Shown: in pieces, positions 1 through 64,000 of the stretch
Numbering within the stretch: the stretch's first letter is position 1
Layout: each line of letters begins with the position of its first letter
Source of the DNA: a virus
Reading direction: 5' to 3' (one strand)
Virus record (IMG/VR): IMGVR_UViG_3300027541_000218
Coordinates: 1 to 64,000 of that record
DNA length: 64,000 nucleotides
The notes under the pieces: generated by a model
What the model saw: only the letters and a program-made list of their open reading frames with translations
The model's database searches: none
Told to the model about the DNA's origin: nothing
Position numbers and translations under genes: made by a program

Positions 1-2
1 AG

Positions 3-128
3 AGTTTCCACGATTGGCAATACAAGGAAATGGTAGAGGAAATTGAAAACGCTATCCGTATTCTGAAAATGACAGATGAGGAAGTAGTTTCAACTTCAAC
101 TTACAACGCTATCGCTAGATACTTGTAA
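3..128 (+). CDS. 3' end of hypothetical protein (truncated by window edge)
   Basis: Open frame ...MVEEIENAIRILKMTDEEVVSTSTYNAIARYL* ending at TAA 126-128. Confidence 0.6.
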   Translation, partial: SFHDWQYKEMVEEIENAIRILKMTDEEVVSTSTYNAIARYL

Positions 129-133
129 ATCAC

Positions 134-160
134 TTTCCTGAGCATGAAATAAAACTGCTC
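134..160 (+). repeat. H-type pseudoknot repeat, copy 1
   Basis: TTTC-CTGAGCA-T-GAAA-TAAAAC-TGCTC; P1 TTTC/GAAA, P2 GAGCA/TGCTC. Confidence 0.85.
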
Positions 161-192
161 ACCAAACCACCACAAACAGAAAGGTAAAACAA

Positions 193-360
193 ATGACATT
201 AGGCGGATACACTTATCAAGTAGGAGATTTATTCACTACTTCTAAGACAGGCGTTACAGGCAGAATTGAAAAGTTTATTCCTGTTCGTCAAAATGTAACT
301 CGTGTTATGTTGCGCTTGGCAAATAATCAAACAAGATTTGCTATGGTAAAAACATACTAA
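193..360 (+). CDS. small hypothetical protein (55 aa)
   Basis: AGAAAGG RBS at 178-184; MTLGGYTYQVGDLFTTSKTGVTGRIEK...; absent from the ORF track (<60 aa). Confidence 0.75.
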   Translation: MTLGGYTYQVGDLFTTSKTGVTGRIEKFIPVRQNVTRVMLRLANNQTRFAMVKTY

Positions 361-367
361 CAGAATT

Positions 368-441
368 GCTCTCTGTGTTCACGGCAGACTGCGATCTAAA
401 ACTAGATTAGATTGAACTTTCTGCGAAAGTCCCTTGAGAGC
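368..441 (+). ncRNA. candidate multi-branch structured RNA before pseudoknot copy 2
   Basis: GCTCTC/GAGAGC closing stem enclosing the hairpins GATCTA/TAGATT and ACTTTC/GAAAGT. Confidence 0.35.
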
Positions 442-444
442 CTT

Positions 445-471
445 CATCCTGAGCATGATGTAAAACTGCTC
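445..471 (+). repeat. H-type pseudoknot repeat, copy 2
   Basis: CATC-CTGAGCA-T-GATG-TAAAAC-TGCTC. Confidence 0.85.
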
Positions 472-488
472 TAAAACCCCCCGACCCG

Positions 489-504
489 TGTGACTAAGAT
501 CACA
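489..504. promoter_or_regulatory. CRP/GlxR-type operator
   Basis: TGTGA-CTAAGA-TCACA, perfect TGTGA-N6-TCACA. Confidence 0.7.
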
Positions 505-536
505 TCTCATTATGTGAGATTAATTAAGAAATAGAT

Positions 537-565
537 TTGTATTTCCCACATTTTTTTGCTATGCT
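537..565 (+). promoter_or_regulatory. sigma70/SigA-type promoter
   Basis: TTGTAT-17 bp-TATGCT with extended -10 TG. Confidence 0.6.
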
Positions 566-595
566 TAGTTATACCAACAAGAAAGGAAAGCCCTA

Positions 596-859
596 ATGAT
601 ATCAACCGCATTAGCAATACAAGAAGCAACAATGGAAGCCGTTCATGACGAGGAAACTATGAATATGGCTGCCCATATTTTTCATTCACGAAATGAAGTT
701 TCAGAGGATGAATTTATCAGAATGATGTTTATGTATTCTGCTCATCTATCAGCGATTACTGCTACTCTAGTTACTCATGCCTGCTTGACTGAAAGCCAAC
801 TAAATGATATGCTAGAAACAATAAAAGAAATGGAAACAATGGGAAAGGACATTGAATAA
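596..859 (+). CDS. hypothetical protein
   Basis: 87-aa ORF with AGAAAGG RBS at 580-586. Confidence 0.8.
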   Translation: MISTALAIQEATMEAVHDEETMNMAAHIFHSRNEVSEDEFIRMMFMYSAHLSAITATLVTHACLTESQLNDMLETIKEMETMGKDIE

Positions 860-1314
860 TGGAAGAGACAACAATAGAGGTCCCCTCACACTATAACGCT
901 AATCAATTAGTAACCTATAAGGTTATCAAGGATGGCGTAGCCTCATTCCCAACTACTAAGGTTAATGACCTTGAGTGGGAACTAGAGCAATACCGTCGCA
1001 CTCAGGACAGAGTTAATGAACTCCAGTCTACAATCAATAAAATTATCGATAACATGTCTGAAGAGTATTGGTTTAATCCTAATACAGAAAAAGAAACAAT
1101 ACTCGAAGACCTTTGCGAGATTTTAAAATTCAACCCAGTTAAAACTGTAGAATTCTCTGCAGTAATTAATGTTAATGGTGCAATCGAAATTCCTCTAAAC
1201 GAAGCAGAAGACTTTGATTTAGAATCATTCTTGTCAGATACAATTAGCGTTGATTCTTACGGCGGTAATGTTGATATTCATGATTGGAATATTGATAATG
1301 CATATGAAAACTAG
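859..1314 (+). CDS. hypothetical acidic protein
   Basis: 151-aa ORF, TAATG coupling, GGAAAGG RBS. Confidence 0.8.
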   Translation: MEETTIEVPSHYNANQLVTYKVIKDGVASFPTTKVNDLEWELEQYRRTQDRVNELQSTINKIIDNMSEEYWFNPNTEKETILEDLCEILKFNPVKTVEFSAVINVNGAIEIPLNEAEDFDLESFLSDTISVDSYGGNVDIHDWNIDNAYEN

Positions 1315-1338
1315 TTTCTGATAGGGGGCTATCCGAAA

Positions 1339-1368
1339 AGGACCTGAGTACGTCCTAATAAACTGCTC
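1339..1368 (+). repeat. H-type pseudoknot repeat, copy 3
   Basis: AGGAC-CTGAGTA-C-GTCCT-AATAAAC-TGCTC (U-G wobble in P2). Confidence 0.85.
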
Positions 1369-1406
1369 AATTTTTATTTGAGATCCCCCGCAAATGGGTC
1401 GGGGGG

Positions 1407-1438
1407 CGTGATATAAATCACATGTGAGATTAAGCACA
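1407..1438. promoter_or_regulatory. tandem CRP/GlxR-type operators
   Basis: CGTGA-TATAAA-TCACA directly followed by TGTGA-GATTAA-GCACA. Confidence 0.65.
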
Positions 1439-1470
1439 TGTCCGATTTTTCCCATTTTAATTAAGATGAT

Positions 1471-1499
1471 TTGACTTTATTTCCCCGTAATGCTAAACT
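1471..1499 (+). promoter_or_regulatory. SigA-type promoter
   Basis: TTGACT-17 bp-TAAACT with extended -10 TG. Confidence 0.65.
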
Positions 1500-1528
1500 A
1501 GATTGTAATCTATTGAAAGGAAAAAAAT

Positions 1529-2551
1529 ATGGCTCATGAATTAGAAACCCAAAATGGTGTTGCTAGTTTCGCTTCTTTCCGTGAACCTGCTTGGCATGGT
1601 CTAGGCACAGTATTCACAGAAGAAAAAAATACAGCAGAAATGTTGGCTGCTGCTAATCTAAATAACTGGAATGTTCGTCTTGAAGATGTAAATATTCCTA
1701 CTCACTTATCATCAGATAAGAACTACCAATATGTAGTGCGTACCAATCCTACAGATAACACTCAGACAGATATTCTTGGTGTTGTAGGTGAGCGTTATCA
1801 TGTTCTACAGAATGAAGATTTATTTTCATTTGGTGACAATATCCTAGATGGTGGTGGTCGTTGGGAAACTGCTGGCGCTATTCGTGGTGGTCGTGTAGTA
1901 TTTGGCTCTCTTGCTCTTGAGCGTGAGACAGTGCTAGACCCTAATGGTGTTGCAGATAAGGTAAAGACTTATCTTCTTATCAACACATCACACGATGGCT
2001 CTATTGCTATTCAAGCGTCAATCACTCCCGTTCGTGTTGTGTGCGCTAACACTCTCAACCTTGCTCTTGGTGGCGTAGGTCGTAAGCGTAATAAAGGTAT
2101 CAAGCAATCTTTCAAGATTCGCCATACTCAGACAGCACAAGGTAAAGTCGCTATTGCTCGTGAGGCTCTTGGTCTTGCCAATACCTACATGGATGAATTC
2201 GACAAGATGGCACACGCAATGATTCAGAAAGAAATCACAGCCGTTGATTTTAATAAAATCATTCTTGCTGCTTATCCAAAGCCTGAGAAAGATACTAAGG
2301 GCGCAATCAAGAAGTGGGAAAATAAAGTTGATACAATCAACGATATTTACACTGGCGAATTCAATGGCATGATTGCTAACACTGCTTGGGGTGCGTTCAA
2401 TGCTCTAACTGAGCGCCTTGACTGGTATCGTTCTGCTCGTGGTGGCAATAACGAGAGTATTCTCGCTGCTGCTAGTGGATTTGACCCATCTATCACAGCA
2501 GAAAAAAATCGTTTGCTAACTATTGTTCGCAACACATTAGAATTAGTGTAA
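1529..2551 (+). CDS. DUF932 / TIGR03299-type phage-plasmid protein
   Basis: MAHELE...REPAWHGLG, YHVLQNEDLF, ETAGAIRGG, NTSHDGS, TPVRVVCANTL, IRHT, TAWGAFNALTE motifs. Confidence 0.85.
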   Translation: MAHELETQNGVASFASFREPAWHGLGTVFTEEKNTAEMLAAANLNNWNVRLEDVNIPTHLSSDKNYQYVVRTNPTDNTQTDILGVVGERYHVLQNEDLFSFGDNILDGGGRWETAGAIRGGRVVFGSLALERETVLDPNGVADKVKTYLLINTSHDGSIAIQASITPVRVVCANTLNLALGGVGRKRNKGIKQSFKIRHTQTAQGKVAIAREALGLANTYMDEFDKMAHAMIQKEITAVDFNKIILAAYPKPEKDTKGAIKKWENKVDTINDIYTGEFNGMIANTAWGAFNALTERLDWYRSARGGNNESILAAASGFDPSITAEKNRLLTIVRNTLELV

Positions 2552-2560
2552 ACTAATTCA

Positions 2561-2587
2561 ACACCTGAGCAAGTGTAAAAACTGCTC
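2561..2587 (+). repeat. H-type pseudoknot repeat, copy 4
   Basis: ACAC-CTGAGCA-A-GTGT-AAAAAC-TGCTC; preceded by hairpin GAATTAGT-GTAA-ACTAATTC, followed by a T-tract. Confidence 0.85.
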
Positions 2588-2716
2588 ACTATTTTTTTTG
2601 CAGATCATAAATTGAAATTGTAATCTTAATATGTGAGACGGGTCGGGGGTGTCCGTTTTGTACCTTTTATTAAGAATGATAGTATTATTTTTTAAAATTT
2701 TTTTATTAAGAGGGAC

Positions 2717-2745
2717 TTGATTTTTTCCCGAAATTTTGGTATTCT
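2717..2745 (+). promoter_or_regulatory. SigA-type promoter
   Basis: TTGATT-17 bp-TATTCT with extended -10 TG. Confidence 0.55.
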
Positions 2746-2772
2746 ATATTTACACCAAGAAAGGAAATAAAA

Positions 2773-2994
2773 ATGAAAGTTGAATTATATGAAATGGAAT
2801 ATTCTGTTTCTCCAGGAGGCAAGGATTGCTGGGAAGCAACAGTATATACAGGCTTAGGACATTCTTCTAACTATAGTGAATATAGATCTGCTGGAGAGGC
2901 TTTAGACCATTTGATTTCTGTATACCCTGGCGTAGAACTAGAAGTTGACGTAACTACCCTTGAAGCGTATAATTTACAACAGGAAAGGGTATAA
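2773..2994 (+). CDS. hypothetical protein
   Basis: 73 aa, AGAAAGG RBS at 2758-2764. Confidence 0.75.
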   Translation: MKVELYEMEYSVSPGGKDCWEATVYTGLGHSSNYSEYRSAGEALDHLISVYPGVELEVDVTTLEAYNLQQERV

Positions 2995-2996
2995 AA

Positions 2997-3134
2997 ATGT
3001 TAGTAGACGACTTAATTATTAAAGTATATGAGGATAATTATTCCCATATGGACTTTATGGAAAATATGAATGGTGGAGACTGTGATTGTGCTTTACATTC
3101 TTTCTTTAAAGTAATAGAGGTTTATACATGCTAG
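2997..3134 (+). CDS. small hypothetical protein (45 aa)
   Basis: GGAAAGGG RBS; MLVDDLIIKVYEDNYSHMDF...CDCALH; hand-translated. Confidence 0.55.
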   Translation: MLVDDLIIKVYEDNYSHMDFMENMNGGDCDCALHSFFKVIEVYTC

Positions 3135-3277
3135 GTTATGAAAAATCAGATTTAGACATGATGATTGCTAATGTAAACATTGCTTCTAAGCAATTAGGCA
3201 ATTCAGGTATTGCTAGGGGACTAGATGAAGTATCTTTATTTCTTCAAGGTCTATGGGCAGAGGGGTACTTTGACTAA
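3128..3277 (+). CDS. small hypothetical protein (49 aa)
   Basis: MLGYEKSDLDMM...FLQGLWAEGYFD*; overlaps neighbours in operon fashion. Confidence 0.55.
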   Translation: MLGYEKSDLDMMIANVNIASKQLGNSGIARGLDEVSLFLQGLWAEGYFD

Positions 3278-3402
3278 TGGATAAAGTTTTATACTGGTCA
3301 GATCTAGCAGAGTTAACTCATCAAACACAAGTAGATTTATTTGACTTCTGTGCTTGTGAAGAGCAAGAGTTATTTCCATATGAGGATTGTCCAAGGGTGT
3401 GA
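3277..3402 (+). CDS. small Cys-containing hypothetical protein (41 aa)
   Basis: TAATG coupling; MDKVLYWSDLAELTHQTQVDLFDFCACEEQ... Confidence 0.5.
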   Translation: MDKVLYWSDLAELTHQTQVDLFDFCACEEQELFPYEDCPRV

Positions 3403-3413
3403 CGAAAGTCACA
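3398..3413. promoter_or_regulatory. CRP/GlxR-type operator upstream of a TTGACT -35 (3424)
   Basis: TGTGA-CGAAAG-TCACA, perfect consensus. Confidence 0.7.
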
Positions 3414-3561
3414 TTACGAGGGCTTGACTTATACCCCTGATTTTGGGAAAATAAGACTATGGACATTTACTTAGAGGAACTCACCAAAACTGTAGCCTAT
3501 CACGATTCGTATTGTGATTGCCGTGATTGCGCTATGTATTATTTTCTAACAGAAAGGGAAA

Positions 3562-3750
3562 ATGAAAATGCCAATGTATGACCTAAAGGTAGTAGTAGAG
3601 TATTTCTATGAAGTAGAAGCAGAGACTGAGGAACAAGCAGAGGAACTTGGTTGGCACTATGAAGACCACGCTTACTCAGGCGAAGTTTATTCTATTGAGG
3701 TATGGGAAAAAGAAGAAGAGGAAGTAGAACTAGATGAGGAGGTTAAGTAA
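3562..3750 (+). CDS. hypothetical acidic protein
   Basis: 62 aa; AGAAAGGGA RBS at 3551-3559. Confidence 0.7.
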   Translation: MKMPMYDLKVVVEYFYEVEAETEEQAEELGWHYEDHAYSGEVYSIEVWEKEEEEVELDEEVK

Positions 3751-4481
3751 TGCCTAACTGGTGCTATAACTATCTTGACATATCAGGTGATGAAGCCTTG
3801 GTTGCAGATGTAAAACGACAACTCAACAAACCATTTGTCATGAGCCATGATTCATGGAATATGAATACAAAACAAATGGAAATATCAGAAACAAGTTATT
3901 CAAACCCTGTCTTTGCATTTCATAATATATATAATCATAGACAAGACGGTATCTCAGATGAGGATTACATAAAGCAACCTGACCATACCCTGCCTTTAGA
4001 AGAATCTCTTATGTTCAAGGGCAACCATTGGTACGACTGGAATGTTCGCAACTGGGGAACCAAATGGGATGTTGCAGTTCGTGACGGTGATGAGTATCCT
4101 GAGACTGAGTTATATGAAGAGACTGATAGTTCTGTGGGGTATAAGTTTAATACTGCTTGGTCTCCACCTGTTGAGGCTATAACTAAACTATCAGAACAGT
4201 ATCCTAGCCTAGAGATGAATCTATCTTATGAGGAAGAAACTGGTTGGGGTGGTTCTGTCAACTTCAATAACGGTATTGCTACTGAAGAAGAATCATATGA
4301 AAACAAATGTAGAGATTGTGATTCACTAAATAGTTTAGAATACTGTGAAAATGATTGTGGTGAGATTTGTTCAGAGTGTAATTATATGGGGGAAGCAGAC
4401 CTTGACTGTGTTGCGGAATGTGATACCCACAAGGTATACTTGGACAATGTGCCAGAATACAGAAAGGTAAGCAATGATTGA
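3750..4481 (+). CDS. YubB/DUF1281-like ferredoxin-fold protein with Cys-rich tail
   Basis: MPNWCYN start, WYDWNVRNWGTKWD, FNTAWSPP, YEEETGWGG motifs. Confidence 0.7.
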   Translation: MPNWCYNYLDISGDEALVADVKRQLNKPFVMSHDSWNMNTKQMEISETSYSNPVFAFHNIYNHRQDGISDEDYIKQPDHTLPLEESLMFKGNHWYDWNVRNWGTKWDVAVRDGDEYPETELYEETDSSVGYKFNTAWSPPVEAITKLSEQYPSLEMNLSYEEETGWGGSVNFNNGIATEEESYENKCRDCDSLNSLEYCENDCGEICSECNYMGEADLDCVAECDTHKVYLDNVPEYRKVSND

Positions 4482-4671
4482 CAAGTTAGTAGAATATATC
4501 AAGTTACATGCTCTTAGCATGGAGCAAGATATTGAAAACATTCATACTAAATATGAAGCAGGTGGTATGTATTCAAATGAGGATACGTACATGGAAGAGT
4601 ATTTGGCAGGTGCCATTGCTGCCTGCTATCATATTCTATCTACAATTGACGAGTTCAGAAAGGAACAGTAG
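4474..4671 (+). CDS. hypothetical protein
   Basis: 65 aa, AGAAAGG RBS at 4461. Confidence 0.7.
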   Translation: MIDKLVEYIKLHALSMEQDIENIHTKYEAGGMYSNEDTYMEEYLAGAIAACYHILSTIDEFRKEQ

Positions 4672-4946
4672 TGGAAATATCACCAACAACATTAGAACCA
4701 TACCTGCAAAAACAGGTAGACCATGATATCAGCGGTATCGATATCATGCACGGTCACCTAAAAGTTCTCATGCTGCAGGCAGAGCAAGAACTAATTAATG
4801 CACAGGCTTTGGAGGATGAAACTGAAGAGGCTATGGATTCTATGGAACGTAAATATTGGGAGGGTATGTGTGACGCATATGCTCATCTATATAGTTTGAC
4901 ATATGATTTATCATTCGCAATAGCAGCAAGAAAGGAAGAAGAATAA
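4671..4946 (+). CDS. hypothetical protein
   Basis: 91 aa, GTG start, AGAAAGG RBS at 4657. Confidence 0.7.
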   Translation: MEISPTTLEPYLQKQVDHDISGIDIMHGHLKVLMLQAEQELINAQALEDETEEAMDSMERKYWEGMCDAYAHLYSLTYDLSFAIAARKEEE

Positions 4947-5296
4947 TGGGAGCACGTTGTACATTTGTATTTAAAACTAGTGAGGACCATGCCGTGGCAC
5001 TATACAGCCACTGGGGTGAGGACTCGTTGTATCCAGACCTGGCAGCGGCATTGAATCATGCAAGACCTAGGTGGACGGACCCTTCATATGGTACCCGTAT
5101 GGCAATTAGTTATTTAATTCAGGATAACATCATGGACGAGACTGGCTTTGGTATCTATGGGTGTGACCCTACGGACCAGGCATTCATGGACACACCAATC
5201 ACAATTGATTTTACAGATAATACTGTAGGCAATGGTGAAGACTGGCATTCATTTGATGAGTTTGTTAATTATCATGGAATGGCTATCTCAAAATAA
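4946..5296 (+). CDS. hypothetical phage protein (YxHW motif)
   Basis: 116 aa, AGAAAGG RBS at 4929; MGARC...LYSHWG. Confidence 0.75.
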   Translation: MGARCTFVFKTSEDHAVALYSHWGEDSLYPDLAAALNHARPRWTDPSYGTRMAISYLIQDNIMDETGFGIYGCDPTDQAFMDTPITIDFTDNTVGNGEDWHSFDEFVNYHGMAISK

Positions 5297-5340
5297 ATTT
5301 ATCTGAGAAGACGGAGAATGGGTCACTCCGCACACAGGGT

Positions 5341-5383
5341 GAGGCGCAGGCTGTGGTGGGTCTTGCGCCTCCCCACCTTTTTT
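5341..5383 (+). terminator. intrinsic terminator
   Basis: GAGGCGCAGG...TCTTGCGCCTC stem with a downstream T-run. Confidence 0.6.
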
Positions 5384-5397
5384 GGTAGAATGGAGGT

Positions 5398-5637
5398 ATG
5401 CGTATATTGAGAGGTCTTAGGCTAGGAATATCAAAAGAAGAAAAGGTTGCTATTGCTATTGGCAGACTTGTATCTGACTTTGGTCTTGACCTTGAGGCAG
5501 TTGGAAAATATCTAGCAACAACACAGCCATATGTAGTTTATGCTCGTGTGCTGGAGGTATTAGAAGCAACTGAATACAACAAGACTGTATCAGAGTATAG
5601 GCAGATAGGACAATACTATGGCGACCAACTTCGCTAA
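5398..5637 (+). CDS. hypothetical protein (probably leaderless)
   Basis: 79 aa; TAGAAT 6 nt before the ATG. Confidence 0.7.
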   Translation: MRILRGLRLGISKEEKVAIAIGRLVSDFGLDLEAVGKYLATTQPYVVYARVLEVLEATEYNKTVSEYRQIGQYYGDQLR

Positions 5638-5890
5638 CAAAGCGGGTATATTATCAGATCTCTGGATTAACTTTAGAGATGAAGAACAGTTCAGTGACTT
5701 TATAGAATATAATGACATTGGACTCCCGTTAGCATATTTTGTTCATACTGAATTAGTTAAACCTGCTGATCAAGCAATAATGTATATAGAAGAAACATTT
5801 AATTTGTTATGTGCTGCATTAGAGTTAGATCTAGAAGGAGACTATGAATCATTGAATGAAATGTTTGATAAATCTAATAATGTAGAGTAG
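5618..5890 (+). CDS. hypothetical protein
   Basis: 90 aa, overlaps the upstream ORF. Confidence 0.7.
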   Translation: MATNFANKAGILSDLWINFRDEEQFSDFIEYNDIGLPLAYFVHTELVKPADQAIMYIEETFNLLCAALELDLEGDYESLNEMFDKSNNVE

Positions 5891-6650
5891 GGTTGACAGC
5901 CTGCAGCAGATGTGCTATGCTGTGGGCTGCGCCCCGACCCTATCTTTCAAATTCCAAACACTTTATTACGAAGATAGTATTTTTTTCCCAGAATTTTTAT
6001 TACGATCAAACATAAAAAATCCCAGCATTTTATCAAACAAATTTTTATTTGTCAAATCAGGGTTATATCCCTTATACTGTATATAGGTATGTTTGTCAAG
6101 GATCTTTTATATACCGCCGCCGAATGGCGGCAGCCCCGAAGGGGCGTGAGATTTCCCAAAAAAACATTAAGAACCCTTTTCAAAAAATCCCTGAAAGTTT
6201 GGCGGGGTACAAAAAGATATACCCAAATCCCTCTATATAAAACATTACGAAAACACTTTATTTTTCCCTGATTTTCAAACATTTTAAAACATTTTTATAT
6301 GGTTTTATAACATTTTGTTATGGTTTTTAAACATTTTTAAACCACATTTTGTCTATAATTTGGGACAAATCATTTGACAAATATGGTTTGATATGGTATT
6401 ATGCAGGCTATTTGGCTATTTGACATATAAGGTTTTATATGATATGGGGTTTGGGAACTGGGTTGGTTTGAACTGTCGCATTACGATCCATCTTCTAAAG
6501 ATGTTCCATTCCCCACTTTCCTCCCTTTTCCTCCACCTATAGTATATGAAAATATAATCAGTAATATATTTTTGTGGATAAACCTGTGGATAACTATGAG
6601 ATTTTGTGGAAAACGGGGTATACAAATCAGGACATTTAGGCTATACTTGT
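5891..6650. other. long AT-rich non-coding region (candidate origin or control region)
   Basis: No credible ORF; ATTACGA and TCAAACA repeats, twin GC hairpins at 6116-6145, DnaA boxes at 6573-6613. Confidence 0.5.
6573..6613 (-). promoter_or_regulatory. three co-oriented DnaA boxes
   Basis: TGTGGATAA (6573), TGTGGATAA (6585), TGTGGAAAA (6605), i.e. TTWTCCACA on the - strand. Confidence 0.6.
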
Positions 6651-6653
6651 CAT

Positions 6654-7019
6654 ATGCAATTCATTCCTGAGCATCAAACCAATAACCTAATCTTGAGGTT
6701 TATAGCCAATCAGATATTTCACCGTATATCCCATATGTTCTTATCTAGGTCATTAAGGATATATTATATATATGAGAATGAGTATGATGAGGATAACTCC
6801 TTTGTACCGCCGAAGTTTGACCATCTTAGAATTAGAACCTATAACTGGCTATACAATGTTTTAGATAAGCCATATAGTAGATGGGGAACACATTACGATA
6901 TATCTTTTGATGATGAAGACCAAGAATTAATGGATAGGCTTGGCTCTGATTATGACGAGAATGGTATCCCATATTGGGAGAAGACAGGAACAGTGGATCC
7001 AGATTATGATTTACGATAA
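6654..7019 (+). CDS. hypothetical protein (probably leaderless)
   Basis: TATACT 6 nt before ATG 6654, in frame with the 137-aa track ORF. Confidence 0.6.
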   Translation: MQFIPEHQTNNLILRFIANQIFHRISHMFLSRSLRIYYIYENEYDEDNSFVPPKFDHLRIRTYNWLYNVLDKPYSRWGTHYDISFDDEDQELMDRLGSDYDENGIPYWEKTGTVDPDYDLR

Positions 7020-7068
7020 AATATCTACATGCCTTGAATGGCTAAGTATAAATGACATTGAATGGGAT

Positions 7069-7098
7069 TTGACATACTAGCCAACACTTTGCTATAAT
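7069..7098 (+). promoter_or_regulatory. consensus SigA promoter for the sRNA
   Basis: TTGACA-18 bp-TATAAT with extended -10 TG; no ORF directly downstream. Confidence 0.75.
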
Positions 7099-7103
7099 TA
7101 TAT

Positions 7104-7238
7104 CTAGAAGGCATGAACGGCTGATGGTTTACCGTGTGGTCGTACCTCTTCTAGCATCCGCTCCCTTTCTGGCGGATAAGTCGCCTCTCCCTTTCTGGAG
7201 GCGCACTCCTGAGCATGAGTCTAAACTGCTCCCTTTCT
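7104..7238 (+). ncRNA. candidate anti-Shine-Dalgarno sRNA with three CCCUUUCU motifs and a 3' pseudoknot
   Basis: 5' stem CTAGAAG/CTTCTAG; hairpins ATCCGCT-CCCTTTCT-GGCGGAT and CGCCTCT-CCCTTTCT-GGAGGCG; pseudoknot 7205-7231; third CCCTTTCT at 7231-7238. Confidence 0.75.
7205..7231 (+). repeat. H-type pseudoknot repeat, copy 5
   Basis: ACTC-CTGAGCA-T-GAGT-CTAAAC-TGCTC. Confidence 0.85.
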
Positions 7239-7251
7239 GTATAATATAGAT

Positions 7252-7344
7252 ATGAGTCTATACAGAGAAAAGAATGAGTTTATTCCCATTATGAGGGATA
7301 CAGATGATCATATAGATGATTATGAAGCAATAGGCATTGATTGA
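7252..7344 (+). CDS. 30-aa leaderless micro-ORF
   Basis: TATAAT (7240-7245) 6 nt before the ATG; MSLYREKNEFIPIMRDTDDHIDDYEAIGID*. Confidence 0.4.
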   Translation: MSLYREKNEFIPIMRDTDDHIDDYEAIGID

Positions 7345-7350
7345 TATACC

Positions 7351-7388
7351 CCAACCATATTGCCCTGCAAAGGGGCAAATGTTGGTTG
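7351..7388. terminator. hairpin between convergent genes
   Basis: CAACC...TTGCCC-TGCAAAG-GGGCAA...GGTTG. Confidence 0.4.
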
Positions 7389-7395
7389 TGGGGTT

Positions 7396-8040
7396 CTATT
7401 TTGCGCCGAACTTTAAACGCCGCTTTTCCCATATTTCTAGATCTTGCGGATGATCAAAGTCTTCAGTCCAGTCGTTGATTTCAACATAGTTTGATTTATT
7501 TGTAAAGTGATGCTGTACCCGTAGGCTTTCAAGGTTCCTTATCTTTTTATACAACAGGTATGTTCCAGGACCTTTTTTGTTTTCTTCTATTACCTGCTGT
7601 AGGACATTACGAACGAACTCTTTTTGTCCCCCGTCAAAACTCAATGCAAATATTTCTTTATATTTTTTGCCAGTAATTTTTGATGCTTTGGGGCGTAGAA
7701 AAAACTGTATTGGATCTATATTATTTGCTATTGTCTCTACCGCTTGATCAGAAAACCAAACATCACCAAATGCAATAATTGTTCTATCTTCCCCCCACAG
7801 ATGGACTGATGAGTACAGTTTGGCTGCATCATTCCAGTTGCCTTCAAGAGGATATTCAGTGGCAGCATTTATACTTATATTGTTTTTAGATATTACGACT
7901 ATATCATTGCTAAACTTATTAAACTGATTAATGGTTCTGTTTAGCAGTGGTTCGCCATCTATTATTGCAAGATGTTTTGGGGTATTACGAAAGTTATTCC
8001 AACGTGTACCTTTTCCTGCTGCTGGAATGATTACTCTCAT
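7396..8040 (-). CDS. NTP-transferase (sugar/choline-phosphate nucleotidyltransferase family)
   Basis: IIPAAGKGTRW...PKHL, FGDVWF, EDFDHPQD motifs. Confidence 0.8.
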   Translation of the reverse strand: MRVIIPAAGKGTRWNNFRNTPKHLAIIDGEPLLNRTINQFNKFSNDIVVISKNNISINAATEYPLEGNWNDAAKLYSSVHLWGEDRTIIAFGDVWFSDQAVETIANNIDPIQFFLRPKASKITGKKYKEIFALSFDGGQKEFVRNVLQQVIEENKKGPGTYLLYKKIRNLESLRVQHHFTNKSNYVEINDWTEDFDHPQDLEIWEKRRLKFGAK

Positions 8041-8041
8041 G

Positions 8042-8287
8042 TCAGTCCATATAAACTAATACATCAAATGCTTCTTCGCAAGATATACATAGTGATGTTG
8101 GCTTGCCTTTAACATACTTACCGTCGCCGAGAATTATTTTTCCGCTTTTTTGCATGTCTAATAGATCTGGCGTTAATTTACCATAAATAATTGGTAATAG
8201 TTTTACATGACATTTTGGACACATAAGAATTATTCTATCATAGTTGCATTTATTTTTGCTATAAGGTATACTCTTTATATGGGACAA
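8042..8287 (-). CDS. small Zn-binding hypothetical protein
   Basis: CPKC...PIIYG...CISC; true start probably at the MCPKC Met. Confidence 0.55.
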   Translation of the reverse strand: MSHIKSIPYSKNKCNYDRIILMCPKCHVKLLPIIYGKLTPDLLDMQKSGKIILGDGKYVKGKPTSLCISCEEAFDVLVYMD

Positions 8288-8458
8288 TGTAAATGTGGTT
8301 ATTCAACTGAGTATCCAGACTGCAACGGCACACATAAAATTGTGAAAGCAGTTAAGGATGATATTATTAAACAATTAGAAGATATAGATATAGATGGTAG
8401 CAAACTAAATGCTCTTGGGTTTAAAATGCTTGCCATCGCAGCAATCAGGGGTAAGTAA
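8279..8458 (+). CDS. CDGSH iron-sulfur domain protein
   Basis: CKCGYSTEYPDCNGTH fits C-x-C-x2-S-x3-P-x-C-D/N-G-S/T-H. Confidence 0.8.
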   Translation: MGQCKCGYSTEYPDCNGTHKIVKAVKDDIIKQLEDIDIDGSKLNALGFKMLAIAAIRGK

Positions 8459-8707
8459 TGAAACATGAGGACTTGAGAGATCCTTTCACATATTGGAGAG
8501 AAATCTTGACTATGGTATTTATTATAGGCTTTTTACTTGGCGTATGGGCTTCTTAAAATACTGTAATGACTGTAATACCCCGCTACAAAATGGGGCTTGC
8601 CTTTATTGTTATAATAATAAAGAAGCGTTAGAGGAATTTGAAAAAGAAGACGATATGTGATATCCTTATAATAAGGGTCTAATTAAAATATAGAGAGCGA
8701 GATATAA

Positions 8708-9100
8708 ATGAATCCTAAAGTAACTATTGTTGGAAGACTTGGCAAAGATCCAGAGGCTATTGGACAGTCTGGAGCACGTTTTACAGTTGCCACAAACGAC
8801 AGAGTAAAGAATGAAACAACGGGTAAGTGGGAAGATAAAGACACATCTTGGTGGACAGTAAAGGCTTGGAAAACTCTTGGACAACAAGCACTTGCTAACC
8901 TTAAAAAGGGACAAGAAGTAACAATTGTTGGAACAATTTATCAAGAAAGTTGGAAAGACAGCAGTGGCAATGCAAGAACATCCTATGAAGTTAATGCAGA
9001 ATCAATTGCTCTAACTCTTCACACAATTGCAAAAGAAGTTCCATCGCCTGCTATGGCAACAGTGAGTGGAGAAGATCCATGGGTCAAGGCTAATGCCTAA
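8708..9100 (+). CDS. ssb: single-stranded DNA-binding protein (bacterial type)
   Basis: VTIVGRLGKDPE, FTVATNDR, WWTVKAW, LKKGQEVTIVG, DPW tail. Confidence 0.9.
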   Translation: MNPKVTIVGRLGKDPEAIGQSGARFTVATNDRVKNETTGKWEDKDTSWWTVKAWKTLGQQALANLKKGQEVTIVGTIYQESWKDSSGNARTSYEVNAESIALTLHTIAKEVPSPAMATVSGEDPWVKANA

Positions 9101-9344
9101 TTGGACAGAGGAACTCTCAGACGAGCAGAAGAAGCAAGTCTGGGAGTTCATTGTTTTTACAGTAAAAGAAATACGAGAGCAGATTGCTCTTGATATTGAG
9201 TATACTTATGAAGTATGGGCTACACACGGCAAAACAAAAAGTCGTAGAACTAAAAAGGCTTTTGAAGTTTGTGCAGATATAGCCAGAGGATTAAACGAAA
9301 GGATGCCAGATGAAACTAACAGAGGCAGCACAGGAGAAGGTTAG
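9066..9344 (+). CDS. hypothetical protein
   Basis: ORF bridging ssb and the IscA-like gene; probable start at MPNWTEE. Confidence 0.6.
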   Translation: MEKIHGSRLMPNWTEELSDEQKKQVWEFIVFTVKEIREQIALDIEYTYEVWATHGKTKSRRTKKAFEVCADIARGLNERMPDETNRGSTGEG

Positions 9345-9639
9345 AGAATTAATTAAGGGTACACAAATTGCTATCCCTAATCATGAAATATTCTTACGTG
9401 TTACTGTAATGCCTGGAGGATGCTCAGGGCTAAAACATCAAACATATTTTGATTACGAAAAACGTGATAATGATAGCGTGTTTAGTTATGATGGGTTTGA
9501 TCTTAGAGTAGATAATCTATCTTTGCCTTATCTAGATGGGGCTACCATAGAATACTTTGATACCATTGAAAAACAAGGATTTTTTCTAGATAATCCAAAT
9601 GCTACAGGAACATGTTCTTGTGGTGATAGTTTTCACTAA
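9310..9639 (+). CDS. A-type Fe-S cluster carrier (IscA/HesB/ErpA family)
   Basis: LTEAA, PGGCSGL, YLDGATIEY, NPNATGTCSCGDSF. Confidence 0.92.
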   Translation: MKLTEAAQEKVRELIKGTQIAIPNHEIFLRVTVMPGGCSGLKHQTYFDYEKRDNDSVFSYDGFDLRVDNLSLPYLDGATIEYFDTIEKQGFFLDNPNATGTCSCGDSFH

Positions 9640-9657
9640 TGGTGTTATACTCACCAT

Positions 9658-9939
9658 ATGACAACAAACAGAATAGTTGCTCTTAGCACAACTTCACCTT
9701 TATTGCTAAGTCCTGCAGGAACACACTCTGGAGTTGATATCACAGTGCAAAATATCAACGCTACAGGATATGTTTATCTTGGCGGATCAAATTTAACTAA
9801 CGCAAATTATGGTTTTAGAATTGATCCTAGCCATGCAATTTCAATTGAATTAAATGGAAGAGATGCTTTGTATGCCCTTGGTTCTACCAGTGGATTATCT
9901 GCTTCTATTCTTATGACTAATCTAGAACAAGGAATGTAA
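9658..9939 (+). CDS. hypothetical beta-rich protein (possible virion accessory)
   Basis: 93 aa, leaderless signature; coupled to the collagen-like gene. Confidence 0.65.
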   Translation: MTTNRIVALSTTSPLLLSPAGTHSGVDITVQNINATGYVYLGGSNLTNANYGFRIDPSHAISIELNGRDALYALGSTSGLSASILMTNLEQGM

Positions 9940-10508
9940 TGGCACGTTTTTATAATCCACCAGATGTTGGCGTACCTGGTCCACAAGGTCCACAAGGTCC
10001 TACTGGTCCGCAAGGTCCACAAGGAGATCCTGGTCCTGCTGGAGGATTTGGATATTCAGCATCATATTGGAGCACTGTAGATCAAACTGGAACAAGTGGA
10101 TCTATTCAAGCACATACATTAAATAATATTGATTGGGAAGATGGAATTCAGTTAGTAGATAATTCTAAAATTACCTTTTTATATGCTGGTAAATACAATA
10201 TTGCATTTTCTGATCAGTGGCACCACACTGGCGGTGGAGGATCTGGTAGCACAGTAAATATTTGGCTTGCAAAAAACGGTACAGCAATAGAGGATACAAA
10301 TACAAAAGTAATTGTTAACACTAATAATCCTTATTATGTTGCAGCATGGAACTTTTTTGTTAATGCTAGTACAAATGATTATTATCAAATAATGTGGTCT
10401 GCTGATACTACAACTATAAAATTAGAAGCAGAGCCTGGAACTGGCAGTGGTGCAAATCGCCATCCGTCAATTCCTTCTGTTATTGTAACTGTTAACCAAG
10501 TAGGTTAA
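9939..10508 (+). CDS. collagen-like repeat protein with C1q/BclA-like C-terminal domain
   Basis: (GPQ)n Gly-X-Y run; AGKYNIAFS, IWLAKNG motifs. Confidence 0.75.
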   Translation: MARFYNPPDVGVPGPQGPQGPTGPQGPQGDPGPAGGFGYSASYWSTVDQTGTSGSIQAHTLNNIDWEDGIQLVDNSKITFLYAGKYNIAFSDQWHHTGGGGSGSTVNIWLAKNGTAIEDTNTKVIVNTNNPYYVAAWNFFVNASTNDYYQIMWSADTTTIKLEAEPGTGSGANRHPSIPSVIVTVNQVG

Positions 10509-10544
10509 TTTGACAAAACCTAGGGGTAGGTATATAATAGAAGT

Positions 10545-10658
10545 ATGGAAAAGGGTAGAGTAGTTATTTGTGATTTATGCAATAAAACTATAGAAGTTCG
10601 TTGGGGTATTTTTGCTCATCAATCTTTATACCGCCATAAAAAGGCTGATCATAAATGA
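10545..10658 (+). CDS. 37-aa C2H2-like zinc-finger micro-protein
   Basis: TTGACA-17-TATAAT then 6 nt to ATG; CDLC...H...HKKADH. Confidence 0.5.
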   Translation: MEKGRVVICDLCNKTIEVRWGIFAHQSLYRHKKADHK

Positions 10659-11347
10659 AACAAAGAATCATTGAGTTTGCTGCAGATGGTACAGCAATTC
10701 CAGATATAAAACCTTCTAAAAACTCTATACCCACATGGTATAAAGATATACCAACTTTTAACAAAAAGAATATAGTCTTTAATGATGGCATAGAGCCATT
10801 TAAAAATGTCAAATCATGTGTACCATTTTTAGATGCAATGAACACTGGTTATACCGTTACACTATGGTCAGACGTTTATTGTAATCTTGGTGATACTGGT
10901 AATCATAATTTTAGATGGACAATCGGACCAGATCCTATTTTATACCGTGGTAAAAATAAACATTTTTTAACTACAACAGATGAGTTTACTGATGATAGTT
11001 TTGCATGGCAGTCTCCATACTGCTTTAAATTACCAGATGGTTACAGTGCTATTGTAACTCACCCATTTAATAGGCATGACTTGCCCTTTGTTACACTTAC
11101 AGGAATTGTAGATGCCGATGATATTATGACTTCTGGTAATGTACCGTTTTTGCTTAAAAAGGACTTTAGTGGTATCATTGAAATAGGAACTCCTTTATTT
11201 CAGATTATTCCATTCAAAAGAGAAACTTGGAAAGCAGAAAGAAATGAAGAACTTCTCAAAATTGCTAATGATCAAAAAATTTCATCACAAAGAAAGTTTT
11301 TTAATTATTACAGAGATAAAATTTGGAAAAAGAAAGAATATCTATAG
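10655..11347 (+). CDS. conserved phage hypothetical protein (paralog of 21545-22246)
   Basis: IPTWYK, KSCVPFLDAM..GY, THPFNRHDLPF..L.GIVD.D, GTPLFQIIPFKRE.W. Confidence 0.75.
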   Translation: MKQRIIEFAADGTAIPDIKPSKNSIPTWYKDIPTFNKKNIVFNDGIEPFKNVKSCVPFLDAMNTGYTVTLWSDVYCNLGDTGNHNFRWTIGPDPILYRGKNKHFLTTTDEFTDDSFAWQSPYCFKLPDGYSAIVTHPFNRHDLPFVTLTGIVDADDIMTSGNVPFLLKKDFSGIIEIGTPLFQIIPFKRETWKAERNEELLKIANDQKISSQRKFFNYYRDKIWKKKEYL

Positions 11348-12081
11348 GAGATAATATGCCACACAGCGTAAAAGAAAGAATAACAATTGGATGGTGCGAT
11401 AACGGAGTTGTAGAAGGACGTTTTGCAAGCGGTATTGTTAATACTGTCATTCAAGGAAAAGAATTTGGATTAAATATTATTAACACTATTCGTGTTAATG
11501 GTAATCAGATTGCACGTCAAAGACAATCTTTATGGGATTTTTGGGCAGACCTATCTGATAGTGAATGGTTGTTATGGGTTGATTCTGATATTATCATTAC
11601 CCCACAAGTTGTAAAAATGCTTTGGGAAGTTGCAGATAAAAAGACTAAGCCAGTTGTAACGGGGACATATTTTGTTTCTGCAGAAAACGAACAAACTCTT
11701 ATGAGACCAATGCCAGCGTTGTATTTAGAAACAGGTGATATTTATCAAACACAAGTTTTACATCCTTTGCCAGAAAATCAGGTTGTTCCAGTAGATGTGG
11801 CTGGGTTTGGACTTATGCTAATGCACCGCTCAATTATTGATCCAGTAAAGGCTGTTGCTGGTGATATTTCTGTGTTTGGAGAAAACCAACAGGCTGCTAA
11901 TAAGTTTGTTAGTGAAGATGTTTCATTCTGTCGCAATCTTAAGAAAGCAGGATTCCAATTGTACGCACATACTGGTGCAACTGTTCAGCATATGAAAACA
12001 TTTTCATTTGATAAAAACTATTACAACATATATTGGGATGCTATGACTAGCGGAAAGATTAAGAAGCCCGAAAATGGCTGA
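11323..12081 (+). CDS. GT-A fold glycosyltransferase (GT2-like)
   Basis: WLLWVDSD (DxD), AGFGLMLMHR, SEDVSFC...H motifs. Confidence 0.75.
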   Translation: MEKERISIGDNMPHSVKERITIGWCDNGVVEGRFASGIVNTVIQGKEFGLNIINTIRVNGNQIARQRQSLWDFWADLSDSEWLLWVDSDIIITPQVVKMLWEVADKKTKPVVTGTYFVSAENEQTLMRPMPALYLETGDIYQTQVLHPLPENQVVPVDVAGFGLMLMHRSIIDPVKAVAGDISVFGENQQAANKFVSEDVSFCRNLKKAGFQLYAHTGATVQHMKTFSFDKNYYNIYWDAMTSGKIKKPENG

Positions 12082-12331
12082 TCCAAATCAAACTCCACAA
12101 AGAGGTGATTGGGCTTGTCCATGCAATGGCTGTAAAAAGGCTGTTGCTTTTGAACGCAAACAACTTTTAGAACTACTTGAAGTAACCAAAGTTGAATATC
12201 AGATTTATCGTGGGTCAAGTTTTGATAAAGATGGCAATCTTCTTTGGATGAAAGATGATGTTGAAGCATATTCTGAAGGAATAGATGTTGCAATTAATTT
12301 AATAAAAAGCAGAATGGATAAAAAGAAATGA
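12074..12331 (+). CDS. hypothetical protein
   Basis: 85 aa, CPCNGC motif. Confidence 0.6.
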   Translation: MADPNQTPQRGDWACPCNGCKKAVAFERKQLLELLEVTKVEYQIYRGSSFDKDGNLLWMKDDVEAYSEGIDVAINLIKSRMDKKK

Positions 12332-13857
12332 AACTATTGGCAATAGGTATGCAACATCACGATCATAATGCAGCATATTTTGATGGAGAAAAACTACACT
12401 ATCATAAATTTGAAAGAACAAAACAAATTAAACACTTTGAATATGAAAATAGATGGGAAATATTTAAAGATGTTCAAGAACTATGGAACTTTAAATTAGA
12501 TGAAATAGATGATATTGTTATTGATTATGACTATGCTACCTTTTTTCAAAACATAGACCCAGAGTTTGATTTAACAAGACCAGAAGTGTTATTTTATAGA
12601 ATACCAAAAAAATACAATCCTTTTGAATCTTTTGGTATAAAAAATGCATGGCATATAAGCCATCATTATTCTCACGCCTTATCCACATGGATGCTAGAAG
12701 ATAAGAATAATTCTCCAAGAGTTAGAGTTGTTATAGATGGCATGGGAAATAATAAAACATGTACAATTTTTGAAAATAATGTTGTTATAAAGAGTGTATA
12801 TGAGGCTGACGCTGGATCAATTGGGTTTCATATGAACAATGCTGCTATGTGGCTTGGTGTAAACAAAGTGAGTTCGCTTGACAATGCTGGCAAAGTTATG
12901 GGCTTACAGTCATACGGAAGGGTTCATGACCAATACTTAAAAGAAATTAATGAGTTTGGAATTGATAATGCTAATGCCATATTTGACTTGACTAGATGGA
13001 ATAACTACATGAAAGATCCATTGTTAACTAATCTTACCCCTCTTGACTGGATTAGAACTGTGCATGAAAGAGTTGGGGATCTTTTAGTAGAACTATTTAG
13101 TAAGTATATTAATAAAGAAGAAAGTGTTTCGTACTCTGGAGGAGTAGCACAAAATGTTGTATGGAATACAAAACTAATTCATAATTTTCCTAATATAATT
13201 ATTCCACCACATTCTAGTGATGAAGGATGTAGTTTAGGTGCAATTGAATGGTTAAGAAAATATCACGATCTTCCTGAGTTTAAACTTGAAAACTTTCCAT
13301 ATTGTCAAAATGATTATGCTCCAAGCACAGAGCCTACAGATGAAACAATTAAGTATGCAGCCAAAATGTTGGCAGAAAATAAGATTGTAGGTTGGTATCA
13401 GGGACATGGGGAAGTTGGTCCTAGAGCGTTGGGTCATAGGTCTATATTAATGAATCCTGCTATACCGCTTGGAAAAGAAATTATTAATTCTGTTAAAAAA
13501 CGAGAAAACTATAGACCATTTGGAGCATCTGTTTTATCTGAGCATGTACTAGATTATTTTAAATATGATATAAAAGATCCACACATGCTATTTACTAATG
13601 ACTTTAAGGTTGATACGTTCCCAGCAATTACTCACGTTGATGGCACTTGTAGAACTCAAACGGTAGAAAATGATGGATCTGCATACAGAAAACTAATTGA
13701 AGAATTTTATAAGTTGACTGGACATGCATTAATTCTGAATACTAGTTTAAACATTAATGGAAAACCAATTGCAGGATATCCTGAGAATGCTATTGACTTG
13801 TTTGAGTTTTCTATGATAGACTGTATGATAATTGGAAATACAATATTAAATAAATAA
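12328..13857 (+). CDS. carbamoyltransferase (NodU/CmcH/TobZ family)
   Basis: HHDHNAA, HHYSHA, IDGMG, GKVMGL..YG, SGGVAQN, GPRALGHRS, KKRE.YRPF, HVDGT.R.Q, LNTSLN. Confidence 0.92.
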   Translation: MKLLAIGMQHHDHNAAYFDGEKLHYHKFERTKQIKHFEYENRWEIFKDVQELWNFKLDEIDDIVIDYDYATFFQNIDPEFDLTRPEVLFYRIPKKYNPFESFGIKNAWHISHHYSHALSTWMLEDKNNSPRVRVVIDGMGNNKTCTIFENNVVIKSVYEADAGSIGFHMNNAAMWLGVNKVSSLDNAGKVMGLQSYGRVHDQYLKEINEFGIDNANAIFDLTRWNNYMKDPLLTNLTPLDWIRTVHERVGDLLVELFSKYINKEESVSYSGGVAQNVVWNTKLIHNFPNIIIPPHSSDEGCSLGAIEWLRKYHDLPEFKLENFPYCQNDYAPSTEPTDETIKYAAKMLAENKIVGWYQGHGEVGPRALGHRSILMNPAIPLGKEIINSVKKRENYRPFGASVLSEHVLDYFKYDIKDPHMLFTNDFKVDTFPAITHVDGTCRTQTVENDGSAYRKLIEEFYKLTGHALILNTSLNINGKPIAGYPENAIDLFEFSMIDCMIIGNTILNK

Positions 13858-13933
13858 TGGTCTGTAGTTCAGTTGGCAGAACAAGGCACTGTTAATGCCT
13901 GGGTCGTAGGTTCGAGTCCTACCAGACCAGCCA
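13858..13933 (+). tRNA. tRNA-Asn(GTT)
   Basis: TGGTCTG/CAGACCA acceptor, AGGCA-CTGTTAA-TGCCT anticodon arm, GTTCGAGT T-loop, encoded CCA. Confidence 0.95.
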
Positions 13934-13934
13934 A

Positions 13935-14008
13935 GCGAATATTGCATAGTGGTAGTGCGTAACCTTGCCAAGGTTAATGTGCGAGTTCGATTCTCGCTAT
14001 TCGCTCCA
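13935..14008 (+). tRNA. tRNA-Gly(GCC)
   Basis: GCGAATA/TATTCGC acceptor, TTGCCAA loop, encoded CCA. Confidence 0.93.
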
Positions 14009-14009
14009 A

Positions 14010-14083
14010 GGTCCGTTAGTTCAGTTGGTTAGAACGCCACCCTGTCACGGTGGAGGTCGTGAGTTCAAGTCTCATACGGATCG
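14010..14083 (+). tRNA. tRNA-Asp(GTC)
   Basis: GGTCCGT/ACGGATC acceptor, CCACC-CTGTCAC-GGTGG; CCA not encoded. Confidence 0.92.
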
Positions 14084-14087
14084 CTAA

Positions 14088-14159
14088 GTCTCCATCGTCT
14101 AGTGGTTAGGACAACACCCTTTCACGGTGTAAACGAGAGTTCAATTCTCTCTGGAGATA
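14088..14159 (+). tRNA. tRNA-Glu(TTC)
   Basis: GTCTCCA/TGGAGAT acceptor, ACACC-CTTTCAC-GGTGT. Confidence 0.92.
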
Positions 14160-14165
14160 CTCGAA

Positions 14166-14305
14166 ATAACATCTGAACAATGTTATGGAGATCGTTATTA
14201 CTGAAACTGAGTTCGTGGGCGCATCATACGAAGGTGTTCAGACCGAAGGAGATTGCTCTGCTACCCCACTAGGTAATAACAGCCAGCGGAGACTTTGTGG
14301 CTGGC
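14166..14305 (+). ncRNA. unidentified pseudoknotted RNA inside the tRNA cluster
   Basis: ATAACAT/ATGTTAT hairpin whose loop CTGAACA complements TGTTCAG at 14235; GTTATTAC/GTAATAAC; TTCGTG/TACGAA; GCCAGC/GCTGGC. Confidence 0.6.
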
Positions 14306-14309
14306 ATTT

Positions 14310-14381
14310 GCCTCCTTAACTCAGGGGTAGAGTACCCGCCTTGTAAGCGGGTTGTCGTAGGTTCAAATCCTACAGGAGGCT
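14310..14381 (+). tRNA. tRNA-Thr(TGT)
   Basis: GCCTCCT/AGGAGGC acceptor, CCCGC-CTTGTAA-GCGGG, GTTCAAAT T-loop. Confidence 0.93.
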
Positions 14382-14382
14382 C

Positions 14383-15306
14383 GTGGCACACTTATCAATT
14401 AAAGAATTGTCTAAGCGCAATAACTTTCAGACCTTTGTCTATAGAATAGGCATTGGTCAAGGGTTTTATCTTGTTAATACAGATATACTTGTTAAGTTAA
14501 ATAAATCTATTTTAGAAAATATTTTATCAGTTGACGATTTAAATAATTATAAAGTTGGTAGATCAATACAATTACCAACTGAAACTAATGATTTAGTTCC
14601 ATTAAGTATGCTTTATAAAGACTCAGATTTTTCTACTAGAACACAAAATACAACAGCAAAACAAGATGAACAGATATTTAATATTGCATGTTTAATGGAT
14701 AGTATTAAAAATGAAAGTGGCTTAGAATATGTGCCAATTAAAATTATAGATAATATATATAATGTAAGGTCAATAAAATCTTTAGAAGATAAATCCAAGG
14801 CTGATTTTTGTTTCATAGACTTAGATGGTAAAGAAGTAGGTTTTGTATCACATAAAGATGGTATAAGCCCTAGAGACTTCCAACAGTGGTCTGGTACATC
14901 AAAAAGATTTCAAGAAGAAATATTTTTACATCCTGAGACTCAAGATTTTATTTCTGTTTTGAAAGAAAATTTTAATGACAGTCTTCCACCAGCGTCAACA
15001 GTAGCAAGAAAAATATCAGATCAAAGACTAAAACATCTTGCCGTATTTGGTAATGATTTTGGTCAAGTGCTTGGTAGAAACAATGTTGAGGCTGTAATGC
15101 AAGGAGATTTACAACTTATATTTAAGAATGAATACTGTGAATTGGTTGGATCTCACTATACTATTAAGAATGGAGAGATACCTGTTTACGGATATGAGCC
15201 AGTGCTTATGGCAGTACACAAAAGAGATAGAAGCGATCATTGGATTAAAAACTGTAGGCTTACTATAAATCCATTAGGTACTAGAACTATTAAGTTGTTC
15301 ATATAG
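14383..15306 (+). CDS. hypothetical protein, possible PD-(D/E)XK-type endonuclease
   Basis: KADFCF...VSHKDG...FQQWSG resembles a restriction-like catalytic motif; very AT-rich. Confidence 0.5.
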   Translation: MAHLSIKELSKRNNFQTFVYRIGIGQGFYLVNTDILVKLNKSILENILSVDDLNNYKVGRSIQLPTETNDLVPLSMLYKDSDFSTRTQNTTAKQDEQIFNIACLMDSIKNESGLEYVPIKIIDNIYNVRSIKSLEDKSKADFCFIDLDGKEVGFVSHKDGISPRDFQQWSGTSKRFQEEIFLHPETQDFISVLKENFNDSLPPASTVARKISDQRLKHLAVFGNDFGQVLGRNNVEAVMQGDLQLIFKNEYCELVGSHYTIKNGEIPVYGYEPVLMAVHKRDRSDHWIKNCRLTINPLGTRTIKLFI

Positions 15307-15337
15307 TTGATGCTATAATTATATAAAAGGGGTAATA

Positions 15338-16291
15338 TTGGCTAAAATTGTATTCTTAGGTAACTTTAGTGTTGACTACAGTAGTGAAACGCATCATGCT
15401 AAATCATTAGAGGCTCTTGGGCATACCGTCGTTAAAATGCAGGAGCAAAAGGCTAAGAGCAATGTTATTCTTGCTGAAGCATTACAAAGCGATTTATTTG
15501 TATGGGTTCATACTCATGGCTGGAAGACTCCAGGATCACCTTCTATGGATGTAGTTTTAACTGAATTAAAGAAGGCTGGCATACCAACAATGACCTATCA
15601 TCTTGATCTTTGGTTTGGACTAAAACGACAAAAAGATTTAGAAAATGATAATTTTTATAGAACAATTGGTCACTTCTTTACTGTAGATAAACTTATGGCT
15701 GATTGGTTTAATGATAATACATCAGTAAAAGGACACTACCTTCCTGCTGGGGTATATGGAGAAGAGTGTTATTTAGATAGTTCTTATGGAAATGGTTACG
15801 AGCATGACATTATATTTGTTGGAAGTAAGGGTTATCACCCAGAATATCCATATCGCCCAATGTTAATTGACTATCTAAGACAAACCTATGGCAAAAGATT
15901 TTTACATGTTGGTGGAGATGGCGATACTGGAACTGTGCGTGGAGAAAAGTTAAATAGGATTTATGCTAAAAGTAAGATTGCAATTGGAGATAGTTTAAAT
16001 TTAAATTTTGACTATCCGTATTATACAAGTGATAGACTATTTGAAAGTACTGGTCGTGGTGGGTTCACAATCTACCCTGATATTAAAGGACTAAGAGATT
16101 TATTTGTAGATAAAGAAGAAATTGTTTTTTATGAACATGGTAACTTTAAAGATCTAAAAAACAAAATAGATTATTATCTTGAGCATGATGAAGAACGTGA
16201 AAAGATAAGGGTCGCTGGACATGAAAGAACTAAAAAAGAACATACATATGTTCATAGATGGGCAACAATAATAAGGGAGTTAAACCTATGA
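15338..16291 (+). CDS. glycosyltransferase (CgeB / Glyco_trans_1_2-like)
   Basis: DIIFVGS, IYAKSKIAIG, SDRLFE..G.GGF, HTYVHR motifs. Confidence 0.85.
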   Translation: MAKIVFLGNFSVDYSSETHHAKSLEALGHTVVKMQEQKAKSNVILAEALQSDLFVWVHTHGWKTPGSPSMDVVLTELKKAGIPTMTYHLDLWFGLKRQKDLENDNFYRTIGHFFTVDKLMADWFNDNTSVKGHYLPAGVYGEECYLDSSYGNGYEHDIIFVGSKGYHPEYPYRPMLIDYLRQTYGKRFLHVGGDGDTGTVRGEKLNRIYAKSKIAIGDSLNLNFDYPYYTSDRLFESTGRGGFTIYPDIKGLRDLFVDKEEIVFYEHGNFKDLKNKIDYYLEHDEEREKIRVAGHERTKKEHTYVHRWATIIRELNL

Positions 16292-17001
16292 CAGAGATGG
16301 TTAAAGCCGTTATAAACGGAGAGTTTGAAATAACATTACCAAAGCATAGGGCAGATAGACCAGACTGGTATCAACCACAAGGTTGGGAGAAACCAAGATT
16401 AAAGTCTATGCATGAAAATATTGGTGAAAACGATGTTGTTTACTATGTTGGTGCTGAAGAAGGAGAGATGCCAGCATTATGTCAGATGTGGGGTGCTGAG
16501 GTTGTTTTATTTGAGCCTAACCCAAAAGTTTGGTCACACTTTCCATTACTTTGGAGTGCTAATAATTTAAAAATGCCACTTGCCTGTATTCCTGGATTTG
16601 CATCAGATAAAGATAATAAGTTAGCAAGAATTTATTACAGCGAGTTTCCACCAGAGGCTGATTCTCCTATTGAGGCAGCGCATGGATTTAAAGAACTTCA
16701 GTATGAAGCAGATAAATATGGACAAACTAAAATTGATACTCTTGTTTATGAAAAAGGATTAAAGCCACCAACAGTAATCTCTCTTGATGTTGAGGGAAGT
16801 GAATGGCGTGTTCTTGGTGGTGCAGAAAAAACAATGAGAGAATTTAGACCAAAAATTTGGTTATCTGGTCATCCAGAATTTATGATGATGTATTGGAAAG
16901 AATATCTATATGATTTAAGACAGTTTATTAAAGGCATTGGATATAAAGAATATCTTTTAGATTATCAACATGAGGTTCATTTTTATTATGAACCAGCCTA
17001 A
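16258..17001 (+). CDS. FkbM-family SAM methyltransferase
   Basis: VGAEEG, FEPNP, ISLDVEGSEWRVLGG; probable start 16288. Confidence 0.85.
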   Translation: MGNNNKGVKPMTEMVKAVINGEFEITLPKHRADRPDWYQPQGWEKPRLKSMHENIGENDVVYYVGAEEGEMPALCQMWGAEVVLFEPNPKVWSHFPLLWSANNLKMPLACIPGFASDKDNKLARIYYSEFPPEADSPIEAAHGFKELQYEADKYGQTKIDTLVYEKGLKPPTVISLDVEGSEWRVLGGAEKTMREFRPKIWLSGHPEFMMMYWKEYLYDLRQFIKGIGYKEYLLDYQHEVHFYYEPA

Positions 17002-17848
17002 AGCATATATATTTTCTATTGATCCTTTAGATGCTGCTGATGGTAAATGGGATTACGGTTTGCTTAAAGAAACTTTTGAACGTCATCACATTGATCAATT
17101 AGTTGTAAAAAATATACCAAAAGATGAAAGAGCATTTGTAGTAATTCCTGGTCAAGGTAATGCGGGTAAAGAAGAACTAATTAATAAGGAACTTAGTAAT
17201 CTTGATAGAGTAGTATTATTTATTACTGGAGACGAGTCTGCTACATTTAATGTAGATCTTATTAGTCATCCTAATATTAAGATATGGGTTCAATACCCCC
17301 ACAAAAAACATGAAAAATATCAAAAGTTTTTTATTGGTGTTCCACAGCATTTAAAGGCTGAAAAGCCAGATTATCCTAGCAAAGATTATGACGTTTATTT
17401 TGGTGGACAGGTTACACATCAACGTAGAAAGCAACTAGGAGAGGTCATGCAAACCCTTCCAAATGCCCTTTATAAGCCCACAAAAGGCTTTGCACAGGGT
17501 GATACACCAAAGGAATACTATAAGACGCTCTCAAAGGCAAAGATAGCCCCTGCGCCAGCGGGTGCTGTAGTAGTTGATTCTTTTAGATTTTTTGAGGCTA
17601 TAGAAATGTTATGTATGCCTGTTGGAGATGGAAGAAACTCTCAAGGAGAAGTTGATAGTTATTTTAAATATATTTATCCTAAAGATCTACCTTTTCCAAT
17701 AGTAGATAATTGGAATGAATTAAATGAACTTCTACCAGATCTTATTTCTAACTATCCTAATAATATGCATCAAGTAGTTTGTTGGTGGTTAAAATATAAA
17801 AGAGATTTTGGTTTTAAGGTTATGAGGCAACTTCATGAACAAGAGTGA
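16970..17848 (+). CDS. glycosyltransferase, exostosin/GT47-like
   Basis: YDVYFGG, YYKTLSKAKIAPAPAG, SFRFFEAIEMLCMPV. Confidence 0.7.
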   Translation: MRFIFIMNQPKAYIFSIDPLDAADGKWDYGLLKETFERHHIDQLVVKNIPKDERAFVVIPGQGNAGKEELINKELSNLDRVVLFITGDESATFNVDLISHPNIKIWVQYPHKKHEKYQKFFIGVPQHLKAEKPDYPSKDYDVYFGGQVTHQRRKQLGEVMQTLPNALYKPTKGFAQGDTPKEYYKTLSKAKIAPAPAGAVVVDSFRFFEAIEMLCMPVGDGRNSQGEVDSYFKYIYPKDLPFPIVDNWNELNELLPDLISNYPNNMHQVVCWWLKYKRDFGFKVMRQLHEQE

Positions 17849-18566
17849 TATTACGGCTATACTTGTTACCTCTGTATTGCCAAGTCATCCAGATACCCGC
17901 ATACTTGATGAAACACTTGCTTCTATTCGTACCCATTTGCCAGAGAATGAGGTTATCCTTCAAATTGATGGGCTTAGAGAAGAAAGAGCAAGCCGCAAAG
18001 AAGATTACAATGAGTTTAAAAATCGTGTACTTTGGAAATGCATACATGAATGGAAAAATGTTTTACCAGTAATATTTGACGAACATTGTCATCAGACTAC
18101 AATGATGAAAAGAACTATTGATATGGTGAACACTTCAGCACTTTTATATGTTGAGGGAGATGCACCGCTTACATCAGATCAGCCAATTGATTGGCAGAAA
18201 TGTTTAGACATGATGGAATACAATAGTGCCAATACTATTAGGTTTCATTTTGAAGCATCCATTCCTAAAGAACACGAACATTTAATGTTTGGTATTGAAA
18301 ACGGTTTTATGAAAACAAATCAATGGAGCCAAAGACCACATCTTAGTTTAGCAAAATATTATAGAGAAATAGTTCTACCCTTCTCTGATGAAAAAACTTT
18401 TATTGAAGATAGATTTCATGGAAAAGTTCAAGACGACCCATGGTGGAAACATAAACTATGGATCTATCATCCTGAAGGTAACATAAAAAGATCTTATCAT
18501 TTAGACGGACGTGAGGGAACAAGAAAATTTACTGCAGATGATGAAGTCTGGGGATATAAAGAGTGA
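17835..18566 (+). CDS. GT-A fold glycosyltransferase-like protein
   Basis: LQIDG, LYVEGD, WSQRPH, SYHLDGR; lies within the GT operon. Confidence 0.6.
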   Translation: MNKSDITAILVTSVLPSHPDTRILDETLASIRTHLPENEVILQIDGLREERASRKEDYNEFKNRVLWKCIHEWKNVLPVIFDEHCHQTTMMKRTIDMVNTSALLYVEGDAPLTSDQPIDWQKCLDMMEYNSANTIRFHFEASIPKEHEHLMFGIENGFMKTNQWSQRPHLSLAKYYREIVLPFSDEKTFIEDRFHGKVQDDPWWKHKLWIYHPEGNIKRSYHLDGREGTRKFTADDEVWGYKE

Positions 18567-19594
18567 ACCTAGGAATAATTGTAAGATCAGATAATACTGG
18601 TCTTGGGAATCAAACAAGAGAATTAACTTATATGCTAAATCCTACAAAGGTTATGCTTATCAACTCTCATTCTTTTAATAAAAATAAACAGCACCCAGAG
18701 TGGTATGATAAATATAATATTTATCCTGTAAGGGGTTTTCCAAAGGCTGGAGATATATCTGCATTTCTAAAAGGGCTTGATGTTGTTTTAACCTGTGAAA
18801 CATTTTATAATAATCAGTTTGTAGATATTGCTAGAAAGATGGGCGTTAAAACAGTATTGCAATATAATTATGAGTTTTTAGATATGGTTGTTAATCCTAG
18901 AATATCTGTACCAGATATTTTGCTTGGTCCTAGCATGTGGTATTTTGATCATATGCAGGAGTTATTTTCAGATAAAGCAAAAGTTTTGCATTTACCGCCA
19001 CCAATTGATCACACAAAATTTAATGAGGTAAGAAAAGAAAACATGTCTAAAGATCATTTTAGAGTACTACATGTAGGTGGAAAGGCTGCATCTGAAGATA
19101 GAAACGGCACTCATTCAGTGCTGGAAATGTTAAGATACTCAAAAACAGATTACGAACTTGTTATCAAAACCCAAACACATATTAATATTTCTACCAAAGA
19201 TTCTAGGATTAAGGTGGATCATAGTGATGAACCAGTTAGAGAAAATCTTTATAAAGGATTTGATTTAGTAATTATGCCAAGAAGATATGCAGGCTTATGC
19301 CTGCCAATGAATGAGGCATTAATGAGTGGTTTGCCAGTGTTTATGACTAATATATCTCCTAATAACTATGTTTTACCAAAGGAGTGGCTTGCTAATTCTG
19401 AAAAAACTGGAACATTAAAAACTAGAATGATGCTTGATGTGTATTCTGCAGATCCAAAACATTTGGGCAAGATGGTTGATAAATTTATGAATCAAAGAAG
19501 TAGATACAAAGATAAAGAACATGCTTTTGAAATTGCTATGAATAACTTTTCTACTGAAAAACTTAAAGATAAATATATTGATATATTAAAATAA
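18563..19594 (+). CDS. GT4-type glycosyltransferase
   Basis: DNTGLG, DLVIMPRRYAGLCLPMNEALMSGLPV. Confidence 0.85.
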   Translation: MNLGIIVRSDNTGLGNQTRELTYMLNPTKVMLINSHSFNKNKQHPEWYDKYNIYPVRGFPKAGDISAFLKGLDVVLTCETFYNNQFVDIARKMGVKTVLQYNYEFLDMVVNPRISVPDILLGPSMWYFDHMQELFSDKAKVLHLPPPIDHTKFNEVRKENMSKDHFRVLHVGGKAASEDRNGTHSVLEMLRYSKTDYELVIKTQTHINISTKDSRIKVDHSDEPVRENLYKGFDLVIMPRRYAGLCLPMNEALMSGLPVFMTNISPNNYVLPKEWLANSEKTGTLKTRMMLDVYSADPKHLGKMVDKFMNQRSRYKDKEHAFEIAMNNFSTEKLKDKYIDILK

Positions 19595-19618
19595 GACGGG
19601 TCCATTGCTAGACCCGCC
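19595..19618. terminator. hairpin at the convergence of the + and - strand blocks
   Basis: CGGGTC-CATTGCTA-GACCCG. Confidence 0.45.
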
Positions 19619-19636
19619 TTATAGTTACTAACTAAA

Positions 19637-19888
19637 TTACTTAGCAGTCTTCTTCTTTGGCTTTGCAGCCTTAAGAGCCTCTTCAACTACAGAAGCCTTT
19701 GGCAAACGACCAAATGCTGCATCGTTAGGATTAATTGCACGTGCTGCTACTGGAATGAGTGCACCAACAAGTGCTGCCCATAGATCCTTTGGATCTGTTA
19801 CTCCTGCAACGTACAATGCTGCTACTGCACCAACAATCGAACGACCATATGATGCAAGCATTGCTTTATGTTTCTTACTTAGTTCCAT
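19637..19888 (-). CDS. small membrane protein (holin-like)
   Basis: Two hydrophobic helices, NPNDAAFG, Lys-rich tail; AGGAGG RBS. Confidence 0.6.
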   Translation of the reverse strand: MELSKKHKAMLASYGRSIVGAVAALYVAGVTDPKDLWAALVGALIPVAARAINPNDAAFGRLPKASVVEEALKAAKPKKKTAK

Positions 19889-19897
19889 GTTTTCCTC

Positions 19898-20056
19898 CTA
19901 GGATAGAACCTTTATTAGTATAGCATAGCCAGCCCACAAGCCAATAATTCCTGCCACCCCTGCAAAAACTGGCGGTGCTGGAACTGGCAACTTGAATGCA
20001 GCAAATACTAAACCGCATCCAAAACCTGTTAATGTTGATAATATAATATCTTTCAT
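19898..20056 (-). CDS. XapX/DUF1427-like membrane peptide (52 aa)
   Basis: GFGCGLVFAAFKLPVPAPPVFAGVAGIIGLWAGY; hand-translated. Confidence 0.7.
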   Translation of the reverse strand: MKDIILSTLTGFGCGLVFAAFKLPVPAPPVFAGVAGIIGLWAGYAILIKVLS

Positions 20057-20262
20057 CCCTTTACCCCCTTACCACTGTCTGGATTTTCTGGATGATCCAA
20101 TGGAGTTGGTGCGGTACATAGCGCACCACAGTTATCGCACTGAATATCCAAATGATACATAGCAACCATATAAGTTTCTGGATCAAATGATATTAATGCC
20201 CTGAATAAATTTTGTCCACAATTTGGGCAATCGCAAGTTGGAATACCCCTAGCGTCTATCAT
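20053..20262 (-). CDS. Zn-ribbon hypothetical protein
   Basis: CPNCG...CDNCG. Confidence 0.65.
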   Translation of the reverse strand: MIDARGIPTCDCPNCGQNLFRALISFDPETYMVAMYHLDIQCDNCGALCTAPTPLDHPENPDSGKGVKG

Positions 20263-20629
20263 CTATGTTCTCTGGTAAAAGTGTAAGTAACTTATCTGAT
20301 AGTTCTTTTTTATCAATACTATTTAACTCTTCAATAACTTCTTTTATAGTTTCTTGAGACCGCTCAATATAATCAAAAGCCCAATCACGAGAATCAGATA
20401 AAAATTTAATAAAGTTTTCTTTATGAATATCTTGATCTTCTGGAGATGATGCAAAAGACTGGGTAGTTTCAAGTGCTGTTGACATTGAACTATAGGCAAC
20501 AAGTAGTTGTGCAAATCCATCACTTACAGTTTTAAGTTTTTTTACTACAGCAACATATGCAATCATAAAAGATAAAGAAATGATGCTAAGTACAGCCAGT
20601 GCGATTTCCATATTAATTCCTTTGTCCAA
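20249..20629 (-). CDS. membrane-anchored hypothetical protein
   Basis: N-terminal TM helix; FIKFLSDSRDWAFDYIE. Confidence 0.65.
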   Translation of the reverse strand: MDKGINMEIALAVLSIISLSFMIAYVAVVKKLKTVSDGFAQLLVAYSSMSTALETTQSFASSPEDQDIHKENFIKFLSDSRDWAFDYIERSQETIKEVIEELNSIDKKELSDKLLTLLPENIDDRR

Positions 20630-21545
20630 ATACTATTGTATCACCAGAGTGGTTATACATTTTTTTAAAGTCTATACCTGTCATTTTTTCATAAAGTTTA
20701 ATATGCCTATATTTTCCCACACCAAAAATACCCTCTTCAATTCCACACAACACCTTGCGCTGTTTATCTTTAGATATGTCTTCTAGTTCTTTCCAAGATA
20801 CCTTACGTATATTACGATCTTTCCATATCTTGCTATACCCCTCACGAGTATAAAAATGATAAAGAATTGTTATGCAAGGAGAATAAATATCCCATCCTCG
20901 TGTCCATGCTCGTACTGCAAAACATAACTCTTCTCCAAAAAATGATATCTCTGGATCATACGGAACTTCTTGTACAATGTTACCTGTGGTAAAAATAAAT
21001 CCACCTAATACTGTAGTAGATAACTCAGGAACATTTTTATTAGTTAGTTCTAATCTTTCAGCAGTCCACTCATTACGCTTAGTAAGTTTTGGTATTTGTT
21101 TTGTTGGGTAGGGCAATTGAGTTTTATTATTTTTTATAATATTAATTGTTTTATTTGTCTCTACATAAAATGGTGGAGGAAAATAAGAAAGAATTATCTT
21201 ATCATTGTTTGATAATAGTTTTGCTAACTCATGTTGTTTAATGCATAAGAGATCCCAATGTTTTTCAAACATTGTGTGTGAATCAATTTGTAAAAAATAA
21301 TCTTGCCCATCATACGATTCCATAGCCTTTGCTCTTGCAAAACCAGCACCTCTAGCATACTTAGGATGCATCTTTTGTAGAGAAAGTCTAGGTACCCAAG
21401 ATAAATCTGGTTCAAACTTTTCAAACTCTTGAAGAACTACAGAGAAGTATAGTTCTTCTGGATGTGCGGCATTATCAATAGCAGATTTAATAGTTCTAAC
21501 TAATTCTGGATCTCTATAACTTGCTATTGATATAAATATGCTCAC
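20613..21545 (-). CDS. GT60-like GlcNAc transferase (Skp1-hydroxyproline / polypeptide GlcNAc-T family)
   Basis: IFISIASYRDPEL, GAGFAR, LQIDSH, VPYDP..FFGEE, RAWTRGWD, HFY. Confidence 0.8.
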   Translation of the reverse strand: MSIFISIASYRDPELVRTIKSAIDNAAHPEELYFSVVLQEFEKFEPDLSWVPRLSLQKMHPKYARGAGFARAKAMESYDGQDYFLQIDSHTMFEKHWDLLCIKQHELAKLLSNNDKIILSYFPPPFYVETNKTINIIKNNKTQLPYPTKQIPKLTKRNEWTAERLELTNKNVPELSTTVLGGFIFTTGNIVQEVPYDPEISFFGEELCFAVRAWTRGWDIYSPCITILYHFYTREGYSKIWKDRNIRKVSWKELEDISKDKQRKVLCGIEEGIFGVGKYRHIKLYEKMTGIDFKKMYNHSGDTIVFGQRN

Positions 21546-22246
21546 TACTTATAAATTTTCTTTGCTCTTTTTGAAGCATAATAGCCATAAAGTTTAGTAA
21601 ATAGTTTTTCTGACTCAAAGTATGCTTTGTTTCTACCAGGATTAGTAAACTCTGATTCCCATGCATCTCGTCTAAATGGAATCATTTGTACCATAGGAGT
21701 ACCTTTTTCAATAGTACCGCTAAATCCTTCTTTAATAAAGAATGGACAATTAATTGATGTTGTTAAAATATCTGTATCAACAACGCCAGGAATTACACGT
21801 ATTGGTAAATTTTGATATCCAACTGGATGTATGAATAATGTTGACCAGCCAGGGGGAGTTATGATATTCCATCCATGATAATATTTAAAAGCGGATGGGC
21901 TATAACCATCTGGAACTTGAAAACTACTTAACTGATCAGCAGACCATACACTTAATACTTCCTCATCTGTGGTCCACTGAACATATGGAATATTATTTTG
22001 TTGTGTAACATATAGGTCAGACCATAATGGAAGAATGTATCCAGCAGTTAACATATCTATTGTAGGAGCACACTGCTTTACTGTAATACTTGCTTTTGGA
22101 TCAAACTTTAACATGTTTTGGTCATTTGCATACTTTGGAATGTCTTTCCACCAATCAGGAACCATCTTGGCTGCTGGCACTGGTCTTTCTCTGACCTCAT
22201 ATACATGCTCAGTTTGCGCTTCAAATGTTATGATATTATTTTTCAT
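21545..22246 (-). CDS. conserved phage hypothetical protein (paralog of 10655-11347)
   Basis: VPDWWK, KQCAPTIDML.AGY, HP...LP...GVVDTD, GTPMVQMIPFRR..W. Confidence 0.75.
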   Translation of the reverse strand: MKNNIITFEAQTEHVYEVRERPVPAAKMVPDWWKDIPKYANDQNMLKFDPKASITVKQCAPTIDMLTAGYILPLWSDLYVTQQNNIPYVQWTTDEEVLSVWSADQLSSFQVPDGYSPSAFKYYHGWNIITPPGWSTLFIHPVGYQNLPIRVIPGVVDTDILTTSINCPFFIKEGFSGTIEKGTPMVQMIPFRRDAWESEFTNPGRNKAYFESEKLFTKLYGYYASKRAKKIYK

Positions 22247-22727
22247 TATCTTCCTTTACATGTGTAACCCAATAGTATTTACACGTTGAGCAGCATGGAA
22301 CATTATATGGACTAAATGTTGCTGGCTGAAACTGTGCATAATATAGTGGATCCTTATTAAATAAATTTGCTTTATGAGTAGTTACAACACGCATCATTGT
22401 ATGCTCATTAGTTAACCAGTCTGGCATTCCTGATCCCCAAGAATCTCCCACTTTAGTAAAAAGTGCTTGTATATTTGCTTCGTTTTTATCTGTCTTGATA
22501 CCTCTAAGTCTAGCCTCATGTATCATTGCTTTAATGTAAATATGCAAAGTTTTCTCAAAACCACGCCACATTTTTACGGCTGGATGATTACGCCATCCAC
22601 CAGTAGGAGATTGACCCGATAAAACATTGAGTATTTGATAGCCTTCTAAAATCTGTTTATTAAGACGCTTAGAGTCTAACATTTGAGCACAGGTAATAAA
22701 ATTACTAGACGGTAAAAAAGTTTGCAT
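22236..22727 (-). CDS. pyrimidine-dimer DNA glycosylase / MSMEG_6728 family
   Basis: MQTFLP...LDSKRLNKQILE..QIL, W.NHPAVKMWRG, HKANL..KDP..Y. Confidence 0.85.
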   Translation of the reverse strand: MQTFLPSSNFITCAQMLDSKRLNKQILEGYQILNVLSGQSPTGGWRNHPAVKMWRGFEKTLHIYIKAMIHEARLRGIKTDKNEANIQALFTKVGDSWGSGMPDWLTNEHTMMRVVTTHKANLFNKDPLYYAQFQPATFSPYNVPCCSTCKYYWVTHVKEDNEK

Positions 22728-22885
22728 GATTCTAATATACCATTACTGCTTGGATTTGTCAATAGGAAATGTAGTTGTACATACAATGCATACTTTATAA
22801 CTTAATCCTGTAAAAGGGCAAGATCCAGCATCTGCTAAATTATGACCCTTTATTTTACATTTAAAATAATTTATAAAATGTTTAA

Positions 22886-23155
22886 TCATTTAATTACCTC
22901 TCTAGTAACTAGCACAATTGCCCCTTCCATTTCTAAAGCCTTCTTTACCATTGATACATACTTGACTGCATCTAACTTTTCATCATGAGTCATTCGTATA
23001 AATGATCTCTCATCTAATTTTATCGTAATGAATGTCTCATTGTCAATAAGACTTACCCCAAAGTTTTTAGGAGCGGGTATAGAATGAAATGCCATACGCA
23101 TTTTATCTGTATACATTATTGCTCCATTGTTAGTGCTTGCCAGGTATAAGACCAA
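22886..23155 (-). CDS. hypothetical protein
   Basis: Probable start at MYTDKM (23116). Confidence 0.6.
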   Translation of the reverse strand: MVLYLASTNNGAIMYTDKMRMAFHSIPAPKNFGVSLIDNETFITIKLDERSFIRMTHDEKLDAVKYVSMVKKALEMEGAIVLVTREVIK

Positions 23156-23400
23156 TCTTTTTTAGTCTTATGATTATTAAATTCTTTAGAGATTTCTCCG
23201 CCCTCTAAATATATTCCACCCCAAATTCCCCACTCTTTGCCAGATACGCCTACTGCAAAACATTTATTAGCAACTGGACATGTTCTACAAAGAGAGTCTA
23301 CAAATTCTCTTGTTTCAGTTTGTTCTTCGTAAATATCAAAGAATACATTAGTATCGGATCCTAGACAAAGAGCATCGTCTTTCCACAGATGCTGTTTCAT
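23116..23400 (-). CDS. whiB: WhiB-family transcription factor
   Basis: ALC...FF...CRTCPV...C...GIWGG. Confidence 0.9.
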   Translation of the reverse strand: MKQHLWKDDALCLGSDTNVFFDIYEEQTETREFVDSLCRTCPVANKCFAVGVSGKEWGIWGGIYLEGGEISKEFNNHKTKKDWSYTWQALTMEQ

Positions 23401-23402
23401 AT

Positions 23403-23612
23403 CTATCCCCTATACTTATTTGGAATATCCCATCCATTGCGGTTAACTGGATAAATGCGCTGAAGGTACCAGACTCCATTTACTCTAACCCCATTGACGG
23501 CAGTACGTGCAGCATCTGATCTTTTACGATCTGCTACATCCCAACCAATCCAAGAAAGATTATTGTTACGAGCAACAATCTTTTCCATTTTTTCTAAATT
23601 TGTTACTATCAT
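23403..23612 (-). CDS. hypothetical protein
   Basis: 69-aa ORF in a tightly packed operon. Confidence 0.65.
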   Translation of the reverse strand: MIVTNLEKMEKIVARNNNLSWIGWDVADRKRSDAARTAVNGVRVNGVWYLQRIYPVNRNGWDIPNKYRG

Positions 23613-23620
23613 ATTTCCCC

Positions 23621-23971
23621 CTAGTATCTAAAAATTCCAACTTCAATGTTTTTTAGTTCTGCTTCTGCAACAAGTTTAGAAACTGGTTGTTTTGGTTTAC
23701 TTAAGAATGCAAAATAATTAACATAAGTCATATTTTCATAAACCCATTGAATAGGAACTTTATAGTATTTAATTCTTTTTCCTCTTGCCTTCATGCCACG
23801 TTCTGAAAGGTTACAGAATTCTGAGACCATAGAATTAATTCTTGCAGGTCCAGCGGAGTAGATAAAGAAGTCTTGATCATCTTCTTTCATGCTTGACATA
23901 GCAACGCCCATAGCACGAATGAAGACATTATAATCATTAAAGTCACTCGTTCCCTGTACTACTACTATCAT
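23621..23971 (-). CDS. hypothetical protein (possible SLOG/YspA-like fold)
   Basis: MIVVVQGT..FNDY start. Confidence 0.6.
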   Translation of the reverse strand: MIVVVQGTSDFNDYNVFIRAMGVAMSSMKEDDQDFFIYSAGPARINSMVSEFCNLSERGMKARGKRIKYYKVPIQWVYENMTYVNYFAFLSKPKQPVSKLVAEAELKNIEVGIFRY

Positions 23972-24365
23972 CTCTCTTCTTTCCCTTACCTAAATTATCC
24001 AATATAAAAAGCATTTTGTCAATATCTTTTTTAGACATATCTGCAGTGTCAACTGGCTTCACACTTTCTGGAATTATGTTTCCATATTGTGTTTCAGCCA
24101 CATAAAAGATATTATCTTTAACCCAGTATGCCTTGTCCTCTATAACAATTATTTTTACCATATGTGCTTCTACATGTTTTCTAGACTGTGAAACCACTTC
24201 TGGTTTTTTATATAGATTTTTAGGCATAAAATGTTTTGTTCTCTCATGTATAGATGTTTGGCTATACGTGATACGACCAATATTTTTCATGCTTTTTCTT
24301 GTGCTAAGTTTAATTATAGCCAAAGACAATACAAAAGTCAAGCCTATGGCTAAAATGTATTCCAT
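23943..24365 (-). CDS. membrane-anchored hypothetical protein
   Basis: N-terminal TM helix. Confidence 0.65.
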   Translation of the reverse strand: MEYILAIGLTFVLSLAIIKLSTRKSMKNIGRITYSQTSIHERTKHFMPKNLYKKPEVVSQSRKHVEAHMVKIIVIEDKAYWVKDNIFYVAETQYGNIIPESVKPVDTADMSKKDIDKMLFILDNLGKGKKRDDSSSTGNE

Positions 24366-24379
24366 CTTATTTCCTACTA

Positions 24380-24547
24380 TTAAGATTTAGTTTTTGTTAT
24401 TTTTGTTGCAGGCACTGGTTCTGCTTGGCTGATCATAAGTTTATTAAACCTGATCTGTGTTTGTAGCAATTGAAATTCTGTATCAGATGCTTTCTGACGA
24501 TAAAAATTAACTAATTGCTTTAGTTCCTCTACCCCAAGTTCTTCCAT
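24380..24547 (-). CDS. small coiled-coil hypothetical protein (55 aa)
   Basis: MEDLGVEELKQLVNFYRQKASD...; hand-translated. Confidence 0.55.
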   Translation of the reverse strand: MEELGVEELKQLVNFYRQKASDTEFQLLQTQIRFNKLMISQAEPVPATKITKTKS

Positions 24548-24550
24548 GAC

Positions 24551-25021
24551 TTACCCCCTTTTTGGACTAAATGCGCTACCTTCCCAGACTTTCTGAGACT
24601 TTTTCTTTTCACGCTCTACAATTGCACGAGACCAAGAGAATCCTGCGTCTCCACCCCATGCATCCCACATAATTCTTCCATTAGATGGATTACTATTATT
24701 ATAGAAGTCTTTTCCTTTTTTGTCAACTTCATGACGAGAAAAGAAAGAATACATGCGCTTAACTGTATCTAATGATAATGCACGACCAGCGACAATATCT
24801 GTTGCACGACCCCAACCTACTGGAGTTCCCGCACCTGTTGCTTTACCTTCTTCTTTCCAGCGCAAAGCACGACGTGCTGCTGCTTTCATACCAGAAGTTG
24901 GTGTGTATGTTTCTGCTTTGTACATATCTGAAGGCTGAATAATTTTACTTTTCATTTTTCTTATACTCTCCATATTTACCAAGAATTGATTTAACTGTTC
25001 CATTCTTATTAAGTCTAACAA
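24551..25021 (-). CDS. conserved phage protein (possibly virion-associated)
   Basis: AARRAL.W...GTPVG..RA...SLDTVKRMYSFFSRH...IMWDAWGGDAG; true start likely near 24956. Confidence 0.65.
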   Translation of the reverse strand: MLDLIRMEQLNQFLVNMESIRKMKSKIIQPSDMYKAETYTPTSGMKAAARRALRWKEEGKATGAGTPVGWGRATDIVAGRALSLDTVKRMYSFFSRHEVDKKGKDFYNNSNPSNGRIMWDAWGGDAGFSWSRAIVEREKKKSQKVWEGSAFSPKRG

Positions 25022-25084
25022 TCATGCCATTTTTAATTTGAATGGGGTTAAAAGGATGTTTTGTTTTATATTTGCCAGAAGACA

Positions 25085-26302
25085 TTATTTTACAAATGGA
25101 TTTAGATCAAAAATTGATCCAGACCAATCTCCCATACCCTTTGTTGCTTTATTACGCCAATCTTCAGGAAGCATATCCATTGCATTTAGTGCACGTGCAC
25201 GACGAATAATATGTGCTCTTGCAGCACCATAATCTTTTGCACGTCCAACAGAACGAATTGCATTCATAAGATCTGCACGATTTCCAATTGGGAAAGAACC
25301 ATCAGGCATTGCTGTTCCAGCCTCTGCCATTCTTTCACGTTGTCCTCCAGAGAATTCTCTCTTGTCCATGTCAACTCCTTTGTATGTACCACCACGACGT
25401 TTGTATTCTTGAACTACCCAGCCATTTGCAACTGCAGAAGGATAAACGTCAAATTTATCTTTTGCTGCTTGCACAACTGAAGCATATAGTCTTGGATTTG
25501 CTGGTGTTGAACCACTTCTGCGTGGCTTAATCATATCTTCATAGTTAGGTTTAGCAGCCAATTCTATATCTGCACTATCTTGTCTATCTAATTCAGCATC
25601 TTGATATGGTGCATTAGCCATCTGCGCTTTATTTACAGGCACACAGTTAGGAACCATTCTTCCATCTTTTTCTTTCATGCCTCTTTGCTCATATCCTACC
25701 CAACAGGCTTTTGTCATATTATCCCATTTATCTTCATCTTCATTGTCGGATTGATAAGATTTGCCAATTGAATTATCATAAGCATCCATTGAAGACTGCA
25801 TTGTTTCTTCTGGAGAAGAACTTGAAGACATTTCTTCAACAACGTCTCTTGATACCATTAATGATTCAATTTTTACTACTTCAGATGCTCTGTGTGCATG
25901 AATATCTTCAGTTGCTTCCCAAGCACCGTCTTCTTCTTCAAAAATACGAATAGATAATACTGGATCTTCTGGCGTTGCTTCCATTGCATATTCTGAACCT
26001 GTTAGTCCATAAGTACCTTCAGTCATTACAAACTCTACTTGACCAACTTTAATTTCATCTTCTTCGCAAAGAAACATAACATAATCACCTTCAGTGACCA
26101 TTGCTTTTTCTACACCATTTATAAATTTTTTAGCCGTACTTGCCCAAATAGCACGAGCCTGTGCTTGAGCCTTAGCCTTAGTTGGATGGCATCCATGTAC
26201 TGTGCCGTCAGCACTTACAGTTGGAAATCCTGCACAACCATAAGATCCTTTTTTACCAGCACGGTACCCGCCTGCTGGCTTTCCTTTACCACCTACTGGC
26301 AT
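25085..26302 (-). CDS. mosaic multi-motif phage protein
   Basis: GCHPTK, CWVGYEQRGMK...VPNCV, YPSA.ANGW.VQEYKRRGG and AMPDGSFPI modules; AGGAGG RBS. Confidence 0.75.
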   Translation of the reverse strand: MPVGGKGKPAGGYRAGKKGSYGCAGFPTVSADGTVHGCHPTKAKAQAQARAIWASTAKKFINGVEKAMVTEGDYVMFLCEEDEIKVGQVEFVMTEGTYGLTGSEYAMEATPEDPVLSIRIFEEEDGAWEATEDIHAHRASEVVKIESLMVSRDVVEEMSSSSSPEETMQSSMDAYDNSIGKSYQSDNEDEDKWDNMTKACWVGYEQRGMKEKDGRMVPNCVPVNKAQMANAPYQDAELDRQDSADIELAAKPNYEDMIKPRRSGSTPANPRLYASVVQAAKDKFDVYPSAVANGWVVQEYKRRGGTYKGVDMDKREFSGGQRERMAEAGTAMPDGSFPIGNRADLMNAIRSVGRAKDYGAARAHIIRRARALNAMDMLPEDWRNKATKGMGDWSGSIFDLNPFVK

Positions 26303-26331
26303 ATAATCCTCCTAGATATACATAGATTATA

Positions 26332-26715
26332 TCAGAAGTTTCGCCTCTTCATGAGGCGCTTCATTTCATCCAAAGCCCAGCGGTGATCCTGAGATAATTT
26401 AGCCACTTCATTTTTATCAAATGCTTTATCTGTTAGGGTAACTATAGGCTCATCAGATAACAAATCTACATTTACAAACCCTTTTTCCCACATAGTCATT
26501 ATCTCAGAATTAACGTGGTTTAAATGCTCCCTATATAATTCTGGCATTATGTCCTTTATTTTAGGAGTAAATCCATACAGAAGTTCTCCTGTTGTTGAAT
26601 CTACCCCAACAACTTCAAGAGCCTTATTTAAGATAAGATAGTCTATAGCATTTTGATCTTCTGGTATCATATTTTTCCCATCAGGATTGAATATCAGTTT
26701 CAGTATTTTTTTCAT
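26332..26715 (-). CDS. hypothetical protein
   Basis: 127-aa ORF. Confidence 0.6.
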   Translation of the reverse strand: MKKILKLIFNPDGKNMIPEDQNAIDYLILNKALEVVGVDSTTGELLYGFTPKIKDIMPELYREHLNHVNSEIMTMWEKGFVNVDLLSDEPIVTLTDKAFDKNEVAKLSQDHRWALDEMKRLMKRRNF

Positions 26716-26965
26716 AATTAATTAGATCCACCAACTGCTCTCTTGTTTTTCCACCTATTTCTCTTTTTATTTCTATTCCATCATCAAATAAAATAAAAGT
26801 TGGAACAGATTTAATGTTAAAATTTGCTACAAGTTCTGGATTATAATCTACATCTATAATTTGAAAACCAGCAACTGTTTGATCACGATTTAACTCTTCA
26901 ACAATTGGTCTTGTACGCTTGCATGGTTGGCACCATTCGGCGGTAAAATAATAAATCGTTTTCAT
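26681..26965 (-). CDS. thioredoxin
   Basis: FTAEWCQPCK, IKSVPTFILF. Confidence 0.9.
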   Translation of the reverse strand: MKTIYYFTAEWCQPCKRTRPIVEELNRDQTVAGFQIIDVDYNPELVANFNIKSVPTFILFDDGIEIKREIGGKTREQLVDLINYEKNTETDIQS

Positions 26966-27369
26966 TTTCCAGACTTTGCTCTAGCCTTTTTAAGTACATC
27001 AAAGTCTTTAATTTTTGTTTCGCCAAGATATCCCCAAGCATATCCATCATTAATCATCTTATTATTTAATGATTCAGACTCTCCGTTTACATATACCCAG
27101 CCAAGAATACGACCATACTTTTCAGATGAGTCCATCTTTTCTGTACGAATAACTACAGACTTTGCATCTTTTAAATGCTTCTTTAAATATTCTTTTGCTT
27201 CTAAACCTAAAGCCTTCTCTGCTTTGTCTGTTGTACGAGATTCTGGCGTATCAATACCAGCAAGTCTTACACGAGACGCAAACATAATATCAAACCCTAA
27301 ATCAATAATAACGTCAATGGTGTCTCCATCAACAACATTTTTTACTTCTCTTACAAAATACTCATACAT
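26962..27369 (-). CDS. thermonuclease (SNase-like)
   Basis: VVDGDTID, RVRLAGIDTPE, KYGRILG. Confidence 0.9.
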   Translation of the reverse strand: MYEYFVREVKNVVDGDTIDVIIDLGFDIMFASRVRLAGIDTPESRTTDKAEKALGLEAKEYLKKHLKDAKSVVIRTEKMDSSEKYGRILGWVYVNGESESLNNKMINDGYAWGYLGETKIKDFDVLKKARAKSGK

Positions 27370-27629
27370 TAGTTAGCACTTCCTATCAGTCTATTTTCTA
27401 TCAATCGTTCACGCTCATCTATAATTTCAAGCATAAAAGCCATCATCTTGGTATAAGAGTTTGGATCATTCATAATTTTTTCATAATGATGACCACAAAA
27501 AAGAAGATCACCAGTAGAACCTTTGACTTGAACATATGCCTGTGCCCCACATCTATCACAGCGATCTATAGCCTTTAAAATATATTCTTTTGGCTTTACA
27601 CTTGGATGATCTTCTACTATGTTTGTCAT
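27369..27629 (-). CDS. Zn-binding hypothetical protein (actinobacterial type)
   Basis: DRCDRCGAQAY...LLFCGHH; leaderless start at 27629. Confidence 0.7.
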   Translation of the reverse strand: MTNIVEDHPSVKPKEYILKAIDRCDRCGAQAYVQVKGSTGDLLFCGHHYEKIMNDPNSYTKMMAFMLEIIDERERLIENRLIGSAN

Positions 27630-27644
27630 AATTTGATTATACAT

Positions 27645-27818
27645 CTACTTTCTATTATCTGTTGAATAAAACCCTGAACCATTAAATAAAACGCCAGGAG
27701 ATGACCACTGTCTTTGCATTGTATTTCCACAGCAAACTGGTTCTCTATCTTCACCAAAACCACGCTGAAATTCAATGCTAGAAGAACACTGCAAACACTT
27801 ATAATCGTATACTGGCAT
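27645..27818 (-). CDS. FmdB-family zinc-ribbon protein
   Basis: MPVYDYKCLQC...FNGSGFYSTD; hand-translated. Confidence 0.8.
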   Translation of the reverse strand: MPVYDYKCLQCSSSIEFQRGFGEDREPVCCGNTMQRQWSSPGVLFNGSGFYSTDNRK

Positions 27819-27832
27819 AACTTAAGTATACC

Positions 27833-28108
27833 TTATGCTGTCTTAGTTGTCAATCTAGCATATGTACGTATTCTATGACAATTGGCACATACAACTTCAC
27901 ACTTTTGTACTTCTTTCATGATTGCCTTCCACGAAAAACCGTCATGAATCATTCTAGAAACATTATATTTTTTATCTCTAACATGATCAAAATCAAGAAC
28001 TATATGATTATTTTCTCCGCAGTCAACACATCCGCTGGCTTGCTTTATCTCTACCAGCCTTTTTTTGTATTGCTGTTTTTGTCTATGTACTAATTCTTTT
28101 TCAGTCAT
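27833..28108 (-). CDS. HNH endonuclease
   Basis: CVDCG...LDFDHV...KCEVVCANCHRIRT. Confidence 0.85.
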   Translation of the reverse strand: MTEKELVHRQKQQYKKRLVEIKQASGCVDCGENNHIVLDFDHVRDKKYNVSRMIHDGFSWKAIMKEVQKCEVVCANCHRIRTYARLTTKTA

Positions 28109-28136
28109 AGCACTTAATATTATATCAAAATATACA

Positions 28137-28218
28137 AGCCCCACACAGGGAAATCCAGGCACAATAGCCACGGAATATAAAGTAGGTAACTAATCCACCC
28201 TAAGTCCTGTGTGGGGTT
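28137..28218. ncRNA. candidate structured RNA or long-stem element
   Basis: CCCCACACAGG / CCTGTGTGGGG 11-bp stem enclosing two small hairpins; intergenic. Confidence 0.4.
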
Positions 28219-28231
28219 CTACTATTGTATA

Positions 28232-28663
28232 TTACTTTTTAGCAACTTTGATTGCAATTTCCTTTGGCTTTTTTTCTTCTGGAACAATGCGATCAATGTC
28301 AATATGAAGCATTCCATCTTTCATCTCTGCCCCAGTTACTTCCATATATTCACCAAGAGCAAATGTGCGGGTAAACTTTCGTGTTGCAATACCCTTATGA
28401 ATTGCTTCGCCTTCAGTTTCTGTAGTAATTTCACCCTTTACAATAAGAGTTCCATCTTCAACAGTTACCTTTACATCATCTTTTGTAAAGCCAGCAACTG
28501 CTACAGACAACTTATAGGTATCTTCATCAACCTTAATTAAATCATAAGGTGGATAAGATTGACGTGTTGCTACGTTATGTACTGTATTAAAACGGTCCAA
28601 CTCACGGTTGAAACCAATAAAAAATGGATCCTTAAAAAGATCCAATGTAAATGAACTTACCAT
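28232..28663 (-). CDS. small heat-shock protein (Hsp20/IbpA-like)
   Basis: YPPYD, AVAGF, HKGIATRKFTRTFAL, A...DGML.I, PEEKKPK.I; AAGGAG RBS. Confidence 0.92.
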   Translation of the reverse strand: MVSSFTLDLFKDPFFIGFNRELDRFNTVHNVATRQSYPPYDLIKVDEDTYKLSVAVAGFTKDDVKVTVEDGTLIVKGEITTETEGEAIHKGIATRKFTRTFALGEYMEVTGAEMKDGMLHIDIDRIVPEEKKPKEIAIKVAKK

Positions 28664-28729
28664 TTTGTTCTCCTTTTCAGCGAGTAAGTAGTGCACCCCC
28701 ATTTGGCAGGTGCACTACCTATTATACCA

Positions 28730-29548
28730 CTACCCTACATTTACTGCAAGTTGAGAAGAATTATTTTTAAGAAAATCATATGTTGGCTGATATGCTCCCT
28801 GATATGATTTAGCCCAAAATGCTGCTAGTGCTGCCGTAGCACCAGAAGTTCCAATAATACGTCTTCCAACTACATCATGGGTGCCAAGAGCATAAAAATC
28901 TAATTCTGCACCAGTATTACTATAGTTTTCAATGTTTCCACGCTCTCCAATTGCTCCAACTGCTACAGCCTCCGAGATACAGGCTGGGTAGTCTACACGA
29001 GTTTTATCATAACGATTTCCAGCAGCAAATAAAGATGCTACTCCCATTGACTGCAATGTAACAATTGTATTACGAAGATTTTGATTTACAGGACAATAGT
29101 GCCCCTTCTTTGTAAATCTATTTGATCCAAATGAAATAGATGTTGCAACAATATTAAACTTAGTTTTATTTGCAATAACCCACTTCATTGCTTCATTAAT
29201 AGTATTGTCTGTATAAATACCAAGAGTTCCACTATTTGTTGCTGGAACAATACGAATAAAAATAATATCCATATTTGGATTTACCTTTTGTGCAATAGCA
29301 GACATATGTGTACCATGCTCAAATCCATTGATTGGATTGATCATTGTTGCAGATCCAGGACCTTCCTGAAAAGTCTGCTTATTTGGGCAACGCTTTTCTT
29401 CCATAATACATACTTCATATGCAACATTTACTTTGGTTGTATCTACTGCTGTATCTAGAATTGCAATTGCTGGTTTTTGGTTTGCACTTACCGCTGGCAA
29501 AAACGCAGCAGTAAATAGAATTACTAGTAGCCCCACTACCTTTTTCAT
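28730..29548 (-). CDS. secreted subtilisin-like S8 peptidase
   Basis: Signal peptide; AILDT, HGTHM, AAGN, GTSGAT catalytic motifs. Confidence 0.85.
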   Translation of the reverse strand: MKKVVGLLVILFTAAFLPAVSANQKPAIAILDTAVDTTKVNVAYEVCIMEEKRCPNKQTFQEGPGSATMINPINGFEHGTHMSAIAQKVNPNMDIIFIRIVPATNSGTLGIYTDNTINEAMKWVIANKTKFNIVATSISFGSNRFTKKGHYCPVNQNLRNTIVTLQSMGVASLFAAGNRYDKTRVDYPACISEAVAVGAIGERGNIENYSNTGAELDFYALGTHDVVGRRIIGTSGATAALAAFWAKSYQGAYQPTYDFLKNNSSQLAVNVG

Positions 29549-29563
29549 TTTTCTCCTTTTATA

Positions 29564-29767
29564 TTAGATGAATATTCTAATAACGTGTTCGCATGGGTCG
29601 CCTCCTGCTTCCCATTCTTCTATCTCTTCTTCACTCATATACTGATATCCACCGTCATGTGTATGACAGTATGGCTCACTAATCCAACCTTTTTCAATGC
29701 CGTTAGATAGCCAAATACCAAACTCCTGTTCTTCAGGAGAAAGATTTTCTTCACTAATATGATTCAT
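29564..29767 (-). CDS. hypothetical protein
   Basis: 67 aa, CHTHDG...GGDPC; leaderless signature. Confidence 0.7.
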   Translation of the reverse strand: MNHISEENLSPEEQEFGIWLSNGIEKGWISEPYCHTHDGGYQYMSEEEIEEWEAGGDPCEHVIRIFI

Positions 29768-29782
29768 ATATAAAGTATATCC

Positions 29783-30304
29783 CTACTTGCTAAGAAAGTC
29801 AATTGGATATAAACAATGTGGACTATATAAAATAGCAGCATCTAATGCTTGAGTCAGCCTACGCTTTGGATCTTTATAGTTTTGGGTGGCATGTAAAGAA
29901 CCCATTGCGTAGGCTGAACCTGAACCTATGGCAGCAAAATTTGTGTCATAGGATATCATGGTTAAATTGGCAGATTCATGTTCATACATTCTGCCTTTAA
30001 CACATATAAGTAATGTTAAATCAGACTCTTTTTCAGCAGGCATACCCCACTTATCATAAAATAACTTAATTGATTCAAGAAATTTACCACGCATAAATTT
30101 ATCTATATTACCTTCAACTTTAGGTGGTATAAAATTATTTTGAATTATTTGACCTTCTAAGGTGCCACAATAGCCAAATAAATAATCTCCAGACTTCCAT
30201 ATTTTAGGAATGTCTGATTTCATTTGTTGTGATTCATCTACAACGGCTCTTTCTCCAGCCATATAAGACTTTCCATCTTTAATTATTGCAGCAATACAAG
30301 TCAT
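29783..30304 (-). CDS. Ntn-hydrolase (HslV / proteasome beta-like)
   Basis: N-terminal MTC, PKI, AIGSGSAYAMGSL. Confidence 0.8.
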   Translation of the reverse strand: MTCIAAIIKDGKSYMAGERAVVDESQQMKSDIPKIWKSGDYLFGYCGTLEGQIIQNNFIPPKVEGNIDKFMRGKFLESIKLFYDKWGMPAEKESDLTLLICVKGRMYEHESANLTMISYDTNFAAIGSGSAYAMGSLHATQNYKDPKRRLTQALDAAILYSPHCLYPIDFLSK

Positions 30305-30367
30305 GCCAACCCCTTAGTTTTCTTGTCTTTCTAGTATAGCAGACAGATTTTTATACGTCAAATACCG

Positions 30368-30949
30368 TTATTTTACAGTTTGTCCGCAGGTTGGGCAGGT
30401 TTTTGTATTTTTAGCAGTACTATCAGTCTTTACCTTAGCCTTAGTGTCACCTTTAAATTTTGGACGACCAAAACCTACGATAGAAATCATTTCGCCTTGT
30501 TTATTTTTTCTAAATGCACGAAGTTTTTTTGAAACCTGTCCACCATTACGCTGGCTACCCTTTTTATCTGGGCTAGTATTTCCTTCAATGCACCAAACAG
30601 TTCCGTCTTCATTATCTTTAATAACAATTCCAACGTGAGAAATTCTATCGACACCATCTGAGGGGAAATCGAAATAGGCAATATCTCCTGGTTCTGGATC
30701 TGCTAAATCTCCATCGATCCATGCTCCAGCCTTCTTAAATGCTTGTGCTCCACCTGGAGTATAAACAGTATTAGGAACTTTTACACCCGCTTCATTTGCA
30801 CACCACATAACAAACGAACCACACCATGGTTGAAAGTTTGCTTTAGTAAAAGCACCGTACTTTGTTTCGTTATCTTTTGGACCCTCAATGGTTCCTAGTT
30901 CTGCTGTAGCAACCTCAATTAAACGTGCTGCCGTACCTTGCTCTGCCAT
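30368..30949 (-). CDS. CHAP-domain endolysin/amidase
   Basis: QPWCGSFVMWC, PGDI, SHVGIV, IEGNT. Confidence 0.85.
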   Translation of the reverse strand: MAEQGTAARLIEVATAELGTIEGPKDNETKYGAFTKANFQPWCGSFVMWCANEAGVKVPNTVYTPGGAQAFKKAGAWIDGDLADPEPGDIAYFDFPSDGVDRISHVGIVIKDNEDGTVWCIEGNTSPDKKGSQRNGGQVSKKLRAFRKNKQGEMISIVGFGRPKFKGDTKAKVKTDSTAKNTKTCPTCGQTVK

Positions 30950-30951
30950 AA

Positions 30952-31362
30952 TTAATCCTTATCCCAATCTGTATCTACTGGTTGTGGCTCTGGCATCTGA
31001 CCATCTGGTTTTGCTGCAAGCCTTGCCATAGTAGCATCAATTTCTGCTTCAAGTTTTTTATCTGCTTGAGTGTTCTTTGCATCCATCTCTTTATTATCAA
31101 GTTGTGCCTTCATAATATCTTTAGCACCAGATTGACCAATCAATAGACCAGCAAGTGTTCCTGTAATAAATGTTGCAACTGATCCAAGCACGTTGAAGAA
31201 CATTTTGTCATTCTCTGACTGTGCTCCAATTGGTTGAGTTACAAACAGTAGTCCATAAAGAATTCCTACTGCTGTTAAAAATAAAATTGATCCAAGTGTA
31301 ATGCCTAGAATAAATTTTAATCTAGCATCTAGTTCTTGTGGAGTTAATCGTTCTTTGCTCAT
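30952..31362 (-). CDS. two-TM membrane protein (lysis cassette candidate)
   Basis: Two hydrophobic helices, next to the endolysin. Confidence 0.6.
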   Translation of the reverse strand: MSKERLTPQELDARLKFILGITLGSILFLTAVGILYGLLFVTQPIGAQSENDKMFFNVLGSVATFITGTLAGLLIGQSGAKDIMKAQLDNKEMDAKNTQADKKLEAEIDATMARLAAKPDGQMPEPQPVDTDWDKD

Positions 31363-31365
31363 TCT

Positions 31366-31578
31366 CTACCCTTTACTTTTTTGATATTCTTCCCATGTTG
31401 TTTTGCTAACTAGGTCTTTTGAGCATGTTCCACTTGTTTCACAAACAGGTGGATTACATTCTGCTTTATCCCAATTGGCTGAATCTTGACAAGGATAACG
31501 ATAGTGACCATCATAGCCACATCCTGTTAACAATAGCCCTAGGAGGGCTACTCCAATTATCCTGATCATACCCACCAT
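31366..31578 (-). CDS. small lipoprotein
   Basis: Lipobox LLTGC; RYPCQD...ECNPPVC. Confidence 0.7.
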   Translation of the reverse strand: MVGMIRIIGVALLGLLLTGCGYDGHYRYPCQDSANWDKAECNPPVCETSGTCSKDLVSKTTWEEYQKSKG

Positions 31579-31586
31579 TATATCAG

Positions 31587-31796
31587 TTATTCCTTTTCTT
31601 CACGAAGGGGAATTGTAACCAGCCATAGCACTATAGATACTAGTGTGGCTAATCCCACGATTTGTTGAGCAGTACCTGTAAGGGTAAGCCAAGCAATAAA
31701 AAAGCCCAAAATGGTAAATACCTGAGCAATACTTTCAATAATTGCAGCCTTAAACCATTTAAGTAGACCTTTAACTATCTTACCTATCATGTTCAT
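31587..31796 (-). CDS. two-TM membrane protein
   Basis: Hydrophobic helices. Confidence 0.65.
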   Translation of the reverse strand: MNMIGKIVKGLLKWFKAAIIESIAQVFTILGFFIAWLTLTGTAQQIVGLATLVSIVLWLVTIPLREEKE

Positions 31797-31797
31797 A

Positions 31798-33411
31798 TTA
31801 TAACCTCCTTATTGACATAACAGAACTAACTATATTTCCTACTAAAATAACAGGGACTACCACCTCTTGAACCTTTTCTCTTTGGTCATCTGTCATATCT
31901 TTACCCCATTCAGATGGGCTAAATACCTTATCAAAATCTATATTTGTTAATGTTCCTAACGGATCAGATAAAAATTGATCAGCCTGTGCTTCTGTAATAG
32001 CATCTGCTACAGTGTATGGCATTGGAGCATCTGCATTTTGTTCTGCCTTGTCAGCAAATGTTGCAATAGCAATAGCAACTGCTGGGTTATCTTTTGCTGA
32101 TTTTGCAAGAATTTCTACTTCATTTGACTTTACACCAAGATTTTTTGCAACCTCAGCCTTTGCTTCTTCTGTTAATGCCAACAATGTATTTCCAATTGCA
32201 GCCATTTGATCCGCTGTTAGTTTAACTATCTTGTTATCTTTGCTTGTAAGATTAGCAATAACTCTGCTTAAATCTTCAGTGGTACCCTCGCCTTGTTCTG
32301 GAACAAGATTTATGATAGTATCTTCTTGTGATGGTTCTTCAGAAGGTTCGTCAAGAGTTGGCTCTGGTTCAGGAGTTGAATTTAGATCTGTATCCGTTGG
32401 CTGAGGTAAAGGCTCTTGTGAAGGCTCTGGAGTTGGATCAGTCTCTTCATCTACCCCATCTGTTATATCAGGGCTTGGAGAAGGATTGGGATTTTCTGGT
32501 TCAGTTTGTTCTATATCATCAGGGAATCTTGGATCCTCTGGAGTAATTATTTCTGGCTCAATCTCTATATCTGGTTCTTGTGTTGGTTCTGGAGTTGGTT
32601 CTGGTGTTGGAATTATAACCTCTGGAGTTGGATCTGGCTCAGGCACTACAGTTGACTGAGCAGCAGCAATAGCATTTGCAATTAATGATGCAGTTACTCT
32701 AGCCTCTTCTTGAAATGCTATTTCTTCTTGAGTTGGTCCAGTTGGTGTTGGGCTAGGCTCTGGAATAGGTTCTGCAGACAAAGTTGGGATTGGTTCTCCT
32801 GCTTGTATTTGTGTAGCACCCCACTCTTCAAGAGAAACTATTTGACCACTATGAAGCCTTACTCCTGTTCTTAAGTTAGGATATTCTGGACCTTGATAAC
32901 TATAGGCTACAGAAATACCACCAGTATTTGTAATAGCAACAATAATATTAATATTACTTGGAGTAGGGGCAGACCATTGTCCAAATGGAATTACTTCTAG
33001 ATCTAATTGAAATCCGCCTTCAGAATAAGATATGTTAAGAGTGTCTGGTGCGTTATACCATCCTGAAACCCAATCCATAGAATAAAGAGATATAGATGGG
33101 GTATTTGGATACTGCCAATACGTATTGTCTGGTTGTCCAAATGTAATTACAGAATTAGTTGTTGCATAAATATTTGAGTATTGAACTCCATCAAACGTAA
33201 TTGTTGTTGCTATAGGTATTTGATAAGAGGTATCATCTCCACCGCAAGTATCCATTGTGTGTACAGTCGGAACTTCATCACCATTATACGCTGCTGCAAT
33301 AGTTTGTGATTCAATATAATTTACACAGGTTGCATATGCGTTTTCTGGAAATGTTAGCAAACCACTTAAAGCAATCCCTGCCACTGCAATTATGCGTAGG
33401 AATTTATTTAT
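31798..33411 (-). CDS. secreted / membrane-anchored surface protein with Pro-Glu-Pro-Thr linker
   Basis: Signal peptide, beta-rich N-domain, long PEPT region, C-terminal hydrophobic anchor; start placed at ATA 33411 behind AGGAG (track start is GTG 33384). Confidence 0.7.
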   Translation of the reverse strand: MNKFLRIIAVAGIALSGLLTFPENAYATCVNYIESQTIAAAYNGDEVPTVHTMDTCGGDDTSYQIPIATTITFDGVQYSNIYATTNSVITFGQPDNTYWQYPNTPSISLYSMDWVSGWYNAPDTLNISYSEGGFQLDLEVIPFGQWSAPTPSNINIIVAITNTGGISVAYSYQGPEYPNLRTGVRLHSGQIVSLEEWGATQIQAGEPIPTLSAEPIPEPSPTPTGPTQEEIAFQEEARVTASLIANAIAAAQSTVVPEPDPTPEVIIPTPEPTPEPTQEPDIEIEPEIITPEDPRFPDDIEQTEPENPNPSPSPDITDGVDEETDPTPEPSQEPLPQPTDTDLNSTPEPEPTLDEPSEEPSQEDTIINLVPEQGEGTTEDLSRVIANLTSKDNKIVKLTADQMAAIGNTLLALTEEAKAEVAKNLGVKSNEVEILAKSAKDNPAVAIAIATFADKAEQNADAPMPYTVADAITEAQADQFLSDPLGTLTNIDFDKVFSPSEWGKDMTDDQREKVQEVVVPVILVGNIVSSVMSIRRL

Positions 33412-33461
33412 GGGGGCACTCCTATTTAATTGTTTAATTATACATATTATATCATGATAAA

Positions 33462-33490
33462 AGAAAAGAGCGCAGATTTCTCTGCGCCCT
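33462..33490 (-). terminator. intrinsic terminator
   Basis: - strand AGGGCGCAG-AGAAAT-CTGCGCTCT-TTTCTTTT. Confidence 0.7.
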
Positions 33491-33509
33491 AATCTTTTTT
33501 AATTGTTAA

Positions 33510-34640
33510 TTACTTAACAAGTGCAACTTTTGCTTTTGGATTAGCCTTATTCCACTTAACAATAAGTGCATTGAATGACTTCTTTAGTGCAGCAAGAGCC
33601 TTAGCGTTTTCTGCCTTAACTGCATCTAGTTCTGTCTTAGCAGCAGCCTGTGCATCAGCAAGAGCCTTGTCTGAAGCAACCTTAGCGGTTACGGCTTCAG
33701 CCTTTAACTTTGCAATTTCTGCGTTAGCCTTCAATAGTTCTGCATCAGAAAGAGCCTTTGCATCAGCAAGAGCCTTTGCAGAAGCAGCCTTTTCTGCAGT
33801 AAGTGCAGCATTAGCAGCATCACGAGCAGCAGTCATTGATGCAAGTTCAGTTGCAAGATCACGATTTGCAACTACCTTTGATGCTGTTAGAACTGGAGTA
33901 GCAAAACCTGCAATTGCAGACTGTGCTGTAACAGAAGAACCAAGACCAAAAATAGCAACAGCATTGCCAGAGGCAGCCATTGTTACCTTAAAGTCAGCAG
34001 TTCCAAAGTTTGTTAGTCCAGAACCAGTTGTTGCAGTTACTGTATCAAGTGTTCCATTAGAAACAGTTGCAGTAAGAGCAACGCCAGTTACTTTATTACC
34101 AAACACGTCAGTAGTTGTAACTGTATAAGTTTTTTGTGTTCCTGATGCAGCGGTATCATCACCAGCAACAGATACTGTATTTACGTTACCAGCAGTACCC
34201 TGAACATAATATGTTGTAGTTGTACCCTGATTTGTAATTACAACAGTACCAACAGCAGTAGTCTTTGTAAAAACAAAGAATGTTGCAGTTGTGCCTGTAC
34301 CAGTTGCAATGGTTGCAGAAGCAGAACCAGCAGATGCTGTTACTGGAGCAGCAGATGTTGCAGTAGCAAGAATGATTGAAGCATTAGTTGCTGAAACTGT
34401 AACTACTGTGCCAGTATCTACTGTAGCAACAAACTTAAGAGCGTCTGTTGCATCTACAGAGTTATCTGAAGGAACTGGAAGTGCTACGGCTGCTGTTGTT
34501 GACAAACCATTGTTTGTCGGAGCAGAACCATTAACCGTGATTGCCACTGTCATTGGGGCAGCACTTGCAGGTGTTGCGACAATTGTGCTCAGTGACAGGG
34601 CTGCAACCACGCCAAGAGCGATCTTCTTAAATGAATTCAT
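33510..34640 (-). CDS. Ala/Thr-rich secreted protein, Ig-like core plus coiled-coil tail (host surface protein-like)
   Basis: MNSFKKIALGVVAALSL...ASA signal peptide, TDVFGN motif, Ala/Lys helix. Confidence 0.75.
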   Translation of the reverse strand: MNSFKKIALGVVAALSLSTIVATPASAAPMTVAITVNGSAPTNNGLSTTAAVALPVPSDNSVDATDALKFVATVDTGTVVTVSATNASIILATATSAAPVTASAGSASATIATGTGTTATFFVFTKTTAVGTVVITNQGTTTTYYVQGTAGNVNTVSVAGDDTAASGTQKTYTVTTTDVFGNKVTGVALTATVSNGTLDTVTATTGSGLTNFGTADFKVTMAASGNAVAIFGLGSSVTAQSAIAGFATPVLTASKVVANRDLATELASMTAARDAANAALTAEKAASAKALADAKALSDAELLKANAEIAKLKAEAVTAKVASDKALADAQAAAKTELDAVKAENAKALAALKKSFNALIVKWNKANPKAKVALVK

Positions 34641-34664
34641 TTTTCTCCTTATAATTCATCGTAT

Positions 34665-36446
34665 TTATATTAGTTTATATTGATTAAGGTAATCCTCAAC
34701 CTCGTCGGGGATTTCCTTAGTATCTAATTCTACCATAGCCCTTTGCTTCTCTGCAAGTCGGGTAGCAGAACTCCATGTATGAACCTCAATCTCAAGATTA
34801 GAGTCCCTACTGGTGTGAGATATTGCTCCAAATACCGCCCCACAAACGGCATCTGCCAAGTCCTTAGATTTTTTTCTTGGGTGATCTACACGATTATTTT
34901 TCATAATCTTTAGTTCACTCATTTCCTCAAGAAGTAAAGGAATCATAGGCATTGCAATTCTTTCTTCATATATCATCATTGCTAGGTCTTCATAATGTTT
35001 TTTAGCAACAGAAACAGTATCAGTTCTCATTCCTACCGCTTTTAACTCCTGCTGAATATCAAATGATTGCCAACGGTCAAAAGAAACTGTACCAATATTA
35101 AATCCTTCTCTGCGTAAATTCATAATCCATTTTTTAACTTCAGATAGGTCTACTGGACCTTCAACCTTTGGTTCCCACCATGCAACTGCGTCCACAACAA
35201 CAATTGGGGCAACCTGTTCGTAATCTTTAATTACCTGAATGTTCACCCAGCGTTCAACATGTGCAATTGCTACTGCACACTTATCGTGCTTTTGTGCAAG
35301 GTCAGCATGAATATAATAAGTTTTTTCTGGATCTGGCTTAAAAGCAGGATCAAACCTCCTGTGAGAATCCAGTGGATTTCTCAATGTCATACATTTTTCT
35401 AACTTCTCTTTTTGTTTGAAGAAAGCATCAGATGAATATGTTGGGGTACATAGGAAACGCATCATGGCATCTCCTAAATCTGTTAAAAATGCAATCTTAA
35501 AATCATCAATCTTTCTAGTAGGATTTACTTCCCATGTAGGTCTTTTAAGGGCAAACATTCTAGGATATTTATAGGATAAAATATGATCTTCTTCCCATAC
35601 TATTTCAAACTCATTGTCTGGTCCTTCTGGTAACTCTTCATTAATAACAAACTTATGTCGTCTTTCTATTACTTCTTTGTCCATGATTACATCGTCATAC
35701 CGTTTTGAAATAAAGTCACCGTTATAGCGGGGGAATGAAAGAAGAACTACCTTTCCTAAATCTGGAAAACGAGAATCTACTGTACCTCTAAATGCTTTGT
35801 ATATATTGTCAGCAGTTTTACCTTGATCGTTTCCTGTTCCTACTTCTGTGGCAAAACCAGAAATTTCATCCAGTACCGCCATGAATAAATTAAGACCTTC
35901 ATGTGATTCACGCTCAGAGTGACCTGAGTAAACAGTAATAGACTTATCAAAACTAATAGAATTTACTTTTGGATCATATTTACCAGCAAACCATGGAGAC
36001 TTTTCAATCTTGGTTTTAAAGCCTTTAAAGAAAACATTTTTAGCCTGCTCTGCGTTAATTGCTACGTTAATAATGTCTATGGCATCTCCACTGGGTTTAC
36101 CGTAATATCTTGCTGGGTCCTTAAGGCATAATAACTTATACACAACGTAAGCACAAGCAACAGTACTAACAAAATCTTTTCCACTGCCTTTGCCAAGTTG
36201 GAGGATAATTTCATTTTTGGTATATTTAGCATAGTGTTTATCTCCTTGCTCTGTACCCATTAGCATTTGTAAATCTTCTTTGCGATATATCTGACTCATT
36301 GCCTCAACAATGTCATACTGGATATTAGACAATGGTGGTTGACCTAAATAATCTAGAGACTCAACAAATGTTTTTACATCTACAGGTGTTTGTTCAAACT
36401 GATTATCCTGTAATGCCTCTAAAAAATCATTGAACATTGTGGACAA
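34665..36446 (-). CDS. terL: terminase large subunit
   Basis: Walker A LGKGSGKD, Walker B AVLDE, nuclease HADLA, SFDRWQS, DH....KDLADA. Confidence 0.9.
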   Translation of the reverse strand: MSTMFNDFLEALQDNQFEQTPVDVKTFVESLDYLGQPPLSNIQYDIVEAMSQIYRKEDLQMLMGTEQGDKHYAKYTKNEIILQLGKGSGKDFVSTVACAYVVYKLLCLKDPARYYGKPSGDAIDIINVAINAEQAKNVFFKGFKTKIEKSPWFAGKYDPKVNSISFDKSITVYSGHSERESHEGLNLFMAVLDEISGFATEVGTGNDQGKTADNIYKAFRGTVDSRFPDLGKVVLLSFPRYNGDFISKRYDDVIMDKEVIERRHKFVINEELPEGPDNEFEIVWEEDHILSYKYPRMFALKRPTWEVNPTRKIDDFKIAFLTDLGDAMMRFLCTPTYSSDAFFKQKEKLEKCMTLRNPLDSHRRFDPAFKPDPEKTYYIHADLAQKHDKCAVAIAHVERWVNIQVIKDYEQVAPIVVVDAVAWWEPKVEGPVDLSEVKKWIMNLRREGFNIGTVSFDRWQSFDIQQELKAVGMRTDTVSVAKKHYEDLAMMIYEERIAMPMIPLLLEEMSELKIMKNNRVDHPRKKSKDLADAVCGAVFGAISHTSRDSNLEIEVHTWSSATRLAEKQRAMVELDTKEIPDEVEDYLNQYKLI

Positions 36447-36981
36447 CAGTAATCACTTCTCCATCTTTTGCAATTGCAGATAGTCTTTGCATAATAAGAT
36501 CTCTAATTTCTGGATGTTCAGATGCAATGTCTCTTAATATATTCATTAAAACTTCTTGTCTCTTTTCAATCTCAACCATCTCTTCTGCAAGTTCTTTATT
36601 TTCTAACAATCCAGCCTTCTGCAACATATCAATTCTTTTTGCCTCAATATCCATAACAAGTTTAATTGCTGTTGTTTTTGCATTAAGATTGGCTGTGGTG
36701 GTTGCATCTTCAATAACCTCATAAGCCTGCTGAATTAGTTTTGTATAGTGTGCGTCTGCACCAACCAAAGCATCTTTTGCACGAGCACGAATAGCATCAT
36801 TAGCAGATGCCATAACTTTCCACTCATTAAGAAGTTCAACAACTTTTGTTCGTGGCATAGTAAGTTGTTTAGCAATTTTTGTAGGATCATTACCCTTTAA
36901 ATATTCAGTAACAACATTATTCATTTCATCAAGATGTTTAACTAAATCTATTTCAGTTGACATTATCTTTTCCTTTAGCAA
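36427..36981 (-). CDS. putative terminase small subunit / HTH protein
   Basis: N-terminal HTH (PTKIAKQLTMPRTKV), helical, directly upstream of terL. Confidence 0.55.
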   Translation of the reverse strand: MLKEKIMSTEIDLVKHLDEMNNVVTEYLKGNDPTKIAKQLTMPRTKVVELLNEWKVMASANDAIRARAKDALVGADAHYTKLIQQAYEVIEDATTTANLNAKTTAIKLVMDIEAKRIDMLQKAGLLENKELAEEMVEIEKRQEVLMNILRDIASEHPEIRDLIMQRLSAIAKDGEVITVVHNVQ

Positions 36982-37291
36982 TTTTAAGCAAGACTAGGTA
37001 TCCAATAAGATCATCAATATCATTGTCACCTGGATAATCTGTACCCTTCATAAGTCTATTTAGTTTATCATCAATACGGACATGAAGTTGCTCTCTTGGT
37101 CCTGCCTTTGAAAATATGCGAACAGGATCCAGTGCTGAATTACCATAAGCAATATTCTTCTTAACAAGCATATGTGCAATTTCGTGGCAAGTTTCCCAAA
37201 TTTCTTTACCCGCCTCTGTACCTACGGTTAAAAGATATAGGTCTTCACACCTAAAATCTTCTACATCTGGAAATACTGGATTAAGACTCAT
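36953..37291 (-). CDS. DUF1599 / nucleotide-modification-associated protein
   Basis: KKNIAYGNS, RIDDKLNRL, DLIGYLVL. Confidence 0.75.
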   Translation of the reverse strand: MSLNPVFPDVEDFRCEDLYLLTVGTEAGKEIWETCHEIAHMLVKKNIAYGNSALDPVRIFSKAGPREQLHVRIDDKLNRLMKGTDYPGDNDIDDLIGYLVLLKIAKGKDNVN

Positions 37292-38051
37292 TGGTTCCCC
37301 CTACAACATTCTTTTTAATTTCTGTTAATATTGTATCAGCAAGGCGTGACTGCTTAAATTTATTGTATCGTTCGGCAAGTGGTTTAATTGGTCCAAACAA
37401 AACTTTATAAGCAATACAATGATCTATATATCCCCATAAATCATCATTTAAATTAAACCTATGTAACCTAATTTCTTTGTCTGTATTAAATTTAACATAA
37501 ACAAGTGGTTCATTTTCTTTTAATTCAAAGGTACCTTTTTTATCCCACATTTGCATTTCCATAGTATATGGTCTAAACCACTGCCCAATATCAAACTCAC
37601 CTGGAACTGGGGTACCATATTTAGTATATTCTGGCTTACTAAAAGTTGGATTTGTAAAGGTAGTAAGTAGTGGTTGGTCAGCAAATAAAACATAAGAAAG
37701 AGCAATCCTAATTAAAGGACCAGTAGTTATACTTGGTTCCCTATTAACAAATGAATGTAAAAATTCTTCTGTAAGAGGAGTAATAATATTATTGTTACCG
37801 CTAAAATCATATTCATATTTACAGTTAATTACATTTTTAAATACGTAGGTTTTTTTAAACAAATCTTTTGTTGCTGGACAAACTAAAAAAGAATCTGTTT
37901 TAGCAGCAAGATTTCTGCTTTTGGTTAAATCAGTATATAGATTAACTGGATCTGGATAAAGCATAGACCAGTCCTCTGGATTTTCAAATGTCTTTTTATA
38001 TCCTGGCGCCCAGTAAACATTAATTATATCTTTATCTTTTTTATTTTTCAT
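37281..38051 (-). CDS. conserved phage hypothetical protein (distant relative of 10655/21545)
   Basis: CPA.KD, PGEFDIGQWFRP, EPLVYVKF. Confidence 0.65.
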   Translation of the reverse strand: MKNKKDKDIINVYWAPGYKKTFENPEDWSMLYPDPVNLYTDLTKSRNLAAKTDSFLVCPATKDLFKKTYVFKNVINCKYEYDFSGNNNIITPLTEEFLHSFVNREPSITTGPLIRIALSYVLFADQPLLTTFTNPTFSKPEYTKYGTPVPGEFDIGQWFRPYTMEMQMWDKKGTFELKENEPLVYVKFNTDKEIRLHRFNLNDDLWGYIDHCIAYKVLFGPIKPLAERYNKFKQSRLADTILTEIKKNVVGGTNES

Positions 38052-38203
38052 CGCTTTGACTTTCTTAATCCAAATTTAGCAAGGTACACATAGATGGTTT
38101 CCACGCTTACCCCACACTCCTTAGCAATATCTTCTGGAGATTTTTTATCTAAAGTATAACGCTTACGAAGCCAAATCTCATTTGTATATAGTTTACCAGC
38201 CAT
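38048..38203 (-). CDS. small HTH DNA-binding protein (51 aa)
   Basis: SPEDIAKECGVSVETIYVYLAKFGL; hand-translated. Confidence 0.7.
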   Translation of the reverse strand: MAGKLYTNEIWLRKRYTLDKKSPEDIAKECGVSVETIYVYLAKFGLRKSKR

Positions 38204-38207
38204 GATG

Positions 38208-38804
38208 TTATTTGTCAACTCCTATAGCCTTGTCCCAGTTATGGATAGCCCAATGTCCAATACCACAGGCATCTGCTACATCATTATCATCTATCGATCT
38301 ATCATAGTTTATATTAATAAACTTAATAGTTCTTTGTTTACGAATACCACGTTCATATCCTTTATACCATGCTTGAGATTTTCCAGGATTTTGACTTCTA
38401 ACAAGCAACTGTTCTTCTTTGGTTAATTTCTTATTGCCTATATAGTTTTGCCATGTTATAGGTGATACCTTGCCTATTACCTTTGTACCGCTTTGACCAG
38501 CAGCACCTAAGATAGCCCCTTGCACTAAAGCAAGATCTGCAGCAGTCTTTGGACTATTCATAAACACTGTATGCTCAATTACGATTGCTTCAAAACCACC
38601 ATAATAATCAAAAAATGCCTTAGTCTTTTGACCAGCGTCCATTACCTTTTCATAAATATTAGAACCTTCAAAATTAATTTTGCCTACTGTTCCTAAATCA
38701 TTTTTAAATTTGCCTGAATCTGTAGTAAATAAAGCAAAGGCAAGACTATTGGTGCTGGCATCAATAGCACATAATACTTTTGGTTTAGTCTTGCTCATAA
38801 TCAA
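38208..38804 (-). CDS. RuvC-like Holliday junction resolvase
   Basis: AIDAST, IVIE, DNDVADACGIG. Confidence 0.8.
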   Translation of the reverse strand: MIMSKTKPKVLCAIDASTNSLAFALFTTDSGKFKNDLGTVGKINFEGSNIYEKVMDAGQKTKAFFDYYGGFEAIVIEHTVFMNSPKTAADLALVQGAILGAAGQSGTKVIGKVSPITWQNYIGNKKLTKEEQLLVRSQNPGKSQAWYKGYERGIRKQRTIKFININYDRSIDDNDVADACGIGHWAIHNWDKAIGVDK

Positions 38805-39081
38805 AATACCCCTTAAGTTCTTTTAACATTTTATCTACTGCTTTTTTACTAACATTACAGTTAGAGCAAAATCCAGAATCATTGTAGATAGAAAGTTTTA
38901 CTCCACATCCACCAAGACACTTTCTATCTTTACCTTTTCGTTTTTGTCTGCGTGTTAATTGATATCTTTCAGCAATCTTTTCTTTTGTAGCCTCATCTCT
39001 ACAAAATTCGCTGCAATATATCTGATAACTTACTTTTGGTTCAAAGTATGTATTACAGTCAAAACGACTACAAAGTTTCAC
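38785..39081 (-). CDS. Cys-rich Zn-finger hypothetical protein
   Basis: C..C, YCS..C, CLGGC, CSNC. Confidence 0.7.
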   Translation of the reverse strand: MKLCSRFDCNTYFEPKVSYQIYCSEFCRDEATKEKIAERYQLTRRQKRKGKDRKCLGGCGVKLSIYNDSGFCSNCNVSKKAVDKMLKELKGYFDYEQD

Positions 39082-39856
39082 TCAATTCCTCCAGAGAAGC
39101 AATCTTTATTACTCCTGGTTCGGCTTTTGCACAGTCAGCCTGTAGCGGACAGTGCTTACAGATCTTAGCATTTGATCTATAATTTTTCATAGGAAGTTGC
39201 TTATCTTCCCAAGCCTTACGAACTTGTCGCATCCATTCAAACGCATTGTCAATCCATTGAATGTAATTATCATTAATGTTTACTGGTATTGCTAACAACT
39301 CATGATTATTTTTATTTTCATAAACAATAACACCCTTAGCCTTCTTAAGAACTTTCATATATATTAATGTTTGAATAATATGACCAGTCTTAGCCTTACC
39401 AGTTTTCTTACGATATTCAAATACTTGTTCGTTGGTAGTCTTTACTTCAACTACAACCTCATCATCTTTCCAGTTAACTAGCCCATCAACCTTGCCATAG
39501 ATTGGTGGATCTTCATGCTTTAGTTCAAACTCATAGTCAATAAGAATTCCTGAGTTTTTAAATGCTGTTCCCAAAATTCTTTCATGCGAGAGCGTACCAT
39601 TATCCATATTTGCAACATCATATGGACTAGCGTTATCTTCAAAGTTAGCCCCCTCAAATGCTAGATACCAGTATCTTGGACATTCTCCTTCACCATAGGC
39701 AATCTTTGAAGGGCTGAACATCTTCTTTTTTTGAAACTTAGTACCACGTTCTGATACATATCCGCTTTCTACAGTTTTGATAAAGTCTGCTGCACCAAAT
39801 TCATCATTTTCTTCTGTAGGCTTAAGCATTATCTGCTTTAGTAAATTTTTAGTCAT
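39068..39856 (-). CDS. Cas4-like PD-(D/E)XK exonuclease
   Basis: SPS...CPR, GTLSHE, GKVDG, EVKT, Q..IY, C-terminal CKHC.....C. Confidence 0.85.
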   Translation of the reverse strand: MTKNLLKQIMLKPTEENDEFGAADFIKTVESGYVSERGTKFQKKKMFSPSKIAYGEGECPRYWYLAFEGANFEDNASPYDVANMDNGTLSHERILGTAFKNSGILIDYEFELKHEDPPIYGKVDGLVNWKDDEVVVEVKTTNEQVFEYRKKTGKAKTGHIIQTLIYMKVLKKAKGVIVYENKNNHELLAIPVNINDNYIQWIDNAFEWMRQVRKAWEDKQLPMKNYRSNAKICKHCPLQADCAKAEPGVIKIASLEELSETL

Positions 39857-39890
39857 TTGTCCGTTTTATCCTTTTTATCTATTATATCAG

Positions 39891-40208
39891 TTATCGCATT
39901 ATGTACTTAAGCGCTGAAACTAAATTGTTGATTGCCTCTGCTGCAGTATAGTAAATATTTTTCTTTGATCTATCACTTTTATCAACATTGGTTAACCATG
40001 TTGCTTTAAATGACATTTTGGCTGCTATAGCCTGTAATCTTACAATTTCAAGACTTGCTACTTGTGGAGGAATATCTGGTTTAATAATTAACTTAGCAAT
40101 CATTGTAAGTGCTGTAGTCAATTCCTCATCTTTCATAAATTCTGCAATCTCAGATAGCCCATTGACCATCTCAAGCGTTGTCTGTTGTGGCTGTGCTTGT
40201 TCCGCCAT
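39891..40208 (-). CDS. hypothetical protein
   Basis: 105-aa helical ORF. Confidence 0.7.
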   Translation of the reverse strand: MAEQAQPQQTTLEMVNGLSEIAEFMKDEELTTALTMIAKLIIKPDIPPQVASLEIVRLQAIAAKMSFKATWLTNVDKSDRSKKNIYYTAAEAINNLVSALKYIMR

Positions 40209-40500
40209 GATTTGCCTCCCATGTTAATTGATCTAATAAGTCAAACTCTATAATTGCTAAACGAGTCTTTTTATTACCTTCACCAAGTATTACTACAATA
40301 GCAGGAGATTTATCTGTGCCAGATTTTATAGAATCTGTTACAGCCTTAGCCCAAACATCTTGATTCAATGTAAATGATTTAGCAGACTCTTTAAAATCAA
40401 CCACAAAGTCTCTCCAGGTAGCATCACCTTTTTGAGTATTTCTACCTGAATTTTTGTGCTGTTTGGCACCTATTCTTTTACTCTCGTTCTTTTCGCTCAT
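40171..40500 (-). CDS. Holliday-junction-resolvase-like PD-(D/E)XK nuclease
   Basis: E...G.....NSG....KGD...VVDFKE. Confidence 0.65.
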   Translation of the reverse strand: MSEKNESKRIGAKQHKNSGRNTQKGDATWRDFVVDFKESAKSFTLNQDVWAKAVTDSIKSGTDKSPAIVVILGEGNKKTRLAIIEFDLLDQLTWEANHGGTSTATTDNA

Positions 40501-40672
40501 AATCCTTTTTTGTTTTCTTTTGTGGTATTAAATTAACTTTTGATAAATGCTTTTTACTACACATCCAAGTTGCATCCCCTGTTTCAATCCATAGTCTTAA
40601 AGAAGTGGCTTCTTCTCCACATTCCTTACATGGAAACTTGCCAGAGTAAGTAGAGAATCTACTATCCGCCAT
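40478..40672 (-). CDS. Zn-ribbon hypothetical protein
   Basis: CKEC...WMCSKKH. Confidence 0.65.
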   Translation of the reverse strand: MADSRFSTYSGKFPCKECGEEATSLRLWIETGDATWMCSKKHLSKVNLIPQKKTKKDYERKERE

Positions 40673-41681
40673 TAGATAATTTGGTCTTTAAAGTTTCTTG
40701 CAAGTCCAAATCCTCTCTTACTCTATTGATAAATCCTTCACGACCCTGTACCTTTGTGCCATCTTCTAATTGATACCATGCTCCAGTTCTTGTAACAAGA
40801 CCTGCTAATTCTGCAGTATCAACAAGATCACCAATAGAATCAATACCTACTTGGTCTCCTCTAAAATAAAAATCATATTCACCTGATTGAAATGCTGGAG
40901 AAGTTTTAGAGAACTGTAGTTCCCATCTAACCTTTCTACCAATCTTTTCTTCAATTAACTTATCGCCAACATGGATCTTACCTTTGATAGCCTGATTATC
41001 TGACTCAGATGAAAATAATTTAATAACTGTAGATGAATAAAATTTAGTAGCCTGACCACCAGTAGGTTGCTGACTGGTGTACATAGCACTAATATTATTA
41101 CGAGATTGGCTGATAAGAACAAGCATAGTTGGCTTAACTTTGTTATTTGCATAATTAAGCATTTTCCAAGCATTGCTAAAATCTCTAGACTCTGCACCAA
41201 TCTGCTTTGTATTTTCTAATTGTTTAAGTTCATCTGAATCTTTTTCAAAATAAATTGCTGGCAATAGGGATGTAATTGAGTCTACTACAATCATGTCTAC
41301 CCCTGCTTCCATTAGATTTACCCCAACATCTACCATCTCATTAATAGTACGAGCCTTTGATACTATAAGTTTACTTGTATCAACCCCCATATGCTCTGCC
41401 CATTTTTTATCGTATGACATTTCTGCATCAATCCAAGCACATACTTTTCCTTCTTTTTGTGCTAGTCCAATCATCTGAAGACATAAAGATGATTTAGCAG
41501 ATGACTTAGAACCCCATATAAGTACCTGACGACCATATGGAAGTCCACCATTTAGTGCACGGTTTAATCCAAAACTTGGGGTAGCAGCATATTCAGTATC
41601 TGGAACAGAATCTCCAGACATAATTGCTTTACGTAGTTTTGGATCTAGTTGAGATAAAACATCTTCAATTGTCATTGTCAT
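40662..41681 (-). CDS. recA: RecA-like recombinase
   Basis: LNRALNGGLPYGR, GSKSSAKS, WIDAE, IVVDS, TGGQATKFYSS, GAWY. Confidence 0.9.
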   Translation of the reverse strand: MTMTIEDVLSQLDPKLRKAIMSGDSVPDTEYAATPSFGLNRALNGGLPYGRQVLIWGSKSSAKSSLCLQMIGLAQKEGKVCAWIDAEMSYDKKWAEHMGVDTSKLIVSKARTINEMVDVGVNLMEAGVDMIVVDSITSLLPAIYFEKDSDELKQLENTKQIGAESRDFSNAWKMLNYANNKVKPTMLVLISQSRNNISAMYTSQQPTGGQATKFYSSTVIKLFSSESDNQAIKGKIHVGDKLIEEKIGRKVRWELQFSKTSPAFQSGEYDFYFRGDQVGIDSIGDLVDTAELAGLVTRTGAWYQLEDGTKVQGREGFINRVREDLDLQETLKTKLSNGG

Positions 41682-41998
41682 TAGAATCTTACCCCATGCT
41701 TCTTTGGTCTATGAGAGTTTTTTTCCATCTTTTCTTTTACAGCATAATCAAGAGATTTTACAACATATCCTGCTTTTGCAATACCAGCATAAAGATCAAG
41801 TGTACGAATAATAATATCTGCAAACTCGTCTGATATTTCATCTGGATGCATATCTTTACGAAGTGCTTCCATAGCCTCAGATACTTCTGAGACAATCATC
41901 ATCATCTGCTTTGCTATAAATATAGGGTCTACAGTCTTATCCCAAAATCCTTTATCTACCGCATTTTTATGTATTTCTTCTGCTATTTCATCAAACAT
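41681..41998 (-). CDS. MazG-like NTP pyrophosphohydrolase
   Basis: SEVSEAMEA, EFADIIIR.LD, KMEKN..RP..HG. Confidence 0.85.
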   Translation of the reverse strand: MFDEIAEEIHKNAVDKGFWDKTVDPIFIAKQMMMIVSEVSEAMEALRKDMHPDEISDEFADIIIRTLDLYAGIAKAGYVVKSLDYAVKEKMEKNSHRPKKHGVRF

Positions 41999-44900
41999 TT
42001 ACTACATCCTCCATTATCACTGTTCCATCTTTTGTTTTACCAAATTTAAATTTATATATGTTGCCTGCTTCAATATTCATATATGCTCTAGCAAAAGCGG
42101 TTGGAAACACAGTTACAGCATGTAGTTCTCTGCCAGCATCTGCTAATGTAAGAGATGCCATCTTTTTGCCAGTTTTTGTTACTCTAGGTTTAAAAGATAC
42201 TACAAACATTTCATCATCTTTAAATGGAAGCATTTTATAATTTAAAAACTTAATAAATGCATCTTTAGAATCTTTTATTTCATCAGCAGGAACTGCAGAT
42301 ACAATCCTGTTATCATTTGCAAGAATAATATAAGTACGACCAGCCTCAATAGAGGTATTTTCTTCATCAAATATACCCACGCTTCCTGTCTTATCTAGCA
42401 ACTCTACCCTTGACCATCCTTTTGATCTCTTAATTGATTTTACCATACCCATCAAAATGAATGCGCCCTTTTCTTCATATTCTTCAATATCATTTATATA
42501 TGCATAATAATGTTGTGGTACTGGCATATTAAATTCAGGGAGGTTAAGATACTCATATAAGTTTTCTTTAACCTTTTCTGCATCTGCTGGATTATCTGGG
42601 AATGTAAGTGCGCCAATAGCATTCATTGCTTGTAGTGCACGAGAATTTACTCCATTGCCTTTAGTAAATGTAAACTCTTCTACTTCTTTGAAAGAAGCAA
42701 ATGGTCTAGCAGCAATATAACGATCAGCAATGGTATCAGAAATAAACTTAATAGCGGAGAGTCCAAACCTGATGCCTTTACCTTCAATTTTAAAATCTTT
42801 ATCCGAATCATTAATATGAGGCAATTTAATTGGAATGCCCATTCTTTTCGCTTCAATCAAATACTCCGTTCTAGTATCTTTATCTTTTTCATTCTTAAGA
42901 AGAGCAAACATAAACTCTAGCGGATAGTGGTATTTGAGCCACGCCGTCCAATACGAGAGAGTACTGTAAGCAACGGCATGTGATTTGTTAAATGAGTAAC
43001 CCGCATGAGCCTCAAAGTCATGCCATAGATCAAGCGCATCATTAGGAGCAATATACTGAGAGGCACCCTTAATAAACTTGTCTTTGAATACATCAAACTC
43101 TTTAGCATCTTTTTTCTTTCCAATGATTTTTCTAACTTTATCTGCTTCCGACATGGACATACCGCCAAGGTGTACGCATGTTTGCATAACTTGTTCCTGG
43201 TAAAGAACGCAACCATAAGTGTCCTCCGTAAATGGTTTCATGATTTGGTGCTTATAATTAATATTTTGACGACCATGCTTACGAGCAATATAGTCTTTAC
43301 CAATTGTATTCATAGCACCAGGACGAACTAGAGCATTTGATGCAGCCAATTCATCAAGATTTTTTACCCCCATTTTAACAAGCAAGTTAGTATATGGGGT
43401 TGCTTCACATTGAAATACACCTTTAGTATATCCATCTGAAAGCATTTGATAAACATTTTTGTCTTTCATATCAATACTTAATAGATCAATTTTTTTATCA
43501 TGTCTTTGTTCAATAATGTCTAATGTGTCTTTAAGAACGCTCAAAGTCTTTAAACCAAGAGCATCAATTTTAATTAGACCAATCTTCTCAGCCTCTTCCA
43601 TATCGACTGCAACAACTGGAATCCTATCGTCACTTCCAGTAGAACTGCGAGTCTCCATCGGCGCATACCTAAAGATTGGATCTTTACTAGTAACAACTCC
43701 TGCAGCGTGAATACCAGTACCCCTAATTCGACCACGTAACTGTTCTCCATAAATTTCTACCTCTGGATATTTCTCTCTGAACCAAGCAGAGTTTTTAGAA
43801 GTACAGTAGTCATCCCATGTATCTACTGTCTTCAATACTTTATTCACATCTGGCAATGGTATATTTAACGCTCTTGCAACATCTCTAACAACACCCTTGT
43901 CTTTAAATTGTAAGAATGTAGCAATAGAAGCAACATGTCTATATTGTCTTACTAAATAATCTTTTACTTCATCACGACGAGAATCTTGAATATCTGTATC
44001 AATATCAGGAAAATCATTACGCTCAGGATTAATAAAGCGAAAGAACAAAAGTCCATGCTCAATTGGATCAATATCAGTAATACCTAAAGTATAACAAAGA
44101 AGTGAGCCTGCGGATGATCCACGACCTGGACCAACCATAATTCCTTCTTTCTTTGCCCAGTTAAGCATGTTACGAACAACTAGAAAATATGGTGCAAACT
44201 TTTTATCACGAATAATTTCTAACTCTTCCATTAATCTATTATCATATATGTCATTACCAAGCCAATTAGAGTTTAGCCTTTTTTCTTCTAATCCTGCAAA
44301 TGCTAAGTTTGCTAACTCTTGGTCTGGATTTCTATATTGAACTGGAAGCAGATTCATGCCAGACTTAATATCGTATTCTTCAACTTTGTTTGCAATCTCT
44401 ATAGTATGATCATAAATATCAGTGCGTGTAATACCGTGAGATTCCATGGCACTTTTCATTTCGTCAAATGATAAAAGATGAATATCAAACGATCTAAATG
44501 ACATTTGTCTATCTGCACCATAAAGGTAATCTAATCTATCCATCATATCTTTATGCTTTTTAGATTTATCATATGTTGCGTCTTTTTGTAATTTAGCATG
44601 GGTATTTAAAATTAGCATCATTTCTTGAATAACCTTTTGGTCTTCATTAGAATGGTGGCAGTCTGGCGTTACTACAAGTTTTACATTAAGAGAATCTGCA
44701 ATATCACAAATAGTTTTATTTACCTCTGGAGGATTATGTGGCATAATTTCTACATAATAATCATCGCCAAACTCATCAGCAAACCACTGTATATACTTCT
44801 TTGCTACTGCTAGTTCTCCAAGTTCTACCGCTTTTGCTACCCAACCACTCAGACATGCTGATGTAACAATTAAACCTTCTTTATATTTTTTTAATGTGTC

Positions 44901-45281
44901 AAAATCAAATCTTGGCTTGCTAAAAAATCCTTCAGTCCAAGCAATTTCATTAATTTTATTTAAGTTGTCTAGACCAACTTGATTCTTAGCAAGAAGGACT
45001 ATATGATGATAATTTTGATCAAGAGGATCAGTACGATCTGCCTTTGCTCTCTTATCAGCCATATCTGTAGTCATATAGCCTTCTACGCCAAGTATTGGCT
45101 TAATACCCTTTGCTTTTGCAATACGGTGCAGTTCCCTATGCCCAGATAAAGTACCGTGATCTGTGATTGCCAATGCAGGCATTCCCAGTTCAACTGCACG
45201 GTTCACGTATTCTTCTGGAGTAGCAACACCATCCATTAAGGAATAGTGTGTATGGACATGTAAGCCAACGTAGTTCATCAA
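41991..45281 (-). CDS. dnaE: DNA polymerase III alpha subunit
   Basis: PHP HVHTHYSLMDG/TDHG, GRGSSAGS, PDIDTD, HAAGVV, KIDALGL, FNKSH. Confidence 0.95.
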   Translation of the reverse strand: MMNYVGLHVHTHYSLMDGVATPEEYVNRAVELGMPALAITDHGTLSGHRELHRIAKAKGIKPILGVEGYMTTDMADKRAKADRTDPLDQNYHHIVLLAKNQVGLDNLNKINEIAWTEGFFSKPRFDFDTLKKYKEGLIVTSACLSGWVAKAVELGELAVAKKYIQWFADEFGDDYYVEIMPHNPPEVNKTICDIADSLNVKLVVTPDCHHSNEDQKVIQEMMLILNTHAKLQKDATYDKSKKHKDMMDRLDYLYGADRQMSFRSFDIHLLSFDEMKSAMESHGITRTDIYDHTIEIANKVEEYDIKSGMNLLPVQYRNPDQELANLAFAGLEEKRLNSNWLGNDIYDNRLMEELEIIRDKKFAPYFLVVRNMLNWAKKEGIMVGPGRGSSAGSLLCYTLGITDIDPIEHGLLFFRFINPERNDFPDIDTDIQDSRRDEVKDYLVRQYRHVASIATFLQFKDKGVVRDVARALNIPLPDVNKVLKTVDTWDDYCTSKNSAWFREKYPEVEIYGEQLRGRIRGTGIHAAGVVTSKDPIFRYAPMETRSSTGSDDRIPVVAVDMEEAEKIGLIKIDALGLKTLSVLKDTLDIIEQRHDKKIDLLSIDMKDKNVYQMLSDGYTKGVFQCEATPYTNLLVKMGVKNLDELAASNALVRPGAMNTIGKDYIARKHGRQNINYKHQIMKPFTEDTYGCVLYQEQVMQTCVHLGGMSMSEADKVRKIIGKKKDAKEFDVFKDKFIKGASQYIAPNDALDLWHDFEAHAGYSFNKSHAVAYSTLSYWTAWLKYHYPLEFMFALLKNEKDKDTRTEYLIEAKRMGIPIKLPHINDSDKDFKIEGKGIRFGLSAIKFISDTIADRYIAARPFASFKEVEEFTFTKGNGVNSRALQAMNAIGALTFPDNPADAEKVKENLYEYLNLPEFNMPVPQHYYAYINDIEEYEEKGAFILMGMVKSIKRSKGWSRVELLDKTGSVGIFDEENTSIEAGRTYIILANDNRIVSAVPADEIKDSKDAFIKFLNYKMLPFKDDEMFVVSFKPRVTKTGKKMASLTLADAGRELHAVTVFPTAFARAYMNIEAGNIYKFKFGKTKDGTVIMEDVVNV

Positions 45282-45935
45282 TTACCAGTCAATATTAGTT
45301 GCTGTTACTGATGGAGTGTCAAACCCAAAGTAGAATGCTTCTTGCTCTGGATATGGAACTTCACGAACTACCTTTTCTAGATTAAAGAACTCACGACCAT
45401 CCCACTTGAATGGTTCTGAGTCTGGAGTGCTTGGAATAAGTGTGTAATTAGTTTCAGTTCCCTGACCATTACGCTTTAGTTTCCAAGTCAAATTTGAGAT
45501 GCTTCCTGTTTCAAGTGCATACTCACGAATTGTATTAAATGCAGATTGCTTGCTGATACCTTGTGACCATACTGCAATGTATGGATCTTCTGTGCCATCA
45601 TCAACTAGTACATTTGTATAGAAGCGAAGACGTGCTCTCCAACCACTCTTTGGTTCTTTACGAGCCATCTCACAGCCAAAGCAACGACCTTCTGATTCTT
45701 GAGTACAAGCAGCCTTACGCTTGTAGTCTTTTGGATTAGTATGTTCAGAAACAACTACAGCCATACCACGATCTTCATTATAGTTTGCTGAGTCAGAATC
45801 TAATTCGTTAACAAAACGAATCTTTGCTGCTTGTCCATCTGCTAGTTTAACCCAGCGGACTTTTGTTCCTGTGCTTTCGTATTTTGGTTTTTCGACTAGG
45901 GCGTTAATATTTTTTAGTCCCTTTACAATAGTCAT
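45282..45935 (-). CDS. phage ssDNA-binding protein (gp32-like)
   Basis: KL.DG....RF, H...C....C..C Zn site, KRNGQGTETNY; next to the polymerase. Confidence 0.65.
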   Translation of the reverse strand: MTIVKGLKNINALVEKPKYESTGTKVRWVKLADGQAAKIRFVNELDSDSANYNEDRGMAVVVSEHTNPKDYKRKAACTQESEGRCFGCEMARKEPKSGWRARLRFYTNVLVDDGTEDPYIAVWSQGISKQSAFNTIREYALETGSISNLTWKLKRNGQGTETNYTLIPSTPDSEPFKWDGREFFNLEKVVREVPYPEQEAFYFGFDTPSVTATNIDW

Positions 45936-45961
45936 ATTTTCTCCTTATATATAAGTTTTAT

Positions 45962-46927
45962 CTATTTTAGCATAGCATCAATAACATTGTCAAATGAAAG
46001 TTTTAGTTGCCTAATTTCATCATCTGTCATATCACCAATGTCTTTATATTTTTTATCAGGTCGGATAACTGTAACTAAGTTTCCTAATTTTTCAATTAGT
46101 CTATCAGCCATAATTGATCCAGCCTCATCGTTGTCTGCTACAAGTACAATACTATTAAAGTATTTTTTCAAAAGTCCCATCTGGCTTGATGAAACATTTG
46201 CCCCTAGGGTAGCAACCGCAGGGAAACCTACTTGATCTAATCGAATTGCATCAAAAGATGATTCAACAACATAGATAGTCTTTGATGCTTTTACTCTATG
46301 CAAATTAAAAAGTATTTTACTCTTAGGTAAGCCTGGTGTATTTTTAAACTCTTTACCCTCAATAGTTCTAGCAACAAATCCAATAGTCATACCTTCTGGA
46401 GACTGCATTGGAATTACCACTGAATCTTGTTTTTCTGAATATCCTAAATCAAACTTGGTAACAGAATCTTTTGTAATTCTTCTACCTTCAAAATATGTCA
46501 TTGCCCTAGGAGATTCTAGTGCCTGCTTATTCAATCTTTTAATCAATAATTCATCATATTGAACAAAGTCAGGTGCTGCATATAAAGTTTTATTAACAAG
46601 AGATTCAATATCTGTTTCTACTTCTTTGCTTTTAATATATCTAACAGATTCAAAATATGTTCTACCTGTCATATGCATAATTAATTCTATAAGGTTCTTA
46701 GTAGTTTGACAGCCAAAACAAAAGAATAGCCCAGAGTCTTTAGAAACTTCTCCAGCAGGAGTTCTATTATTGTTATGGTATGGACAAAATATAATATAGT
46801 CAGTGCCGTATTCTGCCTCTATATCTATTCCTGCGCCTGTTAGTACTCTATGTATCTGTTGTGTTGTATATATCTCTTTAAGCATTTTTATCTTCGAAAT
46901 CTTTATATCTGTAATATCCTTTATCAA
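45962..46927 (-). CDS. DNA primase
   Basis: CPYH...CFGC Zn finger, TOPRIM VVESSFD, DNDEAG, KDIGD; true start is downstream of 46927. Confidence 0.9.
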   Translation of the reverse strand: MIKDITDIKISKIKMLKEIYTTQQIHRVLTGAGIDIEAEYGTDYIIFCPYHNNNRTPAGEVSKDSGLFFCFGCQTTKNLIELIMHMTGRTYFESVRYIKSKEVETDIESLVNKTLYAAPDFVQYDELLIKRLNKQALESPRAMTYFEGRRITKDSVTKFDLGYSEKQDSVVIPMQSPEGMTIGFVARTIEGKEFKNTPGLPKSKILFNLHRVKASKTIYVVESSFDAIRLDQVGFPAVATLGANVSSSQMGLLKKYFNSIVLVADNDEAGSIMADRLIEKLGNLVTVIRPDKKYKDIGDMTDDEIRQLKLSFDNVIDAMLK

Positions 46928-48104
46928 AATCTACTTGTATTAAAAAGTCTCCCATAAATCCGTTACGATTTTTTCTGAATGCACATTCAATTATATCACT
47001 GTTGGATGCACGACCCAATGCTAATACCCAGTCAGCATCGTAGGCAATCTGTCTTGACCATGCTGTTTGACCAAGTGTAGGTACAGTAGAAAGATCTTTT
47101 ACATCATCTGGAGTTGCAGAAGAAATTGCAATAATGGGCATTTCTTCACTAATAGCCATAAGTTTAAGTTCTCGTGAAAGGTTCTTCATTCTAACTGTTT
47201 CATTATCTGCTTTTTGATTTGGAGACATAAGTTGTAAATAGTCAACAATAACAAAGTCTGGTTTATATTGATCTATCTTTCCACGAATAACTGATGGTGT
47301 AATCTCTCCGCCCTGATCGTTAGAAATAATATGAAAGTGTGGTCTACCTTCTACCTTATTTGAATGCCACTTCTTAAGCATATCTGTTTCAACTTCACCA
47401 TTGCTAAGTTTACGATGAGACCATAATCCCTCACCCATAATTGCAAATACACGGTTACGAACTTCTGTTTCAGACATTTCAAGACTGATAATCATAGGCG
47501 TTTTGCCTTGCTTCCATGCCTGTACCGCAAAATAAAGAGCAAGCCATGATTTACCAATACCTGGATAAGCAAGGAAAATACCTAGTTGACCTGCCGTAAT
47601 ACCAGAAGGTAGGTAGTTATCAAAACCTGGAAGACCAGTTTTAATTCCTATAGATCCAAGTTCTTGTTGCTTTCTTACATTTTCAAAATATGCAATTGCT
47701 GATTCTAAATCTGTAGCATCAACATCTCTAATTGTAGATGTATTTTTCTTTAATTCTGAAGTTTTAGTAATTAATTGCTCTAGTGCCTTTTGACCTTCTC
47801 CACCTTGAATTTCAGATGCAGCGTTACGAATAATATCTTTAAGGCTATCGTTTAAATATTCAACTTGAAGTTCATCTAAATGGTGCTTTGTTGCACCTAC
47901 CTCTTGAACTGGAGTAAAATCTCTAAACTTTTCTACAACTAATGATAGTGGAGGAACTGTGCCATTATGCTCTGCGTAGTTTCTAATGAAAAGCCAAACA
48001 TCATTATGCGTTCTAAGAATATTATCTACATTGGCTTGCAGGAGTACGTGAACCTGTTTATCTTGCAATACTGCTGATATTAGTTTTGCCTCTGTGTTAT
48101 TCAC
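46878..48104 (-). CDS. DnaB-like replicative helicase
   Basis: AYPGIGKS, SLEMS, IVDYLQLM, IAYDAD, KNRNG. Confidence 0.92.
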   Translation of the reverse strand: MNNTEAKLISAVLQDKQVHVLLQANVDNILRTHNDVWLFIRNYAEHNGTVPPLSLVVEKFRDFTPVQEVGATKHHLDELQVEYLNDSLKDIIRNAASEIQGGEGQKALEQLITKTSELKKNTSTIRDVDATDLESAIAYFENVRKQQELGSIGIKTGLPGFDNYLPSGITAGQLGIFLAYPGIGKSWLALYFAVQAWKQGKTPMIISLEMSETEVRNRVFAIMGEGLWSHRKLSNGEVETDMLKKWHSNKVEGRPHFHIISNDQGGEITPSVIRGKIDQYKPDFVIVDYLQLMSPNQKADNETVRMKNLSRELKLMAISEEMPIIAISSATPDDVKDLSTVPTLGQTAWSRQIAYDADWVLALGRASNSDIIECAFRKNRNGFMGDFLIQVDFDKGYYRYKDFEDKNA

Positions 48105-48405
48105 TTAGCCACTCCCTTGCTAATTTTCTACGCTCTTCTCGTTCTTTAATATCTGCCTGCACTTCTAGTTTACCATTAAGAATTTTTTCTGCATTATATG
48201 CAAAGAAGTTCCAATTTGGATCTTGAGCAACTAAAAAATAATAATCTAATAAATCATAACAGTCTTTTATCCCATAGGATTCAACAAGGGCATCTGCAGC
48301 CCATTGCTCAACATTAAGATTGAGATTAGACTTTTGCTCATATCTTTGCAAATATAATTTGTTGTATCGACTGAGCAAAGCCATTCGGTCTTTGCGGTCA
48401 GCCAT
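48097..48405 (-). CDS. hypothetical protein
   Basis: 102 aa, directly upstream of the helicase. Confidence 0.7.
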   Translation of the reverse strand: MADRKDRMALLSRYNKLYLQRYEQKSNLNLNVEQWAADALVESYGIKDCYDLLDYYFLVAQDPNWNFFAYNAEKILNGKLEVQADIKEREERRKLAREWLSE

Positions 48406-48406
48406 A

Positions 48407-48634
48407 CTATTCTTCTACTAACTCTGTCTTTGCTTCTTGAACCTTTTCTACCACTTTGCTTTCAACAAAGGAGTAAACACGGTCCATAGCCTCATTTGTA
48501 GTTTCTCCATCACGGGTATAATCAACTACCCCAAGATCAACTCTTAAAGACTGGAAATTACCCAGATTAAGGGTATATCCAAGTGTTACTGATACTTTTG
48601 TGTCATTACGTTCTTCCACCACTGCCTCCTTCAA
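48407..48634 (-). CDS. hypothetical protein
   Basis: LGYTLNLGNFQSLRVD motif. Confidence 0.7.
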   Translation of the reverse strand: MKEAVVEERNDTKVSVTLGYTLNLGNFQSLRVDLGVVDYTRDGETTNEAMDRVYSFVESKVVEKVQEAKTELVEE

Positions 48635-48637
48635 AGG

Positions 48638-49183
48638 CTAATTAATGCTCTCTCCCCAAACAGGAATAAATCTACCATCTTCAGTTTTTGTATAAACCAG
48701 TATACCATCGCCAGTTCTTCGTGTCAACTCCTGAGATGTAGGAGTCATATTGTTTGTTATTAAATTATCTTTTCTTGGTCTACCAATATGTATGCTTGCA
48801 AGTATATCACGTATCTCTTTTAATTGCGATTCAGAGTAGTACGCTCTTACTTGCCAATCTCTTGTACCGCCAACCTGTGCTCCTATTGGAGGCGGAATAA
48901 CTCCACGTTTAATTAGATATGGAATATATTTACGATGCCTATTGACAAGTCTTGCAGTTTCTGCTACAGTATATGCCCTTTGTCTATTTTTTCTGAAGTC
49001 ATTACGAAAACAAGTTTCTAGTCTATCTTTTGTAATATTGTAAAATGTAACCATACCAGTTGATCTAGAACTATGATATAGTCTAACTAAATCATTATTT
49101 AAAAACCAAATTTTTTGGTTACCTTTAATTATAGGCTGACTATTGTAGTCTTTGCTCTCAAGTTTTCTTGGTCCAAAAGCCAT
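48638..49183 (-). CDS. MerR-like HTH DNA-binding protein
   Basis: YTVAETARLVNRH...GVIPPP...RAYYSES. Confidence 0.7.
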   Translation of the reverse strand: MAFGPRKLESKDYNSQPIIKGNQKIWFLNNDLVRLYHSSRSTGMVTFYNITKDRLETCFRNDFRKNRQRAYTVAETARLVNRHRKYIPYLIKRGVIPPPIGAQVGGTRDWQVRAYYSESQLKEIRDILASIHIGRPRKDNLITNNMTPTSQELTRRTGDGILVYTKTEDGRFIPVWGESIN

Positions 49184-49353
49184 TTTCCCTCCTTGCTATC
49201 TGAAGGTGGATGATAAAAATTTCTAGATCCACAACGGATGCAATAGGTCTCTAAGTGTATTTGGCTAGAATATTGTCTATCAACAAACATTCTACCTTTG
49301 CAGCGTCTGCAATGGATCATGTACCCAATTCCCCTTTTAGTTTGGAATTCCAA
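49129..49353 (-). CDS. Zn-ribbon hypothetical protein
   Basis: CRRCKGRMFVD...CIRCG. Confidence 0.65.
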   Translation of the reverse strand: MEFQTKRGIGYMIHCRRCKGRMFVDRQYSSQIHLETYCIRCGSRNFYHPPSDSKEGKWLLDQENLRAKTTIVSL

Positions 49354-49780
49354 TAATAATTAGGTGAACAGCCAAGGACAGATCTCCTGACGCTCCAAAC
49401 CTAACCACTCCTTCTACTCTTGATGTAGTAACAGATTTTAAAATAACATTTACATTTTGTCCTGCTGGAGTATTTCCAATATTAACTGCAGTAGCAGATG
49501 CTATTGGTGCATATTTAAAATCAGATGGGAAGTCATATGAAAATGTCTTTTCGTTTCCTGCGCTAACTGTTGAGTTATTTGCTACTTCAACATACCCACC
49601 AACTACTCTAGCCTCTGATGTTTTTACACTCTGCTTACCTGCAGAAACAGTATCTACAGTAGTATAGTTGTAGGTTGCAGATGAAACCTGCGTAGAAATA
49701 TCATTAATTGTATCTGCCAACTGATAAATGTATGTAACATCTAACGGTTGACCTCGTTCTGGTAGTGGTACTTTTGCCAT
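49337..49780 (-). CDS. tail-region structural protein
   Basis: End of the tail operon; beta-rich; FPSDFKYAP. Confidence 0.6.
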   Translation of the reverse strand: MAKVPLPERGQPLDVTYIYQLADTINDISTQVSSATYNYTTVDTVSAGKQSVKTSEARVVGGYVEVANNSTVSAGNEKTFSYDFPSDFKYAPIASATAVNIGNTPAGQNVNVILKSVTTSRVEGVVRFGASGDLSLAVHLIIIGIPN

Positions 49781-49798
49781 TATCTCTCCATTATATCA

Positions 49799-50332
49799 TT
49801 AAACAGTCTCATTGAGCAGTCTATAAACTTTTAAAAATGGTGTTCCTGGAGCGCCATCTGCTCTTTCAATTGGTTCTCCTTTTAAATAAATCTCAACACT
49901 CATTCTATTTGGCGTGGTTGGTTGCACAACTCCATTAATTGTCCATGTATTTGGAATTGGTAAAGCAAGAGATGTTGTATCAATTCTTTCTTTATATAGC
50001 CAATCACCATTTCCACCACCACGATCCCATCTTACCCAAATATCATATTCATGTGTTTTAGTTATTGAATAAGTATTTCCACCATCAACTTTGGTTACTT
50101 CTACAGCATCCCAAACAATAGTAGCAATTGATCCTGCTTTATTAAATACAATATTTCCAGGCACAAATGTATAACCTGGTTGTATTAAATAGACAGGAGA
50201 CCAATGAGATGTTCTGTTTCTATCTGAAGAAATAATCCTATATCTTACAGAATATCCCTCTGTATTAGAGTCAATGGCTGGTAAATTATTTGGAGAAGTT
50301 TTAAACTTTTTAATTGTTTCAGAAGTAGCCAT
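49799..50332 (-). CDS. minor tail protein (FN3-like)
   Basis: VRYRIISSDRNRTSHWSP; position in the tail operon. Confidence 0.6.
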   Translation of the reverse strand: MATSETIKKFKTSPNNLPAIDSNTEGYSVRYRIISSDRNRTSHWSPVYLIQPGYTFVPGNIVFNKAGSIATIVWDAVEVTKVDGGNTYSITKTHEYDIWVRWDRGGGNGDWLYKERIDTTSLALPIPNTWTINGVVQPTTPNRMSVEIYLKGEPIERADGAPGTPFLKVYRLLNETV

Positions 50333-51483
50333 TATGTTACTCCAACTGAAAATCTAAATTCAATATAATTACTTGTATTGGGAGACTTGACAACTGTTTC
50401 TGCATTAGTAGTTTTGATAACTGAATAACCAGTAAGACCATATAATGGATTTGTAGTAGCAATATTTTCTAGTCTCATTGCATCAAGTGCAACATAATAA
50501 TCATCAGACGGAACATCTGAAACTAAAACACATGCATATATTTTTACAACTGTTACAGCATTCCACGTAAATCCTTGTGTCTGATATAGTTCTTGTAGTT
50601 GTTTTGTTATTACAAAATAGCGGTTAGTAGAAAAATCATATGTTCCTCCAGTACCGCTTCCATTATCAAGTTCAGCCTCAAATCTAGCAAATTCTCCAGA
50701 ACCTTCTGCATCTGTACTTGCAAAATCTACAAGAATGCGAACGGTGTCAGGAACTGCAGAAGAATCTCCATCCTTACTTACAAGAGAAAATGCAAGACGC
50801 AATTCGTCAATTGGAGAGTTACGTGTAAAATTAACATCAGCACCAGTTAAATGTATATGATTTGATCCAGCCTCAACAACAAAATGTCCTTCAGCACTAC
50901 CTGTTGATGAGTCAATAGTTAGGTCTGAATCATTTCCACGAATTAAAATAATATTATTTAAAAATCTACAACGCTCATATCTTTCTGGGCGTGGTGATTT
51001 ATAAAATATAGAGTTATCTGCATTTGTTTGAAATACTGGGTCTGTAGTAGCAATTACGTTATCGTCTAGCGGATCATCCAACGGAGTTGTAATAGTTGGA
51101 ATAGATGTTGCAGCAGATGCTGTATGATATTGCCAGTTTTCACCTTGAGTAAAAGCAAACACAGTTTTGCTATCATAGGCTCCAGCAGAAGGATTTGATC
51201 CTGCAGAGTACAAGCCAATCTCTGAAATTTCATATCTTTCTTCTGTTGGTAGTTCTGCTGTTAATACAATTTTTTCTGTACCAGCATCATTAACAAAGCC
51301 CCTAGATGAAATAGGCACTCTGAACATTTCAAAATCTAGGTTGTCTTTAGTTGAGTAGTCTCCATATGGATCAGTAGTATCTAGTGGCTGTGCTCCACAT
51401 CCTATGGCAATATAAGAAGCATAGGCTGGTGCCTGACCAAGAAGATACTTACCAATGATAGATTTTCCAGTGTTTGTAATCAT
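50332..51483 (-). CDS. minor tail / baseplate protein
   Basis: MITNTGK...YIAIGCG...ISEIGLY N-terminal motif. Confidence 0.7.
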   Translation of the reverse strand: MITNTGKSIIGKYLLGQAPAYASYIAIGCGAQPLDTTDPYGDYSTKDNLDFEMFRVPISSRGFVNDAGTEKIVLTAELPTEERYEISEIGLYSAGSNPSAGAYDSKTVFAFTQGENWQYHTASAATSIPTITTPLDDPLDDNVIATTDPVFQTNADNSIFYKSPRPERYERCRFLNNIILIRGNDSDLTIDSSTGSAEGHFVVEAGSNHIHLTGADVNFTRNSPIDELRLAFSLVSKDGDSSAVPDTVRILVDFASTDAEGSGEFARFEAELDNGSGTGGTYDFSTNRYFVITKQLQELYQTQGFTWNAVTVVKIYACVLVSDVPSDDYYVALDAMRLENIATTNPLYGLTGYSVIKTTNAETVVKSPNTSNYIEFRFSVGVT

Positions 51484-52409
51484 AATTCCGCCTCATATAT
51501 TGTACCACCTGTGGTAATTTCTACCTCTATCTGCTCATCTAGTTCTAAATTTACAGCCTCTACTACCAGTTCTCCAGTTTCTGGGTCTATATATACATGC
51601 GATCCATCTGGACCTGTTCCTTCTGTTGGAACTTTATTATCAAATCTAATAGAAAAATTTTGAAAATATTTATCGGAAGTAGCCTGTAAACTAACAATAT
51701 TATTAGCGTTATATTGTTGTTGAATCTGTGTCAAATTTTTAATAGGCTGATAAATAATTTGTTGACCATTAACCGTATCATTTCTAGCAATATTAATTAA
51801 CTCTTGTCCACCAATATTTTCAAAAATAAGGTCAGACATAATTTGAATTGGAACGGCGTCTTCGTCAAATAAAATAGTGTCAATTGGAGCAGTTTTTACT
51901 GGTGGTGGCGGCGGCGCTTGTGTAACTGGGCTTATGTTAGACGGGGTAGAAGAGAGAGTAGAGGGTGTTAAAGGAATAGGGTTTGGAGAAGACTGTTGGT
52001 TAGATCCACTACCATTATTTGGTGATTGAGAACTTGCTTGAACAACACTCTGCGTTGTTGGTATGACTATTTGATTATTTTTATCATATTCTGCTGCTTT
52101 TGCTGCTGATGCAGCATTAATTGCAGCACCTAAGTCTGTTCCTCTTCCTCCTGCTGCTTTTGCTGCATTAAGAGTATCAAAATATTCTTTATCTGTTAAA
52201 GTTTTTCCAGGTGTATAAGAATCTCCGTAGTACCCTGCCTTATTAACTCCACCACGTAGATCATAGTATTGTTCTGGTGTTGGTCTTTCAAAAGTTTTTG
52301 TTTCAGGGTTAAATACACTATATCCAGCAGCGTTTGCCTGTATAACTCTTTTTGTTGTTGCATCTAATTGTTCAAATGGAATTTTATTAAATGATTGATC
52401 GTCAGCCAT
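51480..52409 (-). CDS. minor tail protein with low-complexity Ser/Pro linker
   Basis: Position in the tail operon. Confidence 0.55.
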   Translation of the reverse strand: MADDQSFNKIPFEQLDATTKRVIQANAAGYSVFNPETKTFERPTPEQYYDLRGGVNKAGYYGDSYTPGKTLTDKEYFDTLNAAKAAGGRGTDLGAAINAASAAKAAEYDKNNQIVIPTTQSVVQASSQSPNNGSGSNQQSSPNPIPLTPSTLSSTPSNISPVTQAPPPPPVKTAPIDTILFDEDAVPIQIMSDLIFENIGGQELINIARNDTVNGQQIIYQPIKNLTQIQQQYNANNIVSLQATSDKYFQNFSIRFDNKVPTEGTGPDGSHVYIDPETGELVVEAVNLELDEQIEVEITTGGTIYEAEL

Positions 52410-52410
52410 T

Positions 52411-55400
52411 TTATACCTCGCTTAAATAAATAGTCATTTGTGGACCATTATTTCCTCTAGAATAGTCTATATTATACACAACAAACCTATCTGTATCTTC
52501 TGTAACTAAATCTAAATTTTCATTATTTTTATAATTAATTGTAACAATATCGCCTAGTTGTAACGTAGGAATGGAATATACATTAAGACCAATTACCTTT
52601 TTAGGAATCATGACTTTATTAATAATCCAACCCATTAAAGCATCTGCATCATCTTGAGTTTGTATATATGGGGTATCTAGGCTAAACTCATTTTTTCCAT
52701 AAATAAGTCTGCTTAGTTTAATGTCATCATATTTTGCTTTTTCTACCAAAGGAGAATAGATTAGTGCACTACCACTAAATGGTGGGTCGGACAGGTTGCT
52801 CTTTTTGCTAAAGTATTCATCTACTGTTAATTCATATGTTGTGTCTTGTGTAAAAGCAACACCCTGTATTCTTAAATAGTTACCACTTGTTTCATCCAAA
52901 ACAAGAGCCTTATCTGAAGCATTAAATATTAAGAATTCAGCACCATACGAGTCTGCTTGGAATCCAGATACTGAGTAGCCCTTGATACGATTAAATGTAG
53001 GAGAAAGTTGTGAATATAGTGCTGGATATGCACGATCATATCTAATATCAAAATAGGCACATTCACGCATAATTGTTCCAAACTCATCAAAATACATATT
53101 ATATTTTGGTGGTTGCTCTGAACTAATACCAGTTAAATAGGTACCTTGAATAATGCCATTCATTGCATATTTTCTAAATGATTCATTTGCGTCAATTTGT
53201 TTATCACCAAATACTGCAGACAATGTTTCACCTGTTGTAAATACTGTATTTTGAGAATAGTTTTCAGACAAAGCATATACATGTTCAAACATACAACGAG
53301 ATGATCCACGAATAAACAAAGCCATATTATTATATATTGGAAGCGGATCTGGGTCATCAACAATTTTAATTAACTTATTATTAATATATAAATAAAATCT
53401 ACGAGTCTTACCAATGTCTTGATATTCTACGGATAGATCATATACGGTAGGCTTGTCTTCTCCAGCCATTCTATATTGACCAGTAAAACGACCATCGTCA
53501 ACAATAACATTTGTTATACCGCCCCATAATTTAATTGGAATAGCATTATCATTAGCAGATTCTTTTTTAACTTTATAAAAAACAACATTATTAATGTTTA
53601 CCGCAGCCTGTCCATTTTTATCTAATTTAAGATATGATTCTACATTAGTTTCAGTTAGTGCAACAATCTCAAAATAGTATCCATTATTTGTTTCTGGATT
53701 AAGTAATACCGCTATACCGCCAGATCCTCCACCTATGCTAACATTTTGATTTGGCTGAACATTATTAACTTGATAGTATGCACTAGATCCAATTGGAGTT
53801 TGTCCACGGGTTTCATTATTTTCAATTTTACCAATAATACGAATACGTGTACCAAAATTTTTATAAGCGCCATTTAAGTTTTTATAAACATATGAAACAA
53901 AGTTAAGTGGTGTTTCTGTAGTTTTAAATGACGGTCCATTCATAACTAGAGCAGAAGATTGAACAGTTCCTGTTTGTGTAGATTTTAAGTTATTGATAGC
54001 AGTTTCAGTTAAATAGTTTGCAGACATGAAGTTTTTAATAATACCATTACGAGTTGTTTGACGAGCCAAAGTATTATTTACTCCAGCAGCGCCTACAGTG
54101 GTTGCTGGTCTTGTTACATCTTCATCTAGTGTTGTAGTAAATAAATATTGAGTTTGCATATTGCAGCCACGAACATAAGTATTATCTGCCCAGTAGTCGC
54201 TGATCCCTGCAGTATGAGTAGTTACAGGTGTTCCAAATTGTCCTCTACCATGTTCATATACGGCACCTGGCTGCAATCTTGCTATACCATCAACTGTTTC
54301 ATAAAAAGGCACTGAAAAAATTCTAACAAGACCTGTTGGATATATTTTTCCATTAAACGGAATAGACGCAAAGTATCTTTGATATTCTTGATTGCTGCTA
54401 ATCCAAACATTACCAGTGCCAGTTACGTTAAACTCTGCAGCATCATATTTAATAATTTCACCATTTGAATATAAAAATCCTTGATATCTTGTAAGCCAGT
54501 AAATATTTTCTCCAAGATCTAGCGTATTATTTACAACAACTCCGTTAACTACAGTTGGCAAATCTGCTGAAAGCGTTGCATTTAAAGGCATTGCACCTAA
54601 AACATAGTTACCCTGTTTTGCTGCTACTTCATTAATAGTTTTTGTTGCTTCATCTCCTGCAACTTCCCACAAAAGAACAGGTTTATAAATCCATGTTTTA
54701 TCACGATCAACCATGCTTGCTTCTCTAATACTTCCATATGAACGCTGAATATATCTAGTTGTATAATTAATTTTTCCATCATTATAAACACGCTTGTCTT
54801 CAGACGCAATAGATATAATATTAGGTAGGTTACCAGAGGATTGGTTTTCAATAACGCCTTCATCTGTTTGATTATTATTTCCCAATAGAACAAAATCTGT
54901 TGTTCTAGTATCTGCATCTGGCATTAAATAGTTTTTACTCATTACAATAAAATTATTGTATTCATCAAAAAACATTGCGCTTTGTGTTGATATTGCAAGT
55001 TGATTAAGTATTTCTGCAACATTTTGATCTGGTGCAACAAAGAAATACGGAATGATTGGGTCTGACTCTCCATCTATTCTTCTGAAAGAATAGTTTGTAA
55101 AACCAATATAATCAAGAATAGTACTTATAGCCATGCTTAAAGATGTTTGAGTCATCAATAATCTTGGAGCAGGCATTGATTCGAAAAAGAAATAAAAATC
55201 TCTTAGATTAATAGAGATTGTTCCAGCGGTAACGTCTGCTTGCGGAAAACCTTCTGAATATAAAGTTTTAAGAGGAATAAAATAGTCAAACCCATCAACA
55301 TCAATAATTGTTTCATAAAAATTAAATTTAATATTTTTTCTTGTATATCCTGCAATAATACTATTTGTATTATTAGGATTAAAAGCCTGATCATCATCAA

Positions 55401-56721
55401 AAATATTAATCTGACCCGTAGATGCAAGAAGTTGACCTACTGGTAAAGATGTAATTCCAACATCAGATAAAATTTTAGTAACCTTATAATCAATTACTTT
55501 ATCAGAAATATCTCCGACTAGCCTTGGAGAAATCTCAATTAAATCAAAAGTAGTATCAAACTTATTCATTGTTTCTACTACTACTCTTAATCCTTGAATA
55601 TATGCAAACTCTCTATATTCTGTACCGCCATTAATTTCGTCAGTAAATTGCTCTGGGTTTGTAAAATCAGTAACAAAACTTGTATTATTATCTATTTCTT
55701 CTGAACCTAAAGTCCATCCATATGTTGGAGAAAATGTTTCATAATCACTTCCAGTCCAAATATAAAATGTTCCACGGCTTCCTTCGTTTGCAATTACTAA
55801 ATATGCATAGCCAGTTACAGATGTGTCTGGCAATAAAGTTGATGAAGAAAGTGTTTCTGCAAATATAAAAATATCTCTGTAGGCTTCTGGAACTATAAGT
55901 CCATAGTGAATTTCAACATATCCATCAGTGCCAATAATTGGAGTTCCGTCTGCTCTTGTTGTATTTTCATTAAATGAAATTGCATTAGACCAATTATTAT
56001 TATAAAGATATTGTATCTTCCATCTTGCTGGAGTTGTCTTATTTGCAGTTCCGTATAGCGGATCTGGTATAGACCCAGACGCTGTTGTAAAGGGTCCAAG
56101 ATCTACAGAGCCAACATTAGTTTGCATTTTAACAATAATTCTATTTGTTGGAACTTGATTTTTATATACAACAAAAGGAACTGCATCATCTATATAATTT
56201 AGTCCATTAGATAATTTATTTGATACGCCATATTCAACATTATCTTCTGTTCTATAAGAAGTCCAATATCTAAACTCATCATATCGTGATGGCATATAAT
56301 ATCTTGGTCGTTCTGCTATTGATGCACCAGAATTTGCTAAATATCGTCCGCCAAAATATAAAGGTTTATTAATTCCTGATCTTGGTCTAAATGGTTTTAA
56401 ACAATCTTCTAAAGAATAAATCATCTTCATTTTGTCTTTTTGTAAAGTAAATTGTTGAGGGATGCCAGAATCAGTAAACCCATTATCAATAACTACGTCT
56501 GCATCTGTAGCACCTGTATAATAATTTCCAGCATCTAAATTATCAAATGTATTTGGCAAAGTATAATATGTAGAGCCTGGGGTACTTGGACGATATCTAT
56601 AGTTTCCTACTAAAAAAATATTATCTGGCATATTCATATTCCATTCAGCAAGAACTAGTGACTTTAACTGAACTGTTGCCGATGTTTCTAAATGAGTCTT
56701 TAATGCTTCACTAACAAACAC
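52411..56721 (-). CDS. large minor tail / baseplate hub protein
   Basis: 1436 aa, second gene after the tape measure; LQLGDIVTI C-terminal motif. Confidence 0.75.
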   Translation of the reverse strand: MFVSEALKTHLETSATVQLKSLVLAEWNMNMPDNIFLVGNYRYRPSTPGSTYYTLPNTFDNLDAGNYYTGATDADVVIDNGFTDSGIPQQFTLQKDKMKMIYSLEDCLKPFRPRSGINKPLYFGGRYLANSGASIAERPRYYMPSRYDEFRYWTSYRTEDNVEYGVSNKLSNGLNYIDDAVPFVVYKNQVPTNRIIVKMQTNVGSVDLGPFTTASGSIPDPLYGTANKTTPARWKIQYLYNNNWSNAISFNENTTRADGTPIIGTDGYVEIHYGLIVPEAYRDIFIFAETLSSSTLLPDTSVTGYAYLVIANEGSRGTFYIWTGSDYETFSPTYGWTLGSEEIDNNTSFVTDFTNPEQFTDEINGGTEYREFAYIQGLRVVVETMNKFDTTFDLIEISPRLVGDISDKVIDYKVTKILSDVGITSLPVGQLLASTGQINIFDDDQAFNPNNTNSIIAGYTRKNIKFNFYETIIDVDGFDYFIPLKTLYSEGFPQADVTAGTISINLRDFYFFFESMPAPRLLMTQTSLSMAISTILDYIGFTNYSFRRIDGESDPIIPYFFVAPDQNVAEILNQLAISTQSAMFFDEYNNFIVMSKNYLMPDADTRTTDFVLLGNNNQTDEGVIENQSSGNLPNIISIASEDKRVYNDGKINYTTRYIQRSYGSIREASMVDRDKTWIYKPVLLWEVAGDEATKTINEVAAKQGNYVLGAMPLNATLSADLPTVVNGVVVNNTLDLGENIYWLTRYQGFLYSNGEIIKYDAAEFNVTGTGNVWISSNQEYQRYFASIPFNGKIYPTGLVRIFSVPFYETVDGIARLQPGAVYEHGRGQFGTPVTTHTAGISDYWADNTYVRGCNMQTQYLFTTTLDEDVTRPATTVGAAGVNNTLARQTTRNGIIKNFMSANYLTETAINNLKSTQTGTVQSSALVMNGPSFKTTETPLNFVSYVYKNLNGAYKNFGTRIRIIGKIENNETRGQTPIGSSAYYQVNNVQPNQNVSIGGGSGGIAVLLNPETNNGYYFEIVALTETNVESYLKLDKNGQAAVNINNVVFYKVKKESANDNAIPIKLWGGITNVIVDDGRFTGQYRMAGEDKPTVYDLSVEYQDIGKTRRFYLYINNKLIKIVDDPDPLPIYNNMALFIRGSSRCMFEHVYALSENYSQNTVFTTGETLSAVFGDKQIDANESFRKYAMNGIIQGTYLTGISSEQPPKYNMYFDEFGTIMRECAYFDIRYDRAYPALYSQLSPTFNRIKGYSVSGFQADSYGAEFLIFNASDKALVLDETSGNYLRIQGVAFTQDTTYELTVDEYFSKKSNLSDPPFSGSALIYSPLVEKAKYDDIKLSRLIYGKNEFSLDTPYIQTQDDADALMGWIINKVMIPKKVIGLNVYSIPTLQLGDIVTINYKNNENLDLVTEDTDRFVVYNIDYSRGNNGPQMTIYLSEV

Positions 56722-56722
56722 T

Positions 56723-57361
56723 TTAGACCTCTTCCAGGCTTACCGATATATTCCAAAGGTCAAAATTATTGCCACCACGTTTTACAACAGAATAATTAAA
56801 GTCAGCAAAGTAAACTTCAACAATTTGGTTATACTGTGCTAGATGACCAAATGCAGCATTATCTGTACCAAAATTAGAATATTTGTCATATGCTAAATAC
56901 ATCCAAAATGGACCTGTATGATTTTGATACCAATCTAAAATTTCTACACCTCCAGCACCACCGTCTGCTGTAAACTCTTGTGTATTATTTTGATATGGAG
57001 AAATTCCAGTATCTGGATCAAATTCTGCATTTTGATAAAATGCTCTTGATGGAAGTAAATTCCAAGACCAAGTAAAAATTAACTTGTCAGCAATGTGGTA
57101 CGATCTCATTCTTCCATTAATTGTTCTTTGACGCTGTTCTATTCTCTGTGGTGTAATAGAAATATCTCCACGATTATGGTCAGACAGAATTAAAAATTGA
57201 TCAATTAAACTGGAATCAGTTCCTTCAGGAACATCTGCTCCAACTTCATAACCATTAGGAACATATAGCCCATTGCTCAGTGTTCCAGCATTATCGGACC
57301 ATAAGACTGCTTGAGGACGCTGATATCTTTTTCTACCAGTTATATAACCAGACGTAGCCAT
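56723..57361 (-). CDS. distal tail protein-like
   Basis: Directly after the tape measure; RTINGRMR, WNISVSLEEV. Confidence 0.7.
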   Translation of the reverse strand: MATSGYITGRKRYQRPQAVLWSDNAGTLSNGLYVPNGYEVGADVPEGTDSSLIDQFLILSDHNRGDISITPQRIEQRQRTINGRMRSYHIADKLIFTWSWNLLPSRAFYQNAEFDPDTGISPYQNNTQEFTADGGAGGVEILDWYQNHTGPFWMYLAYDKYSNFGTDNAAFGHLAQYNQIVEVYFADFNYSVVKRGGNNFDLWNISVSLEEV

Positions 57362-60300
57362 TATGCTCTCTGACTCCTAATTCTTTGTGAATCAATATAT
57401 TTAATTTCATTTATTACTGCTCTTGCAATTCCATTTGGATTAGAGTTTGTACCGCCAACTGTAATACCAACATTATAATTATACACTGTGCTTGAGTTAT
57501 CTGATACAGGGGCAACTACTGTGGCGGTAGGCATAGAAGAAATATTTACAGGATTAGAAACTGCATAAACTGGCTGATTCATTTTATCCTTAATCATTGA
57601 TGGATAAACAGCATCATTAATTGACCTTAAAAATGGACGAAAAGCCTTTGCACTATTTTTATTAACTACAAATTCTCCAGGAGTAAGCATTGCTGGGACT
57701 GTATCTGAACCTTTTGCTACAAAACCTCCATTAGGGAAATATCTAGGAACCATTCCACCAGAACTTAAATATCCTAGTATTTGCTTTCTAGCAGCAACTA
57801 CCTGTGTAGAACTTAATTGAGTACCAGGTATTTTTGGATTTGCATCAACAGTTTGTTTTGCTGCTAAATCTTTCATTGCTTGAACCGCAATTGCTTCAGA
57901 TCCTCCAGAACCCATTACGTTGCCTTTTGCTGCTTGCGTTGATGCCTTACTTGCTGCTGTATTTATAATAGATTGTTGCTGTGTACTGAATGAACCAGTT
58001 ACGTTTCCACCACCGCCACCACCTCCGCCTCCTCCGCCCCCTGTAGAAGCAAGAGCAGCGGCAAGTTGCATAGCAGCCTGAATAGCAGCCTGAATCTTAG
58101 AAATAATAGTATCAATTTTTCCAGCAGTACCAACTAATAAATCATTTGTCATTGTAATCACATCATTAAATTCACCCTGTTTAATTTTTTCTAAATCAAG
58201 GGCACGTTGTGCATCTGACCAAGCCTCACGCTGAACTCTAATCTTTTCCATTTCAGCAGCCTTCTGGTCGTTAATTTTTTGAAGATTAGCCTCATGTACA
58301 AGTTTTTGTTGTTCAAGATTATAAATTTGATTATTTTGAATATTATATATTAAATCTTCTGTATTTCTAATACTCAAAAGTCTTGCTTCACGCTGCTCTT
58401 CAAGAGCATAAATTTGATCTTCTTTAATGCGTATTTCTTCCTGCTTTAATGCCCTGGCTTGCTCTAATTGATAAATTTGATCTTGCTTAATAAGCATTCT
58501 TGCTTGTACCGCTTCACGCTGCTCTTCTAGGGCAAAAACTTGTTGACTAATCTGGAACTGTCTTGCTTCTACTTGTTCTCTTGTCAGACCACCTGCTGTA
58601 CGTAATCCGCCTAGTTCTGCTTGACGTGCTGCATCTAATACTCCACTAGCACGTTGTGAAGCAGCCTCTGCTGACTGTGCCCTCATTTCTTGTGCAGCCT
58701 GTGCTGCTGCAGAAATATCACCTTGTGTTAAAGCATCTGCAAGACCAATTTGTTGTTTTTGTTGTGCAATAATTTGCTGATTAATTTCAGATACTTTATT
58801 AAGTGCCTCAGCCTGAGCATCATACTTTTGATTAATTCCTTCAGCAACCTTATCCATCAAGGTCATTTCATTAGCAAGATCTGAAGACTCTTCTTGAAGT
58901 GCTGCTATAGGACGTTCAAAATCAACTTCAATTCCACGCTGTAGGTCATCAATTGTCTTTTGAATATCTTCAATTGGACGAGTAAATTGCATTTCAATTT
59001 CTCTTGCAGCATCATTAACTTCTTCTTGCAATGCTTCAATTGGTCTTGTTAGTTCTAACTCAATTGATCTTTGTGCTAAATCAATGCTACGTTGATATCC
59101 ATCAATTTCTTTTTGTGCTGCTTGAATTGAACGCTCAATACCATTAATTGCTGTTTCTTCAACACGAATAGCATCTTCATATCTATCATTAATTTCTTCT
59201 TCAAGAATACTAAAATACTGTTCAGCCTTGTTTTGAAGATTATCAAAGAAATCACGTCTGCCTTCAGGGGTAGCCATTTGAATTTGAATCTTAATAGCCT
59301 TTTCTTGTCTAAATGAATCAAGAAGTTTCTTTACCTTTTCAGCATCTACCTTACCATCTTTAAGACCTTCTGTTAAGTATGTCATTAAGTCAGGATTGTC
59401 TAGGATAGTATTAATATCTTCTATTTTTGCACCCATGGCTGTTAATTGTGGTATTGCTTTTGCAAAACTTTCATTTAGTTTATTTTCAGTATTGATCTTT
59501 GTAAAGAACTCTGTAATGGCTGCAGCCTTAGATTTCTTTTCAATCTGCTCCATAAGTTTTGTAAGTTTTTCTAGGTTCTCTGGTTTAATATTTCCAGTAG
59601 CAATTCCAAGCGCAACAGTTGAATCGCTTGCATACTTTAGTGCTGTGGCTGCATCAAATCCTGCTTTTTTAAGAATATTAAATGCTTTTGCTTGTGCCCA
59701 AAGTTCTTCGTTTTGTCCTTGTAGTGCTTCAAGAGCCTTTTGGAATGGAGATTTTTCACCAGTGCCAGTGCCCTGTCCTTCTTTGTTTTTCTTTTCTGCT
59801 TCTGTTACTTTATTAACTGATTCAAAATATTTATCATATAATTTAGTTAATTGTAAAATACCTCTAGATCTAGTTTTAGAATCATTAGAAGATAAAGCCT
59901 TTAATATTCCACTTTCTTTATCTAATAAACCAGCGCTAATGAGTGCTAGAGCCATCATCTGTTGTTTAGCAGAATAAAGATTCTTTAAAAATGCTCCTGC
60001 ATCAACATTTAACTCTTTAAAGACTTTAGTCAAAATAAGTTGTCTTTGTGCTGCATCAAGACTATAAATTCTTTGATTTACTGAACTTAACATATTTTGA
60101 TACTGTTCTCCAGTAATAATTCCAGATTCAAACATAGTTGCTGCAGACTTGCTTGTAGTTGCTATAAATGATGATAGGTTTGCCGTTTGTCTTTCTAATT
60201 CTTTTGTAGGAACTAGTTTTTCTACTAATTCTATGCCACCTGATGCAGATGGGGCATATGTAAATACTTTATCAAATCCCTTTTTATATTTATCCTGAAA

Positions 60301-63300
60301 TACTTTTAGGTTGGCATCTAAAGCAGTGCCCATTTCCTTAAGTCCAGCCTCATCAAACTTAAGAGATTTAACATCAATCTTTATATCAGTTTGACCAGAC
60401 TCTTCACGTAGAGCATCGATAATTGTTTGAACTTGTTCTTTTGCAAATCCCCTAGACTGTAAATCTATAGCAAGAGACTGAAATGCAAGTTTTGCTTCTT
60501 CATTGCTTGCAGTTCTAAATGATTCAATTTGAGTTTTAAACTCTTTTTGGAATCCTTCATCCTGTCTTAATCTATCACGCTCAGATCTAGTTTGTGCTCC
60601 TACAACTTCACGATTACGTAAATCTGCACGAGATTCAAAGGCAGACCTTCCAGCAACTACTCCAAAGAAATCTCCAAGAGTTTTTGCCTGTTCTGCAGTA
60701 ACACGCATAGCCTCAGAAAGACCATATGTTGCTAATCTTTCCTTTTCTTTTTCAGCATTAAGTTTCTTTACAATAGCATATAAACCAGTAACTACTGTAA
60801 TTCCTATACCTATTGGACCTAAGAATCTTGCAATAATACCGCCAAATCTTAATAGGTTAGGAATAATTTTTTTAAGTCCACCAGCAAATAATCCTGGAAC
60901 CATACTAAACTTCTTTGTACTAATATTTTGAACAAGAAGACCTGCTGTTGCTGCTCTAGTAGCAGCCAATTCTAATATTTTTTGCTGTGTTAGTAGTTGG
61001 GTTACAGACATTAATGCAAATAGTAGACCAGAGTATTTAAATACTGCTTGAGATAATTCTCCAAGTTTACCGCCAGCCATTGATCCAGCACCTGCAAGAC
61101 TTGTTAGAGCAAATGTTCCAGTCATAAGAACTCTATTCATTGAGTCCATACGCTGTTGCATTGTTTTACGTGCTGCTATTTCCCCTTCAATTGCCTTCTT
61201 TGTTTCTTGATTAATAGCAGAACCTTGCGTTACGTTAGATATTGGGGCACTTGGTGTAACTGGTACACGAAGTGGTTTGCCTCCTGGACCCAAGAGACCA
61301 GTGTCTCTCATTTGTGTAACTGCACCCTGTGTAACTGCTCCTGCAGCCATTGCAACATCGTCAGCCTGATTCATCATTCCAACAGAAAGACCACGAGCAA
61401 TATCTTCTCCAATTGGAATAGTTCTCTTAGATGGAGATTGTGTTTGTGCAGCCTGCGCTGTTGCCATTACTGTTTGATTTACAATATCTTGCGCTGCTGC
61501 TGTAACTGGAGCAAATGACTGCTGACCTCTAAATCTTGCCTGTGTAAGCGTTTGTCTAGCAGTTTGTCTTTGCTGTTCTGTTCTATATCCAACACCAGCC
61601 TGTTGTGCAGGATTTTGCATTAAATAATCTGTAGCAGCAATGGCTCCCTTTGCCTGTGGAATAAATGATGTAGATAGTTTTGCCATTGAGTCTGTTGATG
61701 AAAGCATACGCTCAAGGACTTGTTTTTGAACCATTAATTCTTGTTCAGTTAAAGCGATATTATTAGTAATTTTTTCTCTAATAGATTTAACAATTGTTTC
61801 ATCAGCATTTATCTCTTCAAGATTTTTTAAATATTCATTGCGAGTAGATGTTGAAGAATCTAGAATATTGCTTACTTGATTTAAAGTTGATGATTGTGCA
61901 ATCCAAGCATTTGGATCCCATGCTTCATCAAACATTTTATCAATATTATCTTGCATTTCAATAACATGTGCTCTATGAACTTCTCCAGACTGAGCAATAG
62001 CATTTAAAACATTTTGTGTTTTCTTATCTGTTTTTGTTAAATCTATACCAAGTTCTGTATAGTATTCACGAATTGCTTCTTGTGCTACACGGCTAGATTC
62101 TTTTGCTCTAACTAATTCTTCTTCTAGAGCAGCATTTCCTGCTACTTGCTGCTCCATTGTGCCAACATTAGTTTGTCCAGCACTAAACTTTCTTTCTCCT
62201 CTGCCAGCAGCAAGAAATACTTCTTTTGGAATAACAGATCCAGTTAATTCTTTTGTAACAAGGTCTAGTTCTCTGGTAAATGATCCAATACTAATCTTAG
62301 TATCATTTGCCATTCTTGATAAAGTTTCTTGAACAATTTCTAATGCATTTTCAATACCCATACCCTCTGCAAGCATTGCATCAATAAGTTTTTGTGCTTT
62401 AGCAGCAGTATCTCGTCTAGCAAAGTCTAATCCTGTTGAACTTCCACCAACACTAACAGTACCTGCCATAAATCCTGGAATATTTCCAGCAATCATTCCT
62501 TGAATTAGTGGTGCATATTGTTTTGCTCTATCTTTTGGAATAATTGCTTCTCCAGGAGTAAGCATTGCGGGAACTGTATCCCTATTGCCACTTCCAGGAA
62601 CTACTGTTATACCATTATTATATTTCCTTGGTGGTATCATCATTCCAGGATTTTGCATTGCAAACTGTGCCCCAGCATTTGCAGCAGCACGATAAGCCTG
62701 GATTAATTGATTAATTGCTCCAACTTCAGCGGTAAATGTTTGTGTTAGTCTTGCGTGTGACTGATCAAGGGAGTGTGAAGCAGCAGCAGCGTTAACCTGC
62801 TCCATTGTCAAATAATCTGTTTGTTCTCCAAGTATTTGTGTTTGACCAGTTAATCTTAAATATCCATTACGAAGAATCATTGCACCCTTGACAATGTTTG
62901 CAAGTCCGTTTGCAAGCAAACCAAATGTCATAAGTGCAACTGGACCAATAGCACCAATAGCAACTGTTAGTACTACAATTGCTTTCTTTACTCCAGATGA
63001 AAGGTTGTTAAACTTCTCTAATATGCCACCAATAAATTCTACAATTGGTGTGACTGCTTCTAAAAATGTTTGACCAACTGGAATCAAAGACATTTTTAAG
63101 TCTTCTACAGACTTACGGAATTTATTCATAGCAGAGTCAGCAGTCATTCCTAATTCTGACTCAGATAGTGCAGCAAGATCTTCAATTGATGTACCTGCTA
63201 AATCAAGTACACGAGCAGCCTGACCAGTCTGATTTGTAACATTATCAAACAAAGTAGATAGACGAGCAAACTGGAATTTACCAAATAACTGTTCAATAGC

Positions 63301-63999
63301 ACGAGCACGAGTTAATGGATCAAGTGTGTCTAGAGCCTGTGCAAAAGCAATTACTGTTCCTTTAAGATCTCCCTTATTTGCCTCAACAATTTTTTTAATA
63401 TTAATACCCATACTTGCAAGCATTTCTGCTGCTTTTTCAGTTGGATTAATAAGAGATGCAAGACCAGACTTGAGTGCGTTTGCACCTTCTGATGCATTAA
63501 CACCGCCTTCTTTCATGGCTGCCATAAAGAATGCTAAATCTTTTACATCTCCGCCAAGTTGTTGAATAACTGGAGCAACTTTAGGAATAGCAGTTGTAAT
63601 ATCATCAAGAGATACGACTGTTTGGTTTTCTACTGCGTTAAGAAAGTCAATGGATCCAGCAAGATCTTCAGACGACATTTTAAATGCATTTTGCAAAGAA
63701 ATTGTAGTCTCAAGAGCCTTCTGGTTTTCAATTTGACCAAGAACAGAAAGTCGTGTTGCTTGTGTAGTCTGTCGCTGTAAATCTATACCCTGGAAACCTG
63801 CTGCTGCTGCTTCTGCTGCTAAACCAACAGTATCAGATACAGCAATTCCATATTTTGTAAACATTTCCCCAAGGGCAGTAATATCAGCAAGCGCTTGTTG
63901 TGTTTCTGCTTTTGGTGTAAATAAATCTCCATATACTTTTCTAAACTTAAGTGCTGCTGCTTCCATTTCCATAAATGTTCTTGCAGCAGTTGTTCCCAA
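57361..63999 (-). CDS. tape measure protein (5' end outside the window)
   Basis: >2200 aa, Ala-rich helical; TP901-type core (EGANALKSGL), TM segments, DTVPAMLTPGE motifs. Confidence 0.92.
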   Translation of the reverse strand: MGTTAARTFMEMEAAALKFRKVYGDLFTPKAETQQALADITALGEMFTKYGIAVSDTVGLAAEAAAAGFQGIDLQRQTTQATRLSVLGQIENQKALETTISLQNAFKMSSEDLAGSIDFLNAVENQTVVSLDDITTAIPKVAPVIQQLGGDVKDLAFFMAAMKEGGVNASEGANALKSGLASLINPTEKAAEMLASMGINIKKIVEANKGDLKGTVIAFAQALDTLDPLTRARAIEQLFGKFQFARLSTLFDNVTNQTGQAARVLDLAGTSIEDLAALSESELGMTADSAMNKFRKSVEDLKMSLIPVGQTFLEAVTPIVEFIGGILEKFNNLSSGVKKAIVVLTVAIGAIGPVALMTFGLLANGLANIVKGAMILRNGYLRLTGQTQILGEQTDYLTMEQVNAAAASHSLDQSHARLTQTFTAEVGAINQLIQAYRAAANAGAQFAMQNPGMMIPPRKYNNGITVVPGSGNRDTVPAMLTPGEAIIPKDRAKQYAPLIQGMIAGNIPGFMAGTVSVGGSSTGLDFARRDTAAKAQKLIDAMLAEGMGIENALEIVQETLSRMANDTKISIGSFTRELDLVTKELTGSVIPKEVFLAAGRGERKFSAGQTNVGTMEQQVAGNAALEEELVRAKESSRVAQEAIREYYTELGIDLTKTDKKTQNVLNAIAQSGEVHRAHVIEMQDNIDKMFDEAWDPNAWIAQSSTLNQVSNILDSSTSTRNEYLKNLEEINADETIVKSIREKITNNIALTEQELMVQKQVLERMLSSTDSMAKLSTSFIPQAKGAIAATDYLMQNPAQQAGVGYRTEQQRQTARQTLTQARFRGQQSFAPVTAAAQDIVNQTVMATAQAAQTQSPSKRTIPIGEDIARGLSVGMMNQADDVAMAAGAVTQGAVTQMRDTGLLGPGGKPLRVPVTPSAPISNVTQGSAINQETKKAIEGEIAARKTMQQRMDSMNRVLMTGTFALTSLAGAGSMAGGKLGELSQAVFKYSGLLFALMSVTQLLTQQKILELAATRAATAGLLVQNISTKKFSMVPGLFAGGLKKIIPNLLRFGGIIARFLGPIGIGITVVTGLYAIVKKLNAEKEKERLATYGLSEAMRVTAEQAKTLGDFFGVVAGRSAFESRADLRNREVVGAQTRSERDRLRQDEGFQKEFKTQIESFRTASNEEAKLAFQSLAIDLQSRGFAKEQVQTIIDALREESGQTDIKIDVKSLKFDEAGLKEMGTALDANLKVFQDKYKKGFDKVFTYAPSASGGIELVEKLVPTKELERQTANLSSFIATTSKSAATMFESGIITGEQYQNMLSSVNQRIYSLDAAQRQLILTKVFKELNVDAGAFLKNLYSAKQQMMALALISAGLLDKESGILKALSSNDSKTRSRGILQLTKLYDKYFESVNKVTEAEKKNKEGQGTGTGEKSPFQKALEALQGQNEELWAQAKAFNILKKAGFDAATALKYASDSTVALGIATGNIKPENLEKLTKLMEQIEKKSKAAAITEFFTKINTENKLNESFAKAIPQLTAMGAKIEDINTILDNPDLMTYLTEGLKDGKVDAEKVKKLLDSFRQEKAIKIQIQMATPEGRRDFFDNLQNKAEQYFSILEEEINDRYEDAIRVEETAINGIERSIQAAQKEIDGYQRSIDLAQRSIELELTRPIEALQEEVNDAAREIEMQFTRPIEDIQKTIDDLQRGIEVDFERPIAALQEESSDLANEMTLMDKVAEGINQKYDAQAEALNKVSEINQQIIAQQKQQIGLADALTQGDISAAAQAAQEMRAQSAEAASQRASGVLDAARQAELGGLRTAGGLTREQVEARQFQISQQVFALEEQREAVQARMLIKQDQIYQLEQARALKQEEIRIKEDQIYALEEQREARLLSIRNTEDLIYNIQNNQIYNLEQQKLVHEANLQKINDQKAAEMEKIRVQREAWSDAQRALDLEKIKQGEFNDVITMTNDLLVGTAGKIDTIISKIQAAIQAAMQLAAALASTGGGGGGGGGGGGNVTGSFSTQQQSIINTAASKASTQAAKGNVMGSGGSEAIAVQAMKDLAAKQTVDANPKIPGTQLSSTQVVAARKQILGYLSSGGMVPRYFPNGGFVAKGSDTVPAMLTPGEFVVNKNSAKAFRPFLRSINDAVYPSMIKDKMNQPVYAVSNPVNISSMPTATVVAPVSDNSSTVYNYNVGITVGGTNSNPNGIARAVINEIKYIDSQRIRSQRA

Positions 64000-64000
64000 A

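Follow-up and report, generated by a model that had tools for sequence, protein, structure and literature searches.

A conserved H-type RNA pseudoknot repeated at gene ends in unrelated phages

Described knots and gene-end structures

The window analysed here, a whole stretch of 64,000 nt from one viral record, carries five copies of a small structured RNA element whose closest described relatives in build are the coremin (xrRNA_C) and Watson-Crick coremin (xrRNA_WCC) knots. These stall both Xrn1 and ribosomes (PMC6546385, PMC10321173, PMC10520033); such blocks are mechanical, and bacterial RNase J1 is stopped as well (PMC5760640). Like the coremin elements, the phage knot has a short first hairpin (3–5 bp) closed by a C-G pair (PMC6546385, PMC10321173, PMC10520033), an A-rich linker with AAAC and the overall size of a luteoviral knot. 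The coremin loop starts Y-G-A-D, which the loop letters U-G-A-G of the knot fit. In the Sanxia picorna-like virus 5 xrRNA_WCC, as in the knot, a loop GAG pairs with CUC, which is followed by A; GAG/CUC makes up the outer three pairs of the 5-bp second helix (S2) of the knot, which thus has the Watson-Crick S2 of this class. Purine-to-purine exchanges in S2 are tolerated with pairing kept in coremin, xrRNA_WCC and the knot, and the Sanxia virus element begins 8 nt past the last ORF, a gene-end position likewise taken by the knot.

However, the coremin loop has 4 nt (YGAD) or 6 nt (YGNNAD), whereas the first hairpin of the knot has a loop of 8 nt, of which letters 2–5 alone fit YGAD (PMC6546385, PMC10520033). 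In coremin and xrRNA_WCC, S2 has 3 bp and the first loop (L1) is a single C/U or G, compared to 5 bp and C-U in the knot. The conserved coremin spacer of about 10 nt is absent as such from the knot. The second hairpin that coremin and xrRNA_WCC need for Xrn1 resistance is not enriched behind it, either as a hairpin of at least 4 bp within 4 nt (45% of copies vs. 49% of random positions) or of at least 5 bp within 6 nt (32% vs. 30%). In addition, coremin carriers are eukaryotic RNA viruses, whereas the knot is carried by DNA phages of hosts that lack Xrn1. Loop size, spacer and second hairpin do not support placing the knot in the coremin family.

The −1 frameshift knots of BWYV and PLRV also resemble the knot in their topology, first helix (S1) of 4–5 bp, L1 of 1–2 nt, A-rich third loop (L3), length of 26–30 nt and one junction nucleotide. 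The conserved loop letters of the knot would form groove triples, as they do in the BWYV structure and in the description given by the frameshifter-knot paper (PMC10321173). These viral knots come with a slippery site and an open −1 frame, whereas the phage knot is without both and sits past a stop codon or in non-coding RNA. We rejected a role as −1 frameshift stimulator: an in-frame slippery heptamer 5–9 nt upstream was present in 1 of 74 copies, and beyond the stop the median length of open −1 frame is 6.5 codons. The preQ1-I riboswitch (RF00522) is likewise a tiny H-type knot whose 3′ tail is A-rich, but it has a ligand-pocket loop and lies in 5′ leaders of queuosine genes, unlike the knot with its one junction nucleotide and many gene-end copies. 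This assignment was also rejected, RF00522 giving no match even at E-values up to 10.

A second group of comparisons concerns structures at gene ends. REP elements of E. coli operons and the RNase III-processed hairpins between T7 early genes are intercistronic or 3′ stabilisers. They share the job that we propose for the knot below, namely to stop 3′ exonucleases and to give co-transcribed genes separate segment stabilities, and they too occur in several copies along an early operon. However, they are plain hairpins that are species- or phage-specific, whereas the knot is conserved in sequence across phyla. Intrinsic terminators are gene-end structures flanked by A-rich sequence upstream and U-rich sequence downstream, as is the knot, which has a U-run behind 27% of its copies; they differ in having a G+C-rich hairpin, in contrast to a 5-bp final helix mostly without a U-run, and the knot often has a gene or tRNA a few nt downstream.

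Five copies in the window

The preliminary description of this window reported five intergenic, co-oriented copies of a mini-pseudoknot, and all five are present with the letters given:

Positions 134-160, + strand: copy 1; S1 134-137/146-149, S2 140-144/156-160; 46.1 bits
Positions 445-471, + strand: copy 2; S1 445-448/457-460, S2 451-455/467-471; 44.8 bits
Positions 1339-1368, + strand: copy 3; 5-bp S1 1339-1343/1352-1356, S2 1346-1350/1364-1368 with one U-G pair; 32.6 bits
Positions 2561-2587, + strand: copy 4; S1 2561-2564/2573-2576, S2 2567-2571/2583-2587; 46.6 bits
Positions 7205-7231, + strand: copy 5; S1 7205-7208/7217-7220, S2 7211-7215/7227-7231; 43.7 bits

The pattern CTGAGYA-N(5-14)-AACTGCTC matches five times in the window, always on the + strand, against 0.00 matches expected from 100 dinucleotide-preserving shuffles. 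In the full 73,823-bp phage record there are five forward and no reverse matches, which are the same five copies. With its filters switched off, a covariance model gives the copies 32.6–46.6 bits and its next-best match 12.9 bits, which is noise. As had been claimed, the S1 letters differ among all five copies with pairing kept in each, and S2 is identical except for the one U-G pair of copy 3.

All five copies are located between same-strand ORFs. Copy 1 starts 5 nt 3′ of the ORF 3..128 stop codon; 32 nt separate its end from the ATG at 193, a gap that contains no promoter-like cassette. Copy 2, 84 nt 3′ of ORF 193..360, precedes a GC box (477-487) as well as the promoter cassette belonging to the gene at 596. 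Copy 3 is found 24 nt 3′ of ORF 859..1314, and a U-run (1371-1379) begins 2 nt past it; copy 4 starts 9 nt past the stop codon of a DUF932 gene (1529..2551), with an eight-U run (2592-2599) beginning 4 nt past the knot. Copies 2-4 precede the promoter cassette of the following gene and are thus missing from the transcripts that start there. Copy 5 was placed at the 3′ end of a small RNA by the preliminary description, but is located inside this presumed non-coding RNA, about 100 nt past its promoter (7069-7098). That promoter is perfect and has no ORF after it; the gene that follows (7396..8040) is on the − strand, making the junction convergent.

Four copies follow another stem-loop (415-427, 1320-1333, 2540-2559 and 7182-7203, the last ending 1 nt before copy 5), an arrangement that holds in the window but is not a feature of the family, in which an upstream hairpin accompanies 41% of copies vs. 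32% of random positions. A terminator consensus scan of positions 1-8000 called none of the five copies a terminator.

Fold, spread and genomic context of the family

The element is an H-type RNA pseudoknot, because both helices covary. It is 27–30 nt long. S1 has 3–7 bp of free sequence and an invariant closing C-G pair (70 of 71 aligned copies), and L1 is C-U. S2 has 5 bp, three of them G-C, with a purine-rich 5′ strand that is followed by the single junction nucleotide. L3 is A-rich and ends in AAAC, preceded by a linker of 0–5 nt that is free in sequence, leaving AAACU as the only shared part. In a sample of 151 viral copies chosen by loop and tail letters only, every copy has an S1 of at least 3 bp with free sequence, for which the chance level is about 14%. 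S2, which was left out of the model that built the alignment used for this test, is 97.6% paired, compared to 26–43% when the partner is slid, and shows compensatory (double) changes at four of its five pairs, all of them transitions. Among candidates chosen without regard to S2, a perfect S2 is found in 213 of 222 on the same strand vs. 2 of 14 on the opposite strand, and G-U pairs occur on the + strand only. Nested folding yields either helix alone (−4.7 to −8.3 kcal/mol), so that the two can form together only as a knot. Compensatory changes in both helices across hundreds of copies thus bear out the + strand RNA pseudoknot of the preliminary description. The loop letters are almost invariant across phyla; by analogy with luteovirus-type knots they would make groove contacts with both helices, which would yield an unusually robust compact fold.

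The five repeats are members of a very large family in unrelated phages of many bacterial groups. An exact-pattern scan found copies in at least 120 viral contigs and at least 119 prokaryote genome bins. Cultured phages with true copies infect Roseobacter, Lactobacillus, Synechococcus, Streptomyces, Moraxella and Vibrio; crAss-like phages, T4-like cyanophages, SIO1-like podophages, Lactobacillus siphophages and Streptomyces phages are among the carriers. The preliminary description did not recognise the family, and Rfam 15 gave five tRNAs only at gathering scores across the whole window and no match overlapping any copy at E-values up to 10 in positions 1-8000; a literature search found no published description of the knot. 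With its fold, RNA strand, wide spread and gene-end position established, the family merits an entry in RNA catalogues even when function is left aside, and a knot that is short, easily synthesised and found in cultured phage-host pairs is directly testable.

Intergenic positions account for 135 of 153 viral copies. The knot shares its strand with the upstream ORF in 116 of 125 cases and with the downstream ORF in 107 of 123, so the co-orientation with genes seen in the window extends to copies elsewhere. A link with early genes alone is too narrow, as late, metabolic and tRNA genes also follow or precede the knot in other carriers. The distance from a stop codon to the start of S1 is 4–10 nt in about 45% of the viral copies (mode 6 nt), and distances of 0–3 nt are almost absent. 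A co-oriented tRNA gene begins 4–13 nt downstream of 17 copies; the 24 nt upstream contain the end of a tRNA in none. The flank upstream of the knot is A-rich. Downstream, the T frequency at +3 to +10 is 0.36–0.44 vs. a background of 0.27, and a U-run starts within 8 nt in 27% of copies compared to 10% of control positions, examples being the Moraxella Mcat4 and crAss-like cr7_1 copies, which have one directly behind the knot. A is found at +1 in 70% of copies and C at +2 and +3 in 47% and 44%, making ACC the commonest trinucleotide past the knot; ACCA occurs 14 times among 149 copies. Convergent junctions outnumber divergent ones (12 vs. 5). The genes flanking the knot are diverse (194 of 358 are singletons), which together with the diversity of the carriers argues that there is no phage partner.

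Possible roles of the knot

The explanation that we tentatively prefer is that the knot is a putative protein-independent roadblock or end-cap which protects message segments, mainly from 3′-to-5′ exonucleases. The fold would need no phage protein and would act in cis as a mechanical obstacle. Placed just beyond the footprint of the terminating ribosome, it would remain folded and block exonucleases, most likely PNPase, RNase II and RNase R, which are universal enzymes working 3′-to-5′, and perhaps 5′-to-3′ enzymes too. The upstream message segment would then retain a defined, stable 3′ end, whatever way that end arises; candidate routes are termination at the following U-run, an RNase P cut at the adjacent tRNA, or trimming after an endonuclease cut. 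In the window, four early message segments would be capped by knots, and the anti-Shine-Dalgarno RNA would become more stable. The tRNA starts downstream, the U-runs, the excess of convergent junctions and, in the window, the place of copies 2-4 ahead of promoter cassettes count for a 3′ end made just past the knot. Among the functions listed in the preliminary description, context favours a 3′-exonuclease block, with a non-canonical terminator and a processing signal as further candidates.

Several points weigh against an end-cap. The RNA data covered are assembled metatranscriptome contigs, a form in which transcript ends do not show. The tight stop-codon spacing may reflect genome compaction and ribosome clearance alone, and the very high degree to which the loop letters are conserved across phyla would agree, too, with a universal host factor that recognises them. 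Known xrRNAs stop 5′-to-3′ enzymes, and the resistance of such a knot in the 3′-to-5′ direction is an assumption; moreover, a stable luteoviral knot alone does not stop Xrn1 (the frameshifter-knot paper, PMC10321173). As shown by copy 1 and by the copies a few nt before tRNA genes, transcription often runs past the knot, so that a 3′ end there must come from putative processing. The Alistipes, Lacticaseibacillus and Calothrix genomes with copies do have RNase J, but the knot as a target of RNase J only is unsupported, because phages of Vibrio and Moraxella carry true copies as well and gamma-proteobacteria are not known to have this enzyme.

It is conceivable, if doubtful, that the knot is a nuclease- and helicase-proof, protein-independent RNA of DNA phages and a counterpart in fold, perhaps in descent, of the coremin and Watson-Crick coremin xrRNAs. 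If so, a single minimal knot design would stop RNA-degrading machines across domains of life and set phage message ends in most bacterial phyla. The knot would then be among the most widespread structured RNA elements in phages and the first exonuclease-resistant knot class for bacterial viruses. It would explain the differing message stability of neighbouring phage genes without host-specific signals, offer a sequence signature with which segment ends could be marked in genomes of uncultured phages, and provide a 27-nt portable RNA-stabilising part for many bacteria.

A different and rather unlikely possibility is that the knot is a transcription element, which in the RNA exit channel would replace the terminator hairpin and with a U-rich tract pause or partly terminate RNA polymerase, or else modify the polymerase like put RNA. 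RNA polymerase is a universal partner, fitting conservation across phyla, and the A-rich upstream flank, the T enrichment and the excess of U-runs 0–4 nt past the knot, including those behind copies 3 and 4, all agree with this role. However, 73% of copies have no U-run, S2 with its three G-C pairs makes a short terminator stem, and copy 1 precedes a gene without its own promoter. Furthermore, some of the gaps between the 17 copies and their tRNA genes contain U-runs, and efficient termination directly before a tRNA gene would silence it.

Less probable still is a recognition or processing site of a universal host factor, for example a conserved RNA-binding protein, or a mini tRNA-like acceptor helix in which stacked S1 and S2 followed by A-C-C would serve as substrate for RNase P, RNase Z or the CCA-adding enzyme. 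The near-invariant loop letters, the nucleotides favoured at +1 to +3 and the adjoining tRNA genes suit such a site. However, ACC follows only 17% of copies, as single-position frequencies predict, and on geometric grounds the ends of an H-type knot should exit at opposite helix ends, unlike those of a tRNA acceptor stem.

We give little probability to a ribosome-directed role, in which the knot would touch a ribosome with the stop codon in its A site and alter termination, recycling or re-initiation, insulating neighbouring cistrons. The spacing from stop codon to S1 does equal that between slippery site and frameshift knot, and coremin knots stall ribosomes (PMC10520033, PMC10321173), but more than half of the copies are away from a stop codon, copy 5 is in non-coding RNA, and recoding is excluded by the heptamer and −1 frame counts given above. 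Equally improbable is a role as self-cleaving ribozyme, as aptamer for a small molecule or as anti-defence decoy RNA, for instance one that mimics a type III antitoxin. The conservation matches that of catalytic or ligand-binding cores, several copies stand between co-oriented phage genes like hammerhead arrays, and those of this phage cluster in the early region. However, contacts of helix and groove in a plain H-type knot would account for all conserved letters, the single junction nucleotide should leave no pocket, Rfam ribozymes and riboswitches gave no match, and gene ends are not where riboswitches act. Type III antitoxin RNAs (ToxI, CptI, TenpI) are unsupported as candidates, as the copies are single, dispersed and separated by genes instead of tandem, and no toxin family is among the ten largest neighbour families.

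Finally, a DNA-level site such as a protein operator or single-strand hairpin signal is very improbable: that the copies are short, intergenic and close to promoter cassettes is nothing specific, whereas their strand bias with genes is strict, more than 50 copies contain G-U pairs, which the other strand would show as A-C, and the covariation preserves pairing, not sequence.

Copies in the window and fold of the knot

The five elements in the window are members of a widespread family of RNA pseudoknots that is undescribed in catalogues and literature as far as found. Rfam 15 has no match at any of the five copies, either at gathering scores or at E up to 10, and we found no description of the knot in the full-text literature, queried with the motif letters and for accounts of phage pseudoknots or exonuclease-resistant RNAs (xrRNAs). 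The positions of the elements and their placement between ORFs (5/5), both claimed in the preliminary description, were confirmed in the window sequence:

134-160, + strand, knot copy 1
445-471, + strand, knot copy 2
1339-1368, + strand, knot copy 3
2561-2587, + strand, knot copy 4
7205-7231, + strand, knot copy 5, in a presumed non-coding RNA

The loop and tail pattern has these five matches in the window, all on the + strand, and no others (shuffled sequences lead one to expect 0.00), and the whole 73.8-kb viral record gives the same result, with five knot copies only. With a covariance model run with filters off, the copies score 32.6-46.6 bits and the next match 12.9 bits. The phage is siphovirus-like: its tape-measure gene exceeds 2,200 codons, and it also encodes a terminase and a family A-like DNA polymerase. 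It has no close relatives among the deposited phage genomes of the record collection compared.

The knot consists of a stem 1 (S1) of 3-7 bp, a loop 1 (L1) of C-U, a stem 2 (S2) of 5 bp, one junction letter and a loop 3 of 4-9 nt that ends in AAAC. Its initial interpretation as an RNA pseudoknot with two helices is correct, given the pairing and covariation of both stems across the family. Among the flanked viral copies, selected by loop and tail letters only, S1 has at least three consecutive pairs (the fixed C-G included) in 151/151, with ~14% expected by chance; its sequence is free, and its length is 3 bp in 29 copies, 4 in 84, 5 in 28, 6 in 8 and 7 in 2. The exact pattern used for scanning fixes S2, and this stem was tested via copies of the same loci that deviate from the pattern. 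With up to three mismatches tolerated and no pairing demanded, scanning returned 30 variants on the same strand as the exact copies and 2 on the opposite strand, with most changes compensated or G-U. With the constraints reduced to hairpin, L1 letters and AAAC, S2 was perfect in 213 of 222 same-strand candidates and in 2 of 14 on the other strand, both genuine copies. About a dozen S2 sequences occur, and the 5' strand always reads purine-purine-purine-pyrimidine-purine, so that S2 changes are transitions only. A model-made alignment of 72 copies, with S2 absent from the model's structure, contains both-sided changes at 4 of the 5 S2 pairs, and 97.6% of its S2 cells pair vs. 26-43% with the partner slid by 1-3 columns. 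S1 pairing in the seed alignment (A1) is by construction, and some loci of a second alignment (A2) were chosen via variants from a scan requiring S2 pairing, with which the pairing-free scan agrees. Nested folding of the window copies (-4.7 to -8.3 kcal/mol) yields S2 in four and S1 in one, i.e. one helix each; only a knot accommodates both helices at once. The U of L1 and an A at +1 (the first nucleotide behind the knot) could form a sixth S2 pair; as this U is nearly invariant, it carries no covariation signal.

Several variants of the knot occur. Cyanophage S-CRM01 has copies with two S2 pairs exchanged together: one at 1498-1531 of its locus (L247) and a second within the same 3-kb stretch have a doubly compensated S2 and lie within a tRNA array, where one copy ends 9 nt ahead of tRNA-Met. 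In a subclass (loci L041, L097, L068, L011, L080, L133 and L246, the last being Streptomyces phage ClubPenguin with its copy at 1501-1529), the loop is unchanged and the tail is AAAAGGCUC in place of AAACUGCUC, which sets A opposite G in the innermost S2 pair; the two substitutions always co-occur. The copy of Vibrio phage D456 (L251, 597-632) is an odd variant, L1 being C-C rather than C-U in this Vibrio lineage. In Erwinia phage Berlingot (L255, 693-734) loop and tail are perfect and stem 1 has just 2 bp, so that this copy may be a decayed knot.

Size and spread of the family

The exact pattern CCTGAGYA, one letter, G, four to eight letters and AAACTGCTC matches at least 120 contigs of the viral contig collection, with 152 copies in the loci retrieved, and in multi-copy contigs all copies are on one strand among the matches listed. 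At least 119 prokaryote contigs (one genome per species) match the same pattern; those listed are labelled Saccharibacteria, Aminicenantes, Anaerolineae, Clostridia, Lactobacillaceae, Calothrix, Bacteroidota and a few Proteobacteria, and 102 of 121 copies among them have a stem of at least 3 bp. The Pseudomonas matches and those of a Thermoplasmatales bin were rejected as chance, since they lie inside ORFs and have no stem. The only archaeal carrier left is therefore one Methanobrevibacter bin, and an archaeal reach of the family is not established. Since the large samples were drawn by the exact loop and tail pattern, they overstate sequence conservation. Short BLAST queries located copies in cultured or named phages as well. 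Lactobacillus phage phi adh is a further carrier, and knot-bearing prophages reside in Lactobacillus gasseri ADH, L. johnsonii NCC 533 and Clostridium tetani.

Cultured or named phages with true copies of the knot
Roseobacter phage SIO1, after the ribonucleotide reductase gene
Lentibacter phages and Celeribacter phages
crAss-like phages cr7_1 and cr124_1
Lactobacillus phages phig1e, KC5a, phi jlb1, Lj771 and phiAQ113
Cyanophages S-CRM01, S-H35 and S-EIVl
Streptomyces phage ClubPenguin and Moraxella phage Mcat4
Vibrio phages of one lineage

Ties to a single phage lineage or a single phage protein were rejected, as was a link to one gene family: DUF932 genes lie upstream of 17 copies and scaffold genes downstream of five, but neighbouring genes are diverse, with 194 of 358 being singletons.

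Position in the message and proposed function

Most viral copies (135/153) are intergenic, with a same-strand ORF upstream in 116 of 125 cases and downstream in 107 of 123, and G-U pairs appear only when the knot is read on the gene strand. This co-orientation and the gene-strand G-U pairs show that the element acts as RNA, not DNA. Measured from the nearest upstream ORF of at least 60 codons, S1 begins 4-10 nt past the stop codon in ~45% of viral copies, and spacings of 2, 3, 4, 5, 6, 7, 8, 9 and 10 nt are found in 1, 1, 7, 18, 23, 17, 8, 11 and 9 copies. For a ribosome whose A site holds the stop codon, a spacer of 4-7 nt locates the knot about +11 to +14 counted from the first letter in the P site, at the entrance of the ribosomal mRNA channel with its helicase site; the knot thus lies as near to the gene as it can while escaping unwinding during termination. 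Spacing to the following start codon is less tight (median 97 nt), and convergent vs. divergent gene junctions hold 12 vs. 5 copies, which are small numbers. A co-oriented tRNA gene, of four identities in all, begins 4-13 nt behind 17 copies; among the copies checked, no tRNA ends within 24 nt before the knot. A U-run starts within 8 nt behind 27% of copies and 10% of control positions. The flank upstream of the knot is A-rich; behind it, A occupies +1 in 70% of copies, C or U predominates at +2 and +3, and positions +1 to +8 hardly ever have G. Flanking hairpins are not enriched upstream or downstream, and the motif was judged to include neither an obligatory second hairpin nor one upstream.

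The knot is compact and constrained in sequence, is found in phages of many phyla with no shared phage gene, and often stands just before a feature that would make a 3' end, for instance a U-run or a tRNA's RNase P site. We tentatively propose that it could be a cis-acting, protein-free roadblock that caps the 3' ends of messages, a reading in which our confidence is limited. The invariant loop letters would lock both helices via groove contacts, and the knot would block in cis with no protein needed. Above all, it would form a cap that shields the 3' end of the message segment before it from PNPase, RNase II and RNase R, enzymes present in nearly all bacteria. Copies 2, 3 and 4 lie 3' of a gene and 5' of a GC box and the promoter cassette of the next gene, so the transcripts of those promoters hold a knot at the far end only, an order of elements that would fit the cap. 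Copy 1 would split a message of two genes, and copy 5 would stabilise a promoter-driven RNA with anti-Shine-Dalgarno loops. RNase J is encoded in three genomes with copies; true copies are present in Vibrio and Moraxella phages, whose hosts to our knowledge are without RNase J, so that this enzyme is not the sole target.

Three main rivals to the roadblock have to be weighed. The knot could be a site for a universal host factor, as its extreme conservation and the A-C-C tendency behind it might suggest, or it could exert an effect on the terminating ribosome. It could also be a knot-based pause or terminator, for which the U-rich flank behind it would speak, but copies directly before genes and tRNAs contradict this. 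A frameshift or readthrough signal is rejected, with an in-frame slippery heptamer in 1 of 74 stop-adjacent copies and a -1 frame that closes after a median of 6.5 codons, and the knot is not of the tandem antitoxin array kind.

The roadblock reading has a parallel in coremin, the xrRNA_C motif of plant and fungal RNA viruses, in which a C-G-closed hairpin of 3-5 bp, its loop reading YGAD or YGNNAD, is followed by a conserved ~10-nt spacer and by a second, indispensable hairpin. Coremin halts Xrn1 as well as ribosomes during scanning and is able to drive frameshifting (PMC6546385, PMC10520033, PMC10321173). In its Watson-Crick variant, xrRNA_WCC, loop GAG pairs with CUC, followed by A, and the copy in Sanxia picorna-like virus 5 begins 8 nt past the last ORF (PMC10321173). 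The phage knot has the same C-G closing pair, loop start U-G-A-G, AAAC linker and GAG/CUC-A pairing, and likewise tolerates purine-for-purine exchanges. Membership in coremin was rejected, however, because the loop is 8 nt and S2 5 bp long, the spacer is not conserved and a second hairpin is not enriched and no family feature. The phage knot therefore resembles coremin in build and, by analogy, plausibly in working. A flavivirus xrRNA also halts bacterial RNase J1, which shows a mechanical basis for such blocks (PMC5760640).

The presumed RNA around copy 5 and other neighbouring elements

Copy 5 lies behind a promoter, together with three copies of the word CCCUUUCU:

7069-7098, perfect sigma-70 promoter (TTGACA, 18 nt, TATAAT with TG), no ORF behind it
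7156-7177 and 7182-7203, two hairpins behind the promoter, with CCCUUUCU in their loops
7231-7238, third copy of CCCUUUCU, directly behind knot copy 5

Because CCCUUUCU is complementary to the AGAAAGG ribosome-binding sites before the ATGs at 193, 596 and 2773, the promoter-driven RNA at 7069-7240 may be a small RNA that masks these sites. Riverine metatranscriptome runs contain 66-85% of the words of the early region; their alignment to the window is of assembled contigs, which show no RNA ends, strands or levels. Contig ends, e.g. at 467, 1334 and 1382, may be strain variation and are not readable as RNA ends. The contigs of two runs end at 7118 and restart at 7268 or 7269, and a third run spans the gap; the missing 7119-7267, likewise not readable in terms of RNA ends and perhaps also strain variation, comprises the small-RNA hairpins and copy 5.

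Within the otherwise AT-rich spacers of the window, a GC-rich box, GGGTCGGGG or its complement, occurs in both orientations at 477-487, 1396-1406, 2640-2649 and 5932-5940, three times directly behind a knot and before the next promoter cassette. A five-tRNA array (Asn, Gly, Asp, Glu, Thr) is located at 13858-14382, with a gap of ~150 nt between Glu and Thr and, in contrast to related phages, no knot ahead of it. Finally, in three prophage-like Lactobacillaceae contigs (L146, L184 and L218) a conserved word, CCAAATCCATGCGGGAGC, stands between the knot and a capsid scaffold gene downstream, an order that suggests CCAAATCCATGCGGGAGC as a second conserved leader element before late structural genes.

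Follow-up and report, generated by a model that had tools for sequence, protein, structure and literature searches.

A conserved phage RNA family with loops that copy the 3'-terminal heptamer of 16S rRNA: a candidate accessory small RNA masking Shine-Dalgarno sequences

At position 7069 of a viral DNA stretch of 64,000 nucleotides (hereafter the window, positions 1 to 64,000 of the IMG/VR record IMGVR_UViG_3300027541_000218), a full consensus promoter precedes a run of hairpins that display copies of one pyrimidine-rich motif, and the question raised by this locus is what kind of RNA is made there and what it might act upon. The preliminary description of the locus proposed a small RNA (sRNA) that imitates the tail of 16S rRNA, silences mRNAs with AGAAAGG-type ribosome-binding sites (RBSs) and serves as an early-to-late translational switch or as a host shut-off RNA. 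A check of the sequence found every element of that description in its place, including the 5' stem, the two hairpins with identical loops, the pseudoknot and the third copy of the motif (Table 1).

The promoter combines matches at 12 of 12 hexamer positions with the TG of an extended, sigma-70-type site, is the top promoter-like site within the 6-9 kb region and is predicted to start transcription at ~7104-7106. The locus most likely specifies an independently transcribed non-coding RNA of ~135 nt. The opening stem, P1, has an SD-like 5' strand and an anti-SD-like 3' strand; its length and sequence vary in the relatives, and pairing is kept in two of them (L008 and L009) despite a different stem sequence. 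The loops of hairpins 2 and 3 are both predicted to be unpaired with a probability of at least 0.96 (at least 0.98 for hairpin 2), and seven of the eight bases of the 3' tail are predicted to be unpaired at 0.66-0.88, the first C of the tail closing the second pseudoknot stem, S2. This tail could be a further seed, a U-rich transcript end, or both. The string CCCTTTCTGG occurs at just two sites in the whole 73.8-kb record, both at the hairpins of the sRNA, and its reversed control at none. The promoter had been described as lacking an open reading frame behind it, which needs a qualification, as an ORF of 41 codons (7124-7249) does overlap the sRNA. A coding role for this ORF was rejected because the open frames are out of phase between members of the family; since its frame is not kept in the relatives and the ORF is gone from members with a short 5' stem, the statement that no gene follows the promoter stands.

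Table 1. Predicted features of the sRNA locus and candidate target sites in the window
Feature	Position	Strand	Details
Promoter	7069-7098	+	-35 box TTGACA, 7069-7074; 18-nt spacer; TG; -10 box TATAAT, 7093-7098
P1 (5' stem)	7105-7153	+	CTAGAAG/CTTCTAG around a variable insert hairpin; 7105-7111 with 7147-7153; MFE and centroid folds
Hairpin 2	7156-7177	+	7-bp stem, 7156-7162/7171-7177; 8-nt loop CCCUUUCU, 7163-7170
Hairpin 3	7182-7203	+	7-bp stem, 7182-7188/7197-7203; 8-nt loop CCCUUUCU, 7189-7196
H-type pseudoknot	7205-7231	+	S1, 7205-7208/7217-7220; S2, GAGCA 7211-7215 with UGCUC 7227-7231; A-rich third loop
Third motif copy, single-stranded 3' tail	7231-7238	+	CCCUUUCU (also given as CCCTTTCT); predicted fold
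-10 box and leaderless 30-aa ORF	7240-7344	+	TATAAT, 7240-7245; 6 nt; ORF, 7252-7344; acidic motif (F/I)PIxRDxDDHIDD
Long GC-rich hairpin followed by a T-run	7349-7402		Fold; terminator scan match, 7360-7378; sequence
Ten candidate target RBSs, (A/G/T)GAAAGG	178-4936	+	6-10 nt before starts at 193, 596, 859, 1529, 2773, 2997, 3568, 4474, 4671, 4946
Best single candidate site	3549-3560	+	CAGAAAGGGA, before a 60-62-aa ORF; 10 contiguous pairs with loop and closing bases
Eleventh GAAAGG RBS	9296-9303	+	Before the 109-aa gene at 9310

The double motif was found again in 15 other viral contigs, where ~0.01 would be expected, and the family comprises ~20 distinct members in IMG/VR, with lengths of 74-142 nt in the relatives. 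A promoter scoring 9-12 out of 12 occupies the same position in each of the 20 distinct members, which share no conserved reading frame. The preliminary description had expected conserved loops on covarying stems, and the members of the family do show them. Across the family, the stems are paired in 96.6% of cells (versus 40-49% with the partners slid), 11 of 23 pairs have changed on both sides, and the observed values were reached by none of 500 shuffles. Hairpins 2 and 3 are each paired in 100% of cells, both sides having changed in 4 of the 7 pairs of the former and 5 of the 7 pairs of the latter. The U-G and G-U pairs of the stems are compatible with the + strand only; those of hairpin 3, seen in 10 of 14 sequences, fix that strand.

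The core of the loops, CCUUUCU, is kept in both loops of L183/L214 and L255, which were found by the model or by synteny with no exact loop pattern imposed, and at the other sites of L166, L177 and L179, which were found with one loop fixed. In members whose search did not fix both loops, the base on its 5' side varies among C, U and A, and the loop variants of the family are CCCUUUCU, UCCUUUCU or ACCUUUCU. Some members lack hairpin 3, and the one- and two-hairpin architectures, which are independent, both retain the motif. That the loops have stayed invariant while the stems, the 5' stem and the flanks diverged, and that the motif occurs in both architectures, points to selection for the loop sequence; these comparisons support the view that the loops, carried on covarying stems, are the sequence-constrained part of the sRNA. 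The genes upstream and downstream of the sRNA vary between members, which argues against its being a leader.

By sequence and structure comparison, this is a real conserved RNA family without homology to any catalogued one. A search of the whole window against Rfam 15 at the gathering score returned five tRNAs and no sRNA family, and a search of positions 7040-7420 at E<=10 returned only chance-level matches (RsaH on the minus strand and miRNA and lncRNA models), so that no known family with another function was matched. The INPHARED phages yielded no match by blastn of positions 6900-7500 or by tblastn of one structural protein. An exact scan for the double motif in 185,579 bacterial and archaeal species genomes, which would miss a divergent chromosomal copy, gave 4 matches, all of them unrelated tandem repeats, and a literature search on the motif strings found unrelated eukaryotic matches only.

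The last 27 nt of the sRNA (exact core, 7206-7231) are a typical copy of a mini-pseudoknot that marks gene ends in phages and is present in no fewer than 119 viral contigs. Its S1 varies and covaries, and is followed by CC-U-GAGCA-UG, an A-rich loop 3 and a near-invariant GAGCA/UGCUC S2. Among 139 instances, S1 is paired at its variable positions in 100/99/88% of cases, compared with 41-43% after shuffling. A T-rich tract follows just 20 of these 139 copies, which argues against a classical terminator. Other copies in the window lie at 135 and 446, and the module has no Rfam entry. Elsewhere it stands after protein genes or before tRNA genes and RBSs; only in the sRNA family is it fused to anti-SD hairpins, there usually with another CCUUUCU behind it. 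Lower-scoring matches of the family model (15-39 bits) in other loci were discarded as the pseudoknot alone next to unrelated upstream sequence. The 3' end of the sRNA is accordingly a pseudoknot with a U/C-rich tail (CCCUUUCU, CACUUUCU, CCUCCUUUCU, UUUUUUU or AUCUUUUU in the relatives), not a canonical terminator. The pseudoknot is probably a generic gene-end module that the sRNA has borrowed and that provides a nuclease-resistant end.

What the loops might bind is suggested by the RBSs of the phage itself. The ten GAAAGG sites reported for the 1-5-kb block, and the one at 9297, were all confirmed; each of these 11 sites lies 6-10 nt upstream of an ATG or GTG start codon. Such RBSs precede 11 of the ~27 genes of the left arm (0.2-9.3 kb, + strand) and none of the ~88 other called genes (Fisher p = 2e-8). 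The mention of leaderless genes in the preliminary description is borne out by several in the window, e.g., those at 10533, 22739(-), 27830(-), 29779(-) and 7252. The loops had been said to be complementary to GAAAGG-type RBSs and proposed to spare the later RBS class, and the predicted duplex energies agree: GAAAGG RBSs pair with the loop at -8.2 to -16.2 kcal/mol and with the 16S tail at -8.1 to -10.3 kcal/mol, whereas AAGGAG/AGGAGG RBSs pair with the loop at -4.4 to -5.5 kcal/mol and with the 16S tail at -8 to -11 kcal/mol. The loop seed forms 7-10 contiguous pairs with the 11 phage RBSs, and the best single candidate site (Table 1) is predicted to bind the loop at -16.2 kcal/mol versus -9.4 kcal/mol for the 16S tail. 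However, most left-arm RBSs read GAAAGGA, which fits the 16S tail as well as the loop or slightly better (-10.3 versus -9.7 kcal/mol), so the sRNA might not outcompete ribosomes there. Complementarity alone is also weak evidence, since any CU-rich loop will show complementarity to SD sequences.

The reading that we tentatively prefer, its chance of being right being a little under even, is that of an accessory phage sRNA of the LhrC/6C type that masks SD sequences in trans. Two or three copies of CCUUUCU, displayed in unpaired hairpin loops and the 3' tail, would pair with purine-rich AGAAAGG(G/A) SD sequences and occlude the 30S subunit, lowering the translation and probably the stability of the target mRNAs. 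Chaperone-independent sRNAs of Gram-positive bacteria with C-rich loops, namely LhrC, RsaE/RoxS and 6C, act in this manner. The phage targets would be 11 genes, among them the entire left-arm block, that lie at 0.2-9.3 kb; genes with GGAG-type RBSs and leaderless genes would escape, and host mRNAs with the same type of SD may be hit too. Expression, pairing in vivo, repression, target identity and timing are inferred here; the class selectivity of the predicted pairing, like the anatomy, conservation, covariation, strand and complementarity described above, is observed.

The resemblance of the loops to the 16S tail admits another explanation, namely that they imitate the 16S 3' end in order to bind a protein and not mRNA, acting as a decoy or sponge either for a pyrimidine-binding translation factor such as ribosomal protein S1 or for a toxin or endoribonuclease of the host directed against the anti-SD tail; titration of this protein would protect ribosomes or bias initiation. 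Some mycobacterial MazF toxins do cut the 16S anti-SD. The conserved core, CCUUUCU, is the 3'-terminal heptamer of actinobacterial 16S rRNA, and two members (L016 and L255) carry the complete 16S decamer CCUCCUUUCU as their tail copy. Identical loops presented multivalently on unlike stems are typical of protein sponges, and a patchy, accessory distribution resembles that of counter-defence genes. Nevertheless, the idea of a 16S-tail mimic holds for these last seven nucleotides only: the loops lack CCUCC, the defining core of the anti-SD, and the variation of the preceding base among C, U and A is easier to reconcile with a 7-nt pairing seed than with a protein site extended on the 5' side. 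No partner protein can be identified, the genes adjoining the sRNA matching no toxin or defence entry of Pfam or PADLOC, and we consider such a decoy unlikely. A type III, ToxI-like antitoxin or pseudo-antitoxin was rejected, as the hairpins have nothing in common beyond the loop and two closing pairs, their stems being different and covarying, and no toxin recognized by PADLOC or Pfam adjoins them; so was a CsrB/RsmZ-type sponge with GGA loops, as the loops hold no G on the transcribed strand and the U-G and G-U pairs exclude the opposite one.

Downstream of the sRNA lies the gene for a 30-aa acidic peptide with no Pfam match, which raises the possibility that a longer transcript (7069 to ~7400) begins with the sRNA and that the sRNA serves as an insulator, stabilizer or attenuator for one or more leaderless ORFs, with no target in trans. 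A regular expression search found the peptide at 8 of 29 sRNA-bearing loci and at none of 227 loci without the sRNA, invariably 100-260 nt downstream on the same strand and in every case with its own -10 box 6 nt before the ATG, i.e., leaderless. The rarity of T-tracts after the pseudoknot would fit such a role, as would the fact that the sole strong terminator-like hairpin sits after the peptide gene; that hairpin is likely a bidirectional terminator separating the sRNA/peptide unit from the convergent gene 7396-8040(-). However, the remaining 21 sRNA-bearing loci have no peptide by the pattern used, and several of them go directly to an unrelated promoter and gene. A cis role for the peptide is further disfavoured because leaderless initiation, on which the peptide gene would depend, should fail behind a long 5' extension; such a role would also leave the invariant loops on covarying stems unexplained. 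We regard a purely cis-acting element as quite unlikely.

The sRNA is distributed as an accessory gene, only a minority of relatives having it. It is present in 5 of 59 syntenic loci, in none of 18 whole records of close relatives (one of them 95% and another 100% complete) and in 1 of 42 pseudoknot-bearing records, and mosaic breakpoints lie directly beside it. Such patchiness could also mark a functionless or selfish by-product, a mobile promoter-hairpin-pseudoknot unit shuffled among mosaic phage genomes and without any target. This is very unlikely in view of the invariance of the loops on diverged stems and flanks and of the motif's presence in one- and two-hairpin forms. Three copies of CTCCCTTTCTG within 76 bp adjoining two promoters might suggest that the repeated 11-12-mers act at the DNA level, bound by a protein, with the hairpins incidental. 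This is hardly credible, since the stems covary with pairing kept and the opposite strand would have C-A mismatches in place of the U-G pairs, which are invariant, and of the G-U pairs, which are frequent; such a pattern points to + strand RNA and not to a duplex DNA site.

For the SD-masking sRNA, the same distribution bears on the proposed early-to-late switch, which came out weakened. A core switch fits poorly with an accessory gene of few relatives. In sRNA-bearing relatives, the sRNA is always on the same strand as the GAAAGG block and 2-12 kb downstream of it. However, GAAAGG usage is limited to the block alike in two close relatives without the sRNA (G351 and G352) and two with it (G345 and G346), so that the RBS partition is independent of the sRNA, and the notion that late genes avoid GAAAGG owing to the sRNA was rejected. 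The RBSs at sRNA-bearing loci seemed to offer extra complementarity, with G after GAAAGG in 17 of 58 cases versus 24 of 249 at generic pseudoknot loci (p = 3e-4) and CA before it in 23 of 58 versus 31 of 249 (p = 1e-5). Co-variation with the sRNA was rejected as the cause, because the difference vanished in a lineage-matched control consisting of related loci without the sRNA (GGG, 6/28 versus 12/83, p = 0.39; CA prefix, 8/28 versus 27/83). The consensus promoter, in turn, suggests that the sRNA is made together with its supposed early targets and not later.

The host is suggested to be an actinobacterium by a WhiB gene in the phage and a DnaE closest to those of Streptomyces phages. A 16S 3' 20-mer ending in CCTCCTTTCT was found in 41 of 61 sampled Actinomycetota genomes. 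The idea of host shut-off by perfect pairing fared badly: among 301 sampled Actinomycetota genomes, nearly all have just 0-5 perfect 9-nt sites AGAAAGGGA at RBS distance on each strand (the highest counts being 9 and 8), little above the reversed-pattern control. These samples include the unpublished genomes G002, G019, G049, G083, G089, G121, G149, G175, G227 and G240, used for aggregate tallies only. Global host shut-off through strong pairing of the sRNA is unlikely. As for expression data, six riverine RNA runs contain 68-87% of the words of positions 6600-7600. Contigs from four such runs, which are blind to ends, strand and level, cover 6.67-7.5 kb at a word depth of ~0.5-7, below that of 5-6 kb and 8.7-9.4 kb; metatranscriptome libraries of this kind usually lose small RNAs.

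Pairing of C-rich unpaired motifs with SD sequences is a known mode of action of RsaE/RoxS and other Firmicutes sRNAs, and the loops of the actinobacterial 6C RNA are runs of six or more C. A close functional parallel is offered by LhrC1-5 of Listeria monocytogenes, short stand-alone sRNAs whose redundant CU-rich (UCCC) sites, three in number, are placed in a hairpin loop, in a single-stranded stretch and in or at the terminator; they bind G-rich SD regions and block the translation of targets with no need for Hfq (PMC4132741). The phage sRNA is likewise predicted to be short and to stand alone, carries redundant CU-rich seeds in unpaired regions (two loops and the tail) and in most family members holds U-CCC at the loop entry. 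Unlike LhrC, it is encoded by an actinobacterial phage and not by the chromosome of a firmicute, has in CCUUUCU a longer seed, identical to the 16S 3' end, and ends in a pseudoknot instead of a plain terminator hairpin; the two show no similarity in sequence or by covariance model. The 6C RNA (RF01066) shares with the phage sRNA the host phylum and two hairpins with pyrimidine-rich loops, which in the sRNA, unlike in 6C, consist of 3-4 C followed by UUUCU; its model gave no cmscan match at E<=10 for positions 7040-7420. C-rich loops of 6C bind mRNAs without a chaperone (PMC6486639). Conservation of a UCCC motif has been noted across the Staphylococcus Rsa RNAs (PMC2790875), which are not homologous to the sRNA, the sole Rsa match, RsaH, being on the opposite strand at 17.6 bits (gathering score, 50 bits; E = 2.2). 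In phage T4, the RegB endoribonuclease inactivates early mRNAs by cutting GGAG in their SD sequences (PMC1702504, PMC3014915). The shut-off of early genes through their RBSs proposed in the preliminary description would follow this logic. T4 RegB and RegA are functional analogues in that they are phage factors acting on the RBSs of many early phage mRNAs; however, they are proteins, whereas the sRNA would act as an RNA by pairing, and, unlike RegA and RegB in T4-like phages, it is missing from most close relatives.

A bolder interpretation, which we consider unlikely, is that the SD-masking sRNA is an RNA-only translation class switch that masks every SD dependent on pairing with the extreme 3' tail of 16S rRNA (the AGAAAGG-type RBSs of the phage left-arm genes and a subset of host mRNAs) and frees ribosomes for GGAG-type and leaderless phage mRNAs. 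It would then be a base-pairing counterpart of T4 RegB/RegA, in the form of an optional module with a linked acidic mini-protein. Very little is known of regulatory RNAs in lytic phages, and to our knowledge none has been described in phages that infect the low-GC Actinobacteria abundant in fresh water. The family offers a sharply defined hypothesis, testable in a heterologous host, that a multivalent copy of the 16S 3' heptamer sorts RBS classes. Should this be false, the family still adds a new structured RNA with good support, joined to a phage pseudoknot that is very widespread yet uncatalogued. If it is true, the SD sub-type (tail-pairing, core-pairing or leaderless) would be usable as a regulatory code, and the sRNA would provide a natural and compact means of repressing translation in Actinobacteria by RBS class.

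The source record is 73.8 kb long (the window covers its first 64 kb), ∼71% complete according to CheckV, and ∼36% G+C. The consensus promoter claimed in the preliminary description was borne out, and the predicted fold of the RNA behind it agrees with the proposed succession of a 5′ stem, two same-loop hairpins, a pseudoknot, and a third CCCUUUCU (see the table). In the ensemble prediction, the loops of hairpins 2 and 3 have an unpaired probability of at least 0.96, and CCCTTTCTGG is confined to these two sites across the entire record. The 5′ stem (7105-7153) resembles an SD/anti-SD duplex (UAGAAGG with CCUUCUA); a fourth CCUUUCU, hidden by pairing, forms its 3′ strand in loci L004 and L014. 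Such mimicry is not essential, since the stem sequence in L008, L009, L011, and L016 is unrelated. In L009, an inserted long hairpin of ∼70 nt (∼4900-4990, minus strand) replaces the U/C-rich tail behind the pseudoknot, so that the third seed, the CCUUUCU-type copy in the tail, is dispensable in at least one phage.

Features of the sRNA locus and other elements discussed in the text
Feature	Position	Strand	Description
Promoter	7069-7098	+	TTGACA, 18-nt spacer, TATAAT, TG upstream; 12/12 matches; top promoter-like site of the region
5′ stem	7105-7111 pairing with 7147-7153	+	Encloses variable insert; predicted fold
Hairpin 2	7156-7177	+	Loop CCCUUUCU; predicted fold
Hairpin 3	7182-7203	+	Loop CCCUUUCU, identical to that of hairpin 2; predicted fold
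H-type pseudoknot	7205-7231	+	Predicted fold of the sRNA
Third CCCUUUCU copy	7231-7238	+	3′ of the pseudoknot
Mini-pseudoknot copies	Window 134-160, 445-471, 7205-7231; contigs L023-L141		CCUGAGCAUGA ... AAACUGCUC
Acidic ORF, apparently leaderless	7252-7344	+	28-30 aa (30 aa in the window); motif (F/I)PIxRDxDDHIDD
Probable bidirectional terminator	7349-7402		Long GC-rich hairpin, T-runs on both sides
WhiB-family gene	23212-23385	-	46.8 bits, above the Pfam cut-off

The sRNA represents a conserved RNA family encoded on the + strand. When 2.9 million viral contigs were scanned for exact matches to both 12-mers at a spacing of 6 to 30 nt, 15 contigs qualified (∼0.01 expected), all with the same order of parts and a near-consensus promoter in front. 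Among the 14 distinct sequences, pairing was found in 96.6% of cells, compared with 40 to 49% with slid partners, and both-side changes in 11 of 23 pairs, values reached by none of 500 shuffles; hairpins 2 and 3 were paired in 100% of cells, with 4 of 7 and 5 of 7 pairs covarying, respectively. The U-G closing pairs are invariant, and 10 of the 14 sequences have a G-U pair; these would mismatch on the opposite strand, which argues that the RNA is read from the + strand. As this first member set had been chosen by loop sequence, further members were sought by other routes. Fixing a single loop recovered the one-hairpin variants L176/L178/L180 and L179, as well as L177, which has an extra C in its second loop. 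Searches with one covariance model, R1, added the one-hairpin variant L166 (loop ACCUUUCU) among loci fetched via a neighboring protein and L183/L214 (loops UUCCUUUCU and AACCUUUCU) and L255 (loops CUCCCUUUCU and AACCUUUCU, tail CCUCCUUUCU) among loci fetched via a different gene. Because CCUUUCU, preceded by C, U, or A and followed by the GG that opens the stem, is kept in these members, it is regarded as the invariant core. The covariance-model search proposed in the preliminary description found conserved loops on covarying stems, and the proposed Rfam search matched no known family. No reading frame is conserved across the members, blastn against INPHARED phages gave no match for the locus, and an exact-motif scan of bacterial genomes detected no true copy. 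Selection acts on the short pyrimidine loops, which are redundant (two or three copies), with the stems otherwise free to vary.

The pseudoknot is a generic module borrowed by the sRNA and independent of the anti-SD hairpins. Its core, which has no Rfam entry, is found in at least 119 viral contigs and again at positions 135 and 446 of the window. Among the 139 distinct instances listed, the three variable pairs of stem S1 are formed in 100, 99, and 88%, compared with 41 to 43% after shuffling, with every one of the four Watson-Crick combinations represented in each of the outer two. The pseudoknots lie behind stop codons and ahead of RBSs or, often by a few bases, tRNA genes, typical distances being 5 to 13 nt before the first tRNA of an array and 15 to 30 nt before an RBS. 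The next base is A in 108 of these 139 instances, and a T-rich tract follows in only 20, so that the module is not a classical terminator. The sRNA occurs in 1 of 42 pseudoknot-bearing records and in 0 of the 13 with a completeness of 90% or more.

All ten GAAAGG RBSs reported for the 1-5 kb block, and the exception at 9297, were confirmed: GAAAGG with a start codon 6 to 10 nt on occurs in 11 cases, all on the + strand (179-9297), 10 of them within 0.2-5 kb. None was found among the other ∼88 genes, which, as described before, use AAGGAG or AGGAGG or are leaderless and, in addition, use G-runs (Fisher p = 2e-8 for the partition). Predicted duplexes with GAAAGG RBSs range from -8.2 to -16.2 kcal/mol for the loop (top site, CAGAAAGGGA at 3549-3560) versus -8.1 to -10.3 for the 16S tail, and those with AAGGAG/AGGAGG sites from -4.4 to -5.5 versus -8 to -11 kcal/mol. 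As far as predicted pairing goes, the claimed class selectivity thus holds. Most block RBSs are GAAAGGA, whose predicted fit to the 16S tail equals or exceeds that to the loop, a finding that weakens the proposed switch. In sRNA-bearing relatives, the orthologous block of 10 to 15 genes uses the same RBS type, and the sRNA lies 2 to 12 kb downstream on the same strand.

The distribution of the sRNA weakens the idea of an early-to-late switch. Of 59 loci that have an orthologue of gene 4946-5296 and either carry the sRNA or extend 4 kb or more downstream, only 5 contain it. It was also missing from all 18 whole records examined for such relatives, one of them 95% and one 100% complete; the sRNA is thus accessory. 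Records G351 and G352, which lack it, carry 22 and 14 GAAAGG sites within 76-88.5 kb and 94.8-103 kb, respectively, the same block-limited pattern as in the sRNA-bearing G345 and G346. The RBS partition is characteristic of the lineage and does not result from the sRNA. Extra sRNA-specific complementarity (G after and CA before GAAAGG) was seen in family loci relative to generic pseudoknot loci and was gone relative to lineage-matched ones. The nearest relatives by gene 4946-5296 (L184-L192, which are 78 to 83% identical to it in nucleotide sequence) have no similarity to the window left from 5297 onward, indicating mosaicism with a breakpoint bordering the left-arm block.

Coverage of the locus by contigs of four riverine RNA libraries is shallow, and contigs cannot reveal a discrete RNA. 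Contigs of two or three libraries break at identical places, 7118 and 7268-7273, the former within the variable insert of the 5′ stem and the latter shortly past the small-ORF start; these breaks may reflect microdiversity in the population or true ends of RNAs, which contigs cannot tell apart. In two libraries, gene 9939-10508 (collagen-like tail-fibre-type repeats) has a 27-nt in-frame insertion behind 9975, one extra Gly-X-Y-type repeat block and a length polymorphism in the natural population.

The WhiB-family gene, the affinity of DnaE (nearest to Streptomyces phages, ∼54% identity), and the presence of the record's DNA in riverine metagenomes point to low-GC freshwater Actinobacteria as the host type, WhiB being the chief actinobacterial-host marker in a genome whose G+C content is only 36%. 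Of 61 sampled Actinomycetota genomes, 41 contained a 16S gene 3′ 20-mer with CCTCCTTTCT at its end (0 control matches), so that the loop core is identical to the 3′-terminal heptamer of host-type 16S rRNA. The proposed mimicry of the 16S tail holds for this heptamer but does not extend to the CCUCC core, which the loops do not cover. Actinomycetota genomes contain few perfect 9-nt sites at RBS distance, which makes a global host shut-off by strong pairing unlikely.

We tentatively favor a trans-acting sRNA whose loops would base-pair with AGAAAGG-type ribosome-binding sites and thereby occlude them. Its redundant pyrimidine loops, variable stems, and own strong promoter are the hallmarks of the SD-masking sRNAs that Gram-positive bacteria use without a chaperone, such as LhrC, whose CU-rich UCCC site exists in three redundant versions, located in a loop, in a single-stranded stretch, and in the terminator (PMC4132741), and the actinobacterial 6C, which works via C-rich loops (PMC6486639); the phage family is homologous to no known C/U-rich-loop sRNA. 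Its main targets may be either phage left-arm genes or host mRNAs, and its patchy occurrence is easier to reconcile with an optional modulator than with a core developmental switch.

The heptamer identity also bears on the foremost rival, in which the RNA would serve as a decoy of the 16S tail and bind a protein or nuclease, a reading we consider unlikely. Rather less probable is a role in cis within the small cassette downstream. The acidic ORF, also found in L008, L009, L010, L011, L016, L018, and L179, accompanies the sRNA in 8 loci, compared with 0 of 227 sRNA-less ones, and, in the full set of 256 loci, lies only 100 to 260 nt downstream of the sRNA; it has no Pfam match and may be a functional partner of the sRNA or a co-travelling cassette gene. 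No toxin or defence families were matched among the sRNA neighbors. The hairpin at 7349-7402 separates the sRNA/peptide unit from a convergent NTP-transferase-like gene (7396-8040, minus strand). A selfish structured unit, considered alongside the patchy occurrence, is more doubtful still, and DNA-level repeats, set against the covarying, strand-specific pairing, are scarcely credible.

SD-targeting sRNAs with C/U-rich loops are well known as a kind; what is new is a phage-borne family whose seed is the 16S 3′ heptamer, fused to a widespread uncatalogued pseudoknot. The sharp partition of RBS types in the genome that carries it would make such an sRNA class-selective.

Follow-up and report, generated by a model that had tools for sequence, protein, structure and literature searches.

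The tRNA array and its gap

This analysis concerned a 64,000-nt stretch of viral DNA (IMG/VR record IMGVR_UViG_3300027541_000218, positions 1 to 64,000; hereafter the window) and, within it, an array of tRNA genes with one oversized gap. The window phage is uncultured and from freshwater, has a GC content of 35%, and its DnaE-type polymerase shares 54% identity with the Streptomyces phage enzymes. An identity as a T4-like cyanophage or a pelagiphage was considered and dropped, as the replication genes are of the DnaE type and closest to those of Streptomyces phages. Five co-directional tRNA genes, on which ARAGORN and Rfam agree, lie on the plus strand: tRNA-Asn (13858-13933), tRNA-Gly (13935-14008), tRNA-Asp (14010-14084), tRNA-Glu(UUC) (14088-14160; Rfam tRNA model, 64.6 bits), and tRNA-Thr(UGU) (14310-14382; Rfam, 69.6 bits). 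The first four are separated by spacers of 1, 1, and 3 nt, and the gap between tRNA-Glu and tRNA-Thr measures 149 nt (14161-14309). A first-pass annotation, made from the sequence alone, had singled out this gap as one of 150 nt among spacers of 1-4 nt, and its observation was confirmed.

A 3' CCA is encoded by tRNA-Asn (13931-13933) and tRNA-Gly (14006-14008), and is missing from tRNA-Asp, tRNA-Glu (the 5' neighbour of the gap), and tRNA-Thr (its 3' neighbour). Since only some of the tRNAs encode CCA, two modes of 3'-end maturation are mixed in the array. The array is wedged in an operon of glycan-modifying genes: a carbamoyltransferase gene stops at 13857, abutting tRNA-Asn, and an ORF of 307 aa (14383-15306, plus strand; phrog_13937, no Pfam match) begins 1 nt past tRNA-Thr. 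A scan for promoters and terminators around the window array gave nothing above the level of shuffled sequences.

A family of related elements

Exact-word scans of IMG/VR with three core words, together with nhmmer, yielded 28 further copies of the sequence that fills the gap. A covariance model (R1) was built from a MAFFT alignment of 25 sequences (A1), followed by a single pattern scan of metagenome contigs and another of prokaryote contigs. R1 gave 66 matches including the window (65 further), with scores of 112-187 bits; these represent 56 distinct sequences, which were brought together in a larger, model-fitted alignment (A2). A search for homologues in phage tRNA arrays had been proposed in the first-pass annotation, and its outcome was this family with a strongly covarying fold. 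The window element occupies the whole of the gap (14161-14309, plus strand) and is a full-length member, matching R1 over model positions 1-167 with 153.2 bits (E = 7e-31). It is 149 nt long, and its relatives are 149-173 nt long.

The copies come from IMG/VR phage contigs and from lake and river metagenomes, that is, from uncultured and mostly freshwater sources, and we know of no cultured carrier. The element had no blastn match among 50,697 phage records and 72,556 plasmids, sets that may lack records of the window's own lineage, and literature searches found no description of this RNA. The scan of prokaryote genomes gave a single match, on a 10.7-kb MAG contig labelled Methylococcus, which is probably a mis-binned phage contig, and the label was not taken as indicating a host. 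One copy is present in each of five carrier genomes; four of these are complete genomes of 89-117 kb, two of which have terminal repeats. Of 16 long relatives whose DnaE is 76-87% identical to that of the window phage, 15 are without the element, among them three complete genomes that still have 4-9 tRNAs; because of this absence the element is considered accessory and dispensable. Conversely, carriers G003-G005 have no such DnaE at all, and the module therefore crosses phage lineages. A co-occurring protein partner was sought in the flanks and none stood out, the only shared genes being structural and lysis genes common to the lineage (hsp20, S8 protease, CHAP).

The position of the element relative to tRNA genes is highly regular. 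The upstream tRNA ends 0-1 nt from the element in 51 of the 56 distinct copies, and the downstream tRNA starts at -1 to +2 nt in 47 of the 53 copies that could be evaluated, while the identity of these neighbours varies, with ten tRNA species found upstream and eleven downstream. A divergent clade (L134, L135, and L056) has no upstream tRNA. Copies without an upstream tRNA are instead preceded by a hairpin with a U-run and by an extended -10-like box, the end of which is about 7 nt from the element. Upstream of divergent copies there is a further structured and conserved stretch with the sequence CGUCGUUAAAAAC, at L135:1341-1500 (+), L056:10384-10543 (-), and L133:1652-1811 (-). On L135 and L056 a GC hairpin with a U-run and a TGTGCTA(G/C)AGT box come next, and the two may represent a terminator and then a promoter, with the CGUCGUUAAAAAC stretch as a candidate leader element.

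Several other inter-tRNA gaps were seen in the arrays of relatives. A gap of 211-214 nt between tRNA-Glu and tRNA-Trp is conserved at L017:691-904 (-), L027:1119-1332 (-), L137:12485-12695 (+), L157:10979-11192 (+), and L163:777-990 (-). It contains GGAG, a 6-nt spacer, and an ATG followed by about 27 codons, and the changes between its two sequence types are mostly synonymous or conservative; judging by this pattern, it looks like a small gene within the array and not a structured RNA. Three pairs of related gaps have no Rfam match and may be further array-borne RNAs: one of about 162 nt at L008:443-604 (-) and L021:4235-4397 (+), one of about 280 nt at L008:1424-1706 (-) and L092:3508-3783 (+), and one of about 155 nt at L017:978-1132 (-) and L157:10751-10905 (+). 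A marginal match to tRNA-Sec (47.8 bits, with a cut-off of 47) at L018:1998-2083 (+), in an array of 24 tRNAs, is probably a tRNA with a long variable arm.

Evidence for the fold

Taken alone, the window sequence gives little indication of a special structure. The minimum free energy of the gap is -37.3 kcal/mol, with a z-score of -0.54 against dinucleotide shuffles, and since this single-sequence fold is no better than chance, the reality of the fold rests on the comparison of homologues. The fold was derived from RNAalifold on A1 and from explicit pair counts, with thermodynamics left out as evidence. In A1, 98.6% of cells are paired and 20 of the 43 pairs show double changes; none of 500 shuffles reached any of the covariation measures, and sliding the partners by 1-3 columns, as a control, lowered pairing to 31-42%. 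In A2 the 43 pairs are 99.2% paired, and double changes are seen in 24 of them. Pairs of the G.U type are frequent at four positions in A2, and the fold is therefore specific to the plus (tRNA) strand.

All of the helices named in the first-pass annotation, a 7-bp hairpin, a long-range stem, an inner hairpin, and a 3' GC hairpin, are present in the sequence. Its description of the element as a pseudoknotted, structured RNA is likewise borne out by the strong covariation, which includes one compensatory change in the loop-loop contact. This contact is a helix of 6 bp between CUGAAC (14173-14178) and GUUCAG (14236-14241), complementary in every copy, in which one C-G position has become U-A in two copies and U-G in one. 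Shuffling the rest of the element produces the hexamer GUUCAG by chance in 3.4% of cases. The pairing had initially been given as seven bases, with a complement at 14235-14241; that complement is present in the sequence and six of its pairs are retained, but the seventh is not, as U14235 pairs with A14242 instead and closes hairpin P4. The closing pair covaries in its own right (U-A in 26, G-C in 13, C-G in 11, and U-G in 6). For the window, the consensus nested structure has an energy of -32.6 kcal/mol, to which the kissing duplex adds -7.3 kcal/mol.

Anatomy of the RNA

The element begins with a single-stranded, A-rich 5' leader (14161-14165), which reads UCGAA in the window and UCAAAA or UCAGAA in most copies of both alignments. 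Hairpin P1 (14166-14186) follows, with 7 bp between 14166-14172 and 14180-14186 and the loop CUGAACA (14173-14179); in the pair counts six of its seven pairs show double changes and 98.7% of cells are paired, and in isolation it is a weak hairpin (-2.4 kcal/mol). The linker to the next helix, GGAGAUC (14187-14193), is kept in most copies, though not in those of the divergent clade. P2 is the long-range stem, its 5' strand at 14194-14202 pairing with 14272-14280; it consists of 14194-14201/14273-14280 and an additional U.G pair, 14202/14272. The eight P2 pairs in the model are 100% paired, and four of them have double changes. Next comes an internal loop, J2/3 (14203-14214), in which GAA is invariant and the remainder variable.

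The inner stem is made up of P3 (14215-14219 with 14265-14269) and P3a (14221-14222 with 14260-14261), their 5' strands together spanning 14215-14222. Double changes occur in four of the five P3 pairs, P3a is almost invariant, and the stem closes a three-way junction that bears hairpins P4 and P5. The junction strand leading to P4, J3a/4 (14223-14232), is a 10-nt sequence, AUCAUACGAA, that is invariant in all 25 rows of A1. P4 itself (14233-14244) has 3 bp (14233-14235/14242-14244) around the 6-nt loop GUUCAG (14236-14241). It is followed at 14245-14259 by J4/5 (GAA, or GAU in many copies) and P5, a nearly invariant hairpin with 14248-14251 paired to 14256-14259 and the loop AUUG. P5 is 99.6% paired, with one G.U to A-U change, and because of its near-invariance it gives little covariation evidence. 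The 3' strands of P3a, P3, and P2 (14260-14280) include an invariant CUAGG. Together, J3a/4, P4, J4/5, P5, and the start of the 3' strands form an almost invariant core of about 42 nt, which was identical across the first five copies.

The 3' hairpin P6 (14282-14305) pairs 14282-14287 with 14300-14305 and has two inner pairs. In the pair counts, five of the six outer pairs and both inner pairs show double changes, and P6 alone has a z-score of -2.6. Its length is variable, from 24 nt in the window up to some 48 nt elsewhere in the family, in a form with a side branch. The element ends with a 4-nt tail, AUUU (14306-14309), that extends to the presumed RNase P cut making the 5' end of tRNA-Thr.

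Searches against known families and small genes

The first-pass annotation had called the RNA unidentified and had proposed an Rfam search, in which none of the 4227 models of Rfam 15 matched within 14161-14309 at gathering score, nor at E ≤ 10 on a 301-nt stretch; the element of the L017 homologue likewise had no match. Because there was no Rfam match at E ≤ 10, the glycine riboswitch, tRNA-like elements, and the catalogued ribozymes are excluded. The words reminiscent of a glycine riboswitch that had been pointed out in the sequence do belong to the invariant core, but the glycine riboswitch model (RF00504) has no match at E ≤ 10, and the downstream gene is always a tRNA. A tRNA, tRNA-like RNA, or tmRNA was also rejected, with nothing found by ARAGORN or RF00005 and no GUUCRANYC-type T loop with a 5-bp stem. 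The model of manA RNA (RF01745; gathering score, 55.2 bits) never matched the element, and readings of the core as a hammerhead, HDV, or k-turn motif did not fit on inspection. Homology to the T4 RNAs rnaC and rnaD was rejected as well, since an R1 search of the T4 tRNA region, with filters off, matched neither of them.

It is doubtful in the extreme that the gap holds a small protein gene, or two decayed tRNAs with chance pairings. The window does contain an ATG-initiated ORF of 44 codons (14185-14319), and in homologues one frame of the core is free of stops over 27-56 codons. However, element lengths are spread evenly over the residues modulo 3 (19, 19, and 18), neither a start codon nor a frame is conserved, the ATG in other copies stands in another frame relative to the core, and in several copies the core frame is closed 2-17 nt upstream. 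Substitutions in the stems come in pairs, whereas no codon position of the core varies, and the ORF would extend 10 nt into tRNA-Thr. As for decayed tRNAs, 149 nt is about the length of two tRNAs, but neither ARAGORN nor the Rfam tRNA model detects any within the gap, and both ideas were rejected.

Expression

The window is found again in DNA and RNA libraries from rivers. Across four studies, RNA-library contigs span the element and its flanks, which is a weak hint of transcription, since contigs reveal nothing of ends or levels and may derive from carried-over DNA. No joints of the kind expected of a circular or spliced form were seen in metatranscriptome contigs, which are a poor test of this. 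One RNA-library contig of 1713 nt (X16 record 8) matches 13935-14318 exactly and has other tRNA-like sequence upstream of tRNA-Gly; it seems to come from a co-occurring strain with a rearranged array that keeps the element.

A structured RNA in a tRNA slot

As judged from sequence comparison, the element is a real, conserved, and well-supported RNA family that has not been catalogued; its fold and family are new, and its niche is a known one. The explanation that best fits the data, with a probability of roughly 70%, is that a small, structured non-coding RNA is encoded in the gap, in what amounts to a tRNA slot, and that it is excised by tRNA processing and acts as a free-standing molecule. 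The RNA would be co-transcribed with the tRNAs of the array. Its 3' end would be produced by the RNase P cut at the 5' end of the next tRNA, and its 5' end by 3' processing of the preceding tRNA, either by RNase Z or by an RNase E-type cut in the A-rich leader. In the divergent clade the 5' end would instead be the start of transcription, with the element as the first gene of the transcript. A stand-alone RNA freed in this manner had been suggested in the first-pass annotation, and the flush spacing to tRNAs on both sides agrees with it; we infer the release itself, and its mechanism, from the anatomy of the array and the T4 precedent. Once excised, the RNA would adopt a compact shape, with a stack of P1, the kissing helix, and P4 (about 17 bp) lying beside a stack of P2, P3, and P3a (about 15 bp plus loops), and its invariant junction strands would make up a site for specific binding or for activity. 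A host or phage protein or RNA is the most likely partner, and the function would then be accessory and host-specific, like that of the accompanying tRNAs. A trans target of the invariant junction strand was sought within the window, and only chance-level matches were found.

Other functional readings start from the same fold. The P1 and P4 loops complement each other and are not self-complementary, which allows head-to-tail chains or rings, so that the P1 loop of one molecule could pair with the P4 loop of another and give dimers, rings, or cages. The observed covariation fits an intramolecular and an intermolecular contact alike, and an attempt to separate the two by length compensation between P1 and P2 was not robust. 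The possibility stays alive because manA RNA, which lies one tRNA upstream of the element in L017, L018, L031, L137, and L163, forms cages through intermolecular kissing loops according to a preprint (10.64898/2026.07.01.735769). On the other hand, the estimated helix lengths suit an intramolecular kiss (about 17 bp against about 15 bp plus loops, with a 7-nt linker), the element has only one pair of complementary loops while manA uses several interfaces, and manA is absent from the record of the window and from three of the five carrier genomes. Self-assembly is, on balance, unlikely. We are still more sceptical of a new self-cleaving ribozyme, which would cut at or near its own boundary and so mature a neighbouring tRNA independently of host nucleases. 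Covarying stems around some 45 invariant junction and loop bases, along with a pseudoknot-type contact, are compatible with such an activity, as is the start of the element 0-1 nt past the upstream tRNA in arrays such as that of the window, where three of the five tRNAs do not encode CCA. Host RNase P and RNase Z, however, already account for both ends, and the divergent clade has no upstream tRNA to process. By inspection, the order of helices is unlike the HDV double pseudoknot or any hammerhead permutation, and no model of a known self-cleaving ribozyme (hammerhead, HDV, twister, pistol, hatchet, theta, twister-sister, hairpin, or other) matched the window element or the L017 homologue at E ≤ 10. 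The ribozyme that the first-pass annotation had offered as an option thus lacks a match to any known model, and what speaks for it is the pattern of conservation.

The three-way junction, the distal loop-loop contact, and the invariant junction bases also resemble many aptamers, and a cis-acting sensor, either riboswitch-like or an attenuator, might control transcription or processing of the downstream tRNAs. The glycine-riboswitch-like words would be in line with such a role, and manA was itself first proposed to be a riboswitch (PMC2864571). Against this, there is no expression platform: between P6 and the tRNA lie 4 nt, and a U-run is absent. Every downstream gene is a tRNA, of variable identity, and no riboswitch model matched at E ≤ 10. 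A sensor is accordingly given very little weight, and a free-standing RNA excised from the array is the preferred reading.

A bolder reading, in which the element is either a further short phage RNA with head-to-tail, RNA-only assembly into rings or cages like those of manA RNA or a new class of ribozyme acting on tRNA precursors, is in our view a minority prospect. In either case, phage tRNA arrays would be expression cassettes for hidden functional RNAs and not for tRNAs only. Such arrays are usually annotated as tRNAs and 'spacers', and here a spacer is the gene for a sophisticated RNA. The core of the element is more conserved than the surrounding tRNA order; the element itself shifts its position in the array and crosses at least two phage lineages, and it shows the kind of conservation seen in ribozymes and specific binders. 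With a tested alignment, a fold, and a covariance model now in place for the family (A1, A2, and R1), it is ready for synthesis and assay. Phage non-coding RNAs may have roles in takeover of the host or in counter-defence. The finding is not textbook-changing alone, because the niche has precedents.

Comparison with known systems

The T4 RNAs rnaC (species 1, 139 nt) and rnaD (species 2, 119 nt) are non-tRNA RNAs of similar size to the element; both are products of tRNA-type processing for which no function is known. Like the element, they are co-directional with a phage tRNA cluster and abut a tRNA (in T4, behind tRNA-Arg). There is, however, no similarity in sequence or structure, the best R1 match in the 7-kb T4 region (8.7 bits) lying elsewhere; rnaC has a tRNA-like T arm, which the element does not, and the phage lineages are unrelated, the element being found in DnaE-type freshwater phages. 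Given the similar placement and the lack of an R1 match, rnaC and rnaD are considered positional analogues only.

Aquatic phage and metagenome DNA are the main known sources of manA RNA (RF01745; PMC2864571), which has been described as forming 8-, 10-, and 60-mers through intermolecular kissing loops (preprint 10.64898/2026.07.01.735769). Like the element, it folds into several helices, with a hairpin at the 5' end and a pseudoknot, and at about 180-190 nt it is comparable in size; the two occur together, both flush between tRNAs, in the same arrays. These manA copies, scoring 64-66 bits, are at L017:1453-1634 (-), L018:90-271 (+), L031:1033-1213 (-), L137:11768-11949 (+), and L163:1612-1793 (-). 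Their flush position between tRNAs argues that manA is a stand-alone RNA in these arrays and not a 5'-UTR switch. The two families are nevertheless different, as helix order and conserved bases differ and manA does not match the element at E ≤ 10.

The HDV-like theta ribozymes found beside phage tRNA genes in gut phages, for which a role in the maturation of tRNA ends has been proposed (PMC10879173), resemble the element in being small structured RNAs directly beside phage tRNA genes. They differ in having the nested double-pseudoknot fold of HDV and proven self-scission; the element has another topology and no match to the HDV family. GOLLD and ROOL are phage or prophage RNAs that often lie near tRNAs, have loop-loop contacts, and form RNA-only multimers (PMC12286853), but they are several hundred nt long, and neither has an Rfam match at the element. 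Taken together with T4 rnaC and rnaD, manA, GOLLD, ROOL, and the theta ribozymes, the present family strengthens the case that tRNA clusters serve as a general launch pad for the non-coding RNAs of phages.
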